Shown here piece by piece: positions 1-64,000 of a stretch of DNA of 64,000 nucleotides. Under the pieces are notes generated by a model that saw nothing but the letters and a program-made list of their open reading frames with translations, ran no database searches and was not told the origin of the DNA. Numbering within the stretch: the stretch's first letter is position 1; each line of letters starts with the position of its first letter. The stretch comes from an uncultured Candidatus Saccharibacteria bacterium (lineage in GTDB: Bacteria > Patescibacteriota > Minisyncoccia > Phycocordibacterales > UBA9973), in the NCBI GenBank assembly GCA_964626965.1, contig CAZVHB010000001.1, positions 1,818 to 65,817 on the forward strand. The letters are read 5' to 3'. Both the position numbers and the translations under genes were made by a program.

Positions 1-32
1 CCAACATAGAGAATTTAATTTTTAGAAACAAC

Positions 33-64
33 AAAAAAGAGACACATACTGTGTCTCTTTTTTG
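33..64. terminator. Bidirectional rho-independent terminator (hairpin aagagacac-atact-gtgtctctt flanked by an A-run and a T-run)
   Basis: Perfect 9-bp stem with a 5-nt loop, A6 upstream and T7 downstream. It lies just beyond the recG stop. Confidence 0.6.
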
Positions 65-67
65 TAT

Positions 68-183
68 TGTCATTCCGGATGAGGTGAATTGCGAAGCAAG
101 AGAGTATACCCTGGGGTACTTGATCCGGAATCTAGGACTATTCATTTCAAAACTCTGGATTCCGGATCGAGTCCGGAATGACA
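68..183. repeat. Palindromic two-hairpin repeat element (MITE/REP-like), copy A (116 bp with an internal ~37-bp insertion)
   Basis: TGTCATTCCGGA...TCCGGAATGACA terminal inverted repeats. Each arm is itself a hairpin (attccgga-N5-tccggaat). Same family as 2998-3074, 52041-52117 and 63621-63696. Confidence 0.8.
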
Positions 184-228
184 CCCTTATGGATTTTTTT
201 ATTTTTATACTAAGGGTATATTACCTCT

Positions 229-2388
229 CTACTCAAAATGATGACTGATATAGTTCTGTGGAATGTATCCACCATCGATCACTTCTTTTGCTTCTTTTTG
301 TGCAGCTTCGACGAGTTTGATATTTTTGAGTGCCATCATACCGAGGTCTGAGATTCCCCATTGTTTCGTACCGGTGAGTTCTCCTGGACCGCGTGTTTCG
401 AGATCGAACTCGGCAAGTTCAAATCCATTTTTCGCTTGGGTAAAATGTTTCATACGAGTCTGTGTCTTTTCACTCTTTGATTCACAAAAAAGAAAACAGT
501 ATGGCTGTACGGAACTACGCTGAACTCGTCCGCGAAGTTGATGAAGTTGTGAAAGTCCAAATCGCTCTGCACCTTCAATGACGATGATCGTTGCATTTGG
601 GACATTCACTCCAACTTCAACAACAGATGTTGCGACGAGAATATCAATATGACCTTCTGTAAATTGCTTCATGACTTTTTCCTTTTCTATCTTGGTCATC
701 TTGGAGTGGAGACCGGCAATTTTTTGTTTTGGAAAGATTTTCTCTTGGAGTATTTTTACTTCTTGTGTAACAGAGCGCATCTGTAGTGCATTTTCTACTC
801 CCTCATCAGGCTCATCAATACGTGGACAGATGATATACGCTTGGCGACCTTCTTGTATCTTATCTGCGATAAAGTCATACATTTCTTGACGCTTTGGTGG
901 GAGAACAACTTTTGTTTCTACTACCTTTCGTCCTTTTGGAAGTTCATCGAGAAGTGTCAGGTCGAGTCCACCATAGATCGTGAGCGCAAGTGTTCGAGGA
1001 ATAGGAGTAGCGGTCATAGAAAGCAGGTGTGGCATATTGGTATCTTTTTTGGCGAGCATCTTGCGCTGATTTGCACCAAAGCGATGTTGTTCATCGATGA
1101 TCGTGAGTGCGAGATGTTTGAAGACGACACTCTTTTGAATGAGTGAATGTGTTCCGATAACGATACTGATTTCACCACTTGCGACCCATTTACCGAGTTG
1201 AGCTTTGGAAATTGTTGTCCATGTTGATACTTTTTCTCCAGCTTTATTACTTTTGGTTTCAACTTTCGATGGAAATTTCCGACAAGAGTTACTGGTGAGA
1301 AGTCCGATAGAGATACCTGTGTGACGGAAGTATTCAATGAAACTTTCAAATTGTTGTACAGCGAGGATCTCCGTTGGTGCCATGTAACCGACTTGAAGTG
1401 TCCCAAAGTTTTGATCTTTAGGACGTGTCTGTATCGCACTGTAGGCTGCACATGCAGCGACAAAGGTCTTTCCAGATCCGACATCTCCTTCGAGGAGGCG
1501 ACTCATCGGAAAACTTCGACTCATATCAGAGAGAATATCCCCGATAGATTTCTTTTGTGCAGTCGTTGCACCGAAAGGAAATCGATCGATGAAGTCTTGG
1601 ATATCAGTAATTTTTTTATCAATTGGGTACGCTTTTGTTTTTGCTAAAATCTTTTTTTCATACTGCGCGACGAGTTGGATTTTGTATATTTCTTCAAACG
1701 CAAATCTTTTTTGTGCAGCATCTCGATGGTTGTCATTTTGTGGCATATGGATCCAGACGATGGCCGTGGTTTTTTTCGGAAGTGTATATTTTTTTAAAAT
1801 TGCATCCGGTATTGGATCAACGAGTGTTTCGTGAATTCCAAGCTGGATAAGTTTTTTCACTGCGTGATACATCCACTTTGAGGTCACACCTTTACTTTCT
1901 TTATAGATAGGGAAGCCATACTGATTTTCACTGTCGTCATTTTTGAAGAGTGAGTCATGTGTGTCGATCGGTAGATTTTGAATATGTTCAATTTCTGGAT
2001 TGAGGAGTTTCTTTTTATTGTTGTAGACAGATACTTTTCCTGACACTTTCACATACTGACCCTCGTGATACATTTTGGCGATGTACTGCTGATTGAACCA
2101 GATGAGCTCGATATCAGTGCCTTCCATGTCAGTGAGTGTCGCTTTGGCTTGTAGTTTTTTGGTCGTATATGAGCGTCCGAGTTCTATTTTTTTGATAACA
2201 CCGTGAATCGTAACGTAGTCGCCATCAAGTACCGCATCGATAGTTTTAAATGCTGAGAGGTGAGAATACCTGACAGGGAAGTAGGTCAGGAGGTCTTGTG
2301 CTGTTATGAGTCCTATTTTCTCGAGCGCCTTTTTGTGTTCAGGTACGAGTTTGAAGAGTTTTACGAGTAATGTAGCGCCGTTGTCCAT
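229..2388 (-). CDS. recG: ATP-dependent DNA helicase RecG
   Basis: Walker A GDVGSGKT, DEQHRFG, LLSMTATPIPRTL and the N-terminal wedge domain. The start is probably the ATG at 2388 or 2394 (the ORF track extends to 2409), because TATACT immediately precedes it. Confidence 0.9.
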   Translation of the reverse strand: MDNGATLLVKLFKLVPEHKKALEKIGLITAQDLLTYFPVRYSHLSAFKTIDAVLDGDYVTIHGVIKKIELGRSYTTKKLQAKATLTDMEGTDIELIWFNQQYIAKMYHEGQYVKVSGKVSVYNNKKKLLNPEIEHIQNLPIDTHDSLFKNDDSENQYGFPIYKESKGVTSKWMYHAVKKLIQLGIHETLVDPIPDAILKKYTLPKKTTAIVWIHMPQNDNHRDAAQKRFAFEEIYKIQLVAQYEKKILAKTKAYPIDKKITDIQDFIDRFPFGATTAQKKSIGDILSDMSRSFPMSRLLEGDVGSGKTFVAACAAYSAIQTRPKDQNFGTLQVGYMAPTEILAVQQFESFIEYFRHTGISIGLLTSNSCRKFPSKVETKSNKAGEKVSTWTTISKAQLGKWVASGEISIVIGTHSLIQKSVVFKHLALTIIDEQHRFGANQRKMLAKKDTNMPHLLSMTATPIPRTLALTIYGGLDLTLLDELPKGRKVVETKVVLPPKRQEMYDFIADKIQEGRQAYIICPRIDEPDEGVENALQMRSVTQEVKILQEKIFPKQKIAGLHSKMTKIEKEKVMKQFTEGHIDILVATSVVEVGVNVPNATIIVIEGAERFGLSQLHQLRGRVQRSSVQPYCFLFCESKSEKTQTRMKHFTQAKNGFELAEFDLETRGPGELTGTKQWGISDLGMMALKNIKLVEAAQKEAKEVIDGGYIPQNYISHHFE

Positions 2389-2394
2389 AGCCAT

Positions 2395-2410
2395 AGTATA
2401 CCCCCACACC
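2395..2410 (-). promoter_or_regulatory. GGTGTGGGGGTATACT promoter-proximal motif abutting the recG start (left arm of a 24-bp inverted pair)
   Basis: The reverse complement reads tatatataGGTGTGGGGGTATACT-ATG. The same 16-mer recurs at 20460 and 11583, and the partner arm is at 2494-2517. Confidence 0.5.
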
Positions 2411-2500
2411 TATATATATAATAGTGGACATTTTTCAGATTTGTATTTTTTTTGGTTACTAAATTTTTGTATTACTTACAATAAAGTAGCCCTATATATA

Positions 2501-2516
2501 GGTATCGGGGTATACT
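2501..2516 (+). promoter_or_regulatory. GGTATCGGGGTATACT motif, right arm of the inverted pair, 6 nt upstream of the ATG at 2523
   Basis: tatatataGGTATCGGGGTATACT differs from the reverse complement of 2403-2426 at 3 of 24 positions. TATACT-N6-ATG. Confidence 0.5.
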
Positions 2517-2522
2517 ACATGT

Positions 2523-2981
2523 ATGATGTTGCGAAAGAAACGGAGAATAGGTTGGCTTGTCCTGTTTGCAGGATTTTCTCTGCTCGTTTTGTATTTTCTT
2601 TTTCTTGATACTCATAAAGCTAGTTCTTATAAAACAACAGTAATCACACTTGGAGGATCGGTATATACTGTCGCACTGGCTGATACACCAACGAAAAGAG
2701 CGCATGGGCTTTCTGATACTACACAGATCCCGTACGATGGAATGCTGTTTGTTTTTGATACACTAGATACATACAGTTTTTGGATGAAAGATATGCAGTA
2801 TCCTGTCGATTTTATATGGCTCGGTGAAGATAAAACAGTTGTTGATATGCATGAACATATTTCACCAGATACATATCCAAAGCAAATTACACCAATACAA
2901 CCAGTACTCTACGTACTTGAAGTTCCGTCTGGATTTATTCAAAGTCACGGTATTAAAAAAGGAGACTCTATTTCTTTTTAG
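2523..2981 (+). CDS. DUF192 (COG1430) domain protein with an N-terminal TM anchor
   Basis: GLS..IP.DGMLFVF...SFWMKDM..P.D.IWL, then YVLEVPSGF, as in the DUF192 family. Confidence 0.6.
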   Translation: MMLRKKRRIGWLVLFAGFSLLVLYFLFLDTHKASSYKTTVITLGGSVYTVALADTPTKRAHGLSDTTQIPYDGMLFVFDTLDTYSFWMKDMQYPVDFIWLGEDKTVVDMHEHISPDTYPKQITPIQPVLYVLEVPSGFIQSHGIKKGDSISF

Positions 2982-2997
2982 TCTACTGTTTTCCTGT

Positions 2998-3074
2998 TGT
3001 CATACCGGACTTGATCCGGTATCCAGGATTATATATTGCACAGGTCTGGATTCCGGATCAAGTCCGGAATGACA
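2998..3074. repeat. Palindromic two-hairpin repeat element, copy B (77 bp)
   Basis: tgtcataccggacttgatccggtatccagga...ctggattccggatcaagtccggaatgaca, sitting in a convergent intergenic region. Confidence 0.8.
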
Positions 3075-3109
3075 CCAAAAGAGAAGAAGTTGGTTGGAAA
3101 TGATACGAT

Positions 3110-3547
3110 CTATATTTTTTTCTGTTCTTGAACTATGTTGTGAATTCGTGCGTGTGTTCCGAGAAATCTTCCACAAAAGAGTCCTCCAATAAGGATGAGT
3201 GAAAAGTCAGAGAGTGCTTGTCCGTGTATCCAGTGTTTAAAAAGAAAGAGACGGTTTACATCGATGAAGAGGTAAATACTTAAAACAAGAATACCGAGAA
3301 TATCTAATCGTGAGGCAACTTTTTCTTTTTCAGTGTGCCAAAATAGAGTAAACGTACGACGGAGGAGGAGCCCAACACCAAGTGATAATAAAAATCCAAA
3401 CAGTGCGAGGAGGGGATTGATTCTGCCGTTGAATATGTTGATCATACTGATTATAACAATGCCGGTGATAATACCTGCAAAGATGATTTGCCGAACAAGG
3501 AGTTTTCCGTGAACTTTTTCTTGATACATTTTAACAGCGTGTTTCAT
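3110..3547 (-). CDS. Hypothetical integral membrane protein (about 4 TM helices)
   Basis: Long ORF, hydrophobic helices, no recognisable motif. Confidence 0.5.
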   Translation of the reverse strand: MKHAVKMYQEKVHGKLLVRQIIFAGIITGIVIISMINIFNGRINPLLALFGFLLSLGVGLLLRRTFTLFWHTEKEKVASRLDILGILVLSIYLFIDVNRLFLFKHWIHGQALSDFSLILIGGLFCGRFLGTHARIHNIVQEQKKI

Positions 3548-3688
3548 TGTGTGTAGTATACCAAAATATCCTTATTTCTATAAGGTTTTTGAATGTCTCG
3601 ACAGCTTGAAATAGAAGCCTTTTTTGGTGGTACTTGTGGTAAATTCCTTATAAAATAAGGGTATTTAAGACAATTTGCTCATAAATCC

Positions 3689-3717
3689 TTGACATTTAGC
3701 TCATATTATGCTAAGAT
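3689..3717 (+). promoter_or_regulatory. Sigma70-type promoter TTGACA-17-TAAGAT
   Basis: Canonical -35 hexamer with 17-bp spacer, about 110 nt upstream of the ATG at 3831. Confidence 0.5.
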
Positions 3718-3740
3718 AGAGGTAAGTCAGGTTCATTGAA

Positions 3741-3814
3741 AAAGTTTTTAAATTGTTTAAGAAAAAAGAGAAGTTCTCTTTATTTGTCTCTTTTCTTAAA
3801 CAATTTTAAAACCT
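3741..3814 (+). promoter_or_regulatory. 21-bp inverted repeat (1 mismatch) with a 25-nt spacer in the 5' leader of the 3831 gene
   Basis: aaagtttttaaattgtttaagaaaa ... ttttcttaaacaattttaaaacct. Either a leader RNA stem-loop or an operator. Confidence 0.5.
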
Positions 3815-3830
3815 CATAAAAACAATAAAC

Positions 3831-4781
3831 ATGAAAAAGATAATTCTTTTGGCGATAATCGCCTCGACCATTTTTTCTTTACCAACGTTTGCTCAGCAAA
3901 CGTACATCGCAACTGATGTAAACGGTAAGCGGATTGATTCTGTAATTTATTACAGCTTAGAATCAGCGCAAGCTGCGGCTAATGCGTATGACTTACGTCA
4001 AAAACAACAATTAACACAAACGTTCACGGCGAAAGACGAGAACGGAAATGTAATTGGAGTGTATGCTTCTCAGCTAGAGGCACAAAATGCTACTAACGCA
4101 GATTACATGAGGAGGCATCCAGCTCCTGCACAAGGTAACACAAATCAACAGCCTGCTGAAGATCCATATCTTACTCGAAAAAAAGCTCTTGATTTACAAA
4201 AGGATCAAGAAACAGTTAAAGCTTTGAAGTTGCAAAACGCTAATTCCAAAATCACTATTTTAAACAATGGTATTACTACTGTTGGAAATGGTGTGGGGAC
4301 TGGTGTTTACATTGGTCAACAGCTTGGTCTGATTGGAAATGGTGGTGGACGAGCACAGTTCAATCGCTGTCGCTATTGCAATGTTACCTATGTTGGCACT
4401 CAGCATGTATGTAATCAAAGTGGTGTTGGTGGTGTAATGCCTCCTAACAGTGGTTACAATGGTAGTTATTGCCAAGGGTGTCGCCAGACTTATTATGGCG
4501 GTAATCATTCTTGTGGTACTACTGGTTTCGGCCAGCAAACACAAGGTTGCTTTTGTACTTATTATCAAGGGCAAGGATATGTTCCTAACCAATATGGTAC
4601 GGGTACATGGTGTACTTGGAGAATGAATAGTAATGGCTCCGGGTATGGTTGGTTTCCATCAACCCAACAAGGTGGTTGTGGTAATCAATATGGTGACGGG
4701 ATGTTTCATACACCAATCATCAATCGCTTTGATAATGGAGGACCTGTTCCAGGTGCTCAATATGGTGTTCGCATTTATTAA
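3831..4781 (+). CDS. Secreted Cys/Gly/Tyr-rich protein (signal peptide ...TFAQQ)
   Basis: N-terminal signal peptide. C-terminal half has 16 Cys in CxxC/CxC-like spacing and G/Y/N-rich low complexity. Confidence 0.7.
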   Translation: MKKIILLAIIASTIFSLPTFAQQTYIATDVNGKRIDSVIYYSLESAQAAANAYDLRQKQQLTQTFTAKDENGNVIGVYASQLEAQNATNADYMRRHPAPAQGNTNQQPAEDPYLTRKKALDLQKDQETVKALKLQNANSKITILNNGITTVGNGVGTGVYIGQQLGLIGNGGGRAQFNRCRYCNVTYVGTQHVCNQSGVGGVMPPNSGYNGSYCQGCRQTYYGGNHSCGTTGFGQQTQGCFCTYYQGQGYVPNQYGTGTWCTWRMNSNGSGYGWFPSTQQGGCGNQYGDGMFHTPIINRFDNGGPVPGAQYGVRIY

Positions 4782-4803
4782 TCTTATTTCAAAACATTTT
4801 AAA

Positions 4804-4836
4804 CTGACCGTTCTTCACAGAACGGTCTTTTATTTT
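4804..4836 (+). terminator. Rho-independent terminator
   Basis: gaccgttct-TCAC-agaacggtc followed by ttttatttt. Confidence 0.7.
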
Positions 4837-4947
4837 ACCTATATATATCAATAAAAAACGAGCAGAAAGACATTGACAAATAATACTTAATATGCTATAC
4901 TCTAGACAAATAAACAATATTCCAGAAACTCTAAAAAACGATAAAAG

Positions 4948-5904
4948 ATGAAAAAGTTACTCAGTTCTTTCCCAAAAATCCTACTCATTGTAGTAGGTTT
5001 AATAAATTTTAATTACAGTGCATTTGCACAACAGCCCGCCAAGAAAAAAAATATCACGTATTCAGCCGAAGCCGAACTTGCGTACGCGCAAGTATGTGCA
5101 GATTTAAAGGCAGAAAAAGATATTTTTAATTGTAGTCCTACGCTATGGCTACAACAAATCTGTGACAATGCAGTTGAGCAAGGCTATCCGAAATCAACTC
5201 CCGGTCAAATGCTTGATGTTATTCTTGATCCGAAGCAAACTTCTTTGAAGTGGCTTACACCCGATCAAGTTATCAATAGTTATTTGATGAGCGGTGGTTT
5301 TACGGATTGCTTAGCAAAGGAGAATGGATGGTATGTATGTGTTGGAGATTGTATTTTATTTCGACTTGGGCCAACAAATTGTTTGAACCCATGTAAATCT
5401 AAAAATACTGGAACTGGTCGTTACCCTAAAAGAGAACAACCTATTCCTCCTGCACCGCCAATCACTGTTGGACCTGCAAAAGTAACAAACACCGACGTTG
5501 GACCAAATGTAACAGTTACCCAAGCACAAGCACCGCAAAATGTAGTTTCCAATAGCTATAATACATATAACTTTGGAAGTACAACAGTGTCTGCTGTACC
5601 TCAGTTGATGCCGGTTTACTGGCCTCAACAACAACAGGTCAATGTGTATCAGCAACAGGGAACTGTGGCTCCTCCGATTAGCAACCAACCTACGTGTCCT
5701 AATGGGCAACAAGGGTACTGGTACACCTATCCTGATGGACAACGCCAATGGCTTTGTCCTTCATCTGGCACAGGTATCGCCCCTGGAACAGCTCCTGGTA
5801 CTAACGGTATAGGAATCCATCCTGGAGCCCCTGTGAACACCGGTGGTGTCATTACGAATCCTGGAGCAGGCACAAATGGTATCGGCATCACTCCTGGTGG
5901 TTAA
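4948..5904 (+). CDS. Secreted protein with a Cys-containing N-terminal domain and a Pro/Gly/Thr-rich C-terminal repeat region
   Basis: Signal peptide ...SAFAQQ. C-terminus has GTAPGTNGIGIHPGAP/GAGTNGIGITPGG repeats. Confidence 0.7.
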   Translation: MKKLLSSFPKILLIVVGLINFNYSAFAQQPAKKKNITYSAEAELAYAQVCADLKAEKDIFNCSPTLWLQQICDNAVEQGYPKSTPGQMLDVILDPKQTSLKWLTPDQVINSYLMSGGFTDCLAKENGWYVCVGDCILFRLGPTNCLNPCKSKNTGTGRYPKREQPIPPAPPITVGPAKVTNTDVGPNVTVTQAQAPQNVVSNSYNTYNFGSTTVSAVPQLMPVYWPQQQQVNVYQQQGTVAPPISNQPTCPNGQQGYWYTYPDGQRQWLCPSSGTGIAPGTAPGTNGIGIHPGAPVNTGGVITNPGAGTNGIGITPGG

Positions 5905-5931
5905 TTAATTAAATTTATTAAAAAACAAGTG

Positions 5932-5970
5932 TGAGGAATTTTTGGCCTTGCCAAAAATTCCTCCCTTTTA
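5932..5970 (+). terminator. Rho-independent terminator
   Basis: gaggaatttttggc/gccaaaaattcctc stem followed by a T-rich tail. Confidence 0.6.
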
Positions 5971-6049
5971 TAAAAATCTTATTGTTTGTATAATCAATAA
6001 AATGAGGTTTTTTAGAAGAAATTTTCACACATAGTTCCGATCGAGGAGC

Positions 6050-6077
6050 TTGACATAAATTTATAAATTGATATAAT
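6050..6077 (+). promoter_or_regulatory. Sigma70 promoter TTGACA-16-TATAAT, 8 nt upstream of the ATG at 6086 (leaderless or near-leaderless)
   Basis: Exact consensus hexamers. Confidence 0.7.
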
Positions 6078-6085
6078 AGCTTTAT

Positions 6086-8959
6086 ATGAAAAACATATTT
6101 ACAAAAATTAGTTCAAAAGCATACATAGGCGCACTTGCGCTCTTTTTGGCTTTTGGTCTTACAAGCCAAGCATATGCTGGCGCAGTTGCATGGGCAGGTC
6201 CAACAGAGTTTGGTACTATCGCTAATGTTACCGGAACATCAATCGTCGAAAGTAGTCCTTATACACCATTTTCTTATGCAAATACATCTTCTGCGTCTGC
6301 AGGTGATAAAGTTGCGGTTATTGTGTATTTCCACAATAAAGGAAATGCTGCATCTCCAAACACATATATTAAAGTAAATAAATCAACCAACGGCTCTGCC
6401 TCTACGTTTACATTTACTGGTTCTGTGTCTGGTGGTGGAGCTTCAAAATCTGGCTCAACAACAGTGAACCTTTCTTCTAGTCAAACACTCACGTATATCC
6501 CAGGATCACTACGCGTTAGTAAAGACCGTGCTCCAGTAGGGTACTCAGTATCAAATGATACAGACGTTTTTTCAGGTGCTGGTCTTGATATTGGGATGGT
6601 ACAAGGAATGGATACTTGCGGAACAGACGCACTCTGTCACCAAGGTTCTGTTGCACTTGGATTTCAAGTAAGTTCAACTTCTACAACTCATCTTTGTTCA
6701 AATGGACAAGATGATGACGGAGATCTCCTTATCGATATGAATGACCCAGGATGTACTGACCCAACTGATGATAATGAATACAATCTTGTATCACCACTTG
6801 TGTGTACAATCAATTCTTTCACTGGATCACCTTTGACTGTTGCTTCTGGTGGATATACAAATCTTTCATGGAACACAACAAACTGTACAACTGTTACTGT
6901 TGATGGATTTACCTATCCTGTCGATGGTAGTGGAAATTTTGGCCCACTCTTTGTCGGTAAAACATACTATCTTGCTGCTTCAAACGGAACTAGTACTGAC
7001 TCAGAAACAGTCTATGTTGGTGTAAATACTGTTGCTTCAGCATGTACAATTGATACATACTATGCATCACCAACTACAGTAACTTCAGGTGGATATACAA
7101 CAATTTATTGGAATACATCAAACTGTACGACTGTTACTATCGATGGTATGCCTCAGTCAGTAGACGGAAGTAATTCTTTTGGTCCGATCTATTCTGGTAA
7201 AACATACAACATTGTTGCGTCAAACAGTACAAGTACTGATTCAGATAGTCTCTACGTTGGAACAAATTCTGTAAATAACTGTACGATTGATAATTTCTAC
7301 GCATCACCATCTACTGTTTCTTCAGGGAACTACACAACACTTCATTGGAATACATCAAACTGTGACCAAGTGACGATCGACGGTATTACTTATTATTCTG
7401 TTGATGGAAGTGGATCTTTTGGACCACTCTACAGTGGACGAAGTTACCAAATCCAAGCATGGAAAACTAGTCAATCTCCAGTTTCTCAAACAACATACGT
7501 ATCAGTTGATACATACTCTTCAAACAACTGTAGTATCGATACTTTTTATGCATCACCTACAACAGTAATCTCAGGTAGTACTACTCAACTCTTTTGGAAT
7601 ACATCAAACTGCGACCAGGTTACTGTTGATGGTATTAATTATGGTGTTGATGGAAGTGGTTATTTCGGCCCACTCTATAGTGGACGAAGTTACGTGCTCA
7701 ATGCGTGGAAAAATGGTCAAACTGTACGTACACAAACAGTCTATGTTGGTGTAAATTCTGTCAATAATTCATCTTACGCATGTAATGATGGGTATGATAA
7801 TGATGGTGACGGACGTGTAGACTATCCAAATGACGCTGGTTGTTACTCATCAACTGATAACGATGAATACAACTATGTTGCACCAGCTGTTTTGAATACT
7901 GTTGTGACAACACTCAACCCAAGTAATCTTACATCTTCTTCTGCACGTTTGAATGGATCTATCTTCAATGGTGGAAATAATGCAACTCAGTTTTATTTTG
8001 AATGGGGAACAGATACAAATTCTCTTCCAAACAAAACAAATTCACAAACAACCTTTTCAGATAATTCAGTAACGTACTTTGATACTGCATACAATCTTTC
8101 AACTGGTGTTACCTATTACTATCGTGCAGTTGCACAAAAAAGTAATGGAGTGGTCATCCGTGGCGATATTAGACAATTTCGCTTGATTGAAGTGGTAACT
8201 CCTGTATTTACAAATACAGTGACACGAGTAGTTACGGTGCCAGCTCCAGTAGTACAAGAGAGAGGAGTAGTTGTCGGACTTGGAACAAATCTTGTACAGC
8301 TTCGATATATTACGAATGATATCCTTAGTACAAATACTGGTGGTTTTGGAATCACTCAAACTGGTATCAATCAAAATGTAAACAATGGTGTACAAAATGT
8401 CTGTGTTGATGACAGTATTAAATTTGTTGTTGAATACAGAAATATCTCAACAATTACACTTAATAATGCAATCCTTCATATTGATATTCCAAAAGATGTC
8501 GACTTCCGAAGTTCATCAGCCGGAGTATTTAATAAAGCAGACAATACTATCACTATCAATGTAGGAACACTCACTCCTGGTCAATCAGGTCAAGTATCTT
8601 TCGACGGAATTGTTATGAGTAGTGCAGCAAATCGAGATCTTCTCGTTGTCCCAGCAACACTCTCATTTGAAAATCCAAACAATGGTGCTCGAGAAACAGC
8701 GATTGCGTACGGACTCGCAACGACTCAAAACTGTATTAAAAATGGGGGACTTGCCGGATTCGCATTCGGTTCAGGATTCTTTCCAGATACACTCTTTGGA
8801 TGGTTGCTCTTAATTCTCGTACTCCTCGCTCTGATTTACCTTCTTCGAAGAATGTTTATGGTGTATGGAATCGGACCAAGATCAAAGACCACAACCACAA
8901 CGACTACACAAAGACATTACGAGGATATGGATATTCCAACAGCGCCATACCAACACTAA
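6086..8959 (+). CDS. Large cell-surface protein (957 aa): signal peptide, 4 tandem ~80-aa repeats flanked by Asp-rich CxxGxDxDGDG motifs, a fibronectin-III-like domain, a DUF11-like domain and a C-terminal TM anchor
   Basis: Repeats CTIDxFYASPxTVxSGxYTxLxWNTSNC..VT.DG..Y.VDGSG.FGP.YSG. Also NATQFYFEWGTD (fn3-like), TPGQSGQVSFDGIV (DUF11-like) and a C-terminal GSGFFPDTLFGWLLLILVLLALIYLLRR. Confidence 0.75.
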   Translation: MKNIFTKISSKAYIGALALFLAFGLTSQAYAGAVAWAGPTEFGTIANVTGTSIVESSPYTPFSYANTSSASAGDKVAVIVYFHNKGNAASPNTYIKVNKSTNGSASTFTFTGSVSGGGASKSGSTTVNLSSSQTLTYIPGSLRVSKDRAPVGYSVSNDTDVFSGAGLDIGMVQGMDTCGTDALCHQGSVALGFQVSSTSTTHLCSNGQDDDGDLLIDMNDPGCTDPTDDNEYNLVSPLVCTINSFTGSPLTVASGGYTNLSWNTTNCTTVTVDGFTYPVDGSGNFGPLFVGKTYYLAASNGTSTDSETVYVGVNTVASACTIDTYYASPTTVTSGGYTTIYWNTSNCTTVTIDGMPQSVDGSNSFGPIYSGKTYNIVASNSTSTDSDSLYVGTNSVNNCTIDNFYASPSTVSSGNYTTLHWNTSNCDQVTIDGITYYSVDGSGSFGPLYSGRSYQIQAWKTSQSPVSQTTYVSVDTYSSNNCSIDTFYASPTTVISGSTTQLFWNTSNCDQVTVDGINYGVDGSGYFGPLYSGRSYVLNAWKNGQTVRTQTVYVGVNSVNNSSYACNDGYDNDGDGRVDYPNDAGCYSSTDNDEYNYVAPAVLNTVVTTLNPSNLTSSSARLNGSIFNGGNNATQFYFEWGTDTNSLPNKTNSQTTFSDNSVTYFDTAYNLSTGVTYYYRAVAQKSNGVVIRGDIRQFRLIEVVTPVFTNTVTRVVTVPAPVVQERGVVVGLGTNLVQLRYITNDILSTNTGGFGITQTGINQNVNNGVQNVCVDDSIKFVVEYRNISTITLNNAILHIDIPKDVDFRSSSAGVFNKADNTITINVGTLTPGQSGQVSFDGIVMSSAANRDLLVVPATLSFENPNNGARETAIAYGLATTQNCIKNGGLAGFAFGSGFFPDTLFGWLLLILVLLALIYLLRRMFMVYGIGPRSKTTTTTTTQRHYEDMDIPTAPYQH
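6803..7774 (+). repeat. Four tandem ~240-bp (79-83 aa) intragenic repeats
   Basis: Each repeat starts with a TGT (Cys) codon, at 6803, 7043, 7280 and 7529. Confidence 0.8.
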
Positions 8960-8989
8960 TCTGCGCGTATAAAATTTATCACACAAATG

Positions 8990-9025
8990 CACAAAAAACC
9001 GGAATTGCCTCCGGTTTTTTGTTTG
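8990..9025 (+). terminator. Rho-independent terminator
   Basis: aaccggaattgcctccggtt followed by ttttttg. Confidence 0.75.
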
Positions 9026-9062
9026 TCTATAAGTTTATTTGGAAAGCTGATACAATGAGCAT

Positions 9063-11459
9063 ATGCAGAAATCACCCTACACCGAAACCTACATTCTCCT
9101 CGATGCACATGCGATTATTCACCGTGCGTACCATGCGATTCCTGACTTTACGACAAAAAGTGGTCAGCCGACAGGAGCTCTCTTTGGACTCATGAGTATG
9201 CTCATTCGCATTATGACCGAGATCAAACCAGACTATATTATTGCATGCTATGATCTACCCGATAAAACATTTCGTCATATTGCCTACGATGCATACAAAG
9301 GCACTCGCGCAAAGACTGATGATATTCTTGTCGAGCAACTCATCAAATCTCGCAGTATCTTTGAACGGTGTAATATCCCTATTTACGATGCAAAAGGATA
9401 TGAAGCAGACGACGTACTCGGCACGCTCGCTGATATCTTGAAGAAAAATAAGAAAAATAAAGTGATCATTGCGTCAGGTGATATGGATACGATGCAGTTG
9501 ATTGATAGTGACCAAGTTGTTGTGTATACACTCAAGAAGGGGATCACTGATACTATTTTTTATGATGAAGAAGCTGTGGTAGAGCGGTATGGATTTTCGC
9601 CTTCTTCGATTCCAGACTATAAAGGATTACGTGGCGATACATCAGATAATATTATCGGTATCAAAGGTATTGGTGAAAAGACTGCAACAATTCTCATTCA
9701 GAAATACGGTACGATAGAACAGATGTATGTTGCGCTTAAAAAAGACGAAGCAAAATTTAAAAAAGACACAGGTCTCACGGACAGACTTGTGGGGCTTATT
9801 CGTGATAATGAAGAAGAAGCACTTTTTTCAAAAGAGCTCGCGACCATACAACGAGATTTACCAATTAATCTTACGCCTTCTGTTCTTCATCATACTATCT
9901 TTAATAAAGATGACGTGATTGCGCTCTGTGAAGAACTTGAATTCAAAAGCCTCATTCCACGTATCTCAAATTTGTATACGAATAATACAGAAACAATTTC
10001 AAACAAGAAGACAGTTTCAAAAGAGGATACAAGTGAAGTGGTCCCAATAGTAGAGGTAGATCCAAAGTATCTTCTTGCTGTATCACTCCTTGATTCAGAG
10101 AAAATCAAACCAACAGCGGAGGATATTTTGGCCTATAGTAACCAAGGTGATTTGGGTGAAGCATATGCAACTATAGAGAAAGAAATAGTAAAAAATAATC
10201 TCGAGTATGTGTGGAAGGAGATTGAAATACCTCTCTATGATATTGTCCAAGAAATGTCAGCTACTGGTATTACGATTGATATTCCATATTTTAAAAAAAT
10301 GAGTGAAAAACTCCACAGTGAACTCGACACATTAGAAAAAAGAATTTGGCAACTTGCTGGACAAGAGTTCAATATTAACTCACCAAAACAAATGGGAGAA
10401 ATATTATTTACAGTGCTCAATTTAGGTGAAGGGCAGAAGAAAATCAAAAAAACTGCAGGTGGGGCTATTACGACAAAAGAATCCGAGCTTGAAAAGTTGC
10501 GTGATGCTCATCCTATTATCTCGTATATCCTCGAATACCGAGAGATTCAGAAGCTTGTTTCAACATATATTGATAGTATTCCACTCTTAGTTGGTGCTGA
10601 TGGACGAATCCACTCTACTTTCAATCAACTTGGTGCGGCAACTGGACGTTTTTCTTCAAACGACCCAAACCTTCAGAATATTCCTATCAAAACAGAACGG
10701 GGAAGACTTATTCGTGGTGGTTTTGTTGCAAAGTCAGGTTATGTATTTTTGGGCTTTGACTATTCTCAGATTGAGCTACGTGTTGGCGCGCTTCTTTCAC
10801 AAGATCCGGACATGCTTGATACATTCATTCATGGTAAAGATATTCATACAACTGTGGCGAAAAAAGTTTTTAATGTTGAAGAGTCTGGTGTCACTCCTGA
10901 CATGCGTCGCAAAGCAAAAGTGATTAATTTTGGAATTATGTATGGTATGGGTGCGACAGCGCTCTCAGAAAATTTGGGTGTCCCACGAAAAGAAGCCCAG
11001 CTTTTTCTAGAAGAATATAAAAAACAATTTCCTGGGCTCAATATGTACCTTGAATCTATCGTAGAATTTGCAAAGACACACAAATATACGGAAACATTTT
11101 TTGGAAGAAAGAGAAATTTTTCAAAAATAAATTCAGTCATTCCATTTATTCGTGCAATGTATGAACGTATGGCAGTCAATGCACCAGTGCAGGGGACAGC
11201 TGCAGATATTATTAAGCTTGCGATGTTGCATTCACGTAAAATACTTGCGGAACACAAACTTGATATACATGCACAGCTCGTTTTGCAAGTGCATGATGAA
11301 ATTATTTTTGAAGTTGAAGAAAAATATCAACAAGAAGTAGCGGAACTCATCGAAAAGACGATGGAAAATATCATCCCGAAAAATATGAAAAAAGATCTTA
11401 TTTTTCCACCTTTTTCAACTTCTGTTGCGGTCGGGAAAACCTGGGCAGATTTGAAGTAA
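9063..11459 (+). CDS. polA: DNA polymerase I (5'-3' exonuclease plus polymerase; the 3'-5' exonuclease domain looks reduced)
   Basis: Motif A DYSQIELR, motif B RRKAKVINFGIMYG, motif C QVHDEIIFE. TACAAT-N6-ATG lies at the start. Confidence 0.9.
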   Translation: MQKSPYTETYILLDAHAIIHRAYHAIPDFTTKSGQPTGALFGLMSMLIRIMTEIKPDYIIACYDLPDKTFRHIAYDAYKGTRAKTDDILVEQLIKSRSIFERCNIPIYDAKGYEADDVLGTLADILKKNKKNKVIIASGDMDTMQLIDSDQVVVYTLKKGITDTIFYDEEAVVERYGFSPSSIPDYKGLRGDTSDNIIGIKGIGEKTATILIQKYGTIEQMYVALKKDEAKFKKDTGLTDRLVGLIRDNEEEALFSKELATIQRDLPINLTPSVLHHTIFNKDDVIALCEELEFKSLIPRISNLYTNNTETISNKKTVSKEDTSEVVPIVEVDPKYLLAVSLLDSEKIKPTAEDILAYSNQGDLGEAYATIEKEIVKNNLEYVWKEIEIPLYDIVQEMSATGITIDIPYFKKMSEKLHSELDTLEKRIWQLAGQEFNINSPKQMGEILFTVLNLGEGQKKIKKTAGGAITTKESELEKLRDAHPIISYILEYREIQKLVSTYIDSIPLLVGADGRIHSTFNQLGAATGRFSSNDPNLQNIPIKTERGRLIRGGFVAKSGYVFLGFDYSQIELRVGALLSQDPDMLDTFIHGKDIHTTVAKKVFNVEESGVTPDMRRKAKVINFGIMYGMGATALSENLGVPRKEAQLFLEEYKKQFPGLNMYLESIVEFAKTHKYTETFFGRKRNFSKINSVIPFIRAMYERMAVNAPVQGTAADIIKLAMLHSRKILAEHKLDIHAQLVLQVHDEIIFEVEEKYQQEVAELIEKTMENIIPKNMKKDLIFPPFSTSVAVGKTWADLK

Positions 11460-11486
11460 ATCCTTTGGACATTACATGATACTAGT

Positions 11487-11602
11487 GATATACCCCGACA
11501 CCAATCCTTATTTTTTTACCCTAGATTGAGGTTTTTATAAGTAAGGTGGTATGAATGTTATTTCGTTGTAAGTTGTAAAAAGATTGGTGTGGGGGTATAA
11601 TA
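11487..11602. repeat. Inverted pair of the GATTGGTGTSGGGGTATA motif (20 bp, 2 mismatches) flanking ~76 bp
   Basis: 11487-11506 gatataccccgacaccaatc versus 11583-11602 gattggtgtgggggtataat. The right arm precedes the 11625 gene; the left arm has no cognate gene. Confidence 0.6.
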
Positions 11603-11624
11603 TACATATATTTTTAATAAACAT

Positions 11625-12095
11625 ATGATTAAAATCAGTAAAAAACATCTTATTCACAGCATCCTCGGCCACTCGTACCTCGCTTTTGTGGTATTTTTTT
11701 GTGGTGCTATATTTTTTGACCAGATTATTCCTATCACCCGATTAGATACAGCGTATCTTCAATATATTGGTGCGGCGCTCGTACTCTTTGGGACAAGCCT
11801 TATTTGCTGGGCTCAAGTTGATTCTCAGAAATCACTCCATGAAAGACATCAAGAGAAACCAGGAGAACAAGCTTTTTTCCATGGTCCATACAAATTTATT
11901 CGTACTCCTACTCAAGTCGGACTCTTTTTTCTGTTTCTCGGACTCGGTCTTACTCTTGGTAATGTTTGGGTGATTATTTTTTCAGTTATTTCAATCATCG
12001 TCAATTTCACTATCTTTGTAAAACAACAAGAACATATTCTTGCTAAACGTTATGGAGAGAGTTACATTTCATATAAGACAAAAGTTCACTTTTAA
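11625..12095 (+). CDS. Membrane methyltransferase of the isoprenylcysteine carboxyl methyltransferase / phospholipid methyltransferase family
   Basis: GPYKFIRTPTQVG matches the RHP..G-type motif, and there is a C-terminal E...L...YGESYISYK. Four TM helices. Confidence 0.55.
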   Translation: MIKISKKHLIHSILGHSYLAFVVFFCGAIFFDQIIPITRLDTAYLQYIGAALVLFGTSLICWAQVDSQKSLHERHQEKPGEQAFFHGPYKFIRTPTQVGLFFLFLGLGLTLGNVWVIIFSVISIIVNFTIFVKQQEHILAKRYGESYISYKTKVHF

Positions 12096-12098
12096 TCT

Positions 12099-12794
12099 AT
12101 GATTCACGTCATTATTGCTCCGGACTATGATTTTTTTACTAAACAAAAGGAGTCTCTAAAAAAGAAGCTTTCTCTCTCGAACGAATACAATGTGGAAGAG
12201 GTAAGTGGTTGTCCTCTCGTACACGCTGATTTTAGTGTGGAAGGTTTTTTTGAACGACCACCATATCTTCTCGTATATAAATATCTTTTTTCTGAAATTA
12301 GAGAGAACCAGTATGAAGAGTACATCACTGACTTGGCTCAAACCAAACACACGGTTCTTTTGTATGAAAAAACAAACAGTAAAGAATTTACGCAATTCTT
12401 AAAAGACCACAGTATTACTCCAGTAGAAGTAAAGACGGTAGTTGAGAAAAAAGAAGTCACACCTTTTTCTTTTACCGATGCAGTGATTGCAAGAAATAAA
12501 AAAGATGCGTGGATTGAATTTATGGCACTTCGAAACAAACAGGTTGAAATGATGAGCATTACCTCGGGTCTTATTTGGGCGATGAAGAGTTTACTCCTTG
12601 TTCTTACTCAAAAAGATGTCTCGAATACTGGGCTTAATCCGTATGTGTATAGTAAAATGAGTAAAAAGGTGAGTGTCTGGAAAGTATCTGAAGCACAGGC
12701 TTTTCTTCGAAGCTTACTGTACTTGAGTCTTGAAGAGCAATTCGATGAAGAAGCTCAGAGTATCAAATTAGAACAGTTGTTGTTTCAGTTGTAA
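12099..12794 (+). CDS. Hypothetical protein (possibly a divergent DNA polymerase III delta-like subunit)
   Basis: 3-nt gap after the upstream gene. No firm motif. The delta-subunit idea rests only on size and context. Confidence 0.3.
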   Translation: MIHVIIAPDYDFFTKQKESLKKKLSLSNEYNVEEVSGCPLVHADFSVEGFFERPPYLLVYKYLFSEIRENQYEEYITDLAQTKHTVLLYEKTNSKEFTQFLKDHSITPVEVKTVVEKKEVTPFSFTDAVIARNKKDAWIEFMALRNKQVEMMSITSGLIWAMKSLLLVLTQKDVSNTGLNPYVYSKMSKKVSVWKVSEAQAFLRSLLYLSLEEQFDEEAQSIKLEQLLFQL

Positions 12795-13013
12795 ATTCAC
12801 TGTCGACTTTTCCACAGAAACTATTTGCACTTGTTGTTTTTTTTAAAATATTGCTATACTAGAGAGAGTTCTTCTTTATTAGTAAAGAACTAAAGGTCAT
12901 TATTAAAAAAATAAGTGTACGATACGTTTCTGCCTACTAGAGAATGTCTTGGCTATAGAGAAGGTGTTTCCTAGTATACAATACATACGTACACAAAAAC
13001 AAATCATATATAT

Positions 13014-13487
13014 ATGAAAAAATCTCAAAAAGGTTTTACACTCATCGAACTTTTGATTGTTATCGCAATCATCGGTGTACTCGCAGCTGTTCTTATTCCT
13101 AACTTGCTCGCAGCTCGTAACAAAGGAGTAGACGCAGCTATTAAAGCTAACCTTGCTGCTACAAAATCTCAAGCAACATTGTTCTACGAAACATCACAAG
13201 TATTTACTGGTGTGTGTGCAACTGGATCTTCAACAGCTATCGGTGATATGGTTCTCAGTGCAGCACAAAAACTCTCTGGAGCTAACACTGTAACTGCTGC
13301 TACATGGGCGTACTCTTCAACTGGTGCGGCTAACTCTGCTGTGTGTCATGATAACGCTACAGCATGGGCAGCGATGGTATCTCTCAAGAACCCATCAACT
13401 ACATCTGGTGGATGGTGTGTTGACTCAACTGGTGCTACAAAAGAAACAGCTACTGCACTCGCAGCTGGTATTGCTGTTTGTCCATAA
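13014..13487 (+). CDS. Type IV pilin (major pilin paralog 1)
   Basis: Class III signal MKKSQKG/FTLIELLIVIAIIGVLAAV with a C-terminal Cys-Cys disulfide loop. Confidence 0.9.
   Translation: MKKSQKGFTLIELLIVIAIIGVLAAVLIPNLLAARNKGVDAAIKANLAATKSQATLFYETSQVFTGVCATGSSTAIGDMVLSAAQKLSGANTVTAATWAYSSTGAANSAVCHDNATAWAAMVSLKNPSTTSGGWCVDSTGATKETATALAAGIAVCP
13028..13158 (+). repeat. 131-bp segment identical to 13640-13770 (conserved 5' part of two pilin genes)
   Basis: Exact nucleotide identity across the prepilin N-terminal helix coding region. Confidence 0.9.
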
Positions 13488-13505
13488 GGAATTTATATTC
13501 TTTAC

Positions 13506-13537
13506 AAAAAAAACACCCAATCGGGTGTTTTTTTGTG
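13506..13537 (+). terminator. Rho-independent terminator
   Basis: aaaaaaaacaccc-aatc-gggtgttttttt. Confidence 0.8.
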
Positions 13538-13582
13538 TAAAAGGAGCTTGTGCTTTAAAAAAGCAAGATGTATACTGTTCTT

Positions 13583-14098
13583 ATGAAGATTTATATAAAA
13601 CATAAAGAAAAATTCGCGAGGGAAAGTATTATAAATAGTAAAGGTTTTACACTCATCGAACTTTTGATTGTTATCGCAATCATCGGTGTACTCGCAGCTG
13701 TTCTTATTCCTAACTTGCTCGCAGCTCGTAACAAAGGAGTAGACGCAGCTATTAAAGCTAACCTTGCTGGTATACGTTCAGAAGATATTTTATATTATGA
13801 AAATAACAACTCTTCTTTTTTAAACATCTGTACTACGTCAGTTACCGGTCTCGCTGACCAACTTGATAGTGCCGCAAAAAAGCTCTCTGGTTCTAATACT
13901 GTTGGTGGTTCAGCTCAAGCTTTTACCTACTCTGCAACTGGTGGTACTGGTTCTGCTGTGTGTCATGACTCTGCTACGGGTTGGGCTGCGGTTGTGTCGC
14001 TCAAGAACCCATCAACTGCATCTAGTGGATGGTGTATTGATTCCGTGGGTGTTTCAAAAGAAGTTACTACACTCGGAGCTAATATACGTGCTTGTTAA
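13583..14098 (+). CDS. Type IV pilin (paralog 2)
   Basis: Same N-terminus as paralog 1, variable middle, conserved C-terminal CHD...W..VSLKNPST...GWC. TGTATACT-N6-ATG at 13583. Confidence 0.85.
   Translation: MKIYIKHKEKFARESIINSKGFTLIELLIVIAIIGVLAAVLIPNLLAARNKGVDAAIKANLAGIRSEDILYYENNNSSFLNICTTSVTGLADQLDSAAKKLSGSNTVGGSAQAFTYSATGGTGSAVCHDSATGWAAVVSLKNPSTASSGWCIDSVGVSKEVTTLGANIRAC
13640..13770 (+). repeat. Second copy of the 131-bp identical pilin 5' segment
   Basis: Identical to 13028-13158. Confidence 0.9.
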
Positions 14099-14109
14099 TC
14101 AATTATTTT

Positions 14110-14156
14110 CCTCACTACAAAAAAACACCCGATTGGGTGTTTTTTTGTAGTGAGGA
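14110..14156 (+). terminator. Rho-independent terminator (extended stem)
   Basis: cctcactacaaaaaaacacccgattgggtgtttttttgtagtgagg. The core hairpin is the reverse complement of the one at 13506. Confidence 0.8.
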
Positions 14157-14223
14157 AACACGCTATGTGAATATCTTCTGTTTACTTCTTTCTTTTTTAA
14201 AAGTATCTGGGTATACTATACGT

Positions 14224-14700
14224 ATGAAAAAAATATATAAATCTCAAAAAGGTTTTACACTCATCGAACTTTTGATTGTTATTGCAATTATTAGTGTTAT
14301 TGCCTCTGTGCTTATTCCAAACGTCATGGCTGCGCGAGACAAAGGAACAACCGCTGCGCAAAGAGCCGAAGTAAAAACAGTACAAACAGAAGCAGTTGTT
14401 TTATGGGAAGCTAATAGTGGTAATCTTACCACTGTGTGTACTAACAGTACTGGGGCTCCTCGTACAGCACTCTTGAGCGCCCTGAAAAAGGGCTATCCAA
14501 ATGGTCAAATTGGAATTTTGGCGAACTCCATAGCATCGAGTTCTGGTAACGGTGCTGGTGTGTGCCACAGTACGGCATCTGCATACGGGGCAGAAATACC
14601 TCTTAAGTCTGGTGGATTTTTGTGTATGGATTCTACTGGTTTAGTGGTAGAATCTCTGACGACAAAAATTGGAACAGTGAATGATACATCTTGTTTATAA
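14224..14700 (+). CDS. Type IV pilin (paralog 3, divergent)
   Basis: MKKIYKSQKG/FTLIELLIVIAIISVIASV. GGTATACT-N6-ATG. Confidence 0.85.
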   Translation: MKKIYKSQKGFTLIELLIVIAIISVIASVLIPNVMAARDKGTTAAQRAEVKTVQTEAVVLWEANSGNLTTVCTNSTGAPRTALLSALKKGYPNGQIGILANSIASSSGNGAGVCHSTASAYGAEIPLKSGGFLCMDSTGLVVESLTTKIGTVNDTSCL

Positions 14701-14730
14701 TTTGTTTCTAAAATACAAAGGTTATATATT

Positions 14731-14768
14731 ACAAACCCAAGCAAACTAGTTTGCTTGGGTTTGTTTGT
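14731..14768 (+). terminator. Rho-independent terminator
   Basis: aaacccaagcaaactagtttgcttgggttt followed by gtttg. Confidence 0.75.
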
Positions 14769-14795
14769 TCCTTGCTATAGTAGTATACTGTGTAC

Positions 14796-15623
14796 ATGTT
14801 TGAATTATATGGAATCTTCGTTTTTATTTTAGGAATGATTATCGGTTCATTTTTAAATGTTGTCATTTATCGGTTCAATACAGGACGGGGACTTGGCGGA
14901 CGATCATTTTGTTTTACCTGTAGACGGACACTGTCTTGGCACGAACTTGTACCGATCGTCAGCTTTGTTAATCAGAAAGGGCGCTGTAAAGGTTGTGCTT
15001 CAAAAATCTCTTGGCAGTATCCACTCGTTGAAGCTATCACCGGCCTGGTATTTGTTTCGCTCTTTATAAAATTTTTTCCAACACTTGATCTGACGCTTTC
15101 CGGTATTTGGCCAAGTTTGTTTTACCTTATTTTCTACACGTATATATTTTGCCTCCTTATTGTCATTTCAGTGTATGACTATCATCATCAGATTATTCCC
15201 AATAAACTTGTTTGGCTATTTAACATCCTCGCATTTTTAAGCCTCTTTTTGTTTGTGGGTGTTTCAGGTAGTGCTGTATACAGTATTCATCTTCCAACAC
15301 TTATGTCTATTGTGGCGGGGCCACTTATTGCGTTACCGTTTTTCTTTCTGTGGATGATTACCAAAGGGCGGGGTATGGGATTTGGTGACGTAAAGCTCGC
15401 ACTCGGTATTGGCTGGCTTCTTGGACTTTTTGCAGGACTTGCGACAGTTATTGTCTCTTTTTGGATTGGAGGATTTTGTGCGCTGATTGTACTCTTTCTT
15501 AAGAAAAATAAATATACACTCAAGAGTCATATTGCATTCGGTCCATTTCTTTGTATCGCTACGTTCCTTGTTTTTTTATTTAATGTTACAATTATTGATA
15601 TATTGCTACGGTTTCACTTTTAA
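14796..15623 (+). CDS. pilD: Prepilin peptidase (A24 family)
   Basis: GSFLNVVIYR, a CxxC...CxxC zinc knuckle and the catalytic GFGDVKL. TATACT-N6-ATG at 14796 (the ORF track starts at a GTG at 14790). Confidence 0.9.
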   Translation: MFELYGIFVFILGMIIGSFLNVVIYRFNTGRGLGGRSFCFTCRRTLSWHELVPIVSFVNQKGRCKGCASKISWQYPLVEAITGLVFVSLFIKFFPTLDLTLSGIWPSLFYLIFYTYIFCLLIVISVYDYHHQIIPNKLVWLFNILAFLSLFLFVGVSGSAVYSIHLPTLMSIVAGPLIALPFFFLWMITKGRGMGFGDVKLALGIGWLLGLFAGLATVIVSFWIGGFCALIVLFLKKNKYTLKSHIAFGPFLCIATFLVFLFNVTIIDILLRFHF

Positions 15624-15631
15624 TACACTCA

Positions 15632-16372
15632 ATGGAAAATAGATTATCACAATTACAAAATAGATTAGCTTGTAAACAGAGCGTTAAAAAAAGCGGAGCT
15701 TTTTTTAACGCTGGTTTTACAGTTATCGAAATGGTGACAGTGATTGCTATTTTTACAATACTTCTCGGAATCACTATGGCCAACTTTGACCTTTTTAAAA
15801 AGACGACTGATTTTAATCTCTCCGCTCAAGAGGTAGCATTTTTTATCAAGAGTCAACAACAAAATGCTATGGCTGGAAGATTTCCAGAAATTGATCCGTA
15901 TGTAAAAAATTATCCACCCACATCATGGCGCCCTTCATATGGACTCTATTTTAGCGTAGCCAACTCAGATAGAGTGTTACAGTTTTATGATAGTGATAAT
16001 GACTTCCTCATGACTGCGCCGTCAGGAAACACTTCGTGCGCAAATGACCCAGAGTATGAATGTATGAAAGAGATTATTTTTGACAAGATGACACTTGTGA
16101 GTATCTGTGATATGGATCCAAGTGGGTGTATTTCACGTAGTTCAGTTTCTGTTGTGTTTAAGCGTCCATTTCCTGATGCTCGTATTAATGCAGACTATAC
16201 TCCTTTTGATGTGTATGATTGTGTTGTAAATATGATATGTAATGCTACTAGTGTACCTACCCCAGTAGCAAACACTATAGAATTACGTTTTGAAACACCT
16301 GGTGTTACTGGTGCCAATATTGTCTCTATAAATCCACTTGGTGTTTTGACTGTTAGAAGAAGTAGTATATAA
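15632..16372 (+). CDS. Minor pilin / pseudopilin (FimT/GspH-like)
   Basis: Prepilin signal ...NAG/FTVIEMVTVIAIFTILLGI. Confidence 0.7.
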   Translation: MENRLSQLQNRLACKQSVKKSGAFFNAGFTVIEMVTVIAIFTILLGITMANFDLFKKTTDFNLSAQEVAFFIKSQQQNAMAGRFPEIDPYVKNYPPTSWRPSYGLYFSVANSDRVLQFYDSDNDFLMTAPSGNTSCANDPEYECMKEIIFDKMTLVSICDMDPSGCISRSSVSVVFKRPFPDARINADYTPFDVYDCVVNMICNATSVPTPVANTIELRFETPGVTGANIVSINPLGVLTVRRSSI

Positions 16373-16375
16373 CAC

Positions 16376-17065
16376 ATGATACACAAAATAGAGAATACAA
16401 AAAAATATAATCAAAATTTCATGGCCGGGTTCACACTCATTGAGCTTCTGGTTGCAACGTCGATATTTTTGATGACGATCACCGTTGGTATTACATCACT
16501 TCTTATGATGCATCGGACACATCACATTACTCAGTATAAAAAAGAGCAGTTGGATGCACTTCACGCGGTAATGGAAGACATGGTGCGAAATATTCGTGTG
16601 GGAACAAAAATCAGATGTGATATCACTGGTGCGTATAGTGGTACTGTGCTTGATCCTTTCACTGGTGCAACTGAAATAAGAACCCCTCTGTCGTGTTTTA
16701 ATAATTACACCACAGATCAACCTCAGAGTAATTCAATTGCTTTTGAAGGGATTGATGGGGATCCCTTAGATGATTTGGATCAAATTTCATATTATATTGA
16801 GTATGATGCTATTCTTGATAAGCGTGTCATATATAAGGCACACGATGTCGATTTTTATAATGATTTCACTAAATCAATCCGTGTCTCTCCTGATTCTGTA
16901 GATATCGATTTTGATAAATCTGGCTTCACTGTCATTCATGCTGAAGATTCTGACTTAAAACAACCACTCGTGTTGATTCGTTTGGTTGGTACGGTGACGT
17001 ACCAAAACGATAGTACTCCATTTTCTCTTCAAACAGCCGTGATGCAAAGAAATCCAAAACTATAA
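16376..17065 (+). CDS. Minor pilin (PilW/GspJ-like)
   Basis: ...FMAG/FTLIELLVATSIFLM. Confidence 0.7.
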   Translation: MIHKIENTKKYNQNFMAGFTLIELLVATSIFLMTITVGITSLLMMHRTHHITQYKKEQLDALHAVMEDMVRNIRVGTKIRCDITGAYSGTVLDPFTGATEIRTPLSCFNNYTTDQPQSNSIAFEGIDGDPLDDLDQISYYIEYDAILDKRVIYKAHDVDFYNDFTKSIRVSPDSVDIDFDKSGFTVIHAEDSDLKQPLVLIRLVGTVTYQNDSTPFSLQTAVMQRNPKL

Positions 17066-17068
17066 TAT

Positions 17069-17680
17069 ATGCAATATACACATATTACAAAAAAATACTT
17101 GCCCAGCACTAAATTAATGTTCTCTAAATATAGAAAATTTAGTACTGGATTCACCCTAGTGGAAACTCTCGTAGGTATTTTTATCTTTCTTTTAGCGTAT
17201 ATGGCACTTGCAAGTGTTAATGGTAGTTCTCTTCAAGATATTAGTATCACAAGCAGAAAACTTACTGCGGAGTATCTTGCGGAAGAGGGGATTGAATACG
17301 TAAAGTATTTTCAGAAATCATACGATAATGATCCGACACCAAAGGCATCATTTCTTGGTGTGACTGATCCAATGCCTTGTACGAGCTCACCTTCTGCTGT
17401 TGGGTGTGATTTTTATCTTAATCCTGGATCTCAAGATGTTACTGTGGATACTTACACAGGGCCTTTGAACCAATACCCGTATGGTTTTCTTGTACCAAGT
17501 TCTGTGGGTAGTGGTTATTCGGGTTTGACTACTGTCTCTGGTTATGAAAGGCATATTTATATAGATGATATTACTCAAAATGCGCTAGAGAGTCAGACAG
17601 TAAAAGTCACCTCCGAAGTAACCTATCTTCCAAGCCAGCCACCTGTGGTGGTTACCGCAATAATTCATTTCAATTTTTAA
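17069..17680 (+). CDS. Minor pilin (PilV/GspI-like)
   Basis: ...FSTG/FTLVETLVGIFIFLLAY. Confidence 0.7.
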   Translation: MQYTHITKKYLPSTKLMFSKYRKFSTGFTLVETLVGIFIFLLAYMALASVNGSSLQDISITSRKLTAEYLAEEGIEYVKYFQKSYDNDPTPKASFLGVTDPMPCTSSPSAVGCDFYLNPGSQDVTVDTYTGPLNQYPYGFLVPSSVGSGYSGLTTVSGYERHIYIDDITQNALESQTVKVTSEVTYLPSQPPVVVTAIIHFNF

Positions 17681-17681
17681 T

Positions 17682-18380
17682 ATGACACACCTTTCCTATA
17701 CAAAAAAACAAGACGGATTTATCATACTTTTCTCTGTACTCATCACAGCGATTATTCTCTCTATCACTCTCGGTGTTGCTAATGTTGCATTTCGGCAGAG
17801 AATCTTTACTCAACAAGTGACTCAGTCTACGAAAGCATTCTATGCAGCAGAAACAGCACTTGAGTGCCTCGTGGCGCTCGACGCACGGGGGGATTTTGGT
17901 CAAGATCCGTACCCGACAAGTATGCCGACAGATGTGAATGTGTATTGTAATGGTATTACAGCACCAGCAACACCAAATGTTTCAAACTCTCCTATTGTTG
18001 GGACTGGACCTTACTGTGCAGATGAAGATCCTATGACATCCCCGACATATTGTCCTGGAGGAGGTCTTGGAGTAGGAAGTACTGTGTATGAATTTGATCC
18101 GGTCAACTTCTCTCCAAGTACTTTTATAGAGGTGTCTGATACGTCAGGTGCACTTACTGGTTGTGCTCGTGCCAGAGTAACTAAATATTATGATACCGGA
18201 TTGAGTAATTTAACTGAAAGATATAAACACGTAATTCAAGTATGGGGGTATCAAGTAGACTGTGCCACTCTTGAGGCTCAGTTGACTTTTGCCCTCTCGA
18301 ATCCTTCTAGCCCTCTTGGATTTGGCCCGACAAACAACATTGTAGAGCGAAGTCTTACATACACCTACGAATCAGAATAG
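17682..18380 (+). CDS. PilX-like minor pilin
   Basis: QDG/FIILFSVLITAIIL... and FYAAETALE resemble the PilX N-terminal domain. Confidence 0.55.
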   Translation: MTHLSYTKKQDGFIILFSVLITAIILSITLGVANVAFRQRIFTQQVTQSTKAFYAAETALECLVALDARGDFGQDPYPTSMPTDVNVYCNGITAPATPNVSNSPIVGTGPYCADEDPMTSPTYCPGGGLGVGSTVYEFDPVNFSPSTFIEVSDTSGALTGCARARVTKYYDTGLSNLTERYKHVIQVWGYQVDCATLEAQLTFALSNPSSPLGFGPTNNIVERSLTYTYESE

Positions 18381-20408
<2,028 letters not shown>

Positions 20409-20409
20409 T

Positions 20410-20450
20410 TAATAGGGGCGGAAAACCGTAGGTTTTCCGCCCCTATTTTG
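20410..20450 (+). terminator. Rho-independent terminator
   Basis: aataggggcggaaaacc-gta-ggttttccgcccctatt followed by ttg. Confidence 0.8.
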
Positions 20451-20459
20451 AAAAGCATA

Positions 20460-20475
20460 GGTGTGGGGGTATACT
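20460..20475 (+). promoter_or_regulatory. GGTGTGGGGGTATACT motif, 6 nt upstream of the ATG at 20482
   Basis: Identical 16-mer to the one at recG. Confidence 0.5.
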
Positions 20476-20481
20476 TCACAC

Positions 20482-23481
20482 ATGAACACAAAAGAGTACC
20501 AAGAAGGTCTTGAAAAGCTTAATAGGGAGCAAAGATTAGCGGTTGAGTCTACTGAAGGACCGGTGATGGTTATTGCTGGTCCAGGAACAGGGAAGACACA
20601 AGTCCTCACGCTTCGAATCGCGCATATTTTAAGTGAAGGTCTCTCAGAAGCGTCTGGAATACTCTGTTTGACATTTACTCGCTCTGGTGTGTCTGCAATG
20701 CAAGCACGACTTGAAAAGTATATTGGTGTGACTTCTCGAGATGTACGAATCACCACGTTCCATAGTTTTGCAATTGATTTAGTTGAAAAACATTATGAGC
20801 TATTGGACTTTGAGAGCACACCGAAACTTCTTGAAGAAACAGAAGCAATTTTTTTACTTGATGAATTACTCGAGTCACATGCATGGGAGTATCTCACACC
20901 AAGGACTGATAAAACAAAATATTTTCGTGATTTGACGAATCTTATTTCATTTTTAAAACGAGAACGTATTACACCAACTGATCTCAAAGTTGAGATTGAA
21001 GGAGAAATCAAGACACTGATGGCTGACCCAGAAAATATTTCTTCTCGGGGTGCAACAAAAGGGCAACTTAAAAAAGAAACAGAAAAAAGAATCGATAGCT
21101 TGAATAGAACCAGTGAAATTGTAACTTTTTATACTGAGTATGAAAAACTCAAGAAAGAAAATAATTTTATGGACTACAATGATGTACTTGAGTATGCCGT
21201 AACACTCGTATCTGAATATGAAGATGTGAGATCTCTTGTTCAAGAAAGTTATTTATATGTGCTTGTTGATGAACATCAAGATTCAAACAATGTCCAGAAT
21301 AGTTTTTTGAAAGCTGTGTGGGCGGACAAAGATAATCCAGTTGAGAAGCCAAATATTTTTGTAGTGGGGGACGATCGCCAGCTTATTTATGGATTTTCTG
21401 GTGCGAATATAGATTATTTTACGGATTTTAAAACAAGTTTTGGAGGGTCGACTCGTATTGTGTTAGTTGAAAACTATCGTTCAACAAAACCTATTTTGGC
21501 TTTAGCTGACGCTATCTTACAAAGTACGCTCGCAACAGAAGCACTTTCGAGTAATAAAGAAGGGGGTGATAAAGTGTGTTTGTCTGAGTTTGAATATAAT
21601 CGTGACGAGCTCATTGGCGCAGGGTTGTATTTTAAAAAATTAATCGATTCTGGGGTACACCCAAAAAAATGTGCATTACTCTTGCCAAAAAATAGACATG
21701 TGAAAAATGCAACAACACTCTTTCGGGGTATGGGGCTTCCTGTTGTGTCTGAGATGAATGTATCTTTGCTTGATCTCCCTAAAGCCGAGAGTCTTATGGG
21801 GGTGTTGCAGTTTATTGCAGACCCAACAAATCCTTTGCTTTTAAGTGAATTGATACTTGATGAGACAAGTGCCATTCCACCATTGTTTGCTCATACGTTT
21901 TTGAAAGGATTTAAAAAAATAGACGAGCTTTCTGTGGACGCAATGATTCGACTTGGTCATGCTGATGGATTATTTGGTAATGAAAATCCGATTGCAGTGT
22001 TTGGAATGAAGCTCAACACTTGGATTGATACACTGACGTACGAACCCTTAACACACATCGTAAGTACTATTGGTAATGAATTACTTATTGAGCAGGCGTC
22101 CGATCATGATGACTTACTTGAATCAATTGAAATTGTTCGTACCTATATTCACAGCGCAACACTCTGGGAAGAGAAAAATAAGAATGCGACACTTCCAGGT
22201 TTTATTGAATATTTTAAACGGCTTAAACTATACGGAAATCAGGTTGCTGTTGCGCGCCTTGATAGTACAGAGGGGATTGCAATTAATACATTTCATAAAT
22301 CAAAAGGATTGGAATATGAATATGTGTGGATTGGTCATGTGAACGAAGAGATTTTGATGAGTGAAAAAAATACACCATTTACGCTTCCAGAAAAAATAAA
22401 AGAGAAAGTAAATGAGCGAAATGAGCTTACAACAAAACGAGAACTCTACGTTGCGGTGACACGCGCTGAGCGTTTTTGTACGATAAGTTATGGACTCCAT
22501 AAAGATGATGGAGTGGAGTTGAGTCTCGCGCATAGTATGAGTGACTTGGATCAAAATCATTTTATTCACACGACGAGTGTGCAGAACGAAGAATATCTCC
22601 TCTCTGAAAACCCAAAACTCTACGCATTAAAACCAGCAGTATTAGAAAATACTGAACTTACTCCACAAATACAAGCATTCGTAAAAGACCGTTTTGCTGA
22701 GACGAAAATATCTGTTTCTATGCTCAATAATTTTTTTGAATGTCCTTGGAAATGGTATTTTAGAAATTTCCTTCGTCTTCCAGAAACAAAAAGTGTTTCA
22801 CTCGCTCTTGGGTCTGTTGTGCACGGTGTGATTGAATATATTTTAAAAGCTGAAACACTACCGAGTCAGACACAGATACAAAAACAAATTACCTATCAAT
22901 TAGAAAAAGAAAAAATCACTAATATCAAAGATGCTACCCGTCTCGCAAAAGATGCAGAGTCCGCTATTATTCACTGGGTTGATACGTACTATACATCTCT
23001 TGCAAAAGACCACGTGTCTGAAAGAAATATTGCGTATAAAGATAAGCAATTTCCAAACCTGATGATGTATGGAAAAATTGATTTGACTGAAAGATATCCA
23101 GATGGAAGTATCGTGGTGACCGATTTTAAAACAGGTACCAGTAAGACGAGTGGTGTGATAGAAAAAATAACCGAAGAGGGAAGACTCTCGTCACTTTTGC
23201 GTCAATTGGCGATGTACTCATATTTAATCTTGGGTGCTGAAGGCGTAGAAGTGAGTGAATCTCGGCTACTCTTTCTTGAAGAAGATAAAGAAAATAAAAA
23301 TGCATTGTATAAAACACACGTAGAGAGAGACATGATAGATCTGCTTGTTAAAGATATCAAAGATTATCAAGATTTATTGACCAGTGGTGAATGGGTAACA
23401 CGACCTTGTACCGCAAAGTCCTATGGTTCGGGTTCTGAATGTGAATCGTGTGCACGGATTAATAAAATACTGAGTAAATAA
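20482..23481 (+). CDS. UvrD/PcrA-type superfamily-1 helicase fused to a C-terminal PD-(D/E)xK (RecB/Cas4-like) nuclease with a 4-Cys cluster (AddA/AdnB-like)
   Basis: AGPGTGKTQVL (Walker A), DEHQDSN, VVGDDRQLIYGFSGA. The C-terminus has CPWKWY...DGSIVVTDFKTG...RPC...SECESC. Confidence 0.8.
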   Translation: MNTKEYQEGLEKLNREQRLAVESTEGPVMVIAGPGTGKTQVLTLRIAHILSEGLSEASGILCLTFTRSGVSAMQARLEKYIGVTSRDVRITTFHSFAIDLVEKHYELLDFESTPKLLEETEAIFLLDELLESHAWEYLTPRTDKTKYFRDLTNLISFLKRERITPTDLKVEIEGEIKTLMADPENISSRGATKGQLKKETEKRIDSLNRTSEIVTFYTEYEKLKKENNFMDYNDVLEYAVTLVSEYEDVRSLVQESYLYVLVDEHQDSNNVQNSFLKAVWADKDNPVEKPNIFVVGDDRQLIYGFSGANIDYFTDFKTSFGGSTRIVLVENYRSTKPILALADAILQSTLATEALSSNKEGGDKVCLSEFEYNRDELIGAGLYFKKLIDSGVHPKKCALLLPKNRHVKNATTLFRGMGLPVVSEMNVSLLDLPKAESLMGVLQFIADPTNPLLLSELILDETSAIPPLFAHTFLKGFKKIDELSVDAMIRLGHADGLFGNENPIAVFGMKLNTWIDTLTYEPLTHIVSTIGNELLIEQASDHDDLLESIEIVRTYIHSATLWEEKNKNATLPGFIEYFKRLKLYGNQVAVARLDSTEGIAINTFHKSKGLEYEYVWIGHVNEEILMSEKNTPFTLPEKIKEKVNERNELTTKRELYVAVTRAERFCTISYGLHKDDGVELSLAHSMSDLDQNHFIHTTSVQNEEYLLSENPKLYALKPAVLENTELTPQIQAFVKDRFAETKISVSMLNNFFECPWKWYFRNFLRLPETKSVSLALGSVVHGVIEYILKAETLPSQTQIQKQITYQLEKEKITNIKDATRLAKDAESAIIHWVDTYYTSLAKDHVSERNIAYKDKQFPNLMMYGKIDLTERYPDGSIVVTDFKTGTSKTSGVIEKITEEGRLSSLLRQLAMYSYLILGAEGVEVSESRLLFLEEDKENKNALYKTHVERDMIDLLVKDIKDYQDLLTSGEWVTRPCTAKSYGSGSECESCARINKILSK

Positions 23482-23514
23482 AAAGCTGGGCGCCCAACGG
23501 GCGCCCAGCTTTTA
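23480..23514. terminator. Bidirectional GC-clamp terminator between convergent genes
   Basis: aaaagctgggcgcccaacgggcgcccagctttt. Confidence 0.8.
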
Positions 23515-23522
23515 AGTATATA

Positions 23523-24476
23523 TTAGTGTCCGTGTCCATGTGCATCATGCCCATGAGCGTTTCCTCGTCTGAGGAAAAATCTAAATAAGTAGATGATTGC
23601 ACCAACAAGAACTGCAAGGAAAATCCATCCGAGGAGTGTTCCTCCGAAGAAGTTACTTCCTGAACCGATTGCACTTGCTCCGAGAGCACTGTTTGCACAG
23701 GTACCGTTTCCAAATGCATATGCGACAACCATGTTTTGATTTTGATCAGGGAGTGTATAGACCATTTCACTACGAGCAACTCCTTCTATGATTCCAGTTT
23801 TTTTAACTGGGAAGAGAATTTGTCCTCCTTGTTCAGGTGCGAGTGTGCCTACAAAGAAGGTGACAGTGTTGTCTCTTTCTGAGTATGATCCACCATTCGT
23901 ATTTGTTGGGGTGATTCCTGTTGGGAGACTGATTCGAATTGCAACATTAGTTACAACAGCTCCTGTGATATTTTTGTACAAAATAAGATATTCTTCTTTT
24001 GTTGTTCCACAGAGTCCGTTATTAGTACCCATAGCAAGTCCCTTACTATTTACGAGTGCCTGAAGGTTTTGATCGGCTTGTGCACTATCAGACCCATTTG
24101 AAAAGATTTTTTTACCTCCAAAGATACCGTCAAAAATAGTTCCATCGTTATTTGAACTGGTGTTCGTTGTTGTGTTGGTGTTTCCTGCACTGTTTCCATA
24201 CTGTGTGCCTGCATACGTATCATTACCCATAATAATAGGGGCTTGAGGAATATACTGAGCTGGTTGCTGGTAGTTTGAAGTAACCACACCTTGATTGGTG
24301 TTTTGGTATGCAGATACAGCATTGTTTTGTCCTGTGTATGTATTTCCGTAGGTTTGTGGTAATTGATTTGCATATTGAGCACAACCTGGGTCGTACATAG
24401 TACATGCCGATGCTTTACTTGCAAGTACAGAGAAAACAAAGAAAGCTATTAAAATAATGATTTTTTTGATATTCAT
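23523..24476 (-). CDS. Surface protein with a DUF11-like domain and a C-terminal sorting-signal-like tail plus a His-rich end
   Basis: Signal peptide. GTLAPEQGGQILFPV (DUF11-like). The C-terminus GSGSNFFGGTLLGWIFLAVLVGAIIYLFRFFLRRGNAHGHDAHGHGH parallels the C-terminus of the 6086 protein. Confidence 0.7.
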   Translation of the reverse strand: MNIKKIIILIAFFVFSVLASKASACTMYDPGCAQYANQLPQTYGNTYTGQNNAVSAYQNTNQGVVTSNYQQPAQYIPQAPIIMGNDTYAGTQYGNSAGNTNTTTNTSSNNDGTIFDGIFGGKKIFSNGSDSAQADQNLQALVNSKGLAMGTNNGLCGTTKEEYLILYKNITGAVVTNVAIRISLPTGITPTNTNGGSYSERDNTVTFFVGTLAPEQGGQILFPVKKTGIIEGVARSEMVYTLPDQNQNMVVAYAFGNGTCANSALGASAIGSGSNFFGGTLLGWIFLAVLVGAIIYLFRFFLRRGNAHGHDAHGHGH

Positions 24477-24566
24477 ATAGATACATTATAGCAAATATAC
24501 ATAATTTGTCAAGTTTTTTGTATTAAAACTCTTTACCCTATAAAAGCTTTAAAATAAAGGATATAT

Positions 24567-24595
24567 TTGACATTTTTTTATATATAATATATAGT
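24567..24595 (+). promoter_or_regulatory. Sigma70 promoter TTGACA-17-TATAGT
   Basis: Consensus hexamers 17 nt upstream of the ATG at 24613. Confidence 0.55.
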
Positions 24596-24612
24596 AAAAA
24601 AAATTTAACAAT

Positions 24613-25233
24613 ATGAATATAGACTCCACAGAATCAGTTAATTTTGATAATGGGTTACTCAAACAACCTTTTTCTAAATTTACTATTCGCTTAATTGGTC
24701 ATTGCGATAAGTTATTTATTGGTTTACTTTTACGAGTTGAACATATTTATAAAAAACTCATCGACCGTGAAATACATCAGTGTCATCGGCCTGCACCAGT
24801 GATTGACCCTAAGTTTCATAATATGCTTAGTGGTGTACTCATTAGTGCAACTCCATCATTTGAATTAAATTCTTATTTTGGTTTTACACCTAAAATGTTT
24901 TTTAAAAAAAGCCAAATGAATGCTGAGGAAATCTTAACTCACCTTCGTGCTAATAATTTTGGATTTAAGTTTTTTACACCAGAAGAAGTACATCAGGTGG
25001 TAGCAAAAATTACTCAAAAAGATTTTTTCTGTAAAAGAAATCAGCCGGTAATTATCTTCTATAGATATCCTGAAAGTTTAAGGATTTTCTGTATCTGGAT
25101 GTTTCGTGATAAACGGAATCGGTTGCATGTTTATGACCTGGACTATTATGTCAGTGGTTTTAAGTTACCAACTTTCTCTATTGTCTTTACTAAAGACAAT
25201 GTTCTGGAACAAGAAGAAACCATCCCCGATTGA
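24613..25233 (+). CDS. Hypothetical protein
   Basis: Long ORF downstream of a promoter. No recognisable domain. Confidence 0.5.
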   Translation: MNIDSTESVNFDNGLLKQPFSKFTIRLIGHCDKLFIGLLLRVEHIYKKLIDREIHQCHRPAPVIDPKFHNMLSGVLISATPSFELNSYFGFTPKMFFKKSQMNAEEILTHLRANNFGFKFFTPEEVHQVVAKITQKDFFCKRNQPVIIFYRYPESLRIFCIWMFRDKRNRLHVYDLDYYVSGFKLPTFSIVFTKDNVLEQEETIPD

Positions 25234-25307
25234 GCCCATCGACTTCGATTCATAAGCCCTTGCGAAAGTGAGGGTTTTTTTATTACCCAAAATAGAGTAT
25301 AGTGTGT

Positions 25308-25632
25308 GGGTTGCACAGATACACGCGCTCTGCCTTAAAACAGAGTGAGGAAAGTCCGAACACACCTACAGCAATGTAGAGAATGGTAGTGGGTAATACC
25401 CATCCGTAGTAATACGCGTGGTGCGAGCAGTGACGCCAATGTCGAAAGGCTAGGCATCCTTCGGGATGATGCCTCTCGAGAGAGAGGAGTGAAACGGCTA
25501 AATCCGTACTTGTGTGCAAGATCGCGTCTGAGATAGAAATATCGAGGAAGAATCGCTTGAGGTAGATAGTAATGTCTATCCTAGATAAATGTGTATACTA
25601 GACAGAATTCGGCTTATCGTGTGACGTTATAA
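25308..25632 (+). ncRNA. rnpB: RNase P RNA (bacterial type, reduced)
   Basis: P4 5' strand GAGGAAAGUCCGAAC and P4 3' strand ACAGAAUUCGGCUUA with the expected single-nucleotide bulge. TATAGT lies upstream and a terminator follows. The ends are approximate. Confidence 0.65.
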
Positions 25633-25665
25633 AAAACACCATTGAAAGATGGTGTTTTTTATTTT
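25631..25665 (+). terminator. Rho-independent terminator
   Basis: aacaccattgaaagatggtgtt followed by ttttatttt. Confidence 0.8.
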
Positions 25666-25753
25666 CTGGTAGTGAATTTTGCAGAAGCGATTTTTTGTCG
25701 CGTTATATAAACATCGTCAAAATCTACTATCGGGTTTGTGATATAATTCTTAT

Positions 25754-26242
25754 ATGGAACGTATCGTAAAAATATATAAACACATATTTCATTTTTTTGA
25801 TAGATTAGAAGACCATGTTCGTGGATTACTTTCAAAATATCCTATCTGGTATGCAATTCTTGCAGGTATCTGTATTGTCCTTTTTTGGAGAGGTGTATGG
25901 CACACAGGGGATAGTATTCAAGCCAGAGGAGGGTTTTGGGGATTTATTTTCTCTGGGCCAATATCACTTGCGCTGAGTACTATTCTTCTTTTGGTTATCG
26001 GAGTCTTTGTGTCTGCTTTTGTTGGTGACATGCTTGTTCTCTCTGGAATAAAAAAAGAAAAAAAGATGGTTGATAAGACAGAAGAAGAAGTGAGACAAGA
26101 GGGAGGTGAACTCGAGCAAGTAGAACAGGTGATAGATGATTTGTATGAAGAAGTTGATGAGGTGAGTGATAAGCAAGAGGTATTAGAGAAAAAGATTGAT
26201 GAACAAACGGAACTTTTGAAACAGGTTCTCAAAAGAGATTAA
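25754..26242 (+). CDS. Hypothetical membrane protein with an acidic coiled-coil C-terminus
   Basis: Two TM helices, then an E/K-rich heptad region. Confidence 0.5.
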   Translation: MERIVKIYKHIFHFFDRLEDHVRGLLSKYPIWYAILAGICIVLFWRGVWHTGDSIQARGGFWGFIFSGPISLALSTILLLVIGVFVSAFVGDMLVLSGIKKEKKMVDKTEEEVRQEGGELEQVEQVIDDLYEEVDEVSDKQEVLEKKIDEQTELLKQVLKRD

Positions 26243-26447
26243 AGTCTTGTTATGTGTCGTCTTTTCTGACACTACTAGCCTCTCACTCTAAGCCCTCAAA
26301 GAAAAAGAATTGTTAAAAAGAGAACTGTTTGAACGAAGTGAGTTTTCGCTTTTTTTAATTCTTTTTCTTCGAGGTGAGTAAAAGAGGGTAGTGTGTCTTG
26401 ATTTTTTTGTTTCTTTTTTACATCTAAGGTAAAAAAGAATGAAAAGG

Positions 26448-26476
26448 TTGACAAATAGACCCTAACCTGCTATACT
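26448..26476 (+). promoter_or_regulatory. Perfect sigma70 promoter TTGACA-17-TATACT with no downstream CDS
   Basis: Consensus -35 and -10 with an exact 17-bp spacer. The next feature downstream is a terminator about 50 nt away. Confidence 0.6.
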
Positions 26477-26482
26477 CTTTTT

Positions 26483-26555
26483 GTGAGATAATACTCCTTA
26501 AAGTAATATTGCACAAATGCCTCACAAAACACCCGCAAGGGTGTTTTGTGTTTAT
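26483..26555 (+). ncRNA. Candidate small RNA (about 70 nt, or about 135 nt if it reads through to the second terminator at 26620)
   Basis: Bounded by a consensus promoter and the intrinsic terminator cacaaaacacccgcaagggtgttttgtgttt. No ORF of at least 60 aa. Confidence 0.35.
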
Positions 26556-26581
26556 GGGCAACCTAAAAATAGTGTAATAAG

Positions 26582-26620
26582 AAAAAGTGGGGCAACTATG
26601 TTGCCCCACTTTTTCTTGTT
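26582..26620. terminator. Bidirectional terminator that also ends efp
   Basis: aaaaagtggggcaac-tat-gttgccccacttttt. Confidence 0.8.
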
Positions 26621-26635
26621 TCTATAAATTGTATT

Positions 26636-27217
26636 CTAATTCGCCCTCTCTACATACTCACCATTTTCTGTATTGATACGAATTTTCTCTCCTTCATTTA
26701 AGAACATTGGTACAAAAATTTCTGTACCATTTTCCAAGATAACTGATTTTGTTGCATTTGTCGCGGTGTTACCTCGTACTGCAGGTGCAGCTTCTTTGAT
26801 AATGAATTCCATTTTGATTGGGATTTCTACTGATACGATGATACGATCTTCATTTTCATTTTCAAAAATTTTCATAGTCGCAGTCATTCCTTCTTTAAGA
26901 AATTTTACTTGAGGGTTCCCGATTTTGTCAGCAGGAACAACAAATCTATTTGCTGGATCTTGTGCGTCACAGAACCAGTATTCTCCTTTTGCATTGTACA
27001 GATACTTCACTTCACTTTTTTCGAGATCAGCTTCATCTACTTTATCTGAAACGTGAAAAGAGATTTCAAGTACTTTCCCAGTGAGGAGATTTTTAAGTTT
27101 GGTTGCATTAACCGGTTTTCGTTGTTGTTTTCTAAAAACATGACTCGTGATGACTTCATACGGTTCATCTTCATAGATAATAACTTTTCTTTCTCTAATT
27201 TCATTATATTCTAGCAT
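26636..27217 (-). CDS. efp: Elongation factor P
   Basis: ...NATKLKNLLTGKVLE..., three-domain length, KOW-like N-terminus. Confidence 0.85.
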   Translation of the reverse strand: MLEYNEIRERKVIIYEDEPYEVITSHVFRKQQRKPVNATKLKNLLTGKVLEISFHVSDKVDEADLEKSEVKYLYNAKGEYWFCDAQDPANRFVVPADKIGNPQVKFLKEGMTATMKIFENENEDRIIVSVEIPIKMEFIIKEAAPAVRGNTATNATKSVILENGTEIFVPMFLNEGEKIRINTENGEYVERAN

Positions 27218-27292
27218 ATATTGATATAGTACTTTTTTTTAGGCTAAAAGCAACCCCCGCATCACTTACATTTTTAAAATATGCTATATTGT

Positions 27293-28087
27293 ATGTATAT
27301 GAGTTGGGCAACAGCGCGTCAAGCAAAAGTTATTTTTTCTATACTATTTCTTCTTGTAGGTATTGCAGGTGCGATTTTTCTTTCTGCTTCTGTGAAAAAA
27401 CCAACATGTTTTGACGGGAAAAAAAATGGAGTAGAAGACGGAGTTGATTGTGGTGGTGGATGTTCACTTCAATGTAAAGAATATACTCAAGATGTTGTGG
27501 TGAAATGGCAACGGTCTTATCAAATTACAAAAGGATTTTATAATGCGGTTGCATATGTTGAAAATCAAAATTTTCAAGCAGGAGTACGGAGCGTTCATTA
27601 TAAATTCCGGCTGTATGATGCAGACCGTATTCTGTTGACTGAGCGTGATGGAGAAACTTTTCTTGAACCAAATAAAGCAGTTGTTGTATTTGAACAACAA
27701 ATTCCTGTAGGTAACGCTATTCCGGCATATACAACATTTCAGTTTACTGATGCGATTTCTTGGATCAAAACTGATGCTCGGTACAATGAAATGATTATTG
27801 CGCCATCTGAACAAGTATTTGATGAGAAAGATATCAAACCTCGTTTTTCTACTGTGCTCAAAAATGTCTCTGAAAAATACACCATTTCAAATATTGATGT
27901 GTATGTTGTTGCGTATGATGATGTCGGGAATGCTATTCAGGTTGGAAAGACGCTTATTAAAGAGCTTCCACCTCGTGCGAAAAAAAATGTATTCGTTATT
28001 TGGCAAAATAAATTTGATGTGAAACCGACTCGATTTGAAATAATTCCACGATATAATCCATTTACTCAAGAGTATCCAACCAAATAG
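27293..28087 (+). CDS. Hypothetical membrane-anchored protein
   Basis: N-terminal TM helix and a CFDGKKNGVEDGVDCGGGC motif. The start is 27281, 27293 or 27299. Confidence 0.5.
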   Translation: MYMSWATARQAKVIFSILFLLVGIAGAIFLSASVKKPTCFDGKKNGVEDGVDCGGGCSLQCKEYTQDVVVKWQRSYQITKGFYNAVAYVENQNFQAGVRSVHYKFRLYDADRILLTERDGETFLEPNKAVVVFEQQIPVGNAIPAYTTFQFTDAISWIKTDARYNEMIIAPSEQVFDEKDIKPRFSTVLKNVSEKYTISNIDVYVVAYDDVGNAIQVGKTLIKELPPRAKKNVFVIWQNKFDVKPTRFEIIPRYNPFTQEYPTK

Positions 28088-28088
28088 T

Positions 28089-29222
28089 ATGGGAATGAGT
28101 ATACAGAAAAAATTTTTCAAAGTAGATTGGATTATTTTAAGTATTGCTATAGTTATTTGTATTGCATCACTTGTCACACTCTATACATTTGATCACTCAA
28201 CGAGCTTTTTTGATAAGCAGGTTATTTTCCTCCTTATCTCTATTATCTCTTTCTTTTTGGCGAGTCAGGTAGATTTACAAATCTTTAAATCGACTAATGT
28301 AATTATTTATGTGTATCTTGCTGGTATTGTTATATTGGCTGTCTTATTTATCTTGGGGCATACTGTAAAAGGTGCACAGAGTTGGTTTTCTTTTGGTACA
28401 TTTTCTTTCCAGCCGACAGACCTTATGAAACTCGCTGTCATCTTAATGTGTGCAAAGTATTTTTCTCGCAGGCATGTGGAGATTAAACGTTTTCGGCATA
28501 TTCTCATTTCTTCTGTCTATATGGCTATTCCATTTATCCTGATTTTTTTACAACCAGATTTTGGTTCAGCGATCATTGTGTTCATTGTCTGGTTTGGACT
28601 CCTTTCTATTTCAGGTCTTTCTAAAAAACACCTTCTCCTGTTTTTTGTTATAGGATTATCTCTCTTTGTCGTACTGTGGAGTTTTGTGTTTAAAGAATAC
28701 CAAAAGAAAAGAATAGAAAATTTTATCAATCCAACACTCGATGTTACTGGAACGGGCTATAATGCAAAACAATCTCTTATCGCTGTAGGATCTGGCCAGA
28801 TTACAGGGAAGGGAATCGGACACGGAACACAATCTCGACTACACTTTTTACCTGAATATCAGACAGACTTTATTTTTGCGGCGTATGCTGAAGAATGGGG
28901 TTTCATTGGAACGTGTTTTATTATCATTTTGTACGCTCTCTTGTTTCTCCGGATTATTATGATTGCGCTTCAAGGTGCCAGTAATTTTGAAATTTTGGTT
29001 TGCGTGGGGATTGCGATATTTTTCCTCGCACATGTTCTTATTAATATTGGTATGAATATCGGTATTATGCCGATTACTGGGATTACGTTACCATTTATGA
29101 GTTATGGTGGATCCCACTTAGTTACAGAGTTTATTGCACTTGGTTTGGTTTCTTCTGTATATCGAAATCGTCGTGCAACACATCGCGACAATTTGCATTA
29201 TGAGTTTTTAGGAGTAGAGTGA
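28089..29222 (+). CDS. SEDS-family peptidoglycan glycosyltransferase (FtsW/RodA)
   Basis: FQPTDLMKLAVIL, the GTGYNAKQSLIAVGSGQITGKG motif, 10 TM helices. Confidence 0.85.
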   Translation: MGMSIQKKFFKVDWIILSIAIVICIASLVTLYTFDHSTSFFDKQVIFLLISIISFFLASQVDLQIFKSTNVIIYVYLAGIVILAVLFILGHTVKGAQSWFSFGTFSFQPTDLMKLAVILMCAKYFSRRHVEIKRFRHILISSVYMAIPFILIFLQPDFGSAIIVFIVWFGLLSISGLSKKHLLLFFVIGLSLFVVLWSFVFKEYQKKRIENFINPTLDVTGTGYNAKQSLIAVGSGQITGKGIGHGTQSRLHFLPEYQTDFIFAAYAEEWGFIGTCFIIILYALLFLRIIMIALQGASNFEILVCVGIAIFFLAHVLINIGMNIGIMPITGITLPFMSYGGSHLVTEFIALGLVSSVYRNRRATHRDNLHYEFLGVE

Positions 29223-29230
29223 TACAGAGT

Positions 29231-30034
29231 ATGATTATTGATGGAAAAACAATACAAAAAAATATTGAAGAGCAATTGAAAGCACAAATAGTAGGTAAGG
29301 ACTATGTGCTTGATATTGTGTATGTAGGAGAGAATCCAGTGATTGAGACGTATATCCGTGCAAAAAAGCGTTTTGGTGAAAAACTCGGGATTACTGTTCG
29401 CGTACATCATCTTGCTGAATCGACAACATATGAACAGCTACAGGAACGCATCCGAATAATTGAAATCGATTCTTCTGGTGTAATCGTGCAACTTCCATTA
29501 CCGGCGAGTCTTGATACAGTAGAGGTGATTAATTCTATTGATCCGCGACTTGACGTCGATATTCTCTCTGAATGTGCGTATCAAAATTTTCTTGAGAAAA
29601 AAAATAAACGCTATCCACCGGTTCTTCGAGCAGTACTCTACGCACTTGAAGCTTATGATATATCACTTACTGGTAAAAATATTTATGTTCTCGGAAATGG
29701 GCGACTTGTTGGTAAGCCAATTGCTGATTACCTGACGATACATGGATTTCCCTTTACTCAACTCACAAAAGCAAATTTTTCAGTATCAAAACTCAAAGAA
29801 GCTGATGTTATTTTCTCTGGTATGGGTATGTCTCACATGATCACATTCGATATGGTGAAGTCTGGTGTGATAGTGCTTGATTGTGGAACGAGCGAAGAAG
29901 GAAATACTGTTCTTGGTGATGTGCATCCAGATGTTGCAGAGAAAGCAACATATTTTACTCCTGTCCCTGGTGGAATCGGACCACTGACAGTGACTGCACT
30001 TTTTAATAATGTTATTACTCCATATGAACTATAG
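29231..30034 (+). CDS. folD: Bifunctional methylenetetrahydrofolate dehydrogenase/cyclohydrolase
   Basis: YVGENPVIETYIRAKKR, NGR.VGKP.A, PVPGGIGPLTV. An alternative GTG start lies at 29219. Confidence 0.8.
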   Translation: MIIDGKTIQKNIEEQLKAQIVGKDYVLDIVYVGENPVIETYIRAKKRFGEKLGITVRVHHLAESTTYEQLQERIRIIEIDSSGVIVQLPLPASLDTVEVINSIDPRLDVDILSECAYQNFLEKKNKRYPPVLRAVLYALEAYDISLTGKNIYVLGNGRLVGKPIADYLTIHGFPFTQLTKANFSVSKLKEADVIFSGMGMSHMITFDMVKSGVIVLDCGTSEEGNTVLGDVHPDVAEKATYFTPVPGGIGPLTVTALFNNVITPYEL

Positions 30035-30533
30035 TATTTTGCAATTTTTATATGGGATTGGACAAACATATCCAAAACTTGGAAGTATGTTTGTGTTTAT
30101 TTCAGGGCCGGTGAGTTACATCATTATTCCATTCTTAGTACTCGTGTATCTTTCGTATAAAGCAAAAGAGAATTTTATGTATGTATTTTCACTTGTTTTC
30201 CTTGCAGGTTTCTCGAGTCTTCTGGCTGCTCGAATTCTCAAAGAAATATTTCGAGTTGCTAGACCTGCGCTCACTCATGACGCAATTATTCCGCTCTCAA
30301 AAATTGGAGGGTATAGCTTTCCTTCTGAACATGCTTCAGTGTATGGAGCGTTGACCATCGTATTATTTCATTTTGATTATAGGCTTGGTCTGATTTCACT
30401 TGTATTTGCGATACTCGTCATGCTTTCTCGTGTTGTTGTTGGTGTACATTACCCACTTGATGTTGTGGTGGGATTTTTTGTTGGAGCAATGGTCGCATAC
30501 GGATGTATTATTTTTTTTAAAAGATTTATATAA
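30009..30533 (+). CDS. PAP2-family phosphatase (undecaprenyl-diphosphate / phosphatidic acid phosphatase-like)
   Basis: PAP2 motifs KEIFRVARP, SFPSEH and VGVHYPLDVVVG. Confidence 0.75.
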   Translation: MLLLHMNYSILQFLYGIGQTYPKLGSMFVFISGPVSYIIIPFLVLVYLSYKAKENFMYVFSLVFLAGFSSLLAARILKEIFRVARPALTHDAIIPLSKIGGYSFPSEHASVYGALTIVLFHFDYRLGLISLVFAILVMLSRVVVGVHYPLDVVVGFFVGAMVAYGCIIFFKRFI

Positions 30534-30539
30534 ATCAGT

Positions 30540-31307
30540 ATGACACTCCTACAGGTATGTATCTTAAGTATCGTTGAAGGTATCACAGAATTTTTACCGA
30601 TTTCTTCGACTGCTCATTTGCAAATTGTTGAACGTATACTCGGTATTGTTCCAACAGACTTTGTCCGATCATTTACACTTATTATTCAAGTGGGGGCACT
30701 TTTTGGTACAGCACTCTATATACTACAAAAAAGAAATATGTTTGTCCTTGATTTTAGGACATGTAAAAAAATTATCATTGCATGTATTCCAACTCTTATG
30801 ATTGGTTTTGTGTTGTACAAGCTTGTTAAGGGATATTTCTTCGGTAATTTTATACTCATTGCGTGGGCACTCATTCTCGGTGGGATACTGATGATGATTG
30901 CGGAGCAGTATGCAAAAAAACACACAAACAAAAAAATAGGTATTACTCAAAAAGAGGGGATCATGTTAGGTATTGCACAAGCAATCGCAGTCATCCCTGG
31001 CGTCTCTCGGTCCGGTGCGGTACTTGTCGCTGGGTATTTTGGGGGAATTGAAAAAAGAGCACTTGCGCAGTTTTCATTTCTCATTGGGCTTCCTGTGGTA
31101 TTTGTTGCATCAGTGTATGATGTTTTTAAATCAAATATCAGTTTCTCTTCCCATGAAGTAAATCTGACTATTCTAGGTGTACTTATCTCCGGAGTATTTT
31201 CATACTTAGTTGCTGGTTTATTTTTGAGACTTATTGCTCAGTATTCGCTTACTCTTTTTGCATGGTATCGGATAGTGGTTGGAGTGGTTATTCTGTTTTT
31301 GATCTAA
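30540..31307 (+). CDS. uppP: Undecaprenyl-diphosphatase (BacA/UppP)
   Basis: EGITEFLPISSTAHL; PGVSRSGAVLVAG. Confidence 0.9.
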   Translation: MTLLQVCILSIVEGITEFLPISSTAHLQIVERILGIVPTDFVRSFTLIIQVGALFGTALYILQKRNMFVLDFRTCKKIIIACIPTLMIGFVLYKLVKGYFFGNFILIAWALILGGILMMIAEQYAKKHTNKKIGITQKEGIMLGIAQAIAVIPGVSRSGAVLVAGYFGGIEKRALAQFSFLIGLPVVFVASVYDVFKSNISFSSHEVNLTILGVLISGVFSYLVAGLFLRLIAQYSLTLFAWYRIVVGVVILFLI

Positions 31308-31323
31308 ATGTATATACGTCTTT

Positions 31324-31366
31324 AAAAACAAGGCGTTTTGGTGTAGCCAAAACGCCTTGTTTTTAA
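31324..31366 (+). terminator. Rho-independent terminator
   Basis: aaaaacaaggcgttttgg-tgta-gccaaaacgccttgttttt. Confidence 0.8.
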
Positions 31367-31420
31367 ACCAAAAACGTGTAAAATGAGACTATTATTTACT
31401 TAATAGAGTATTCCAATATA

Positions 31421-32809
31421 ATGAAAAACCGATTGATAGCATTACTTATTTTAATTTTAGGAGTTGGGTTCGGGTATTTTGTATACGCGAGTGACCATTC
31501 ATATGTACACCATAAAGCTGTACCAGCTTGGGTCGCAAAATATCCATTCAAACTCGGGCTTGATTTGAAAGGGGGAGTACACCTTGTGTACAAAGCAGAC
31601 GTGTCAAAAATCGACTCAAAAGAAGTTGGTAATGCAATGACCGCACTTAAAGATGTTATAGAACGACGCATTAATGCGTTTGGTGTTGCAGAACCTATTA
31701 TTCAAGTTCAAGAAGCAAGTTTCACTAATAATAATGAACAACGTCTCACTGTGGATCTTCCTGGTGTTACTAATATTGATGAAGCGATTAAGACAATTGG
31801 TGAAACCCCAAATCTTGAATTTAAAACAGAGAATCCAGATTTTGATCCTAATGCTCCTCTCAAATTAGATGCTTCTTCTGTTGATGGAAATGGAAATGTC
31901 TCTCTCGGTGCATCATTTGATCCTTACGCAAATAAGTATGTTAGTTCAGAACTCACCGGTCGCTACTTAAAAAAAGCTACAGTAGAATTTAACTCAACAA
32001 CATACCAACCAATCATTGGCTTGCAATTTAACGACGAAGGAGCAAAGCTCTTTGAAGAAATGACAAAAGCAAATGTTGGTAAAACTATCGCTATCTATCT
32101 CGATGGGCAAATCCTTTCTGCGCCTGTTGTACAGGCTGTTATTACTGGTGGTCAAGCAACTATCACGGGTACATTTAAACCAGAAGAAGCAAAAACACTC
32201 GTTGGTCGTCTTAACTCTGGTGCGCTTCCTATTCCAGTAGAACTACTCTCGACTCAAACAATCGGTCCGACTCTTGGTGAAAAGGCTATTTCTGCTGGTG
32301 TTCATGCTGGTGTCATTGCACTGATTCTCATCTCTGTTTTCTTCGTGCTCTGGTATAGACTCCCTGGTTTGGTTGCAGTAGTTGCACTTGCGCTCTATGT
32401 AGTAATCGTTTTGTTTTTCTTTAAAATAATCCCAGTCACGCTGACAGCCTCTGGTATTGCTGGTTTTATTATATCTATTGGTATTGCGGTGGATGCGAAC
32501 GTGCTTATCTTTGAGCGTATTAAAGAAGAAATGAAAAGTGGTAAGAAGTTACAAGAAGCGTTGCATGATGGATATGGACGAGCATGGACCTCGATTCGTG
32601 ATTCAAACTTATCAACACTTATTACTGCACTTATCTTGTTCTGGTTTGGTACAGCGCTTATTAAAGGGTTTGCATTGACACTTGGTGTCGGAGTTCTTAC
32701 TGCACTCTTTTCAGCCGTAATGGTAACACGAATTTTCTTGTACGCACTTCCTGCTTCGAAGTCGAATAAGGTTAATAAAATATTATTCGGATCAGGTTTT
32801 CTGAAATAA
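31421..32809 (+). CDS. secD: Protein translocase subunit SecD
   Basis: LGLDLKGGVHLVY; C-terminal 6-TM domain. Confidence 0.9.
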   Translation: MKNRLIALLILILGVGFGYFVYASDHSYVHHKAVPAWVAKYPFKLGLDLKGGVHLVYKADVSKIDSKEVGNAMTALKDVIERRINAFGVAEPIIQVQEASFTNNNEQRLTVDLPGVTNIDEAIKTIGETPNLEFKTENPDFDPNAPLKLDASSVDGNGNVSLGASFDPYANKYVSSELTGRYLKKATVEFNSTTYQPIIGLQFNDEGAKLFEEMTKANVGKTIAIYLDGQILSAPVVQAVITGGQATITGTFKPEEAKTLVGRLNSGALPIPVELLSTQTIGPTLGEKAISAGVHAGVIALILISVFFVLWYRLPGLVAVVALALYVVIVLFFFKIIPVTLTASGIAGFIISIGIAVDANVLIFERIKEEMKSGKKLQEALHDGYGRAWTSIRDSNLSTLITALILFWFGTALIKGFALTLGVGVLTALFSAVMVTRIFLYALPASKSNKVNKILFGSGFLK

Positions 32810-32828
32810 TTTTAAAATATAAATATAT

Positions 32829-33722
32829 ATGTGGATAATTAAAAACAAAAAAATATTTCTCACTATCTCAGCGTTACTTGTGGGCTCATCTGTTTTACTC
32901 GTTGTTTTCTTAGGACTCAAATTAAGTATTGATTTCAAAGGTGGAGCAGAAACAGAAGTAAGTTACACTGTACGACCAACAACAACTGAAGTTAAAACAT
33001 CTCTCGATGCTATTGGGCTCAAAGATGCACTTGTTCAAGAGGTGGGTACTCAAAAAGTGAGTATTAAGACTCTCGCCCTCACTGAAATAGAAAGACAGAA
33101 CTTAGAAAAAAATCTTGGAGCTCTTGGTCAAGGTGGAAAGATAGAAAATTTTAACTCTATTGGTCCATCTGTTGGACGTGAACTTGTTCGAAAATCACTC
33201 TTGGCGATAGTCCTTGTGTCACTTGCTATTATTCTTTTTATTGCATATGCATTTCGTGGGGTTTCAAAACCAGTTGCGTCATACAAATATGGATTGATTG
33301 CGATTACAACACTGATTCATGATATTGCGATTCCATCTGGAGTATTTGCACTCTTAGGTCAAATTCGTGGTGCAGAAGTAGACACACTCTTTGTTGTTGC
33401 ACTTCTCACCGTCCTCGGTCTTTCTGTTTCAGATACGATTGTGGTCTTTGACCGAATCCGTGAAAATCTCCGCGGAGCAAAAGGGGTAGCATTTGAAGAT
33501 ACTGTTGGAAAAAGTCTTTCACAAACATTTGGACGATCTATCAATACATCACTCACTGTTATTCTCGCACTTCTCGCACTCTTCTTCTTTGGTCCTGAAT
33601 CAACCAAGAACTTTTCACTCGTGTTGATTGTTGGTATGTTTTTTGGAACATATTCATCAATCTTCGTCGCATCACCACTGTTGGTTATGGTGGAGAAGTA
33701 TCAGAGAAGAAAGAACAAATAA
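32829..33722 (+). CDS. secF: Protein translocase subunit SecF
   Basis: DFKGG...; HDIAIPSG; FDRIREN. Confidence 0.9.
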   Translation: MWIIKNKKIFLTISALLVGSSVLLVVFLGLKLSIDFKGGAETEVSYTVRPTTTEVKTSLDAIGLKDALVQEVGTQKVSIKTLALTEIERQNLEKNLGALGQGGKIENFNSIGPSVGRELVRKSLLAIVLVSLAIILFIAYAFRGVSKPVASYKYGLIAITTLIHDIAIPSGVFALLGQIRGAEVDTLFVVALLTVLGLSVSDTIVVFDRIRENLRGAKGVAFEDTVGKSLSQTFGRSINTSLTVILALLALFFFGPESTKNFSLVLIVGMFFGTYSSIFVASPLLVMVEKYQRRKNK

Positions 33723-33796
33723 TCTCGACGTAAAGTCGGGATCCCGAACGACGCTTCGGGATTCTAAATGATACATGCCAAATGCTAAAACAAGAG

Positions 33797-33848
33797 GCAA
33801 AAACACAGCAGAGTGGCCAAAGGCCACTCTGCTGTGTTTTTGCCTTCT
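33797..33848 (+). terminator. GC-clamp terminator (ACAGCAG...GGCC-aaa-GGCC...CTGCTGT)
   Basis: ggcaaaaacacagcagagtggccaaaggccactctgctgtgtttttgcc. Confidence 0.85.
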
Positions 33849-33872
33849 TCTAAACAGGGTGGTTTTGTATTT

Positions 33873-33900
33873 TTGACAAATATTATATATTTGTTATAAT
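33873..33900 (+). promoter_or_regulatory. Sigma70 promoter TTGACA-16-TATAAT
   Basis: Consensus hexamers 18 nt before the ATG at 33919. Confidence 0.6.
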
Positions 33901-33918
33901 AAAAAAAATTTAACAAGA

Positions 33919-34467
33919 ATGAAAAAAGATAAACAAGCACTTACAACTTCCGACTTGTCACAAAAGTATGGTCAGTTCGCAATGCGACTCGTTCCTCGCC
34001 TGCTCACTACTTTTGAAGAAGCAGAAAAAACAGCCCACATTAATAACGGCCATGATGACTTTTATGAAAAAAATTCTATTGCCAAAGCGAAATTATTCGA
34101 TATTCCGACAAGTATCGAAGGAGAAGAATTAGTCTTGTATTACGAAGGGAAAAAACAGCTAATTTTAAAAGAAGGATTTCATGAGTATTTTAAATTAAAA
34201 GGTTATGAAGTCATTAATAATCCTGCACCCTCCTTACTCATTGATGCCAGCGCAATTTTAACGGAGCAAAAGCTCACGGAGCTTGGTATCCCGGCTGATG
34301 TGAATATCGTGTTGCCGTCTGCCTATGGGAATACCTTCTGGATCGCTCTTAGTATTTTCTGTTTTCCAGCCGTGCATCGTGGCGGAGGCTATCGTGGCCT
34401 GGACATGGCGAGCATTAATCTTGTTTGGAACCGCCACTTTGCATTCCTTCTTCGTAAAATCATTTAA
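33919..34467 (+). CDS. Hypothetical protein
   Basis: ORF with its own promoter. No recognisable domain. Confidence 0.5.
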   Translation: MKKDKQALTTSDLSQKYGQFAMRLVPRLLTTFEEAEKTAHINNGHDDFYEKNSIAKAKLFDIPTSIEGEELVLYYEGKKQLILKEGFHEYFKLKGYEVINNPAPSLLIDASAILTEQKLTELGIPADVNIVLPSAYGNTFWIALSIFCFPAVHRGGGYRGLDMASINLVWNRHFAFLLRKII

Positions 34468-34564
34468 TTTGTTTGTTCTTAATCATGTAAGTGAGACCTC
34501 CTGTGTTTTTAGCACGGAGGTCTTTTAATTTACGTTTTATTTTCTTTTTTGCTATACTTCACCT

Positions 34565-35206
34565 ATGGAAAATACACAACAAAGTATGCCTGAAAAAATG
34601 GCAAATAATGCATCAAATCATATGAATACAGTAGTGAGTGGCTTCAAAAAGCTCTCTACTACTATCGTTGTTCTTGGTGTCGTAATAATCCTCGTACTCT
34701 GGGGTATGAGTATCAGAAACGGTTTTGCAACAAAGAGTCTTAATGTTGAAGCAAAATTTTCAGCGATAGATACAGACCTAGAGCGTAGATTTGCTTTGAT
34801 TCCAAACTTGGTTTCAACGGTCAAAGGACTCACAGCCCAAGAACAAGAAGTCTTTGGCACTATTGCCCAAGCTCGTTCACAATATGCTGGAGCACAAACA
34901 ACAGAGGGGAAAGCACAAGCTGGAGCTCAGTTTGAAAGTGCACTCGGAAGACTTCTTGTCATTACCGAAAACTATCCTGCTCTTCGTTCAAGTGAAGCAT
35001 TTCAAACACTCATGGCACAACTTGAAGGAACAGAAAATCGTATTTCAGTATCACGTAAAGATTACAATACTGCGGTTCAAGAATACAATACGATGATCGT
35101 TCGTTTCCCAGCAAATATTGTAGCGAAAATCTTTGGCTATACAAGTAAAACATTCTTTACTGCGACAGAAGAAACTCGAACAAATCCACAAGTTAACTTT
35201 CAGTAA
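34565..35206 (+). CDS. lemA: LemA family membrane protein
   Basis: NVEAKFSAIDTDLERRFALIPNLVSTVKG...QARS. TGCTATACT-N6-ATG. Confidence 0.85.
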   Translation: MENTQQSMPEKMANNASNHMNTVVSGFKKLSTTIVVLGVVIILVLWGMSIRNGFATKSLNVEAKFSAIDTDLERRFALIPNLVSTVKGLTAQEQEVFGTIAQARSQYAGAQTTEGKAQAGAQFESALGRLLVITENYPALRSSEAFQTLMAQLEGTENRISVSRKDYNTAVQEYNTMIVRFPANIVAKIFGYTSKTFFTATEETRTNPQVNFQ

Positions 35207-35209
35207 TAT

Positions 35210-36097
35210 ATGAGACGAGTATTGTTCTCTACAATTCTCGCGGTTCTAACACTCTTTCTTTTTACAGGAAAGAGTGTTTTGGCATACAGTAGCCCTGGAA
35301 AACCAACAGGCTATGTAAATGACTTTGCAGGAATGCTCAAGCCTGAAACAAAAACTGCTCTTGAAGCGACACTTACTCAATTTACTAAAGAAACCAGTAG
35401 TGAAATTTCTGTGGTCACAGTAAACAATCTCGATGGAGACAGTATAGAAAACTACGCGAATGAACTATTCCGCGCGTGGGGGGTTGGGACAAAAACAAAT
35501 AACAATGGTGTCCTTCTTCTCATCTCTCAAGAAGATAGAAAACTTCGTATTGAAGTTGGTTATGGTCTTGAAGGTGCACTCCCTGATGCGACAGCCTTCA
35601 GTATTATTCAGAATGACATCACCCCACTTTTCAAGACTGGGGATTATGACGCAGGTGTAACTATCGGTGTAGAAAAAATAATTTCTGCAACGAAAGGCGA
35701 ATATACTGCAGAGCCTGTGAAAAAGAAAGGCATATCAGGAAACGTTCTCGAAGTGCTCTTTTTTGTTCTTATCTTTGGGTTTAATATTCTTGTTGCAATC
35801 CTTGCTCCCTCAAAATCTTGGTGGCTTGGCGGTGTAATAGGGGGAGTGATCGGCGGAATTGTCGGCTTTATATTCTGGTCTCTTGTTGGCGGAGCTATCC
35901 TCGGAGGAATTCTTTTAGGACTAGGGCTCATCATTGATTTTTTTGTTTCAAAAGCGTATCAAAAAGGAGGAGGGAGAGGTGGTCCATTCGGTGGTATCTG
36001 GACCGGTGGCGGATTCGGAGGTGGCTCATCAGGAGGTGGTTTCGGTGGATTCTCTGGTGGTTCATCTGGTGGTGGAGGATCTTCGGGAGGTTGGTAA
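35210..36097 (+). CDS. TPM-domain (TLP18.3/Psb32/MOLO-1, DUF477) protein with a Gly-rich C-terminal tail
   Basis: YVNDFAGML...LLLISQEDRKLRIEVGYGLEG; C-terminal GGGFGGGSSGGG repeats. Confidence 0.8.
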   Translation: MRRVLFSTILAVLTLFLFTGKSVLAYSSPGKPTGYVNDFAGMLKPETKTALEATLTQFTKETSSEISVVTVNNLDGDSIENYANELFRAWGVGTKTNNNGVLLLISQEDRKLRIEVGYGLEGALPDATAFSIIQNDITPLFKTGDYDAGVTIGVEKIISATKGEYTAEPVKKKGISGNVLEVLFFVLIFGFNILVAILAPSKSWWLGGVIGGVIGGIVGFIFWSLVGGAILGGILLGLGLIIDFFVSKAYQKGGGRGGPFGGIWTGGGFGGGSSGGGFGGFSGGSSGGGGSSGGW

Positions 36098-36099
36098 AT

Positions 36100-36131
36100 A
36101 AAAAATCCAGAACATGTCTGGATTTTTTTAA
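36100..36131 (+). terminator. Rho-independent terminator (it can also serve the convergent desaturase gene)
   Basis: aaaaaatccagaacatgtctggattttttt. Confidence 0.8.
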
Positions 36132-36141
36132 TGTATGTGAA

Positions 36142-37194
36142 TTATTTTTTACCTAAATTTCGCAAATGTCGAAAGTGGCTTTTGAGTGCATACCAAAATG
36201 TAACTTCTGTGTATGGTAAATCAAACTCCGTGCATCTATCTACAACAATTTTCTGCATGTCTGGATAATGTGTGTGACTTACTTTAGGGAATAAGTGATG
36301 AACTGTTTGGAAATTAAGTCCACCGAGTAACCATGTCAGGAGTGTGCTATCTGTTCCAAAATCCATCGTTTCAAATACTTGCTGTTCTGCCCAAGATGTT
36401 GGCATTTTTCTATCTCTACTTTCTGTAAAATGTGCATGTTCGTGTATATGTGCAAGTTGGAATATAACACTAATAATAATCCCAACAGTCATAAAGTACA
36501 CAAGCCAGCCGATGATAAACATCCAACCGAATACAACATAAGGGATGATTACAAAAAATGTGATGTGTAGTATTTTTGTGATCCAAAAAATCCATTTGTC
36601 GTTTGTACCCATGTTTATTTTTTTTCCATGAATTTCTTTTTTAAAATACTTTTCATAGTCGTTAAAATAAATCCACTGTATCGCTAGAAATGAGTAGAGA
36701 GGTACTGCGTAGAGATGTTGGTATTTATGATACCATCTCCATTCTTGGTTTGGACTCATGCGAAGTAACCCACCTGTATCAATATCGTCATCATGCTCTG
36801 TGTTTACAAAAGTATGATGTAGTACAACATGTTTTGTCTTCCACATAAAATCACTGCCACCAACGAGGTTCAGTGTTCTTCCGAGCCAGGTATTAACCCA
36901 TCCTTTCTTGGAGTATGCACCATGAGACGCATCGTGCATGATGTTGAAGTTTACTAACGAAGAGAGTACTCCTAACACACAACATAAAAAGAGAAGTGTT
37001 TGAGGGGAGAAATTGTAGATGAAAATAGAGATGTAGCAGAGTGTCCATAGTGTAAAAAGCATAATACTTTTTACGTAGAGTCGAAAGTCAGCATACGGCG
37101 ATATCTGCCGTTTTTTAAAATAGGTATCTTTTGCATCTTTTAAAGATGTTAAAAATGGCCCGTCCGGGGCGTATTTTAGTGTGGCTATTTCCAT
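36142..37194 (-). CDS. Membrane fatty-acid desaturase family protein
   Basis: Three His boxes: HDASHGA, HVVLHH and QTVHHLFP. Four TM helices. Confidence 0.8.
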   Translation of the reverse strand: MEIATLKYAPDGPFLTSLKDAKDTYFKKRQISPYADFRLYVKSIMLFTLWTLCYISIFIYNFSPQTLLFLCCVLGVLSSLVNFNIMHDASHGAYSKKGWVNTWLGRTLNLVGGSDFMWKTKHVVLHHTFVNTEHDDDIDTGGLLRMSPNQEWRWYHKYQHLYAVPLYSFLAIQWIYFNDYEKYFKKEIHGKKINMGTNDKWIFWITKILHITFFVIIPYVVFGWMFIIGWLVYFMTVGIIISVIFQLAHIHEHAHFTESRDRKMPTSWAEQQVFETMDFGTDSTLLTWLLGGLNFQTVHHLFPKVSHTHYPDMQKIVVDRCTEFDLPYTEVTFWYALKSHFRHLRNLGKK

Positions 37195-37270
37195 GAGTAT
37201 ATATTTTTAAGTGAACAATTTTATTTATTCCAAGTATACCATCTCAGGATTGAAGTGATATAATGGGTGT

Positions 37271-38152
37271 ATGCAGAATAATATACAAAATAACCTCCAG
37301 ATTCAGCAGTCAAAAAATATCCGCCGGACGTGGACACTTATCGGTTTTGTTGGGTTTCTTATTATCGGTCTTGGTTGGCTTTTTTCATACAAAACAGGGA
37401 ACCCATCTATGGTGACCTATTTCGCAGTCGGTGCAATCGTGCTTAATCTTATTTCATATTGGTTCTCTGATAAAATCGCACTGTCTATGAATGGCGCAAA
37501 AGAAGCAAATCCTACTGACTTTCCAAAATTACATGAGATAGTCGAACGTGTTGCACAAAAAACAGGCCTACCAAAACCTCGTGTATACGTGATACAAGAC
37601 AGTGCACCGAACGCCTTTGCGACAGGAAGAAATAAAGAAAATGCTGCTATTGCGTGTACTACTGGGATTCTTGCACTTCTTTCTGATGAAGAGCTCGAAG
37701 GAGTGCTCTGTCATGAATTTGCTCATATTCAAAATAGAGATATTTTGATCAATACGATTGTTGTTGTACTTGTTGGATTACTCTCTATTATCGCTCAAAT
37801 GTTTATGTTCTCGGGGCAGTCACGTGATCGGGATAATAACTCTGGACTTCTTGTGATGCTCGGTTTTCTCTTTGCGTTTCTTTCTCCTATTATCGGGCAA
37901 CTCATTCAGCTTGCAATATCACGCAAGCGTGAATTTCTCGCTGATGCAACAGGCGCGCTGACTCACGGACATCCGGAACATCTCGCCCGAGCGCTTGAGA
38001 AAATTTCAGGTTCTGCACAGCCGATGGTACATGCAAACACTGCAACAGCACATATGTTTATTGCAAATCCATTTGGAAACATCGGTGCACTCTTTGCTAC
38101 TCATCCTCCAGTAAAAGAGAGAGTCAGGGCACTTTTGGGTAATACAAAATAA
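37271..38152 (+). CDS. htpX: M48-family zinc metalloprotease HtpX
   Basis: HEFAHIQNRD (HExxH); TM helices. TATAAT-N6-ATG. Confidence 0.85.
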   Translation: MQNNIQNNLQIQQSKNIRRTWTLIGFVGFLIIGLGWLFSYKTGNPSMVTYFAVGAIVLNLISYWFSDKIALSMNGAKEANPTDFPKLHEIVERVAQKTGLPKPRVYVIQDSAPNAFATGRNKENAAIACTTGILALLSDEELEGVLCHEFAHIQNRDILINTIVVVLVGLLSIIAQMFMFSGQSRDRDNNSGLLVMLGFLFAFLSPIIGQLIQLAISRKREFLADATGALTHGHPEHLARALEKISGSAQPMVHANTATAHMFIANPFGNIGALFATHPPVKERVRALLGNTK

Positions 38153-38153
38153 T

Positions 38154-38618
38154 ATGAACTACTGGTTAATGAAAAGTGAAGGTTCGTGTTACAGTATTGA
38201 CGACCTGAAAAAAGATAAAAAAGTTGCATGGGAAGGCGTACGAAATTTTCAAGCACGAAATTTTATGATGAAAGATATGAAAAAAGGGGACACTGTTTTC
38301 TTTTATCATTCAAATGGGAAGGGGGAGAGTCCTACTGGAATTTATGGCTTGGCAAAAGTTACGAGTTCTGCACATCCAGATGAAAGTCAGTTTAACCCAA
38401 AAGACGAACACTATGACCCAAAGAGTAAAAAACAAAATCCTACATGGTACTGTGTAGATGTTTCTTTTGTAAAAAAGTTTAAAGAACCAATTGCATTGTC
38501 GTATGTAAAAATCGATCCACATCTTGTCGGTATTATGGTTGCCCAAGGTGGATCACGACTTTCAATTCAACCTGTATCAGAAAAACATGGGAAGTACTTA
38601 TTAGAAATTAGTAATTAA
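38154..38618 (+). CDS. EVE (PUA-like, DUF55) domain protein
   Basis: YWLMKSE......W.GVRN.QARNFM..MK.GD.VFFYHS. Confidence 0.75.
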   Translation: MNYWLMKSEGSCYSIDDLKKDKKVAWEGVRNFQARNFMMKDMKKGDTVFFYHSNGKGESPTGIYGLAKVTSSAHPDESQFNPKDEHYDPKSKKQNPTWYCVDVSFVKKFKEPIALSYVKIDPHLVGIMVAQGGSRLSIQPVSEKHGKYLLEISN

Positions 38619-38637
38619 ATATTTTTTATTTTCTGAT

Positions 38638-39192
38638 ATGTATGAAATTATCCACACAAAAGCAATTGTACTTCTCGATCGAGTAGAAAAAGAGTACAAT
38701 AAAATATTTTTTTTGTTTACCGAAGAACTCGGGCTTGTTTCGGTGCATGCAGTTTCTATTTTGAAACCAGGGGCGAAACTTGTTTCTATGTTGCAACCAC
38801 ATAGTATTATTTCTTGTGATATTGTCGTCGGGAAACACTCAAAGAGAATTACGACGATTGTTGAGAAACATCCATACGAGCATATTTTTTTAAATACACA
38901 CAAGAAAAATAGTTTTCTCTCTATTTTTAATTTTATTATTGCGATGGTTCCGCGAAATATTCCAGTGAAAGACGTGTACGCGCTCTTTTCTGATTTTATT
39001 TATACGCTTGAAACTGACACTCACACAGAGGAAAGCGTACAACAACTCGAAGTTCGTACACTCTATAAAATATTGGCTTCACTTGGGTATATCGACACAG
39101 AGTACCATTATATGTTTGATACAATTGAGACAGATGATTATCCAAAAATGTACGATACGGTAAATAAGGTATTGAAAGAAATACATACATAG
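38638..39192 (+). CDS. Possible DNA repair protein RecO (short form)
   Basis: N-terminal OB-like AIVLLDRVEKEYNKIFFLFTEELGLVSVHA... and C-terminal LEVRTLYKILASLGY. This rests on weak similarity only. Confidence 0.35.
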   Translation: MYEIIHTKAIVLLDRVEKEYNKIFFLFTEELGLVSVHAVSILKPGAKLVSMLQPHSIISCDIVVGKHSKRITTIVEKHPYEHIFLNTHKKNSFLSIFNFIIAMVPRNIPVKDVYALFSDFIYTLETDTHTEESVQQLEVRTLYKILASLGYIDTEYHYMFDTIETDDYPKMYDTVNKVLKEIHT

Positions 39193-39239
39193 GGGATTAG
39201 TAAGTAGTAAGTAGTAAATAGGACTACCGTGAACATAAT

Positions 39240-39317
39240 ACAGTAGGGCGCCTATGGCGCCCTACTGTATTTCTATAACCTGTAACCTTTCACCTGTACC
39301 CTAGTTCGTGCTATAGT
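39240..39317 (+). promoter_or_regulatory. Terminator-promoter cassette 1: GC-clamp hairpin, then 4 tandem heptads (ataacct gtaacct ttcacct gtaccct), 9 bp, TATAGT
   Basis: acagtagggcgcc-tat-ggcgccctactgt; heptads 39275-39302; TATAGT 39312-39317; ATG at 39330. Confidence 0.6.
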
Positions 39318-39329
39318 GTATGTACTATT

Positions 39330-41282
39330 ATGGATAATAAATATATGCCAAAAAGTTCCAAATTTCAGAATTTAGAGGATTCTTTGTACGATCCAACCGA
39401 TGACAGTATCCGCACTCGAAGCGGATCTCTACATCCCTCACAAGTTTCTGTTGAACAAAGTTGGTCAAAAGTTGATCAAGCTGAAGACTCACAAGGGCAA
39501 GCTGCAGAAAAAGCATTGATTGAAAACAGGGACGCGCTTTCCAGAAAGAAAAACTCTTTTTTTAAGAAGTTTTTTGTCTCATCACTCCTTTTTCTGTTTG
39601 TCGCTGTTGGTTTTGGTGTGTATTCTTTTTTTATAAAAAATACGATCAATCCAGAGGGGAATATCACTATCGGTATCGTTGGAAGTACTTTTACTCAAGC
39701 TGGAGAAGAATTACCTTTGATTGTTGAAATAGAAAATAAAAATGATTTTGCACTCGAAGTAGTTGATCTGATTGTTGAATATCCTCGTGAAGGAGCGATA
39801 CCGACTGCATCTCTTGAAACGACCGACAGAGAGCGGATATCTCTTGGTACTATTGATGCGCATCAACACATGTTGAAAGAAGTTCCACTCACACTCTACG
39901 GTAAAGAAGGTGATAAAAAGGAGATTCATTTTACACTTGAATACAATATCGAAAGTGCTTCAACAATTTTTCAAAAACAAAAAATATATTCAGTAACACT
40001 CTCTTCTTCTCCGATTGCGATGCGTGTTATTGGTTCTGATATCGCTGTGCCTGATCAGAGTTACCGGTTCACGGTTGAGGTAAGTACTAACACTAAGAAA
40101 CCTCTTGAAAATATTCTTCTTGCATTAAATTATCCTATTGGATTTACCTATACGAGCGCGAGTATTGAACCAAGCTCAGGTAACTATTTGTGGGATATTG
40201 GTACCCTTGTACCAGGAGCCCCAAAGACTATAGAAATTATAGGAAAATTTTCAGGCCTTGAAGGAGACGAAAGATCTGTTCGTGCTATTTTTGGTACGTA
40301 TCTTCCTGATGATAAGACAAAAATCAGTACAAATCTTGGAACTCTCTTGCAAACCGTAAAATTAGAGAAACCTTTCATATCAACAGATCTTGCTATTAAT
40401 GGAGTGAATGGTGAATTTGTAAATATCAACAGTGGTGAACAAATTCAAGGAGTGATTAATTGGAAAAATAACCTAACTAACCAAGTGCTCGATCTTGAGA
40501 TTCGTCTGAAGCTCAAAGGTGACTTACTTGATCGAACAAGTATTGAAGCACAGGATGGCTTTTATGATTCACTCAATGATACGATTGTGTGGAATAAAAA
40601 TACAATTAATTCTTTTGTTCGAGTTCCGGCTGGTGCAAATGGAGCACTTAACTTTACTATTCGCACACTCCCTGCAAAAACAGATGGAAGTATGAAAAAT
40701 CCTCGTATTGAAGTTGAGGTTGGTGTTAAAGCAATTGAAGATAGTGAAGGTAAAACTCCAAAAATTATTGAATCTGTTGAACAGACAACAGTACGTGTTG
40801 GTGGTGATGTGTTTTTGACTCCAGTTGTCTATCATCGTACTGGTCCTATTACAAACGTCGGTGCGTATCCTCCAAAAGTAAACACAGAGACGACCTATAC
40901 TGTTGAACTTAATATTAAGAATACTATTAATGATTACAGTGGTGGAGAAGTTCGTGCAAAATTCTTCCAAAATGTAACATTCACCAATGTTATTGCACCT
41001 GCAACCGAGCAAATTTCATACGACGAGAAAACAGGTGAGCTTGTTTGGAAAGTCGGTGCTATCCCTCAATCAAGTGGTATCGCACGTACTGTCGCATTTC
41101 AATTAAAGACGATTCCTTCACTTTCTCAAGTTGGACAGTTTGTACCTCTCCTTAAGGAAATGACTTTTGTCTCGACTGATCAATTTACTAAAACTCAAAA
41201 ATCTCAGAGTATTGATACGATTACCTCTGAAGTGAGTCGAGTGATTGAGCTCGATGGAGGGAATGCTGTCGTAGTTAAATAA
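39330..41282 (+). CDS. Large membrane-anchored protein (cytoplasmic N-terminus, 1 TM helix, extracellular DUF11-like repeat domains)
   Basis: TM helix FFVSSLLFLFVAVGFGVYSFFI; several blocks matching the conserved repeat domain (DUF11) pattern ...GxxVxYTVxVxN.... Confidence 0.6.
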   Translation: MDNKYMPKSSKFQNLEDSLYDPTDDSIRTRSGSLHPSQVSVEQSWSKVDQAEDSQGQAAEKALIENRDALSRKKNSFFKKFFVSSLLFLFVAVGFGVYSFFIKNTINPEGNITIGIVGSTFTQAGEELPLIVEIENKNDFALEVVDLIVEYPREGAIPTASLETTDRERISLGTIDAHQHMLKEVPLTLYGKEGDKKEIHFTLEYNIESASTIFQKQKIYSVTLSSSPIAMRVIGSDIAVPDQSYRFTVEVSTNTKKPLENILLALNYPIGFTYTSASIEPSSGNYLWDIGTLVPGAPKTIEIIGKFSGLEGDERSVRAIFGTYLPDDKTKISTNLGTLLQTVKLEKPFISTDLAINGVNGEFVNINSGEQIQGVINWKNNLTNQVLDLEIRLKLKGDLLDRTSIEAQDGFYDSLNDTIVWNKNTINSFVRVPAGANGALNFTIRTLPAKTDGSMKNPRIEVEVGVKAIEDSEGKTPKIIESVEQTTVRVGGDVFLTPVVYHRTGPITNVGAYPPKVNTETTYTVELNIKNTINDYSGGEVRAKFFQNVTFTNVIAPATEQISYDEKTGELVWKVGAIPQSSGIARTVAFQLKTIPSLSQVGQFVPLLKEMTFVSTDQFTKTQKSQSIDTITSEVSRVIELDGGNAVVVK

Positions 41283-41300
41283 CATAAAATACATAACGAT

Positions 41301-42650
41301 ATGTCAAAAGAAAATAAAGAAATAGATAATACAATGGAAAAGATAATCTCACTTTGCAAAAGACGTGGGTTTATTTACCCAGGGTCTGAAATATACGGTG
41401 GACTTGCTGGGACATATGACTACGGACCAAATGGTGTAGCGCTCAAAAATAATATCAAAAAAATTTGGTGGAAACGTTTTGTTGAAGATCGTGATGATAT
41501 GTACGGCATAGACGCAGCTATTTTGATGAACCAATCAGTATGGATTGCATCAGGGCACGTTGGTGGATTTTCTGATCCACTTTCTGAATGTTCAAAGTGT
41601 AAACATCGTTTTCGAACAGATCAATTGAGTGATGAATCTGTCTGTCCTGACTGTGGTGGAGCCTTAGCTTCTTCAAAACAATTCAATATGATGTTTCAAA
41701 CGAATGTCGGTGCAGTACAAGACGAAACTTCTGTTTCATACCTTCGCCCAGAAACAGCAGGTGGTATGTTTGTAAATTTTAAAAATGTCCTTGATACGTT
41801 TTCACCAAAACTACCTTTTGGATTAGCGCAGATTGGTAAAGCATTTAGAAATGAAATTGCTCCTCGTGACTTTATTTTTCGCGTTCGAGAATTTGAACAA
41901 ATGGAAATTGAGTATTTTGTAAAGTCAGAAGACTGGGAAAAATCTTTTGAAGAATTGCGCCTTGAGATGCACTCGTTTATGAATGATGTTGGTATTGATA
42001 AAACTCTTGTTTCAGAGCTTGCTGTATCAGAAGAAGACCGTGCATTTTATTCAAAAAAGACAACCGATTTTGAATTTGAATATCCTTTTGGGAAAAAGGA
42101 ACTCTATGGGCTTGCGTACAGAACTGACTATGATTTGAATGCTCATCAAGCTGGTTCAAAAAAAGACCTCACCTATTTTGATGAAGAAACACGAGAGCGA
42201 TTTTTACCACATGTTGTGGAACCCTCTTTTGGTCTAGATCGAACAATTCTTGCAGTGCTCTGTAGTGCATACAAAGAAGAGAAAATAAGTGACGATGATA
42301 CTCGTGTGTATCTTGATTTGCCATTTACTGTTGCACCATATAAAGTGTGTGTGTCACCACTATTGAAAAATAAAGAAGAATTACAGAGTAAAGCACGAGA
42401 AGTGTATGCAATTCTTAAAAAAGAATTCGGCTTCGTCATCTATGATGATGGTGGAAATATTGGAAAACGCTATCGTAAACAAGACGAAATTGGGACACCA
42501 TACTGTGTTGTGATTGATTTTGATACCATTGGCACAGGGGACAGTATCAATCCGGACTTCAAAGACATGGTGACTGTCCGTGATCGAAACACAGGAGAGC
42601 AAGAACGAGTCTCAACTGAAAAACTCGTAGAATACATAAAAAATAAATAA
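41301..42650 (+). CDS. glyQS: Glycine--tRNA ligase (dimeric class II, GlyQS type)
   Basis: RRGFIYPGSEIYGGLAGTYDYGP; class II motifs; anticodon-binding C-terminus. Confidence 0.9.
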   Translation: MSKENKEIDNTMEKIISLCKRRGFIYPGSEIYGGLAGTYDYGPNGVALKNNIKKIWWKRFVEDRDDMYGIDAAILMNQSVWIASGHVGGFSDPLSECSKCKHRFRTDQLSDESVCPDCGGALASSKQFNMMFQTNVGAVQDETSVSYLRPETAGGMFVNFKNVLDTFSPKLPFGLAQIGKAFRNEIAPRDFIFRVREFEQMEIEYFVKSEDWEKSFEELRLEMHSFMNDVGIDKTLVSELAVSEEDRAFYSKKTTDFEFEYPFGKKELYGLAYRTDYDLNAHQAGSKKDLTYFDEETRERFLPHVVEPSFGLDRTILAVLCSAYKEEKISDDDTRVYLDLPFTVAPYKVCVSPLLKNKEELQSKAREVYAILKKEFGFVIYDDGGNIGKRYRKQDEIGTPYCVVIDFDTIGTGDSINPDFKDMVTVRDRNTGEQERVSTEKLVEYIKNK

Positions 42651-42681
42651 CAAAATCCTGCGAGAGCAGGATTTTGTTTTA
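42649..42681 (+). terminator. Rho-independent terminator
   Basis: aacaaaatcctgc-gaga-gcaggattttgtttt. Confidence 0.8.
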
Positions 42682-42724
42682 TATGGTATATATAATCTAT
42701 TAACTAGTAACTACGAATTAACTC

Positions 42725-43993
42725 ATGAAATACACTCAAAAAAAACTACCCAACGGTATTCGCGTCATTTTTCACCCAATGCAAAATACTGAAACCGTAA
42801 CAGTTATGACACTTGTTGAAACTGGTTCAAAATACGAGACAAGAAAACAAAATGGACTCTCTCATTTTCTTGAGCATATGTGTTTCAAGGGGACAACAAA
42901 GCGTCCAAGTAGCTTTCTTATCTCAAAAGAACTCGATGAAATAGGTGCTCAGTACAATGCTTTTACCTCACACGAATATACTGGCTACTACGCAAAATCC
43001 GCATCAAATCACTTTGAACGTATTTTTGATGTCGTTTCTGATATTTACCTCAATCCACTTTTTAAGCAAGAAGAAATAGATAAAGAAAAAGGAGTGATCA
43101 TTGAAGAAATAAATATGTATCAGGATGACCCTAAGCGACACGTCTTTGAAGTTTTTATGCGGGCACTGTATGGTGATCAGCCAGCTGGGTGGTCTATCAC
43201 TGGAAGTAAAGAAAATGTGAGTAGTATGAAACATCGTGACTTTGTGCAGTATCACGATACACACTATATTCCTGAAAAGACATTACTGGTTATTAGTGGT
43301 AACTTTGATACAAAACATGCGGACATGCTTATCAAAAAAACCTTCACTAGTCTCAAGAATAAGAAGGGGATTCAAAAAAAGAATACTAAAGATAGCCAAA
43401 CAAAACCTGTTGTTATGATTGAAAAGAAAAAAACTGATCAAGTTCACTTCGTGCTTGGTTTTAGGAGTATCAATGTGTACGATGCGGACGCACATATTTT
43501 TGATGTTTTAAATGCAATTCTCTCTGGTGGTTTTTCTTCACGACTTCTGATGAAGCTCCGTGAAGAATTAGGTGCTGCATACTATGTCGGATCTTTTTCT
43601 GATCCATTTACTGATCATGGTTTTTTTGGAATACGCGCAGGTATTACAAAAACAAAAGTACCACTCGTGCTCACTGAAATTGCAAACCTATTGAAAGAAT
43701 TATCTGAAAAAGAAATTGATAACACAGAATTAAAGAAAGCGAAAGAGTATTGTATTGGTGGAATGAAACTTGATTTAGAGACCAGCGATTCGTATGCAAA
43801 TTTTTTAGGAGGGCAAGCAATCGTTCGAAAACCAATTGAGAGCTTGTCTGATATTGAGAAAAAAATAGCACGTGTGACGTCTAAAGGTATTCTGCGTATT
43901 TGTAAAAAAACATTTGTTTTTAAGAAAATGACTATTGCGCTCATAGGTCAAGATGTGAAAGAAAGTGAAGTTTTAAAAGCATTTTCCCTGTAA
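42725..43993 (+). CDS. M16-family (insulinase/pitrilysin-like) zinc peptidase
   Basis: Inverted zinc motif HFLEHMCFKGT (HxxEH). Confidence 0.85.
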   Translation: MKYTQKKLPNGIRVIFHPMQNTETVTVMTLVETGSKYETRKQNGLSHFLEHMCFKGTTKRPSSFLISKELDEIGAQYNAFTSHEYTGYYAKSASNHFERIFDVVSDIYLNPLFKQEEIDKEKGVIIEEINMYQDDPKRHVFEVFMRALYGDQPAGWSITGSKENVSSMKHRDFVQYHDTHYIPEKTLLVISGNFDTKHADMLIKKTFTSLKNKKGIQKKNTKDSQTKPVVMIEKKKTDQVHFVLGFRSINVYDADAHIFDVLNAILSGGFSSRLLMKLREELGAAYYVGSFSDPFTDHGFFGIRAGITKTKVPLVLTEIANLLKELSEKEIDNTELKKAKEYCIGGMKLDLETSDSYANFLGGQAIVRKPIESLSDIEKKIARVTSKGILRICKKTFVFKKMTIALIGQDVKESEVLKAFSL

Positions 43994-44050
43994 GTGTAAT
44001 AAATATCGCATATATTCGTTATATAGTGTATAGTAAAGAAGAAGAACGTT

Positions 44051-44128
44051 ACCACCAAGGTTCATGAGCGACTGCACTCACATAGGCATTTGTGTTGGAG
44101 TCTGCACCCGCTCATGAACCTTGGTGGT
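44051..44128 (+). terminator. Unusually long hairpin (perfect 20-bp stem, 38-nt loop) followed by a T-run; terminator and/or structured RNA
   Basis: accaccaaggttcatgagcg ... cgctcatgaaccttggtggt, then aattttttt. Confidence 0.6.
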
Positions 44129-44401
44129 AATTTTTTTATTTAGAATTTTTATTTTCTAAATAAAAATTTCTCAATAATAAAATATTTTAAAAAAATAAAT
44201 GTATAAAAATATTTTTTTGAAAAAAAACTTTTATAAAAAATAAAAAAAGTTTTCCACAGTTTTTATTTTTTTTTCAAAAAAACTATTTACTTTATTTTTG
44301 TATATACGATAATTAAATTATCAAGTACATTTAGTAGCATTAAAAATATTTTTGCGAAGGTCGGTGTACTTATTTATTACTAATTGCATGCAAACAATTA
44401 T

Positions 44402-44530
44402 ATGGCAGCTAAAAAAGCAAAAAAGAAAGTAGCTAAGAAAGCAGTTAAGAAAACTGTAAAAAAAGTAGCTAAGAAAGCAGTTAAGAAAACTGTAAAGAAA
44501 GCAACAAAGAAGGTAGCGAAGAAAAGATAG
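44402..44530 (+). CDS. 42-aa Lys/Ala-rich basic protein (histone H1-like / Hc-like nucleoid protein). It is not in the ORF track because it is shorter than 60 aa.
   Basis: MAAKKAKKKVAKKAVKKTVKKVAKKAVKKTVKKATKKVAKKR. It contains an internal 36-nt tandem duplication and has its own terminator. The 82-aa minus-strand ORF 44321-44569 is its antisense shadow. Confidence 0.6.
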   Translation: MAAKKAKKKVAKKAVKKTVKKVAKKAVKKTVKKATKKVAKKR

Positions 44531-44552
44531 TTCTTCTACATTCTTCCCACAA

Positions 44553-44587
44553 GCAAAATATCCTCGCAAGAGGATATTTTGCGTTTT
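44553..44587 (+). terminator. Rho-independent terminator
   Basis: caaaatatcctc-gcaa-gaggatattttg followed by cgtttt. Confidence 0.8.
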
Positions 44588-44704
44588 AGGCTGGGGTTGA
44601 GATTATAAAACATACCCGTTCAATAAACGGGTAGGGGAATCTTTTCAAATTTGACAAATCTCTTAATTTAAGTATTATTAGAATTAAATTAAAAAGATAA
44701 TATC

Positions 44705-45337
44705 ATGAAAAGATTAACCCTTGATTCAGTCCTACCTGTTATTTTGAAAGAGCGTAATATTGCTCCGCAACACCTAGCTTCTATCTTAAAAGATGTAGAA
44801 GCATCTTTTGTAAAACACAAAAAGAAAACAGATTTTTTAAAATACTCAGTTTCATGTGTTGCAAATAAATGTTTGAATACTTCACCACTTTTATCAGTAA
44901 AAAAATTTTTTACCGGAGGATATGATGAAAGCTTAGTGACGTTTTTTGCAGGACAGAAACTGAAACCACTTACGAGTGGTTACGGTGGAGTGTGTTTGTA
45001 CAAAATGAAGAAAGGTGTAAGTGGATCACCAAAAGAAGCGTTCTATTCGCTCGGTAAATCTCTCAGTTCTTTGCATCTCCCGCAAAACTTATTGGTGCAG
45101 ATTCTCACTCAAGATAAATTTCTTTCTTTACGACAGAAGATATTTACATCTGGAAAATCATTCCATTGTGTTATGACTAACCAAAATGGACACCACTTTA
45201 CTGAACAAGAACACTGTTATGCTGTGGTGACACTGACATCCAACGAAGACGGCCCACAGATATACATGAATGAATTTGGGTTCAGAACTTCCCTTAAAGG
45301 AGGTTCAAATAACCAAATTTTAGTCATGGAAAAATAA
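44705..45337 (+). CDS. Hypothetical protein
   Basis: ORF between two terminators. No recognisable domain. Confidence 0.5.
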   Translation: MKRLTLDSVLPVILKERNIAPQHLASILKDVEASFVKHKKKTDFLKYSVSCVANKCLNTSPLLSVKKFFTGGYDESLVTFFAGQKLKPLTSGYGGVCLYKMKKGVSGSPKEAFYSLGKSLSSLHLPQNLLVQILTQDKFLSLRQKIFTSGKSFHCVMTNQNGHHFTEQEHCYAVVTLTSNEDGPQIYMNEFGFRTSLKGGSNNQILVMEK

Positions 45338-45345
45338 TAGAAATA

Positions 45346-45380
45346 TACCAGAAGTATGTAAAACGTACTTCTGGTTTTTA
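45346..45380 (+). terminator. Rho-independent terminator
   Basis: accagaagtatg-taaaa-cgtacttctggt followed by ttttaattt. Confidence 0.8.
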
Positions 45381-45437
45381 ATTTCACTTTACTATTGAGA
45401 CATTAATTTTTACTTTATTTTATGCTATAATCGACCT

Positions 45438-47963
45438 ATGAATCTCATGAAAACCATATTTCCGACTTTTTCGGATACGTTTATAAAGAAAGCCGAAAAG
45501 ATAGTAAAAGCTGTAAATACCGAAGAAGTTGAGGTGGTGAAACTCGCCGATGCTGATTTTCCAATAAAAACACAAGAACTCAAAGATAAACTTGCATCAG
45601 GTACATCAATTGATGATATTCTTCCATATGCATTTGCGCTTGTTCGTGAGGCTTCAAAACGTACACTTGGGCAACGCCACTATGATGTTCAAATTATTGG
45701 TGGATATGCACTCCACTCTGGTCATATTGCCGAAATGCGTACCGGAGAAGGAAAGACACTCGTTGGAACACTCCCTGTGTATCTCAATGCTCTGACTGGT
45801 AATGGAGTTCATGTTGTCACTGTAAATGATTACCTTGCGCGTCGTGACGCTGTGTGGATGGGTCAAGTGTATGCATTCCTCGGTCTTACTATCGGTATTA
45901 TTAATTCTCAAAACGTCTCATATCAGTATGATCCAAAACATACAGAACAAGATGAGAATCGCGACGATGTTGGGTCATTTAAGGTAGTTTATGATTTTTT
46001 ACGTCCGACTACGAGAAAAGAAGCATATGCATTAGATATCACTTACGGAACCAATAATGAATTTGGATTTGATTATCTCCGTGACAACCTCGTGGTGTCA
46101 AAAGAGCAACTCTCACAACGGCAACCTTTTTATGCAGTCGTAGATGAAATAGACTCTATTTTGATTGATGAGTCTCGTACCCCGCTTATTATTTCAAATG
46201 AATCAAGTGAATCAGAAAAACTCTATACTGATTTTGCGCGTATTGCAAAACTCCTCATAAAAGATGATGACTATAAGATAGATGAAAAACAGCACACTAT
46301 TGAAATTACTGACCAAGGGATTACCAAAGCAGAACAAATGCTTGGTATAGAAAATATTTATACAGAAAAAGGTATTAAGTATGTCCACCATCTTGAAATT
46401 GCTATCAAAGCTCAATCTCTTTATCATAAAGACAAAGAGTATGTTGTTGCTGACAATGAAATTATTATCGTTGACTCTTTTACAGGACGATTACAACCAG
46501 GACGTCGTTGGTCAGAAGGAATTCATCAAGCAATAGAGGCGAAGGAAGGTGTTGAAATTCAAAAAGAAACAAAAAGTGTCGCGACTATTACATTCCAAAA
46601 CTATTTTAGATTTTATAAAAAGCTCGCTGGTATGACAGGAACCGCAGAAACTTCCAAAGAAGAGTTTTTGAAAGTATATGGCCTTGAAGTTGTGGCTATC
46701 CCAACACACCGACCTGTGAAGCGTATTGACCAAAACGACTTTATTTTTCAAAATGAAAAAGGAAAATTCAAAGCGATTGCCAAGAAAGTAAAAACTCTTC
46801 AAGAGAAAGGACAACCAGTACTTATTGGTACTGTTTCAATTGAGAAAAATGAACTTCTCTCTGCGTACCTTTCAAGTGAAGCTGTCGCGCATACAGTACT
46901 CAATGCAAAGAACCATGAAAAAGAGGGTGCTATTATCGCAGATGCTGGACGGAAAGGTAGTGTGGTAATCGCGACAAACATGGCTGGGCGTGGAGTTGAT
47001 ATTAAACTTGGTGGATCTCATGCAACAGAGACAGAATCAGAAGAGATTAAAACTCTTGGTGGTTTATTTGTGATGGGTACAGAGCGTCATGAAGCACGCC
47101 GTATTGATAATCAGCTTCGAGGACGAGCAGGCCGACAAGGAGATCCAGGAGAAACACAATTTTATGTATCTCTTGAAGATGACCTGATGCGTATTTTCGG
47201 ACCAGATAGAATCAAAGGCATTATGACAAAACTTGGTGTTCCTGAAGATGAACCAATTCAAAATAAGATGATCTCTCGTGGGCTTGAAAGTGCACAGGAA
47301 AAAATTGAAGGATTTCACTTTGACTCTCGAAAACACACACTTGAATACGATTCTGTGATGAACCACCAGCGTGAGACAGTCTATGCTCGCCGTCGTAAAA
47401 TGGTAGAAGCAGAAAAAGCACATATAGAAGAGTATCTTGTAGAATTTATTGGGGCAGATCCGGAATATAGCGAAGAATTACAAAAGCTCATTGATGAGCG
47501 AAAGAAACTCGTCGGCGATGAGGCGTTTATTGAAACATTTCGTCGTGTCGTCCTCCATGTAACTGATATTCTCTGGGTAGAACATTTGGAAACAATGGAT
47601 TATCTGAAGTCTTCAGTGAATCTCCGTGCATATGGCCAGCGTGAGCCACTCATTGAATATAAAAAAGAAGGATTACAGCTTTTTAAAATGATGGAAATTT
47701 CATTCCGTGATCAAGTAATTAACTTCATCAAAACGATGAACACCGAGGCTAGGGTTGCAGGGTCCCAACCGATGGACGATATTAAAGAAAACTATGTTCC
47801 TCATCATGAAGAGATTGGTTCATTTGGAATAGAAGGTACTGCTGAAATGAATACTCACGCTCAACCAATTGAAGCAAAAGATAGTAAGGGGAAAGATATT
47901 GGCCGAAATGATCCTTGTTACTGCGGAAGTGGTAAAAAGTTTAAGAAGTGTCATGGAGTATAA
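45438..47963 (+). CDS. secA: Preprotein translocase ATPase SecA
   Basis: MRTGEGKTLV; DEAD-like motor domains; C-terminal zinc site CYCGSGKKFKKCHG. TGCTATAAT-N6-ATG. Confidence 0.95.
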   Translation: MNLMKTIFPTFSDTFIKKAEKIVKAVNTEEVEVVKLADADFPIKTQELKDKLASGTSIDDILPYAFALVREASKRTLGQRHYDVQIIGGYALHSGHIAEMRTGEGKTLVGTLPVYLNALTGNGVHVVTVNDYLARRDAVWMGQVYAFLGLTIGIINSQNVSYQYDPKHTEQDENRDDVGSFKVVYDFLRPTTRKEAYALDITYGTNNEFGFDYLRDNLVVSKEQLSQRQPFYAVVDEIDSILIDESRTPLIISNESSESEKLYTDFARIAKLLIKDDDYKIDEKQHTIEITDQGITKAEQMLGIENIYTEKGIKYVHHLEIAIKAQSLYHKDKEYVVADNEIIIVDSFTGRLQPGRRWSEGIHQAIEAKEGVEIQKETKSVATITFQNYFRFYKKLAGMTGTAETSKEEFLKVYGLEVVAIPTHRPVKRIDQNDFIFQNEKGKFKAIAKKVKTLQEKGQPVLIGTVSIEKNELLSAYLSSEAVAHTVLNAKNHEKEGAIIADAGRKGSVVIATNMAGRGVDIKLGGSHATETESEEIKTLGGLFVMGTERHEARRIDNQLRGRAGRQGDPGETQFYVSLEDDLMRIFGPDRIKGIMTKLGVPEDEPIQNKMISRGLESAQEKIEGFHFDSRKHTLEYDSVMNHQRETVYARRRKMVEAEKAHIEEYLVEFIGADPEYSEELQKLIDERKKLVGDEAFIETFRRVVLHVTDILWVEHLETMDYLKSSVNLRAYGQREPLIEYKKEGLQLFKMMEISFRDQVINFIKTMNTEARVAGSQPMDDIKENYVPHHEEIGSFGIEGTAEMNTHAQPIEAKDSKGKDIGRNDPCYCGSGKKFKKCHGV

Positions 47964-48007
47964 GAGAGAATGCTAAATTCTAAATGTTAAATGCTAAAAT
48001 AGAAACC

Positions 48008-48045
48008 AAAACAGCAGGGCGCCAAAGGCGCCCTGCTGTTTTCTG
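48008..48045 (+). terminator. GC-clamp terminator (ACAGCAGGGCGCC-aaa-GGCGCCCTGCTGT)
   Basis: Same hairpin design as at 33797, 39240, 57183 and 60530. Confidence 0.85.
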
Positions 48046-48067
48046 TTGATTATGCTATAATGCATAT

Positions 48068-48394
48068 ATGAATAGTGAAAATGTAAAACTCGTCGTTTTT
48101 GTTCCAATAAGTCATGCAGATATTGTTCGAGAAACGCTGGGAAAAGCTGGAGCAGGAAAAATCGGTAACTACACTTTTTGTTCTTTTTCCGTATCTGGGT
48201 ACGGGCGGTTCTTGCCTGAGCAAGGTGCAACTCCCGCTATTGGGGAGGTCGGTGTATTTGAAAAAGTTGAAGAAGAAAGAATCGAAGTTGTTTGTCCGAC
48301 TGGAATAATAAAAGATGTAATACAGGCCATGAAGGCGGCTCATCCTTATGAAGAAATTGCTTATGAGGTATATCCACTCTTGAATTTTGAATAA
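48068..48394 (+). CDS. Small PII/CutA-like fold protein resembling the insert domain of the Nif3/YqfO family
   Basis: ...GNYTFCSFSVSGYGRFLP..GA.P.IGEVG..E.V.E.RIEVVCP......V..A....HPYEE.AYEVYPL. TGCTATAAT-N6-ATG. Confidence 0.45.
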   Translation: MNSENVKLVVFVPISHADIVRETLGKAGAGKIGNYTFCSFSVSGYGRFLPEQGATPAIGEVGVFEKVEEERIEVVCPTGIIKDVIQAMKAAHPYEEIAYEVYPLLNFE

Positions 48395-48397
48395 TTT

Positions 48398-48845
48398 ATG
48401 AAAACAATCATGACTCTCTGTATTATCCGAGATGGAGACAATATCCTACTTGCCGAGAAGAAGCGAGGATTTGGTGTTGGCTATTGGAATGGCTATGGAG
48501 GCAAGCTCGAGGATGGGGAGACAATAGAACAAGCACTCGTACGAGAAGTTAAAGAAGAATCTGGACTGGATCTCCTTGAATACAAAAAACGGGGGGGAGA
48601 TGGAATTTCATCTCTCTGATGGAGCAATAAAAGAGGTTCATATATATGAAGGGGTGAAATGGGTAGGAGAGCCAGTTGAAACTGAGGAAATGCGACCCGC
48701 TTGGTTCTCTATCTCTCATATTCCTATGGAGAATATGTGGGCAAGCGACCTCCATTGGTATCCATCTTTCCTCAAACGAGAGGATTTTCGAGGTAGAATA
48801 GACTTTGATGAAAACAAGCAGGTAACTGCTATAAAAATGTACTAA
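48398..48845 (+). pseudogene. Nudix hydrolase (MutT/MTH1-like) disrupted by a 1-nt frameshift in the A6CG7 homopolymer at 48584-48597
   Basis: The N-terminal part (48398-48619) carries the Nudix box GGKLEDGETIEQALVREVKEESGL. The C-terminal part (48576-48845, +1 frame) carries W..ISHIPME.MW..D..W.P. Deleting one A or one G gives a contiguous ~150-aa protein. Confidence 0.65.
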
Positions 48846-48939
48846 TTATATTGACTAAAGTCAAGTAAATATGACATAAAAAGCCTTATAAAATAAGGCT
48901 TTTTATGATTTGACAAGAGGTAAAAATATTGTGTAGCTA

Positions 48940-48968
48940 TTGACAAAATTGACGGAGTTTGCTAGTAT
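48940..48968 (+). promoter_or_regulatory. Sigma70 promoter TTGACA-17-TAGTAT with a ~125-nt structured leader
   Basis: Consensus hexamers. The leader contains the palindrome ggcctaattggcc and a ggcggagcgaaatcgcc hairpin. Confidence 0.5.
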
Positions 48969-49096
48969 ATAACCAGAACCTAGAGTATTGAGTACAGTTT
49001 ATTGTAATCAATAATATAAGGTTTTTTTGTTTCTTGGCCTAATTGGCCTAGAAATAGAAATCAGTTTTGGTGTTTGGCGGAGCGAAATCGCCAGTT

Positions 49097-49684
49097 ATGA
49101 CTTTGCATAAGATTGCAAAACCTCTACAGATCTTTGCTGTTCTTCCTATTTTAACAGCAAACGTTGTATCGGCGACACCACTGTTGCCTGTACAAGATAA
49201 CGTCCCCACTGTAGTTGTATCGCAGAATGAACAAAATGGGCTCCTTTTTGGAAAGAAGCTTGATAACAAACAAGCTGAACTCGAAGAAAAGGCACAAAAA
49301 ATTGACAATTATTTTAAAAGTAAAAATCTACCTATGGCAGGATATGGTAAGAAGTTCGTAGAAGAAGCTGAGAAAAACGGCCTCCCATACAATCTTTTGC
49401 CGGCAGTCGGTATGATAGAAACTACTGGAGGTAAGTTTGCTTGTAAAAAAGTAGCCTTTAGTTGGTTCGGATGGGGATCATGTAAAATTCCTTTCCAATC
49501 TGTCGACGAATCTATCGAGAAAATTTCTCACCACCTTGGTGGAAATCACCCGAAGACCTCACGGTATTATGACGGCAAGGATGTTGACGGTATTCTTAAA
49601 TCGTACAACCCACCTTCTGTTGTTCCAGACTATAGTGCGAAAGTTCAGAGAGTTATGACTGCGATTGATAATCAACCAGTCTAA
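49097..49684 (+). CDS. Hypothetical secreted protein
   Basis: Signal peptide MTLHKIAKPLQIFAVLPILTANVVSA. No firm domain. Confidence 0.5.
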   Translation: MTLHKIAKPLQIFAVLPILTANVVSATPLLPVQDNVPTVVVSQNEQNGLLFGKKLDNKQAELEEKAQKIDNYFKSKNLPMAGYGKKFVEEAEKNGLPYNLLPAVGMIETTGGKFACKKVAFSWFGWGSCKIPFQSVDESIEKISHHLGGNHPKTSRYYDGKDVDGILKSYNPPSVVPDYSAKVQRVMTAIDNQPV

Positions 49685-49685
49685 A

Positions 49686-49727
49686 ACAAAAAACCATCAA
49701 GCAATTGATGGTTTTTTGTTTTTTTGG
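49686..49727 (+). terminator. Rho-independent terminator
   Basis: aaaaaaccatcaa-gcaa-ttgatggtttttt followed by gtttttttgg. Confidence 0.85.
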
Positions 49728-49768
49728 TACACTATTTTTATTATAAGTAATCTCATAATTAACATTGA

Positions 49769-50347
49769 ATGAATAAAAATTATATTTTTCTTACGCTCGT
49801 CGTGATTGTCATTATTGCTTTTGCGTATGTTGTTGTAAAACGGACACAGAAACCGGTGGACCTTTTAAGTACTGAAGGTGCCATACAGTTACAAAATGAA
49901 ACTCCTACACCAGCTCTTGTTGAACAAAATACAACAGCGGGTGTAGAAACACAATTAACAGGTAATGAAAAAAAATATATGAATGACGCTGATGTAAAAA
50001 CACTCGATATACAAGTAACAAAAGAAGGTACAGGAACAGTGGTTTCTAAAAAAGGAGATCATTTGACTATGAATTATACAGGGAAGCTTTTGAATGGAAC
50101 TTCTTTTGACTCTAATATTGATCCGAAATTTCAGCACGTAGCACCATTTGATTTTATTATTGGTGCTGGGATGGTGATACAAGGATGGGAACAAGGACTT
50201 TTAGGTATGAAAGTAGGTGAAAAACGGACATTGACCATACCAGCAGGTATGGCTTATGGGGCACAGAGTCCAAGTCCAGCTATCCCAGCAAATTCAGCTC
50301 TTGTGTTTGATGTAGAGCTTTTGAAAATAACTCCTCCGGTGAAATAA
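49769..50347 (+). CDS. FKBP-type peptidyl-prolyl cis-trans isomerase with an N-terminal TM anchor
   Basis: GDHLTMNYTGKLLNGTSFDSN......F.F.IG.G.VIQGWEQGLLGMKVGEKR.L.IP..MAYG; LVFDVELLKI. Confidence 0.9.
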   Translation: MNKNYIFLTLVVIVIIAFAYVVVKRTQKPVDLLSTEGAIQLQNETPTPALVEQNTTAGVETQLTGNEKKYMNDADVKTLDIQVTKEGTGTVVSKKGDHLTMNYTGKLLNGTSFDSNIDPKFQHVAPFDFIIGAGMVIQGWEQGLLGMKVGEKRTLTIPAGMAYGAQSPSPAIPANSALVFDVELLKITPPVK

Positions 50348-50364
50348 AGTCGTATTGATTTAGA

Positions 50365-50403
50365 AAAAAGAGATGCATGGCGTAGCCATGCATCTCTTTT
50401 TTA
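50365..50403 (+). terminator. Rho-independent terminator
   Basis: aaaaaagagatgcatggc-gta-gccatgcatctctttttt. Confidence 0.85.
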
Positions 50404-50443
50404 GTGTGTTTAAACTCTTACGTTAATATGCTAGTATGTATAT

Positions 50444-52033
50444 ATGCAAGAAAAAATAAAAAAATTTTTAGGAAAAACGAAAAAAACAACTACCACCACT
50501 CTTAAAACTGTAAGTGATACAACTGAACAAAAATTTCCTAAGGTGTATGCATATATGTTTAAGCATAAGAAAAAATTGTACTGGATTGTTCCAGTAGTTT
50601 TATTGCTTGGGTATTTTGTTTTTAAGCCAAAAAGTATTGACCTAAATACGATTACAGTTGTTCCTGTCGAGACTAAAACTCTCACCTCTACTGTGAAGGC
50701 GAGTGGTAAGGTAACATCACAAGTTGATCTAGAGCTTTCATTTAAGAAATCTGACCTCGTGGACTCTGTACTTGTTTCCGTTGGTCAAACAGTCAAAAAA
50801 GGTCAAATTCTCGCAACACTCAAAAATCAAACTGAGCTCGGTGGTGTGATTCAAGCACGTGGGTCATTAGCTAGAGTTCTCGAAGGTGCGAGTACTGAAG
50901 AGGAACGCGTTGCAGAAGTTTTGTTGGAGAATGCACAAAAGGATCTAGTAAATACAAAAAGACAACAAGAAAAAAATATTGAAAATGCATATCGTACACT
51001 TTTGTCATCGAGCTTACAAGCAATACCTAATACATCTCTCTATTTTGCAACAGTTTCTAATCCAGCAGTGCTTGGAACATACACAGGTTCACAAGAAGGA
51101 ACGTACCGTATTGAGGTATATACTTCAAGTGGTGGGTATGGATTTTATGTAACAGGATTAAACACCACGAGTGGGTCAGTATCTGCTACAAGCCCAACTC
51201 TAATTGGGCACGGTCTATCTTTACAATTTCCAACAGATTTCAATCTTGGTTCAAATAGTGTGTGGAATATCACTGTTCCAAATAAAAATGGGGCTCTGTA
51301 TACCACAAATCTCAATACGTATGAATCAGTAAAGACAACAGCTGAAAGTCTTATCTCGTCAGCTCAATCTATTGTCTCTCAGAGAGAAGCAGAACTTGCA
51401 TTAAAGAAAGCAAAACCAAGAAACGGAGATGTTCTTACTGCTGAAGGTCAGCTACAAAATGCTCTTGGTATTTACGAGGGTACTGTTATCCGTGCTCCAG
51501 CTGATGGTGTTGTGACTAAAGTCTCGATTAAACCAGGAGAGTTAGCAAAAGCGCTAGAGTCAAGTATTGTGATTCAGGATGTATCAAAACTCTATGTAGA
51601 GGCAAATATCAATGAGTCAAACATTACGACTATTCTTGCAGGGCAACCAGTGAGTTTTACTATTGATGCATTTGGTTCAACCCGTGTTTTCTCAGGAACG
51701 GTGATTCAAGTTGACCTAGCACCAACAGTTGCTGATGGTATCGTAAACTATGTGGTTCGAGCATCACTTGATGATACTGATCCACTGATTAAATCAGGAA
51801 TGAACGCAAATCTTACCATTACTACAGGTACAAAAGAGAACGTCCTTGCTATCCCTGGTGCAAGTATTACAAAAGTAGATGATCAGCAAATAGTAAAGAA
51901 AATCACCGATGTAAAGAAAAAGAAGTTTGTAGAAGTTTCCGTGTCTACTGGAATTATGGGTGATGGGAATATGACTGAGATTACGAGCGGACTTACTACT
52001 GGTGATAGTGTTGCACTTATTGAAGCTAAATAG
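50444..52033 (+). CDS. HlyD/MacA-family periplasmic adaptor (membrane fusion protein) with a long inserted domain
   Basis: N-terminal TM helix; biotinyl/lipoyl-like GQTVKKGQILATL; C-terminal beta-barrel GTVIRAPADGVVTKV. TGCTAGTAT-N6-ATG. Confidence 0.7.
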   Translation: MQEKIKKFLGKTKKTTTTTLKTVSDTTEQKFPKVYAYMFKHKKKLYWIVPVVLLLGYFVFKPKSIDLNTITVVPVETKTLTSTVKASGKVTSQVDLELSFKKSDLVDSVLVSVGQTVKKGQILATLKNQTELGGVIQARGSLARVLEGASTEEERVAEVLLENAQKDLVNTKRQQEKNIENAYRTLLSSSLQAIPNTSLYFATVSNPAVLGTYTGSQEGTYRIEVYTSSGGYGFYVTGLNTTSGSVSATSPTLIGHGLSLQFPTDFNLGSNSVWNITVPNKNGALYTTNLNTYESVKTTAESLISSAQSIVSQREAELALKKAKPRNGDVLTAEGQLQNALGIYEGTVIRAPADGVVTKVSIKPGELAKALESSIVIQDVSKLYVEANINESNITTILAGQPVSFTIDAFGSTRVFSGTVIQVDLAPTVADGIVNYVVRASLDDTDPLIKSGMNANLTITTGTKENVLAIPGASITKVDDQQIVKKITDVKKKKFVEVSVSTGIMGDGNMTEITSGLTTGDSVALIEAK

Positions 52034-52040
52034 AAATGAT

Positions 52041-52117
52041 TGTCATTCCGGACTTGATCCGGAATCTAGGACTACCTATACTATACATCTGGATCCTGAA
52101 TCGAGTTCAGGATGACA
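52041..52117. repeat. Palindromic two-hairpin repeat element, copy C (77 bp), sitting inside the transporter operon spacer
   Basis: The left arm is canonical. The right arm carries compensatory changes (atcctgaa-tcgag-ttcaggat) that preserve the hairpin. Confidence 0.8.
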
Positions 52118-52131
52118 CCATAAATTACAAA

Positions 52132-53436
52132 ATGACCACACATACACATCATCTTACAAATAAAGAATTACTCAAAAAAGAAAATTCGTTTTCTTTAAAT
52201 CTCCGTGTTGGTTGGTTTTTAGCAAAACGTGATATCAAGCGTGCAAATATTTGGACAACATTACTCATTGTGATGGTGATGATGTTTACTTTTTTGAACC
52301 TTGTCGTCGTCTCTGGTATTTTAGTCGGGCTCATTGAAGGATCAGAGAATTCAGCTCGTGAATATGGTACAGGAGATGTTGTTATTTCGTCATTTTTAAA
52401 TAAATCAAATATAGAAAACACTCCTGAAGTTATAGATATTGTCAAAACACTTCCTGGGTATGAGTCACACACCGTAAGATACACTGCAAGTGCACGTATT
52501 GAATCTGACTACCGTTCGACGGTCAAACCGGGTGAATTACGAAATGGTGCCGGAGGCGTACTTTCAGGTATTGATCCAGTCCAAGAAGAAAAGTTTTCTG
52601 GGTATTCTAAATTTATCATGCGTGGTGAACCACTTACTTCTACTGATTTTGATAGTGTGCTCATCGGTAAAAATTTACTGTACGAATTTACCCCCATCGA
52701 AGCTCCAGGATTCCAGACTCTCAAAAATGTGGAGATAGGTGACAAAGTGAAAGTGACGGTTGGTAAAAACAGTAAAGAATATTTTGTTAAAGGGATTTTA
52801 AAATCCAAAGTTGATGAATTTGATAGTACTATTTTAGCTGTTGATAGTGAAGTCCGTAAATTAACAGGCGCAAATGATTTGAATGCTGACGGCATCTCTA
52901 TCAAGCTTAAAGATGGATATACTGATCTGAGTGCTAAACAGTTTTTGGTAAATAGTGGTGTTGGTGAATGGGCTCGAATTCAAACGTTCGAAGAGGCGAT
53001 TCCTAAATTCTTAAAAGATATTAAAGGTACTTTTGCAATCCTTGGAAATGCTATTTCGGGTATTGGGCTCATCGTTGCATGTATCACCATCTTCATCGTG
53101 ATTTTTGTTAATGCGATTACGCGTCGTCGGTTTATTGGAATCTTGAAGGGGATTGGTATCAATCGCCGAGCGATACTGTATTCATATATGATGCAGGCGA
53201 TTATTTATGCTTTGTTTGGTATTGCGATTGGTATGTTTTTAACTTTTACTCTCATTAAGCCGAGTATCGCTGCTCATCCAATCGATTTTCCGTTCTCTGA
53301 TGGTATTCTTGTTGCGACTGTTCCTGGTACAATACAGCGTGCAATTATATTACTCATTGCGACCATTATTGCTGGGTATATTCCAGCGCGGATTGTGGTC
53401 AAGCAAAATACATTAAGTGCAATTTTAGGAAGATAA
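52132..53436 (+). CDS. ABC transporter permease, FtsX/MacB family
   Basis: Four TM helices with a large periplasmic loop; C-terminal FtsX motifs GIGINRRAIL. Start at the ATG at 52132 (the ORF track extends upstream across the repeat). Confidence 0.8.
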   Translation: MTTHTHHLTNKELLKKENSFSLNLRVGWFLAKRDIKRANIWTTLLIVMVMMFTFLNLVVVSGILVGLIEGSENSAREYGTGDVVISSFLNKSNIENTPEVIDIVKTLPGYESHTVRYTASARIESDYRSTVKPGELRNGAGGVLSGIDPVQEEKFSGYSKFIMRGEPLTSTDFDSVLIGKNLLYEFTPIEAPGFQTLKNVEIGDKVKVTVGKNSKEYFVKGILKSKVDEFDSTILAVDSEVRKLTGANDLNADGISIKLKDGYTDLSAKQFLVNSGVGEWARIQTFEEAIPKFLKDIKGTFAILGNAISGIGLIVACITIFIVIFVNAITRRRFIGILKGIGINRRAILYSYMMQAIIYALFGIAIGMFLTFTLIKPSIAAHPIDFPFSDGILVATVPGTIQRAIILLIATIIAGYIPARIVVKQNTLSAILGR

Positions 53437-53441
53437 ATAAT

Positions 53442-54119
53442 ATGATACAAGTAAAAGATTTAAGAAAAGTTTTTAAAAGTGGAGATAGTGAGATTGTGGC
53501 GCTCAAGGATTTGACCTTCTCAGTCCCGAAAGGGCAGTTTTTGACCATAACAGGAAAGTCAGGTAGTGGAAAATCGACACTCTTATACCAATTGAGTCTT
53601 CTTGATACTCCAACTGCGGGATCGATTAAAATTGAGAATCAAGAAATGATTGGTCTGTCTGAAAATGAACGAACACAAATTCGTCTTAATAATCTCGGAT
53701 ATATTTTTCAAGACTATGCGATTATTCCAACGCTTACTGCACTTGAAAATACAATGGTCCCACTTCTTCAGCAAGGGTATTCTGAAAAAGAAGCAAAAGA
53801 TATTGCGATAAGTGCACTCGGTAAAGTCGAGATGCTTAATCGCCTTGATAATCTCCCGAGTGCACTATCGGGCGGACAACAACAGCGTGTCGCTATTGCG
53901 CGTGCTATAGCACATAAACCAAAAATTATTTTTGCTGATGAACCTACTGCAAACCTCGACTCTGAAACATCCGACCAAGTCATTAAGACGTTTTTGGAAT
54001 TGAGTAAAGAAGGGCAGACCATTATTATGGTGACGCACGAACCAGAGTATGCAAAGCTCTCTGATCGGACAATTTTCCTCGTTGACGGAGCTCTTGTAAG
54101 TGATATAAATAATAAGTAG
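53442..54119 (+). CDS. ABC transporter ATP-binding protein (MacB/LolD-like)
   Basis: Walker A GKSGSGKST; signature LSGGQQQRVAIARA; Walker B IIFADEPT. Confidence 0.9.
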   Translation: MIQVKDLRKVFKSGDSEIVALKDLTFSVPKGQFLTITGKSGSGKSTLLYQLSLLDTPTAGSIKIENQEMIGLSENERTQIRLNNLGYIFQDYAIIPTLTALENTMVPLLQQGYSEKEAKDIAISALGKVEMLNRLDNLPSALSGGQQQRVAIARAIAHKPKIIFADEPTANLDSETSDQVIKTFLELSKEGQTIIMVTHEPEYAKLSDRTIFLVDGALVSDINNK

Positions 54120-54159
54120 ATTGATTTTTTAGCTCATATCCTATTTCGCTTAGGAATAT

Positions 54160-54201
54160 AAAGACCATATATTGACAAATATATGGTCTTTATGCTATAA
54201 T
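54160..54201 (+). promoter_or_regulatory. Sigma70 promoter TTGACA-17-TATAAT whose -35 element is centred in a 13-bp perfect palindrome (AAAGACCATATAT-N6-ATATATGGTCTTT)
   Basis: Operator-like dyad overlapping the -35. The MutS-like gene lies downstream. Confidence 0.55.
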
Positions 54202-54255
54202 AAGGAAAATATTTTCGTAATTTTTCAATTAAATAAACAATAAAATTCTATTCAC

Positions 54256-56259
54256 ATGCAGAAACTCAATTTGCCAAAATTTACTTTTTGGAACAAAATC
54301 GCTAAAAAAATCTCTTTTATTAATATGAAGGAGGTAAATTCTCTGGTTGCTAAGTTGCAACTCGGAGAGATGTCTTTGTTGAATTCAATGGGGATTTCAG
54401 ATTCATTGGAGATTATAAATCGCCAAGAGACAATGAAGTTACTCAATAAGTACCCTGAACTTCGTAAGTTTATCATGAGGCATGACCTATCATCCGTATT
54501 TCCTGGTAATGAAATTTCTTTTTTGGATCAGTTTAATGTAAATTCAGAACACTCTCTTTTTGTCAAAAAACTAAAACACCTATTGGCTGTTCTTCGTAAA
54601 ATAAAACAAAAAGAAGGTCGTTTTGTCGGTAGTGTAAAAACTTTTTTTGATTTTCTTCAGGACAACCTCGAAGCTATTAATGTAAATGAAAATGAATTTG
54701 CTTTAGTTGCTGGTAAGGAGATTTCAAAAGGTTCATTTATGCAAGGTTCAGTTGATTATGATTTAACATTGCAAGCAAATGGTTATGACGTTATTAATGA
54801 TGCGTCATCCAGATGTTTTGGTCACAAGAGATATTCTTACAACGAAAGACTCATCACAATACCATATGATTGGTCAGAGTTTAAATGGTGGGCGTATCGT
54901 TATTTATTGCCATGGAACGGTGTAAGAATTTATTTACATAATTCCCGTGCCATGAAGGTCAACAACACAACAAGTATTATCGAAAAGACTCCTCCAGTTG
55001 TTATTGAAACAATACGTGATTTCTTGGAATATCGCGTTGTAAGTCCTATCTGGCAAGAGTTGGCGAAGACTTCTAAAGATTTTCCTGACTCCGTAAGATT
55101 TAGAATTAGGTGTTTATTCACGTATAATCATACGGGTCTTAAAGTTAAACTTGGAAGTATTCAACCTCTTGGGACTTCTATCGCTTCAAAAGAAGATTTC
55201 GCTAAAGTGTATCCATTTCTCAATAATGATCTTATTGGGTATTCAAAGGATAAGCTTGAGTCATTTAAGGAATTTTCTATGTCTACATATTCTAATCTTG
55301 AAATCAAGAACGGTACATTACAGGTATTGATGGCTTTCTGGAAGGCTCTCGAAGTTCAAAAAGAATATCGTAAATTGATTTATGATGGAATGATTATTGA
55401 GTCAAGAAATGTTGATATAGAATTTAAATTATTTTCCATGAAACAAGTCTGTGAATTAGAAGATATCAGTCCGTATCACCAAAATATTATGACAGTTCGC
55501 GATTTTATTGGTCATCATTTTGAAACTTTACAGAGCATGGCTAAGATGATGGATACATTCGCGGATAGGGCTCAATCTTGGAATCTACCGTTTAGCTTTC
55601 CTGACATTTTAGGTGAAGAGCATCATCTCATAGAGTTTTCAAAATTGTTGCCCGTTCACCTTATTAACAGAACAAAAGTTATTGGTGGTGATGAAGTGAA
55701 GATAAAACCAGACGATTTGGTTCCAATCACCATGCCTTCATTGAACGGCAGGATGGTTGCATTAACAGGTCAAAACGCCGGCGGTAAAACAGTCGCACTA
55801 GTTAGCTTGATGGATAACATTTATCTTGCTCAGTCTGGACTTCCTGTTTTTGCTGAATCATTTGCACTCAATCCAAAAGAAACAGTAGCAACTGTCTTTA
55901 TTGAAAAAGGTGAAGGTTCACTTTTGGAACTTGTACTTGGTAAAATTAAAAATGTTATCGAAGTGTCAAAAGTTTCGAATCCCAATAAAACAATTGTTGT
56001 TATGGATGAACTATTAAGTGGAACACAGGAAATGGCTGGTCGCGACTTGGGTGAAGAAGTTTTAAAGAAATTGAATACCATCGGTTGCTCAGTTATCTTT
56101 AATACTCAAATTACTGCTTTGGCAGAGTTTGCGGAAACTGATCTTAACGCATTGACCTTTAAATTTGATCTTGATCATCTTATTAAACCAGGCATAGGTT
56201 CTGGTGGTTCTAAGCGATTAGCAGATCAAATTGGTTTAACAGCAGTTCTTGAAAGTTAG
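54256..56259 (+). CDS. MutS-family ABC ATPase domain (domain V) protein with a ~470-aa N-terminal region of unknown function
   Basis: The C-terminus has VALTGQNAGGKTV (Walker A), VVMDELLSGT (Walker B) and KPGIGSGGSKRLADQIGL (MutS C-terminal HTH-like). No mismatch-binding or Smr domains. Confidence 0.6.
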   Translation: MQKLNLPKFTFWNKIAKKISFINMKEVNSLVAKLQLGEMSLLNSMGISDSLEIINRQETMKLLNKYPELRKFIMRHDLSSVFPGNEISFLDQFNVNSEHSLFVKKLKHLLAVLRKIKQKEGRFVGSVKTFFDFLQDNLEAINVNENEFALVAGKEISKGSFMQGSVDYDLTLQANGYDVINDASSRCFGHKRYSYNERLITIPYDWSEFKWWAYRYLLPWNGVRIYLHNSRAMKVNNTTSIIEKTPPVVIETIRDFLEYRVVSPIWQELAKTSKDFPDSVRFRIRCLFTYNHTGLKVKLGSIQPLGTSIASKEDFAKVYPFLNNDLIGYSKDKLESFKEFSMSTYSNLEIKNGTLQVLMAFWKALEVQKEYRKLIYDGMIIESRNVDIEFKLFSMKQVCELEDISPYHQNIMTVRDFIGHHFETLQSMAKMMDTFADRAQSWNLPFSFPDILGEEHHLIEFSKLLPVHLINRTKVIGGDEVKIKPDDLVPITMPSLNGRMVALTGQNAGGKTVALVSLMDNIYLAQSGLPVFAESFALNPKETVATVFIEKGEGSLLELVLGKIKNVIEVSKVSNPNKTIVVMDELLSGTQEMAGRDLGEEVLKKLNTIGCSVIFNTQITALAEFAETDLNALTFKFDLDHLIKPGIGSGGSKRLADQIGLTAVLES

Positions 56260-56276
56260 TTTTTTATTAAAAATGG

Positions 56277-56308
56277 TAAAAACCCGTCTTATTAGGCGGG
56301 TTTTTTTA
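56277..56308 (+). terminator. Rho-independent terminator
   Basis: aaaaacccg-tcttattag-gcgggttttttt. Confidence 0.7.
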
Positions 56309-56349
56309 TGTTATACTGTCTCTTATTACCCTTAATCATACATATATAT

Positions 56350-57141
56350 ATGGAACATCAAAAAACAACAGACGATTTATTTAAAAAAATAGGATGGTTG
56401 GTTATTGTCCTTTCTGTAGTTGGGATTCTTATCGGACTGAAAACTATCAAAGAGTTTAGCTTTATCGGCAAAGGCGCAAATGAAACAAACCAATTTTCCG
56501 TGAGTGGGCGTGGTGAGGCATATGCATCACCTGATGTAGCACAACTTACTTTTATCGTAGAAAAAGAAGCGAAAACAGTTAAAGAATCAAATACATTTGT
56601 TGATGAAAAAATGGCGAAGATCGTCTCATTTCTCAAAGAACAAAAAATTGACGAGAAAGATATCAAGACAGTAAATAATAGTTTTTACCCAGTGTATGAC
56701 TATCCGCAGTGTCTCATGTATCCATGTACTCAAACACAAAAGCTTCGTGGATATACCACAAGTCGAAGTATTGAAGTAAAAGTTCGAAGTATTGATAATG
56801 CAGCAGCTATTACAGAAGGACTAGCTATGCTTGAAGTGACCAACCTCCAAGGTCCAAACTTTATTGTTGATGATACTGATAAGGTTAACCAAGAAGCTCG
56901 AGATAAAGCGATAGAAAATGCTCGAGAAAAAGCTAACCAATTAGCAAAATCACTTGGTGTAAAAATTGTCCGTGTTGTTAATTTCTCAGAATCTACCGAT
57001 GGCGGGTATCCTCCACAGCCAATGATGTATGGGAAAGGTGGAGCTGATATGGCGGTCCTTCAGAGTGCTAGTCCAGAGAGTCTTCCGGAGGGGCAGAATA
57101 AATATATCTCAAACGTGACGATTGTCTACGAGATACGCTAA
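56350..57141 (+). CDS. SIMPL-domain (DUF541 / 26 kDa periplasmic immunogenic protein) protein
   Basis: FSVSGRGEAYASPDVAQLTFIVE...; C-terminal NKYISNVTIVYEI. An alternative start lies at 56308. Confidence 0.75.
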   Translation: MEHQKTTDDLFKKIGWLVIVLSVVGILIGLKTIKEFSFIGKGANETNQFSVSGRGEAYASPDVAQLTFIVEKEAKTVKESNTFVDEKMAKIVSFLKEQKIDEKDIKTVNNSFYPVYDYPQCLMYPCTQTQKLRGYTTSRSIEVKVRSIDNAAAITEGLAMLEVTNLQGPNFIVDDTDKVNQEARDKAIENAREKANQLAKSLGVKIVRVVNFSESTDGGYPPQPMMYGKGGADMAVLQSASPESLPEGQNKYISNVTIVYEIR

Positions 57142-57182
57142 CAAATAGTGTATAGGTTTTAGGTGACAGGTTATAGTATAAA

Positions 57183-57276
57183 CAGACGAGGTGTCCGAAG
57201 GACACCTCGTCTGTTGTCTATTCTGTATTTTCTGTACCCTACAACCTACCACCTAAACCCTCGCTCATGCTATAGT
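57183..57276 (+). promoter_or_regulatory. Terminator-promoter cassette 2: GC-clamp hairpin, then heptads (gtaccct acaacct accacct aaaccct), 9 bp, TATAGT, N6, ATG
   Basis: acagacgaggtgtcc-gaa-ggacacctcgtctgt; heptads 57234-57261; TATAGT 57271-57276; ATG at 57283. Confidence 0.6.
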
Positions 57277-57282
57277 GTCTGC

Positions 57283-58626
57283 ATGAATTCCGACAACACA
57301 CTCTTTTTCCAAACCCACCCTGAACTGAAAAATATTCTAGAAGCACACGGAAGTAAGACAATTATGGAGTATATTACTTTTGTGAATGACTTTATTTCAA
57401 AGGGTGATTTTTCTTTTTTTGACCAACGACAGGAAGATTTTTTTGCAGTGTATCAAGAAACACTGAAATCGATTTTTGACGAGCGTGTCATTCGGGAGTC
57501 TATTGAAACCCTTAAAAAAAATAGACTTATCTCTACTGCTGATCATCAAGGTGTCATCTCACATCCATTTTTTCTCAGTAGTACCTATGCTCGTACTCTC
57601 TATGCTCAAAAAGTAGGTCAGGGGAGTGTTGTGACTTTTCCGTGTGCAAGTATCTCTCTTTCAAATTCATCTTTTCCTCGAGGGCTTATTGTTCATGATC
57701 GTGATGATGTTGAGAAAAAAATATATTTTAAATCTCTCGTCCATAAACTCAATCCGGTCTTTTGTGAAGAAAAAATAGAGAGAGACGGTGTACAGAAAAT
57801 GTATGATACTCTCTCTTCAATTACTCTTGAGAAAGAAATGCGTAAAAAAATACTTTCTGTATTTAAAGATATCTTTTTTTCAGAAAAATTTCTAAGCTTG
57901 GAAAGTTTCGATGAACAGTGTACGTATGGGAGTTTAATGCTTTGGAAGTATGTTCCTACTTTCGAAAATATAGATCTCATCTATGTATCTCAAGAAAAAG
58001 TAGTAACTGATTTGATTATTAAAAAACATTTGGGTGGCGATACGCTGATCCACTCTCTTTTGTTCGATGAAACGTATCATGCACTTTTTGTAAGATATTT
58101 TGATGGAATTACTGGGGCATTTGATATACAGGCGAAGAAAGGTACGCAACTGTTTTGGGGTGTTCGCGCGCATGAACGTGTCGCACTTTTTATTCAAGAA
58201 AATAAGCTCATTGATAGTAATGGAGATATATTTCTAATAATAGAGACAGAAGAAATAAAAAAAGCATTACAAGAGAGGCGAATCATGCCGAGCATGCCAC
58301 TCGTTTTTATTGTGCTCTCTTTTTACTATGGTTTTGTCTGTGGTGGGGGATTTAGTCAGGTGGATTATCTGGGGTCTATGAAAAATGCCTGGATGAATAT
58401 GCTTCGTGATGTTGGAGAAAATAGTGAAACTGATCAAGTAGAAAAAATACCGACTAATATTTTGCTTGGTGACTATGCAACGATTCAGTCTGGAGATACT
58501 AAAAAATTGCGTCATGCTTTTCATTTAATCATGAAAGATTCAGCACATACTGAAGATATTAAAAAAATCTTCTTACAGAGAACTATATCAGAAGACATGA
58601 AAGATGGATTTACTCTCTATTTATAA
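57283..58626 (+). CDS. Hypothetical protein (448 aa)
   Basis: Long ORF driven by the heptad-type promoter. No recognisable domain. Confidence 0.5.
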   Translation: MNSDNTLFFQTHPELKNILEAHGSKTIMEYITFVNDFISKGDFSFFDQRQEDFFAVYQETLKSIFDERVIRESIETLKKNRLISTADHQGVISHPFFLSSTYARTLYAQKVGQGSVVTFPCASISLSNSSFPRGLIVHDRDDVEKKIYFKSLVHKLNPVFCEEKIERDGVQKMYDTLSSITLEKEMRKKILSVFKDIFFSEKFLSLESFDEQCTYGSLMLWKYVPTFENIDLIYVSQEKVVTDLIIKKHLGGDTLIHSLLFDETYHALFVRYFDGITGAFDIQAKKGTQLFWGVRAHERVALFIQENKLIDSNGDIFLIIETEEIKKALQERRIMPSMPLVFIVLSFYYGFVCGGGFSQVDYLGSMKNAWMNMLRDVGENSETDQVEKIPTNILLGDYATIQSGDTKKLRHAFHLIMKDSAHTEDIKKIFLQRTISEDMKDGFTLYL

Positions 58627-59268
58627 ATGTATTTTTGCCACATTTGTACGGATTGAAAACGTTTCTCCCTTTTTTGTGACTTCTATGATTTCACCAGTAG
58701 GTTGAATTACTTTTTGGATGCCTGTGTATATACTGAATGCGATACTTCCAGAACCACAACTTGTTTCTGTGACGAAGGAGTTAGTTTTTTGTACATAAAT
58801 AATTGGGAAGATTTGTTCGTCTTTGTAAAGAATAATTCCAAATGCGGGTAGTTTGTATTTTTTACATAATTGCGCCACCGTCTTTTTTGAGATGTCTTGT
58901 TTATTTTTTTTCGGGAGAATAACGAAACCAATTCCATCAAAAATAATACTATTTTTATTTTTCTTAAAAGGGAGTGTTATTGTAATTTTTGTATATTTTT
59001 TTGTATTTGTAAAAGAAACTTTTTCTTTTAATCCGCTTGCTTCGAGGTGTCCTTTTTTTCCGAGTGTTGAAGCAAAGGCAAGTACTGCATTGATGCATAA
59101 TTCTTCTCCCATCATGACGAGTTTCGGTTTTTTTTCTTTGTACAAAAAACCAACTTGCTCCACTTGAGTGAGCAGTTTTTTAATAGTATCTTTTTTATGT
59201 AATTCACCGTGTTCTGAAACAAGCGCGGTAGTATTACCTTTTGCTATGATAAATATATCTACTTTCAT
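58621..59268 (-). CDS. Diaminopimelate epimerase-like (DapF/PhzF-fold) protein, short form
   Basis: Two pseudo-symmetric halves with Cys-containing motifs, EELCINAVLAFA and ETSCGSGSIAFS, matching the DapF catalytic Cys positions. Confidence 0.4.
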   Translation of the reverse strand: MKVDIFIIAKGNTTALVSEHGELHKKDTIKKLLTQVEQVGFLYKEKKPKLVMMGEELCINAVLAFASTLGKKGHLEASGLKEKVSFTNTKKYTKITITLPFKKNKNSIIFDGIGFVILPKKNKQDISKKTVAQLCKKYKLPAFGIILYKDEQIFPIIYVQKTNSFVTETSCGSGSIAFSIYTGIQKVIQPTGEIIEVTKKGETFSIRTNVAKIHL

Positions 59269-59338
59269 CTTTTGTATATAAATATGCTACCGTATAATAC
59301 CATATTTTTAGAGAAATAGATTTTTCTGTGTTTATATG

Positions 59339-59425
59339 CGGAAGAGGGGAGATTCGAACTCCCGGTGCGGTTTCCCGCACGCCACCTTTCCAAGGTGGTA
59401 CATTAAACCGCTCTGCCACCCTTCC
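59339..59425 (-). tRNA. tRNA-Ser (anticodon GGA), type II with a long variable arm; CCA is not encoded
   Basis: RNA sequence GGAAGGGUGGCAGAGCGGUUUAAUGUACCACCUUGGAAAGGUGG...GGGAGUUCGAAUCUCCCCUCUUCCG. Anticodon loop UUGGAAA, T-loop GTTCGAATC. TATAGC lies 7 nt upstream. Confidence 0.85.
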
Positions 59426-59445
59426 GTTACTGCTATAGTAGCATA

Positions 59446-59988
59446 TTAGAGGCTGAAGACCTTGCAGACGAGTACCGTCACTGGGTCAATACTACAACTA
59501 TTTGCGAGGATTCCGCCGAGTGCGCCAGTCATCATGACTGAGAGAAAACCAGCACTTGCGAGTATGATTCGAACAGCTGTTTTTTCAAACAAGAAAATAA
59601 AACTGAGAAGAAATGCTGGGATTTTTGATCTGATGAGTGTGTATATTTTTGAGTTTCTCACTTGTGGCATATTCTCCATGAATGAAATAAGATATGATAT
59701 TGCAAGTACTAAAAAAATTGCCACAGTTATACTTGCAAATGTTTGATGGAGGTCGAGTGTTGCACGAAGGTGCATATCATTTCTGTTGATAATGTCTTCT
59801 ATCATCTCACCGGTTGTTTCTGAGAGAAATCCAGAAACAACTCCAGTAACGAGAAGTATTCCTTTGGTGACTTCTAAAGATTCTTTTTTACGAAGGTATT
59901 TTGACAGGGAGAGCATTTCTAAAAACGCATATAAAGAGAGCAGTGCAATAGGGAAATGGACGAGTAATAAGTGGTAGTTATTGTTCAT
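59446..59988 (-). CDS. Hypothetical integral membrane protein
   Basis: Five or six TM helices. Start taken at the MNNNY ATG (59988) to avoid a 5' overlap with ogt; the ORF track extends to 60084. Confidence 0.5.
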   Translation of the reverse strand: MNNNYHLLLVHFPIALLSLYAFLEMLSLSKYLRKKESLEVTKGILLVTGVVSGFLSETTGEMIEDIINRNDMHLRATLDLHQTFASITVAIFLVLAISYLISFMENMPQVRNSKIYTLIRSKIPAFLLSFIFLFEKTAVRIILASAGFLSVMMTGALGGILANSCSIDPVTVLVCKVFSL

Positions 59989-60010
59989 ATTCACATGATA
60001 CACTGTTTTT

Positions 60011-60430
60011 ATGATGCAAACAATTGAAGTTGAGACACCAATAGGGAAGATGACCGTAATGTCAGGTAATAGTACTCTCCTCAAAAAATACCAAAAAAAT
60101 ATAAAGAATTACTTTTCCAAGAAAAAGTACGATATGGATTTTGCTGATTTTGATATAGAAGGTACACCATTTCAAAAAAAAGTTTTGGAGGTACTCTTTA
60201 GTGTTCCTTATGGAGAGACTATTTCATATAAGGAACTGGCAAAATACGCAGGCAAACCAAAAGCAATTCGTGCTGTTGCGAATGTAGTTGCGAGTAATAA
60301 ACACTATATTTTTATTCCGTGCCATCGTGTGGTCGCAAGTGATGGAACACTTGGTGGATACGGTGCAGGATTTAAGAGAAAAGCGTGGTTATTGAGGCAT
60401 GAAAGTGGAAGGATTATAAATACTAAATGA
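60011..60430 (+). CDS. ogt: Methylated-DNA--protein-cysteine methyltransferase
   Basis: Active site IPCHRVV; HTH YGETISYKELA. Confidence 0.85.
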   Translation: MMQTIEVETPIGKMTVMSGNSTLLKKYQKNIKNYFSKKKYDMDFADFDIEGTPFQKKVLEVLFSVPYGETISYKELAKYAGKPKAIRAVANVVASNKHYIFIPCHRVVASDGTLGGYGAGFKRKAWLLRHESGRIINTK

Positions 60431-60452
60431 GAAATACGAAAAGCATAACAGC

Positions 60453-60494
60453 GGGGGGGGGGGGGGGGGGGGCGGGGGGGGGGGGTGGGTGGGG
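60453..60494 (+). repeat. 42-nt poly-G tract (interrupted by c, t, t) followed by A13
   Basis: gcgggggggggggggggggggcggggggggggggtgggtgggg aataaaaaaaaaaaaa, in a genome of ~35% GC. Confidence 0.9.
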
Positions 60495-60529
60495 AATAAA
60501 AAAAAAAAAATCAAAAAACCCAAAACAAC

Positions 60530-60616
60530 AACAGCGGGACGCCCTTCGGGCGCCCCGCTGTTTGATTTTTCCTATAACCTAATACCTATCAACTATAACC
60601 TAGCGCGTGCTATAGT
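60530..60616 (+). promoter_or_regulatory. Terminator-promoter cassette 3: GC-clamp hairpin, then heptads (ataacct aatacct atcaact ataacct), 9 bp, TATAGT, N6, ATG
   Basis: acagcgggacgccc-ttc-gggcgccccgctgt; heptads 60574-60601; TATAGT 60611-60616; ATG at 60623. Confidence 0.6.
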
Positions 60617-60622
60617 TTCTCT

Positions 60623-61402
60623 ATGCACACAGCACACAGTGTTAAAAAAATAGGATTCTATGATTCTGGATTAGGAGGACTCTTTTTAATGCACTATGTA
60701 CAAACAGTATTTCCGGGATACGAATATGTCTTTTTGGGGGATGAGAAAAATCTACCCTATGGTCCACGTCCTGTCGAAGAACTATTTACCTTTGCTCGTA
60801 CTGCTATCGATTTTTTATATGATAAAGAAAATTGCGATATTGTCGTTATTGCGTGCAATACGCTCTCTGCGACTGTGTATGAAACTTTGGCGCTCGAGTA
60901 CAAGGTAAAGCATCCTGACCGATTACTTATCGATGTCATTACACCGACTATCGACGCACTTGAGAAAGATACACACTTCAGTGTCTTTGGAACACTACGC
61001 ACTATTGAAAGTCATCTCTATCGAGATGGCATTACTAAAAATTTTCCTGACGCGAAAGTCGATGAGTACGTCGCGACTAATCTTGCATTGTTGATAGAAG
61101 AAAAAAGAGATACGACCGAATCAATCAGTTCTTTTAAAGATCAGGTTTATCCTCATCCTCATACGATGATCTTGAGTTGTACTCATTATGGAATAGTGGA
61201 AGATGTTTTTCGAAAGGTATATCCAGAGTGTTCCGAGATTATTTCCCAGCACTCAATCATAACTGATCTCTTTCGTTTCATGCTCCATCCAGGAGGTGAA
61301 GAGGTATCTGTGCGGATATTGGTGACAAAAGATAATCCAGTGCTTACTGCATATAGTAAAGAATGGTTTCCTTCGGTAGGGCCTGAAGTGATAAATCTCT
61401 AA
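60623..61402 (+). CDS. murI: Glutamate racemase
   Basis: IGFYDSGLGGL; VIACNTLSA; SCTHYG. Confidence 0.9.
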   Translation: MHTAHSVKKIGFYDSGLGGLFLMHYVQTVFPGYEYVFLGDEKNLPYGPRPVEELFTFARTAIDFLYDKENCDIVVIACNTLSATVYETLALEYKVKHPDRLLIDVITPTIDALEKDTHFSVFGTLRTIESHLYRDGITKNFPDAKVDEYVATNLALLIEEKRDTTESISSFKDQVYPHPHTMILSCTHYGIVEDVFRKVYPECSEIISQHSIITDLFRFMLHPGGEEVSVRILVTKDNPVLTAYSKEWFPSVGPEVINL

Positions 61403-61417
61403 ACACACTCTGCGCTT

Positions 61418-62002
61418 GTGTGGTATGATATCCAAGTAATGAAACCTGTTATTCCACCACATGCAAAAAAAGTCTTTGAAGGGATTATTTTTGATATTCA
61501 TCAGTGGCAACAAGAAATGTTTGACGGTACTACTGCGACCTTTGAACTCGCCAGTAGACCAAGTGTTGTCGTAACACTCCCTGTGATGGGTGATAAAATC
61601 TTGGTGGTTAAGGAAGAACAGCCGGGACGTCCACCGTATATTTCTGCACCAGCTGGATTTTCTGAGAAACAAGATATTGATGCACTCGCAACTGGAAAAC
61701 GAGAACTACGGGAAGAAACAGGCCTCACGAGTGACGACTGGGAACTTTTTGATATATATGAACTCTATCCGCGGATGAGTGTCACAGACGTAGTCTATAT
61801 TGCTCGTGATTGTAAAAAGACTCATGAGAAGACTCTCGATCGTGGAGAGCGACCTCTTGAAGATTTATGGCTGACGCTCGATGAATTTATTGATTTAGTT
61901 GATCGACCTGATTTTGCGAGTTTGTTTATGAAACATCATCTTGTTCGTGCAAAGTATGATCCTGAGTACAGAGAAGTTTTGAGGAAGAAAATTTTTGGTT
62001 AG
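61418..62002 (+). CDS. Nudix hydrolase (ADP-ribose pyrophosphatase-like)
   Basis: Nudix box AGFSEKQDIDALATGKRELREETGL. Confidence 0.75.
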   Translation: MWYDIQVMKPVIPPHAKKVFEGIIFDIHQWQQEMFDGTTATFELASRPSVVVTLPVMGDKILVVKEEQPGRPPYISAPAGFSEKQDIDALATGKRELREETGLTSDDWELFDIYELYPRMSVTDVVYIARDCKKTHEKTLDRGERPLEDLWLTLDEFIDLVDRPDFASLFMKHHLVRAKYDPEYREVLRKKIFG

Positions 62003-62003
62003 T

Positions 62004-62318
62004 ATGAAAAAAACTACAGCAAAATCAGATTTGTATGAGTTACCAAATCTCGGTCCACGTTCCATCGAACGTTTGGAAAAAATCGGTGTGACTTCGATAA
62101 AACAATTACAAAAGCATGGACCAGAAAAAGTCTATGACATGCTCTGCACTCATTACAAAACTCACATGCATATGGCGTTTCTGTACGTCCTCCGCTCTGC
62201 GTACTCGTATGCGAACGGTAAAATTGACCGAGATGGCGCATTACGCTGGTGGATGTTTCGTTCAGTGAAAGATAAAGACTTGGTTTTGCAGTATCAAAAG
62301 AAGTTTTGTAAAAAATAA
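62004..62318 (+). CDS. TfoX C-terminal domain-like (HhH) protein
   Basis: LYELPNLGPRSIERLEKIGVTSIKQLQKHGPEKVY matches the TfoX_C helix-hairpin-helix pattern. Confidence 0.45.
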   Translation: MKKTTAKSDLYELPNLGPRSIERLEKIGVTSIKQLQKHGPEKVYDMLCTHYKTHMHMAFLYVLRSAYSYANGKIDRDGALRWWMFRSVKDKDLVLQYQKKFCKK

Positions 62319-62342
62319 CACACAATTGGTGCGGACATACTG

Positions 62343-62825
62343 TTGTGGTATTATGGAGGTGAACCTAAAACCCCTCAATACATGTCACATAAAGTATCAC
62401 CCTATACTTCAGTAGAGCTCCATACTTCCTCTGTTGTTATCCCATTTTTTATTGATAGTGACGAATACTTCCTTTTTTGGGAAGGATCACACCAGCTCAT
62501 CGAAACAGCTGATGATGGCTTTATTCGTTATTTTCACTATTACGGTTTTTGTCTTGTTGAGCATCGAAGTCTTGAGCTTCTTGAAAAAATTCATTTTGAA
62601 TTAACAGAAGAAAAGTTGATCGAACATGGATTACCTCCGTATGTGAGTATCGTGCTCCCTTCACAGTGTGAATACAGTTATCCAAGTCCCGCTGATGACA
62701 GACGTCAGCGAAGACGGTATCCTGGTATTTTTCGTTCTCCAGCTGGGAGGACAGAAGGCGTTGTATTTTTTGTCGATGATTGGGATGGCTATCGTGCGTT
62801 TATTGTAAAGAAAATAGTAGAGTAA
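62343..62825 (+). CDS. Hypothetical protein
   Basis: ORF ending at a terminator. No recognisable domain. Confidence 0.45.
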   Translation: MWYYGGEPKTPQYMSHKVSPYTSVELHTSSVVIPFFIDSDEYFLFWEGSHQLIETADDGFIRYFHYYGFCLVEHRSLELLEKIHFELTEEKLIEHGLPPYVSIVLPSQCEYSYPSPADDRRQRRRYPGIFRSPAGRTEGVVFFVDDWDGYRAFIVKKIVE

Positions 62826-62829
62826 CTTA

Positions 62830-62870
62830 TTCCATAACCTGTATGTTGATACAGGTTATGGTTTTTTTAT
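62830..62870 (+). terminator. Rho-independent terminator
   Basis: ccataacctgtat-gttga-tacaggttatgg followed by ttttttta. Confidence 0.85.
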
Positions 62871-62909
62871 TTCTTTATAATTTGGAATTTATAATTTATA
62901 ATTGTTTGT

Positions 62910-63599
62910 ATGGCTCTAGTTAAAACAAAAAAAGAAATAGAAAACATACAAACTGCGTGTCAGATTACCGACGAGATTTTTAAAGAGGTGATTGTGTATG
63001 TGAAAAAAAATCGAGCGTGTACTGAGATTGAATTACAAAAATATATTTTACAACTCATAAAAAACAGAAATCTTCGCCCAAGTTTTCCGCCGATTGTGAC
63101 TTCGGGTTTCCGAGCAGGGAACGACATTCACCCAAAACCGACTGATAAAAAACTTGCCGGATTTACTATTATTGATCTCGGTGTTCGGTATAACGGATTT
63201 TGTTCTGATATGACTCGTACTATCTATGTAGGTGGACCAACAGAAAAAGAAAAAGAACTGTATCAAAAAATACTTGATGTGCAGTTGCTCGGTATCAAGC
63301 TTTCTCAGTCTGATGTGCGTTGTAGTGATATTGATGCGTCTGTGCGTTCATCACTTGATTCGCTTAAGAAATATTTTATTCATACCCTCGGACACGGTGT
63401 CGGACGAAAAATTCACGAAGCACCGATTATCTATGAAAAACGTACTAAGCCAGTTTTGAAAGATGCTATGGTGATTACTATTGAACCAGGTATCTATATC
63501 AAAAACAAGCTCGGAATAAGGATAGAAGATACGATTGTGGTCCAAGGTAAGAAACCGCTCATTTTGACTAAAACAACTAAAAAATTAATTTCTCTATAA
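62910..63599 (+). CDS. M24-family metallopeptidase (Xaa-Pro aminopeptidase / methionine aminopeptidase fold), catalytic domain only
   Basis: DLGVRYNGFCSDMTRT; HTLGHGVGRKIHE; MVITIEPGIY...GIRIEDTIVV. Confidence 0.8.
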   Translation: MALVKTKKEIENIQTACQITDEIFKEVIVYVKKNRACTEIELQKYILQLIKNRNLRPSFPPIVTSGFRAGNDIHPKPTDKKLAGFTIIDLGVRYNGFCSDMTRTIYVGGPTEKEKELYQKILDVQLLGIKLSQSDVRCSDIDASVRSSLDSLKKYFIHTLGHGVGRKIHEAPIIYEKRTKPVLKDAMVITIEPGIYIKNKLGIRIEDTIVVQGKKPLILTKTTKKLISL

Positions 63600-63620
63600 T
63601 ACGCACAACCTCACTTGTTG

Positions 63621-63696
63621 TGTCATTCCGGACTTGATCCGGAATCTAGAGTTTTGGAATGATCCATCCTGGATTCCGGATCAAGTCCGGAATGAC
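63621..63696. repeat. Palindromic two-hairpin repeat element, copy D (76 bp)
   Basis: tgtcattccggacttgatccggaatctaga...ctggattccggatcaagtccggaatgaca. Confidence 0.8.
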
Positions 63697-63772
63697 AATG
63701 CGGGCACATAACCCTTTCACAAAATATCGTATTTGTTATACTGTAATTGTATTAGTTTAATTATTACATTTC

Positions 63773-64000
63773 ATGAATTCATCATTTTCTATCAAAGAAG
63801 CATTTTCCTACGGTTGGGAGACATTTAAAAAACAATGGAAGTCTTTATTACCGTATTTTGCTGTACTTATTATTATACAAGTTGTATTCTCTTATCTTGG
63901 AGGAGAAAAAAGTCCAGTTGGTCTAACAGGGGCTATGGTCATAAATCTCCTTGGGACAGTTGTCAGTATTTTCTTGTCTGCAAGTATGATTAAAACAATA
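63773..64000 (+). CDS. Hypothetical membrane protein, 5' fragment (runs off the end of the window)
   Basis: ATG at 63773; at least two predicted TM helices; open to the window edge. Confidence 0.35.
   Translation, partial: MNSSFSIKEAFSYGWETFKKQWKSLLPYFAVLIIIQVVFSYLGGEKSPVGLTGAMVINLLGTVVSIFLSASMIKTI

Follow-up and report, generated by a model that had tools for sequence, protein, structure and literature searches.

Degenerate heptanucleotide arrays between terminators and leaderless-type promoters at gene boundaries of a Patescibacteria genome

Three gene boundaries in a Patescibacteria (Candidate Phyla Radiation, CPR) genome share the same succession of elements when read from the sequence, that is, a terminator, four degenerate 7-bp repeats that end in CCT, and a promoter (Table 1). 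The arrays of heptads in front of these three genes are real, while their function is unproven, and they represent the only unusual part of gene boundaries that are otherwise ordinary, in a genome rich in leaderless mRNAs. The best reading of these boundaries, to which we assign a probability of approximately 0.4, is that of a dispersed terminator-to-promoter cassette, devoid of a -35 hexamer, in which the heptad block would probably act as a protein-binding array. The term “window” is used here for the whole stretch of DNA analyzed, which is 64,000 nucleotides long.

Table 1. Features of the three boundaries and of the other heptad arrays in the window.
Feature	Position	Strand	Description
recO-like gene	38638-39192		Pfam RecO_N
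Site 1 hairpin	39240-39268	+	Intrinsic terminator of the upstream recO-like gene; ACAGTAGGGCGCC-TAT-GGCGCCCTACTGT, then T-rich tail; 16-bp stem in the minimum-free-energy fold
Site 1 ACCT-type four-heptad array	39275-39302	+	ATAACCT GTAACCT TTCACCT GTACCCT; 57 bits in the cassette model
Site 1 linker and -10	39303-39317	+	AGTTCGTGC (9 bp) + TATAGT (39312-39317); extended -10 TGCTATAGT at 39309-39317
DUF11-domain gene	39330-41282	+	650 aa; ATG 12 nt past TATAGT
Site 2 hairpin	57181-57215	+	Intrinsic terminator of the SIMPL/DUF541 gene; 16-bp stem, GAA loop, T-rich tail
Site 2 ACCT-type four-heptad array	57234-57261	+	GTACCCT ACAACCT ACCACCT AAACCCT; paired with 57147-57174 across the terminator in the single-strand fold
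Site 2 linker and -10	57262-57276	+	CGCTCATGC + TATAGT (57271-57276); extended -10 at 57268-57276
447-aa protein gene	57283-58626	+	Start 6 nt past the -10; protein conserved in Patescibacteria
Site 3 hairpin	60532-60560	+	Terminator 3' of methyltransferase-like gene; CAGCGGGACGCCC-TTCG-GGCGCCCCGCTG; 13-bp stem, T-rich tail
Site 3 ACCT-type four-heptad array	60574-60601	+	ATAACCT AATACCT ATCAACT ATAACCT
Site 3 linker and -10	60602-60616	+	AGCGCGTGC + TATAGT (60611-60616); extended -10 at 60608-60616
murI (glutamate racemase)	60623-61402	+	Leaderless-type start, 6 nt past the -10
Inverted ACCT-type array	57147-57174	-	ATAACCT GTCACCT AAAACCT ATACACT; directly left of the site 2 hairpin, 3' flank of the SIMPL gene; cassette model positions 5-40 only, 19 bits
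ATTAGAA-type array	38596-38630	+	ATTAGAA ATTAGTA ATTAAAT ...; EVE/recO-like junction; family also in L032, L051, L052, L109
TAGTAAG heptads (x3.4)	39198-39221	+	Between the recO-like stop codon and the terminator; 94% match
CTAnTAA heptads	42693-42720	+	3' of the -10-like TGGTATATA, ending at the ATG at 42725
TGCTAAA-type array (x4.3)	47969-47998	+	Between the secA stop codon and the secA terminator
TTTATAA array (x4.3)	62874-62903	+	Includes the TATAAT -10 for the gene whose start is at 62910

Geometry of the three boundaries

The arrays have the consensus RTAMCCT, and are followed at every site by exactly 9 bp ending in TGC, and then by TATAGT. The coordinates were read directly from the sequence, and the three sites do not differ by a single base pair in the geometry from the array to the -10. 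The preliminary description of this DNA reported four-heptad arrays upstream of the genes at 39330, 57283, and 60623 (murI), and these arrays were confirmed here, with five overlapping matches to the four-heptad pattern (up to three mismatches) at four places in the window, against 0.03 expected from dinucleotide shuffles. It also described the spacing as identical at the three sites, which is accurate for the interval between the array and the -10, whereas the ATG, without a Shine–Dalgarno sequence, follows TATAGT by 6 nt at 57283 and 60623, and by 12 nt at 39330. The database copy of the DUF11 gene (P0106) encodes 645 aa, five residues fewer, which fits initiation from the following ATG in frame (39345). 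The position of the start codon of the 447-aa gene, 6 nt after the -10, implies a leaderless mRNA; no Pfam family, NCBIfam family, or PDB relative was found for its protein product.

A T-rich pseudo-unit (TATTTCT, ATTTTCT, TTTTCCT) precedes every array, and the linker, over its first 7 bp, preserves the phase of the T, which results in six in-phase units, the last of which ends 2 nt before TATAGT. The inverted array at 57147-57174, which was overlooked in the preliminary description, is not followed by a -10.

Most of the cassette is very probably generic, and can be read as the combination of a terminator and a leaderless promoter. The GC-rich hairpin and its T-run form the intrinsic terminator of the upstream gene. 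At sites 1 to 3, a GC-rich stem with a short loop is located after the stop codon and is followed directly by the T-run, the hairpins of sites 1 and 3 fold as predicted, and terminator-like hairpins are enriched (26, against 11 in shuffles), with the 16-pair hairpin of site 2 being among the top matches. Downstream from the array, TGCTATAGT is an extended -10 of the sigma-70 type (at 39309, 57268, and 60608), with TG at -15/-14, one base 5' of the TAnnnT hexamer. At least 16 genes of the window start 6–8 nt (12 nt in one case) after TGnTAnnnT, ten of them at exactly 6 nt, and this arrangement of TGnTAnnnT, 6–8 nt, and a start codon is the standard geometry in this genome for the mRNAs predicted to start with their initiation codon.

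A -10 box located 6–8 nt from the start codon has been published as the hallmark of leaderless transcription (PMC6028130). The leaderless extended -10 promoters (“group C” of GeneMarkS-2; Mycobacterium, Deinococcus) resemble the cassette in their TGn and TAnnnT elements, in the 6–8 nt to the start, and in the lack of both a Shine–Dalgarno sequence and the need for a -35 hexamer, and this class of promoters thus accounts for the TGC, TATAGT, 6-nt, and ATG portion of the cassette. They have not, however, been described with a four-heptad block at -50 to -22, positions that are counted here from the predicted start of transcription. Terminators that adjoin a -10 without heptads are also found in the window (48042/48053 and 56305/56309), and TGCTATAGT itself serves array-free promoters, at 14773 and in the relative L050. 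The hairpin, the TATAGT, the 6-nt spacing, and the ATG, which the preliminary description assigned to a special cassette, all match this generic grammar of terminators and leaderless promoters.

The arrays extend from about -50 to -22, so that the -35 position is occupied by the third heptad, as the earlier description had stated, rather than by a TTGACA-like hexamer, and this heptad lies exactly 17 bp upstream of TATAGT. This placement favors the possibility, raised at the time as an alternative -35 mode, that the heptads, and chiefly the third, are read by RNA polymerase (through an alternative sigma factor or region 4) in the place of TTGACA, and a promoter scan did pick up the TTCACC of site 1, which matches TTGACA at four of its six positions. 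The equivalent hexamers of site 2 (ACCACC) and site 3 (ATCAAC) match at only two of six, however, and the window has true TTGACA-N17 promoters at other positions. The same TGCTATAGT is the -10 of the array-free promoters mentioned above, the orthologous promoters that lack the array keep their -10 and start, and a single -35 would need neither four repeats nor inverted copies. Recognition of this type is, then, highly improbable, and a -35 mimic was rejected on the hexamer matches; the -35 hexamer is dispensable due to the presence of the TGn extended -10.

Other candidates were also discarded. In the case of an ECF-type promoter (AAC ... CGT), the interval from TGTAAC to CGT at site 1 (20 nt) is longer than such a promoter allows, and neither of the other sites has the pattern. 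A G-quadruplex or i-motif, prompted by the four GG/CC tracts, was dropped because other heptad families occupy equivalent positions without runs of G or C. An Rfam scan at the gathering thresholds recovered only RNase P RNA and tRNA-Ser.

Heptad families and the dispersal of the cassette

The ACCT family belongs to a class of short heptanucleotide arrays that occurs throughout the lineage, flanking terminators in both orientations. Among the periods that are not multiples of three, it is a lag of 7 that is enriched, with six regions in the window against 0.2 in shuffled sequences, all of them intergenic, and ten against 2.2 in the relatives. Unrelated families (ATTAGAA, TAGTAAG/ACTAnCT, TGCTAAA, TTTATAA, and AAAGTAT) coexist in these small genomes. 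The distance from the array to the -10 varies (9, 11, or 12 bp) in the ATTAGAA family, and the CTAnTAA heptads lie 3' of their -10-like sequence and reach the ATG, which places them in the 5' leader and not ahead of the promoter. Of seven arrays located after stop codons, five have a stop in each of the three frames, a property found in 8% of random 28-mers; a three-frame stop module was rejected for the ACCT arrays, in which the sense strand has stops in only one or two frames.

The T-rich lead-in, the array, and the 9-bp linker form a homologous cassette of approximately 54 bp, dispersed among non-orthologous genes and genomes. The cassettes of sites 1–3, L054, and L032 align without gaps, with a mean column identity of 83%, and the linker AGTTCGTGC is common to site 1, the region upstream of mreB in L032, and the ortholog of the 447-aa gene in L054, while the orthologous copy in L109 has AATATATGC. 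A sequence model of the cassette recovered five full copies, three inverted copies of the array only, and two degraded orthologs in 203 kb, and nothing else. No copies beyond those already known were found over 238 kb of the lineage, the exact pattern had no matches in the JGI metagenomes, and the three matches in the viral contigs scanned were all due to chance or unrelated.

This dispersal could reflect the spread of a repeat of about 54 bp, composed of the lead-in, four heptads, linker, and -10, by MITE-like transposition or gene conversion, which would deliver a leaderless promoter, with the heptads being merely internal sequence. The gapless homology across non-orthologous loci and genomes is consistent with this process, and bears out one part of the earlier suggestion that the array is the conserved end of a mobile promoter-carrying element, as does the identity of the AGTTCGTGC linker at three unrelated places. 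The inverted copies also flank the site 2 terminator in the manner of terminal inverted repeats. Small palindromic intergenic elements, such as those of the Correia and REP/BIME types, carry terminators or promoters, and they resemble site 2 in the inverted arms around a central hairpin, with an outward promoter at one end. Unlike these elements, however, the copies of the cassette are not near-identical, differing at about 17% of the columns, with hairpins unrelated in sequence from one cassette to another, and mostly have a single arm, the inverted arms being found at site 2 only, among five full and three half copies in 203 kb. No target-site duplications, true terminal inverted repeats, or nearby transposase were seen at the copies, the scans of the viral contigs and metagenomes point in the same direction, and spread alone does not explain either the period of 7 or the invariance of the CCT. 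A mobile cassette is, on this evidence, improbable.

The array block is evolutionarily labile, as it is lost, interrupted, or swapped for other heptads in the sequences compared. At the site 2 locus, the relative L054 (53% amino acid identity) retains both the ACCT array and the inverted array, while L048 (83% identity) has four heptads of another sequence, with 13 of the 28 positions identical. Overall, the 447-aa gene lacks the array in three of six relatives, has another heptad sequence in two more, and has an ACCT array in L054 only. At the site 1 locus, L109 retains the array of the DUF11 gene, split by the insertion of a 38-bp palindrome. The array-less L050, L052, and L053 keep an extended -10 (a plain TATACT -10 in L053) and a start 6–7 nt further on, and the array block would thus be optional, with the orthologous promoters presumably working without it.

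The array is absent upstream of murI in the relatives L048 and L051, and upstream of mreB in L115, in which MreB is 91% identical. Apart from the 447-aa gene in L054 and the interrupted array of the DUF11 gene in L109, the same motif was not found before orthologous genes in the relatives, and a conserved regulon, which had been proposed together with a repeat-binding regulator, is poorly supported. Copies of the array alone are also found at places without a promoter (57147-57174 in the window, 807-841 in L054, and 17738-17774 in L048), which indicates that a pure promoter-operator role would be incomplete.

Composition of the units and possible roles of the array

The arrays may also be heptanucleotide simple-sequence repeats derived from replication slippage, and represent functionless filler between the terminator and the -10, with their fixed edges reflecting the constraints on their neighbors. 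According to Mrazek (2007), as cited in PMC4679880, heptanucleotides are the commonest class of the longer simple-sequence repeats in prokaryotes, and slippage has been proposed as their source, a prevalence that fits this explanation. In addition, the lineage has many families of units, some of them near-perfect, and thus young (TAGTAAG, with 94%, and AAAGTAT in L115), close relatives differ through the gain, loss, and replacement of arrays, and promoters appear to work without them.

In the ACCT arrays, by contrast, the CCT is near-invariant, with C, C, and T at positions 5–7 in 26, 28, and 28, respectively, of the 28 units from seven arrays, an invariance that is partly an ascertainment effect of the procedure by which the arrays were collected, whereas positions 1–4 are degenerate. 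Rather than a single near-identical tandem unit, the arrays have only 41% identity at positions 1–4 (75–81% matches in TRF), and the units are no more alike within arrays (0.41) than between them (0.44). The CCT score is bimodal over 203 kb, with 11–12/12 being observed eight times, against 0.2 expected, and 9–10/12 at the frequency expected by chance, which means that there is no tail of decayed arrays, and CCT runs of period 7 with at least three units are confined, in the window, to the four array places. Across this lineage, the promoter-proximal arrays have about four units, rather than a broad spread of copy numbers, and the ACCT type persists at an orthologous locus at 53% protein identity. 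Given these features, an origin as a by-product of slippage is rather unlikely.

A comparison with known intergenic heptanucleotide repeats, that is, the LSSRs of Mrazek (2007), as cited in PMC4679880, the cyanobacterial STRRs, and the TAACTGA repeats of the Beggiatoaceae (PMC4679880), reveals a common period of 7, with two to six or more units, and a common location near gene starts, in scattered lineages, with function unknown. These are mostly perfect repeats of one unit, however, whereas the ACCT units are degenerate except for the CCT, and always number about four. The TAACTGA repeats belong to the 5' UTR and closely precede the start codon, whereas the ACCT arrays are separated by a constant 9 bp from the -10 that follows them, and only the array at 42693-42720 is similar to the former. 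The phase-variable promoter repeats of hmw1A and hmw2A, surface-protein genes of Haemophilus influenzae, also consist of tandem 7-bp units, which are identical and vary in number between cells, whereas the units of the present arrays differ from each other, which makes slippage unlikely. Phase variation was set aside on account of these non-identical units and of the duplicate assemblies, which are identical at the loci (L001 and the window, L049 and L048), and probably represent the same populations.

The array may, alternatively, be the right arm of an extended imperfect palindrome built on a bidirectional terminator, which would pair with the inverted left array, either in the read-through RNA or as a DNA cruciform, and make termination stronger, set off processing, or insulate the promoter that follows. 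The window, L054, and L048 all show pairing of the left array with the right one around the hairpin of the site 2 locus, and both arms switched type together in L048 (from AGGT/ACCT to TAGT/ACTA). Each array also follows, in its own orientation, a TTTCT-type T-rich lead-in and, where a hairpin is present, the T-run of that hairpin. The duplex between the arms beats shuffled arms in all but three of 300 trials in the window, and all but five of 300 in L054, but is not significant in L048 (27/300). There is no partner arm at sites 1 and 3, or in L032, where the arrays are unpaired in the minimum-free-energy fold, and pairing was thus rejected as a general rule, since it holds only at the site 2 locus. 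The right arm lies downstream from the U-tract, moreover, and would therefore be transcribed on read-through only, while templated quasi-palindrome mutation could maintain the complementarity without any function. A role of this kind in termination is unlikely.

In the protein-binding reading preferred here, the promoters would fire from the extended -10 alone, and the heptad block would be under selection on its CCT triplets, with the heptads most likely forming a cooperative array that has one binding unit per 7 bp, and requires four units. The binding of the protein would modulate the adjacent promoter, probably through repression or insulation, and would also mark the flanks of the terminator. 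The omega/ParB protein of pSM19035 (RHH) binds 7-bp heptads in a similar manner, and needs at least four contiguous units, in any orientation (PMC9499535). The omega operators, or parS, of the inc18 plasmids resemble the present arrays in their contiguous 7-bp units with no spacer, direct or inverted, which overlap promoters and have full activity only with four or more of them in succession (PMC9499535). The window has four contiguous units at -50 to -22, together with the inverted copy at 57147-57174, as candidate binding units.

The consensus of the omega heptads is WATCACW, which differs from the RTAMCCT found here, and the omega arrays are plasmid-borne, with 7–10 units and a cognate omega gene, whereas the present arrays are chromosomal, with exactly four units. 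No RHH domain was found among the 20 proteins of the window that were scanned (ten small ORFs and ten other genes), the window being a small fraction of the genome. The mechanism proposed in the preliminary description, a repeat-binding regulator, is possible in the light of the near-invariant CCT, the four units, and the omega precedent, and the protein-array mechanism, specifically, is a tentative and somewhat doubtful proposal. The coexistence of several heptad families is hard to square with one regulator per family, and the set of downstream genes is not conserved, which runs counter to a regulator. The constant 9-bp spacing, in turn, may have been inherited from a common ancestral cassette, rather than being selected.

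Significance for CPR gene boundaries

The bacteria of the Candidate Phyla Radiation have almost all escaped cultivation, and next to nothing is known of their promoters and regulators. Should the CCT block prove to be a protein-binding array, it would be among the first cis-regulatory elements to be defined for the CPR, and would represent a chromosomal counterpart of the omega-type heptad operators of plasmids. If the block is, instead, a by-product of slippage or of the spread of the cassette, it would illustrate the packing of a terminator and a promoter into about 100 bp in leaderless genomes, together with the turnover of these modules.

On a broader scale, the four-unit, 7-bp arrays may constitute a cis-regulatory “grammar” of Patescibacteria gene boundaries, read through their periodicity and a 3-bp core (CCT, for example) by a cooperative protein that occupies one unit per heptad, or by accessory factors of the RNA polymerase, and related to the heptamer arrays that adjoin extended -10 boxes of the GCTATAGT type in cyanobacteria, Acidobacteria, and other phyla. 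This is a speculative and improbable extension, which, if true, would amount to a widespread and undescribed architecture upstream of promoters. Whether the CCT block is a protein-binding array or a by-product, software that predicts genes or promoters in these genomes should be prepared for an extended -10 at -6 to -8 from the start codon, unaccompanied by a -35 hexamer.

Geometry of the arrays and possible constraint on the heptads

Four contiguous heptads, read directly in the sequence, precede the DUF11 gene, the 447-aa gene, and murI (sites 1, 2, and 3), and at all three sites the array is followed by a linker that is always 9 bp long and has TGC as its last three bases (AGTTCGTGC, CGCTCATGC, and AGCGCGTGC) and then by TATAGT. 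The preliminary description had considered the spacing identical to the base pair, which holds from the array to the -10 hexamer and no further, given that the gap between TATAGT and ATG is 6 nt at 57283 and 60623 and 12 nt at 39330. It had overlooked a T-rich pseudo-unit (TATTTCT, ATTTTCT, or TTTTCCT) preceding every array, as well as a fourth ACCT-type array (consensus RTAMCCT), which adjoins the site-2 hairpin on its left and is followed by no -10. The four-heptad pattern has five matches in the window, versus 0.03 in dinucleotide shuffles, and no other period-7 CCT run of at least three units occurs elsewhere in the 64 kb.

The CCT of the heptads is near-invariant: in 28 units from seven arrays, positions 5–7 are C, C, and T in 26, 28, and 28 units, respectively, and positions 1–4 are degenerate (R-T-A-M). 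The CCT-phase score is bimodal over 203 kb of the lineage, with values of 11–12 out of 12 seen eight times, versus 0.2 expected, and values of 9–10 at chance level. Slippage, of which the heptad block would be a by-product, may explain part of the data; the units are no more alike within an array (similarity 0.41) than between arrays (0.44), so the ACCT arrays did not arise by recent tandem duplication.

A gapless 54-bp alignment of the five full cassettes has 83% mean column identity, and a sequence-only model recovers these five, together with three array-only inverted copies and two degraded orthologs, and nothing further. The cassette is thus a dispersed homologous unit. A promoter cassette spreading by conversion or transposition would account for part of the data, and the constant 9-bp spacing may have been inherited along with the cassette; arrays of the ATTAGAA family lie 9, 11, or 12 bp from the -10. 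The evidence for selection on the heptad block is modest.

Positions of arrays and associated features (L-numbers denote loci of other genomes or metagenomes; percentages are protein identity to the window)
Feature	Position	Strand	Sequence or remark
Site 1 array	39275-39302	+	ATAACCT GTAACCT TTCACCT GTACCCT
Site 2 array	57234-57261	+	GTACCCT ACAACCT ACCACCT AAACCCT
Site 3 array	60574-60601	+	ATAACCT AATACCT ATCAACT ATAACCT
Fourth ACCT-type array	57147-57174	-	
Array-only inverted copies found by model	57146-57181; L048 17738-17774; L054 807-841		
TAGTAAG family	39198		
ATTAGAA family	38596		
TGCTAAA family	47969		
CTAnTAA family	42693		in 5' leader
TTTATAA family	62874		-10 contained within array
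Stop-to-terminator arrays	39198-39221; 47969-47998; 57147-57181; L054 804-841; L048 9882-9902		
Recurring terminator stem	39240-39268; 48011-48039; 60532-60560; L109 9850-9878; L048 ~2770-2800		ACAG(Y)(A/G)GGGCGCC ... GGCGCCC..CTGT
Terminator stem before gene at 62910	62829-62860		CCATAACCTGTA/TACAGGTTATGG
Poly-G, then poly-A	60451-60529		42 nt, nearly pure poly-G
Poly-G and poly-C runs	L048 17783-17880		around assembly gap (Ns)
GC-rich double-hairpin palindrome	L109 9906-9943		CCCGAGGCGAAGCTCGGGATCCCGAGCTTCGCCTCGGG
Related palindrome	L108 ~1322-1360		TCCCGAA...TTCGGGATCCCGAC...GTCGGGA
447-aa gene, L054 (53%)			CTAACCT GAACCCT AACACCT ACAACCT, AGTTCGTGC, TATATT, 6 nt, ATG; ACCT-type
447-aa gene, L048 (83%)			flanks kept (ctgtattttct ... 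tcatgctatagt.tctgcatgaattc); heptads differ: ACTTACC ACTAACT ACTTTCT ACTAGCT
447-aa gene, L051 (47%)			four ATTAGTA-type heptads, 9 bp, TATACT
447-aa gene, L050 (73%)			no array; extended -10 kept (TGCTATAGT); start 6-7 nt downstream
447-aa gene, L052 (47%)			no array; extended -10 kept (TGCTATACT); start 6-7 nt downstream
447-aa gene, L053 (46%)			no array; plain TATACT; start 6-7 nt downstream

Terminators and leaderless promoters

All TGnTAnAnT motifs in the window were listed, as were all those preceding a long ORF. The usual gene start is an extended -10 with the start codon 6–8 nt on; a -10 box at this distance has been described as the mark of leaderless transcription (PMC6028130). The distance from the hexamer to the start codon is exactly 6 nt in ten genes (9063, 25754, 34565, 37271, 45438, 48068, 50444, 57283, 60011, and 60623) and 7–8 nt in several others. 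At each of sites 1–3, the hairpin is the intrinsic terminator of the gene upstream (recO-like, SIMPL/DUF541, and MGMT-like, respectively), and equally good terminators abut a -10 directly, without heptads, at 48008-48042 and 56278-56305. The succession of hairpin, TGC, TATAGT, 6 nt, and ATG, regarded at first as part of a special cassette, is therefore ordinary terminator-to-promoter grammar in this genome, and only the 28-bp heptad block is special. A true TTGACA at 17–18 bp is found in few of the window promoters (4893, 24493, 26468, and 54193), with most lacking it, and the heptads are unlikely to act as a mimic of the -35.

The recurring terminator-stem motif may reflect no more than a favored type of terminator, or it may be a repeated element resembling, for example, an uptake sequence. 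The stem at 62829-62860 is composed of the string ATAACCTGT, which is also the opening of the ACCT arrays at 39275 and 57174 (minus strand). The homopolymer tracts just upstream of the site-3 terminator and beside an inverted ACCT array in L048 may be hypervariable or an assembly artefact.

The window also contains housekeeping genes (recG, polA, type IV pilins, secA, murI, RNase P RNA, and tRNA-Ser), and the homologs of its proteins are labeled Patescibacteria, Paceibacterota, or Nomurabacteria. At 48398-48845, a NUDIX domain is divided between two short ORFs of 73 and 89 aa that overlap; the gene may be frameshifted, or the sequence may contain an error. The minus-strand ORF 44321-44569 (82 aa, no Pfam match) carries ten copies of the 12-nt (also 36-nt) coding repeat GCAGCTAAGAAA at 44405-44524, and would encode a small protein of highly repetitive sequence.

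Heptad arrays in the lineage

Period 7 is the only enriched period that is not a multiple of three, with six regions in the window, all intergenic, versus 0.2 in shuffles, and ten in 140 kb of relatives, versus 2.2. Arrays between a stop codon and a terminator contain stops in all three frames in five of seven cases, versus 8% of random 28-mers; as 7 = 1 mod 3, a stop-containing heptad covers every frame within three units. This richness in stops is not a property of the ACCT arrays. At 42684-42727, the units CTATTAA CTAGTAA CTACGAA TTAACTC lie inside the 5' leader, downstream of a -10-like TGGTATATA and ahead of the ATG at 42725, a placement resembling that of the Beggiatoaceae TAACTGA repeats upstream of start codons (PMC4679880).

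Seven orthologous promoters of the 447-aa gene were read. L054 has, to the left of the terminator, an inverted array of TAGG type. The L048 array is identical to that of the window at only 13 of 28 positions, and the left arm there belongs to the complementary TAGT type. Around the site-2 terminator, the inverted left array pairs with the right array in the window, in L054, and in L048; set against shuffled arms, the duplex gives 3/300, 5/300, and 27/300, respectively. In L048, both arms changed family together. The block as part of an extended palindrome around a bidirectional terminator would explain part of the data, but a partner arm is lacking at sites 1 and 3 and in L032, so the pairing belongs to the site-2 locus, and not to the array class.

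Upstream of the DUF11 gene, the array is kept in L109, divided by a 38-bp GC palindrome; in L108, a related insertion precedes four CTnnAnn heptads that run directly into TGCTATACT, and L110 and L111 have no array. This double-hairpin palindrome, inside the heptad array in L109 and L108 and not present in the window, resembles a small palindromic mobile element. In L032, mreB is preceded by an ACCT cassette whose linker is again AGTTCGTGC; this cassette is absent upstream of mreB in L115, a relative with a 91% identical MreB. In the divergent priA-like/mreB intergenic region of L115 (9890-9935), near-perfect AAAGTAT heptads (~6 units), of a different family, occupy the equivalent position. The heptad block is optional and labile, and the downstream regulon that had been envisaged finds weak support as a conserved unit, with the array also missing upstream of murI (L048 and L051) and of the 447-aa gene (L050, L052, and L053).

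Arrays in other phyla and possible function

When 185,579 species genomes were scanned at fixed geometry, with the third heptad left unforced, 46 loci were recovered, and this heptad was also CCT-like in 45 of them. Most are cyanobacterial perfect heptamer arrays, flush into GCTATAGT, and some are imperfect four-heptad arrays much like those of the window, in Acidobacteriaceae, a deltaproteobacterium, and others. The flush arrays (GTTCCCT, GACTCCT, and other units) are found in cyanobacteria and several other phyla (L002-L047 and L055-L107). In the Acidobacteriaceae L016 and L034, four imperfect heptads are followed by nnnTCGTGC, TATAGT, and an ATG 8 nt on, with inverted AGGT heptads upstream. 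In a variable-gap scan of metagenomes, the in-phase offset had 13 unique loci, versus ~0.9 per other offset; with a null expectation of ~4x the per-offset rate (roughly p = 0.01), in-phase coupling of array and -10 is suggestive, not compelling.

As read from the sequence, the boundary has a terminator and an extended -10 with leaderless geometry, together with a spacer that consists of four heptads and lacks a -35. Transcription would proceed from the extended -10, and the block is predicted to be a cooperative protein-binding array, with one unit read per 7 bp, which is the most likely reading, at about one chance in three. The omega RHH protein of pSM19035, whose requirement is a minimum of four contiguous heptads in any orientation (PMC9499535), offers the best precedent. 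Heptanucleotide repeats are described as a known, unexplained class of prokaryotic intergenic DNA in PMC4679880 (and in Mrazek 2007, as cited there). The cassette pattern is real and statistically solid, and is mostly ordinary for the genome, with a distinctive heptad element that falls among known kinds, the intergenic heptanucleotide arrays and heptad operators, of which it is itself a variant.

Follow-up and report, generated by a model that had tools for sequence, protein, structure and literature searches.

Contingency tracts of Neisseria, Campylobacter, Helicobacter and Mycoplasma are typically 7–20 nt long and lie in reading frames or promoter spacers. The tract considered here, which lies between ogt and murI in a 64-kb stretch of DNA (the window), resembles them in that it is a G homopolymer in a low-GC genome and in that its length or sequence apparently differs between two reconstructions of the locus. 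It is unlike them in its length of 42 nt and in its position ahead of a terminator in a 3′ untranslated region, where there is no gene to switch: the tract begins 22 nt past the stop codon of ogt (TGA, 60428–60430) and ends before the terminator, in neither a reading frame nor a promoter spacer. A preliminary description of this DNA had placed it immediately downstream of ogt, which is right as to the side but overlooks these 22 nt.

Another closely related phenomenon is technical. On two-colour Illumina instruments, G corresponds to no signal, A to both channels, and C to one channel, and the poly-G artefact of the NextSeq and NovaSeq is produced when an absence of signal is called G. The present tract is like this artefact in its long G run, its sporadic single non-G calls and the low-complexity calls that follow; moreover, an independent assembly does not reproduce it, as is the case for such artefacts, which are usually found at contig ends in public assemblies. 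The differences are that the run here is found within a 134-kb contig, where the synteny is correct on either side of it, and that its junction with the preceding sequence was seemingly present in more than one read.

Two other systems are relevant. The sequence at 60530–60570 has the form of a rho-independent terminator, a GC-rich 15-bp hairpin followed by a U-tract, and is the near twin of terminators at 23481 and 48010; it differs from an ordinary terminator in that its 5′ arm and leader are present twice, as an exact 9-nt repeat and a degraded copy, with a low-complexity block between them. As for bacterial G-quadruplex motifs, the tract departs from them in its lack of conservation at orthologous loci, in its lack of a defined regulatory position and in its doubtful authenticity.

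The tract contains 39 G in its 42 nt (Table 1). Its first run, which had been written as 19 G, is of 20 G and comes after AGC, and the tract is followed by AAT (60495–60497) and then by 13 A (60498–60510). Apart from small corrections, the poly-G and the A13 are present as first described, and the tract is far beyond chance, the numbers expected per window being about 6 × 10^-10 for runs of at least 20 G and 0.011 for runs of at least 13 A. The GC content of the window, which had been given as 35% for the genome, is 37.7%. The second-longest G run in the 64 kb is 7 nt long, the C runs are all shorter than 7 nt, and A runs other than the A13 do not exceed 8 nt; per 45-nt window, the tract reaches 40 G compared with 22 in the next most G-rich place. 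Across 180 kb of the lineage, it is about six times as long as any other G or C run. With respect to A and T, the longest run in each of the loci of relatives (L003–L018) is exactly 8 nt, and the window holds 13 A8 runs, one T9 and one A13, runs of 9 nt or more being mildly depleted compared with expectation. Two open reading frames of 51 and 54 aa span the tract; they have low-complexity translations and were not taken as genes.

Table 1. Features of the ogt–murI region (window coordinates).
Feature	Coordinates	Strand	Description
ogt (O6-alkylguanine-DNA alkyltransferase, 138 or 139 aa)	60014..60430	+	ORF; PF01035 on Logan contig; stop TGA 60428–60430
Left flank GAAATACGAAAAGCATAACAGCGGG	60431..60455	+	Looks like native 5′ flank plus start of terminator 5′ arm
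Left copy of 9-nt repeat AACAGCGGG	60447..60455	+	Exact match to 60530–60538
G tract	60453..60494	+	G20 C G12 T GGG T GGGG; Logan contig L001 has at least 26 unbroken G, then ends
A/C-only block	60495..60529	+	AAT A13 TC A6 CCC AAAA CAAC; 33 A/C plus 2 T
Intrinsic terminator hairpin AACAGCGGGACGCCC-TTC-GGGCGCCCCGCTGTT	60530..60562	+	15-bp stem with one mismatch; holds right AACAGCGGG copy, 60530–60538
Terminator U-tract TGATTTTT	60563..60570	+	From sequence and fold
Heptad-phased CTAnnnn repeats	60572..60602	+	CTATAAC CTAATAC CTATCAA CTATAAC CTA
Putative extended −10-like box TGCTATAGT	60608..60616	+	6 nt before murI ATG; kept as TGTTATAGT in L005
murI (glutamate racemase, 259 aa)	60623..61402	+	PF01177; homologues named glutamate racemase

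The anomaly is wider than the preliminary description recognised. The G-only block and the A/C-only block that follows it (60495–60535) together form an 83-nt low-complexity segment, and 60495–60535 is itself the sole place in the 64 kb where a 30-nt stretch contains at least 28 A or C. At the borders of this segment lies a perfect 9-nt direct repeat, AACAGCGGG, the two copies of which (60447–60455 and 60530–60538) are offset by 83 nt. When the A/C block is compared with the left flank at 60412–60446 in the register set by the repeat, 21 of the 35 positions are identical, each of the other 14 being changed to A or C. Such a match is equalled at 105 of 127,852 window positions, and a composition-preserving permutation gives p = 0.004. 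A similarity in the same register was also sought inside the G tract and none was found, its three non-G calls differing from the bases 83 nt upstream. A 9-nt direct repeat might evoke the target-site duplication of a mobile element; this candidate was rejected, as the repeat is the only hallmark present. Neither an inverted repeat nor a real ORF is present in the 74 nt that separate the two copies, a homopolymer-like sequence for which the Rfam search returned only sub-threshold chance matches, with no family that fits.

The terminator that follows the segment has 11 GC pairs in its 15-bp stem and a 3-nt loop, after which comes TGATTTTT. A terminator pattern scan reported the 60530 hairpin on the minus strand only, and its reading on the plus strand comes from the sequence and the fold. 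The two near-twin terminators elsewhere in the window, at 23481–23513 and 48010–48040, have folds of −32.6 and −32.9 kcal/mol. Excision of the 83 nt from 60456 to 60538 yields a hairpin of −31.5 kcal/mol in the fold, that is, a canonical terminator directly after ogt. This version shares with its two sisters the architecture of an A-rich leader, a stem and a U-tract, and its left flank pairs with the U-tract side as in the other two. In the sequence as deposited, the left flank (ATACGAAAAGCATAACAGCGGGG) is 78% complementary over 23 nt to 60553–60575, which comprises the 3′ arm and U-tract, and the fold pairs it with these elements. On the basis of the repeat, the complementarity of the flank and the result of the excision, the low-complexity block is an insertion, whether real or artefactual, into the canonical ogt terminator. 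The leader-and-arm pattern of these terminators is common to the lineage: an A-rich stretch and then (A)CAGC(N)GGG(N)GCC are found in the window at 23481–23513, 48010–48040 and 60530–60562, in L016 at about 12725–12745, and in L015 at about 12195–12225. The terminators of the lineage look bidirectional and have near-identical energies of about −32 kcal/mol.

Exact matches to the proteins of this locus are on record only in the NCBI contig of 134,264 nt and in the Logan contigs of run SRR12712864, and the latter (L001, L002, L008 and L009) provide an independent assembly of that run. L001 corresponds to 56136–60479 of the window, matches the left flank at 99.98% identity, and ends in AACAGC followed by 26 pure G; the C that interrupts the run after 20 G in the window is absent. 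L002 corresponds to 60547–63303, matches the right flank at 100% identity, and has its first base inside the hairpin, in the loop. The Logan assembly lacks the intervening 67 nt; it breaks on both sides of the tract and does not reproduce it as deposited. The difference in length and sequence, G≥26 in L001 versus G20-C-G12 in the window, fits either sequencing error or real variation. That the first run of 20 G equals k − 1 for k = 21 would fit a graph join via a poly-G node; this coincidence was given no weight.

A simple explanation for the break would be a loss of signal induced by the hairpin. However, L008 and L009 cross the other two GC-rich terminators, which are equally stable, cleanly and at 100% identity, and this explanation was rejected as a sufficient cause. 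With other hairpins of SRR12712864 assembled without error, the failure concerns the ogt locus in particular and is not a general effect of hairpins. The Logan contigs are only 2.7–4.3 kb long, and the other ends of L001 and L002 fall in ordinary coding sequence, so that this organism has a low coverage in SRR12712864. Logan, we presume, keeps k-mers that are seen at least twice; if this threshold is right, L001, which needs the k-mer ACAGC plus 26 G, implies at least two reads with that junction. A competing branch, in which AACAGCGGG would be joined to ACGCC, did not survive in the Logan assembly. A literature search found no paper that mentions SRR12712864 or neighbouring accessions, and nothing specific on poly-G assembly artefacts.

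The homologues of MurI belong to CPR/Patescibacteria and lie near Paceibacteria and Nomurabacteria. A search of GTDB genomes and JGI metagenomes with MurI and the exact terminator found no relative or other sample of the species, and the comparison was made with the loci around more distant homologues of MurI, taken one by one. The nearest of these relatives, L003, has a MurI identity of 76% and a different gene upstream. L005, L016 and L018 share the gene order ogt, NUDIX, murI and then NUDIX, TfoX_C and M24 genes, and PF01035 is also present in their ogt orthologues. L005 has ogt, a terminator and then a promoter to which 60585–60625 of the window (CTATCAACTATAACCT...TGCTATAGTTTCTCTATG) is homologous. 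The two flanks of the tract are accordingly parts of a single locus in the correct order, which all but rules out a join of unrelated contigs. A G run is absent after ogt in L005, L016 and L018, and the 116 kb of relatives contain no G or C runs of 8 nt or more except at one site in L005. The natural terminators of these relatives have A-rich leaders, such as AAAACAACAGCTGGG in L016 and AATAAATAGATAAATA in L005.

The region between the terminator and murI had been described as part of a promoter cassette at 60530–60616; it resolves into three parts, namely the terminator hairpin, the heptad-repeat block and the −10-like box, the function of the latter being suggested by its sequence. With only 6 nt from TGCTATAGT to the ATG, murI appears to have a leaderless mRNA. 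A NUDIX gene is found directly upstream of murI in L005, L015, L016 and L018, and also in L003 to judge by its upstream reading frame. The window lacks this NUDIX gene; the promoter of the latter now precedes murI, whose start codon coincides in position with that of NUDIX (60563–60625; 8905–8965 in L005). Arrays of at least four CTAnnnn heptads number 11 in the window, compared with an expectation of 0.17 from shuffles, and include those at 39198–39221(−), 42690–42720(+), 47973–47996(+), 57139–57176(−), 57232–57262(+) and 60572–60602(+), of which those at 47973 and 60572 are intergenic. The block at 60572 has a partly conserved counterpart in front of the NUDIX gene of L005, where there is a similar array, CTAACAA CTATAAA CTCATGT. 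These arrays may be a lineage-specific element located upstream of promoters or involved in binding.

The exceptional site in L005 (GCA_964565825.1, CAZMGK010000001.1) is at 12733–12855 and lies inside an inverted repeat of the terminator type, with the arms AAACACAAGAGTGGC and GCCACTCTTGTGTTT. Its order is arm, G15, N10, 49 nt, C9 G C8, arm. From either arm outwards, it goes in turn through a G-run, a mixed sequence, an A-run and an A/C-rich sequence, which is the progression seen in the window. L006, a Logan contig from run SRR12762287 and from the organism of L005, stops exactly at the left arm, and the homologous sites in L015, L016 and L018 are plain terminators. The idea that the 49-nt filler is a degraded copy of the neighbouring sequence was abandoned, the local alignment score being 14 compared with a shuffle mean of 16.5, which is not significant. 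This site is either a technical failure of the same kind as that in the window or a real hairpin formed by a G-run and a C-run.

A base rate for long G runs was obtained from IMG/VR, in which the first 120 matching contigs listed contain 131 runs of at least 26 G. Among these matches, 99 of the 131 runs lie 150 nt or less from the end of a contig or locus, and the other 32 are internal. The signature of a G-run followed by an A-run was found in five contigs, two of which (L011 and L014) are clean contig-end tails; the evidence from this signature is weak because there are only five contigs and because the blocks of two others, L010 and L012, may be real. These two (UViG_3300008418_000060 and 3300014502_000158) come from unrelated samples and are small, phage-like contigs of about 9.4–9.5 kb with 45% GC. 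Each has homopolymer blocks about 60–80 nt from one end (T29 C21 G15; A13, T20, C17, T25), at 1–130 in L010 and 1–160 in L012, and L010 has an additional internal T28. These blocks may be terminal features of a small phage group, or they may be junk. Another IMG/VR contig, L013 (UViG_3300009285_004584), has an internal site at 11880–11960, just upstream of a ribosome-binding site and gene start, with a terminator hairpin, T12, CCCAT and C16; its opposite strand reads G-run, A-run, hairpin, like the window. Either a real phase-variable tract or another instance of the artefact could account for the L013 site.

Our favoured interpretation, to which we assign a probability of about 0.6, is that the tract as written is not genomic and that it consists of poly-G from a dark channel, or of otherwise unreliable base calls, built in during assembly. 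Dark cycles, called G under a presumed two-colour chemistry, would open the block, and A/C-biased calls would continue it. These failed calls would have been incorporated by the assembler at a low-coverage spot in the ogt terminator, where genuine reads of the left flank that run into poly-G would have been linked to a degraded read that covers the same flank again. The true sequence would then be ...GAAAAGCATAACAGCGGGACGCCCTTCGGGCGCCCCGCTGTTTGATTTTT..., that is, ogt, 16 nt and an ordinary terminator; the direct junction between ogt and the terminator in the 83-nt deletion model would be CATAACAGCGGGACGCCCTTCGGG, and ogt joined straight to the terminator would read CATAACAGCGGGACGCCC.

Several observations support an artefact of this sort. 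The two successive blocks, 42 nt of the G-only type and about 40 nt of the A/C-only type, are each unique in the 64 kb; excision restores a terminator that matches its sisters in both shape and energy; the in-register copy is biased towards A and C, as channel-biased copying would give; and the two assemblies disagree on the interior of the tract. To these can be added the parallel in L005, which is beside a scaffold gap, the lack of conservation in relatives, the rarity of real G runs of this length and the IMG/VR base rate, in which most of the long G runs listed are near contig ends. The two-colour origin proposed in the preliminary description is thus favoured by the composition, the excision and the disagreement between assemblies, but the repeated junction points the other way: AACAGC followed by 26 G was apparently present in at least two reads, and a real G run would give such locus-specific repeats. 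Also counting against an artefact is the right edge, GGGGAATAAAAAAAAAAAAATC (reverse complement GATTTTTTTTTTTTTATTCCCC) or GGGGAATAAAAA, which must exist in some read, and it is unusual for a read to recover after a dark start. This explanation is at its weakest for the link between the junk and the right flank. The right-hand part may, for its part, be genuine, since its A-rich stretch resembles the natural terminator leaders of L016 and L005.

The main competitor of the artefact, which we consider possible but clearly the less probable account, is that the tract is a real, hypervariable homopolymer of perhaps 40 G or so, capable of forming G-quadruplexes and located in the 3′ untranslated region of ogt upstream of the terminator, where slippage, or else an insertion with duplication of AACAGCGGG, would have produced it recently in this lineage. 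The assemblies would then disagree because of length variation or difficulty in sequencing. This explanation accommodates the two or more reads that the presumed Logan threshold would imply, with no alternative branch, and the clean assembly of the other hairpins in SRR12712864, which makes the failure locus-specific; a lower coverage beside a G4-forming tract would also explain why L002 starts 52 nt to the right. The G-quadruplex motif is present on paper, internal runs of at least 26 G do occur in public contigs (32 of the 131 among the matches listed), and L005 could be a second real case, its G run and C run being the stem of a hairpin. A real tract would, however, be some six times longer than the other G or C runs in 180 kb of the lineage and conserved in no relative; it would need a second anomaly right beside it, the A13 with its A/C-only block, along with a repeat that diverges only to A and C; the assemblies give different versions of it, G26 or more in one and G20-C in the other; and its position upstream of a terminator offers no obvious target for phase variation.

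A third account, and an improbable one, is that poly-G tails fill a short gap in coverage, such that the flanks, including the AAT, the A13 and the A/C leader, are genuine and the real sequence at about 60452–60495 has been replaced. Low coverage, as indicated by the size of the Logan contigs and by their other ends in ordinary coding sequence, and the likeness of the A-rich leader to those of the relatives are in keeping with this, but it leaves unexplained the 9-nt repeat, the in-register similarity and the restoration of the terminator by an exact deletion of 83 nt, and the A13 and A/C-only block remain as oddities. The preliminary description had also raised the possibility that the tract marks a mis-join or a contig end. 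A break at the tract is indeed seen in the independent assembly, assembly graphs have hubs at poly-G k-mers, and most of the long G runs in the public contigs listed are at ends; a chimera in which unrelated contigs were glued via shared poly-G k-mers is nevertheless very improbable, given that the gene order across the tract agrees with that in L005, L016 and L018, that 60585–60625 is homologous to the promoter after ogt in L005, and that L001 and L002, which match the two flanks almost perfectly or perfectly, both come from SRR12712864.

What the tract might do, should it exist, can also be considered. The motif G≥3 N1–7, four times over, is found many times along it, and the ViennaRNA fold, run with G-quadruplexes enabled, stacks quadruplexes along its length, which is a prediction at the level of the sequence. 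The strand on which the tract reads as G is the sense strand of ogt. The earlier proposal that a G-quadruplex here modulates the expression of murI is weakened by the presence of the terminator (60530–60562) and its U-tract between the tract and the −10-like box of murI, and control of murI by the tract is therefore unlikely. Effects on the formation or stability of the 3′ end of the ogt transcript, or on replication, are more plausible for a real tract than an effect on the murI promoter.

If the tract is an artefact, the deposited 134-kb contig carries about 83 nt of invented sequence in a terminator, and the sister assembly fails alike; scans for G-quadruplexes, contingency loci and unusual repeats in such assemblies should then filter these sites. 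That a member of the CPR/Patescibacteria has instead a genuine, hypervariable, G-quadruplex-forming homopolymer of about 40 nt, together with an A13, in the 5′ arm of its ogt terminator is doubtful. If real, the tract would rank with the longest G homopolymers on record in bacterial genomes, with an unusual terminator structure in a lineage of reduced genomes, and its origin might be template-independent synthesis or extreme slippage. In view of the G-run and C-run structure of L005, the lineage would then be characterised by long G/C homopolymers at its terminators, and such tracts could affect the formation of transcript 3′ ends or act as barriers to replication.
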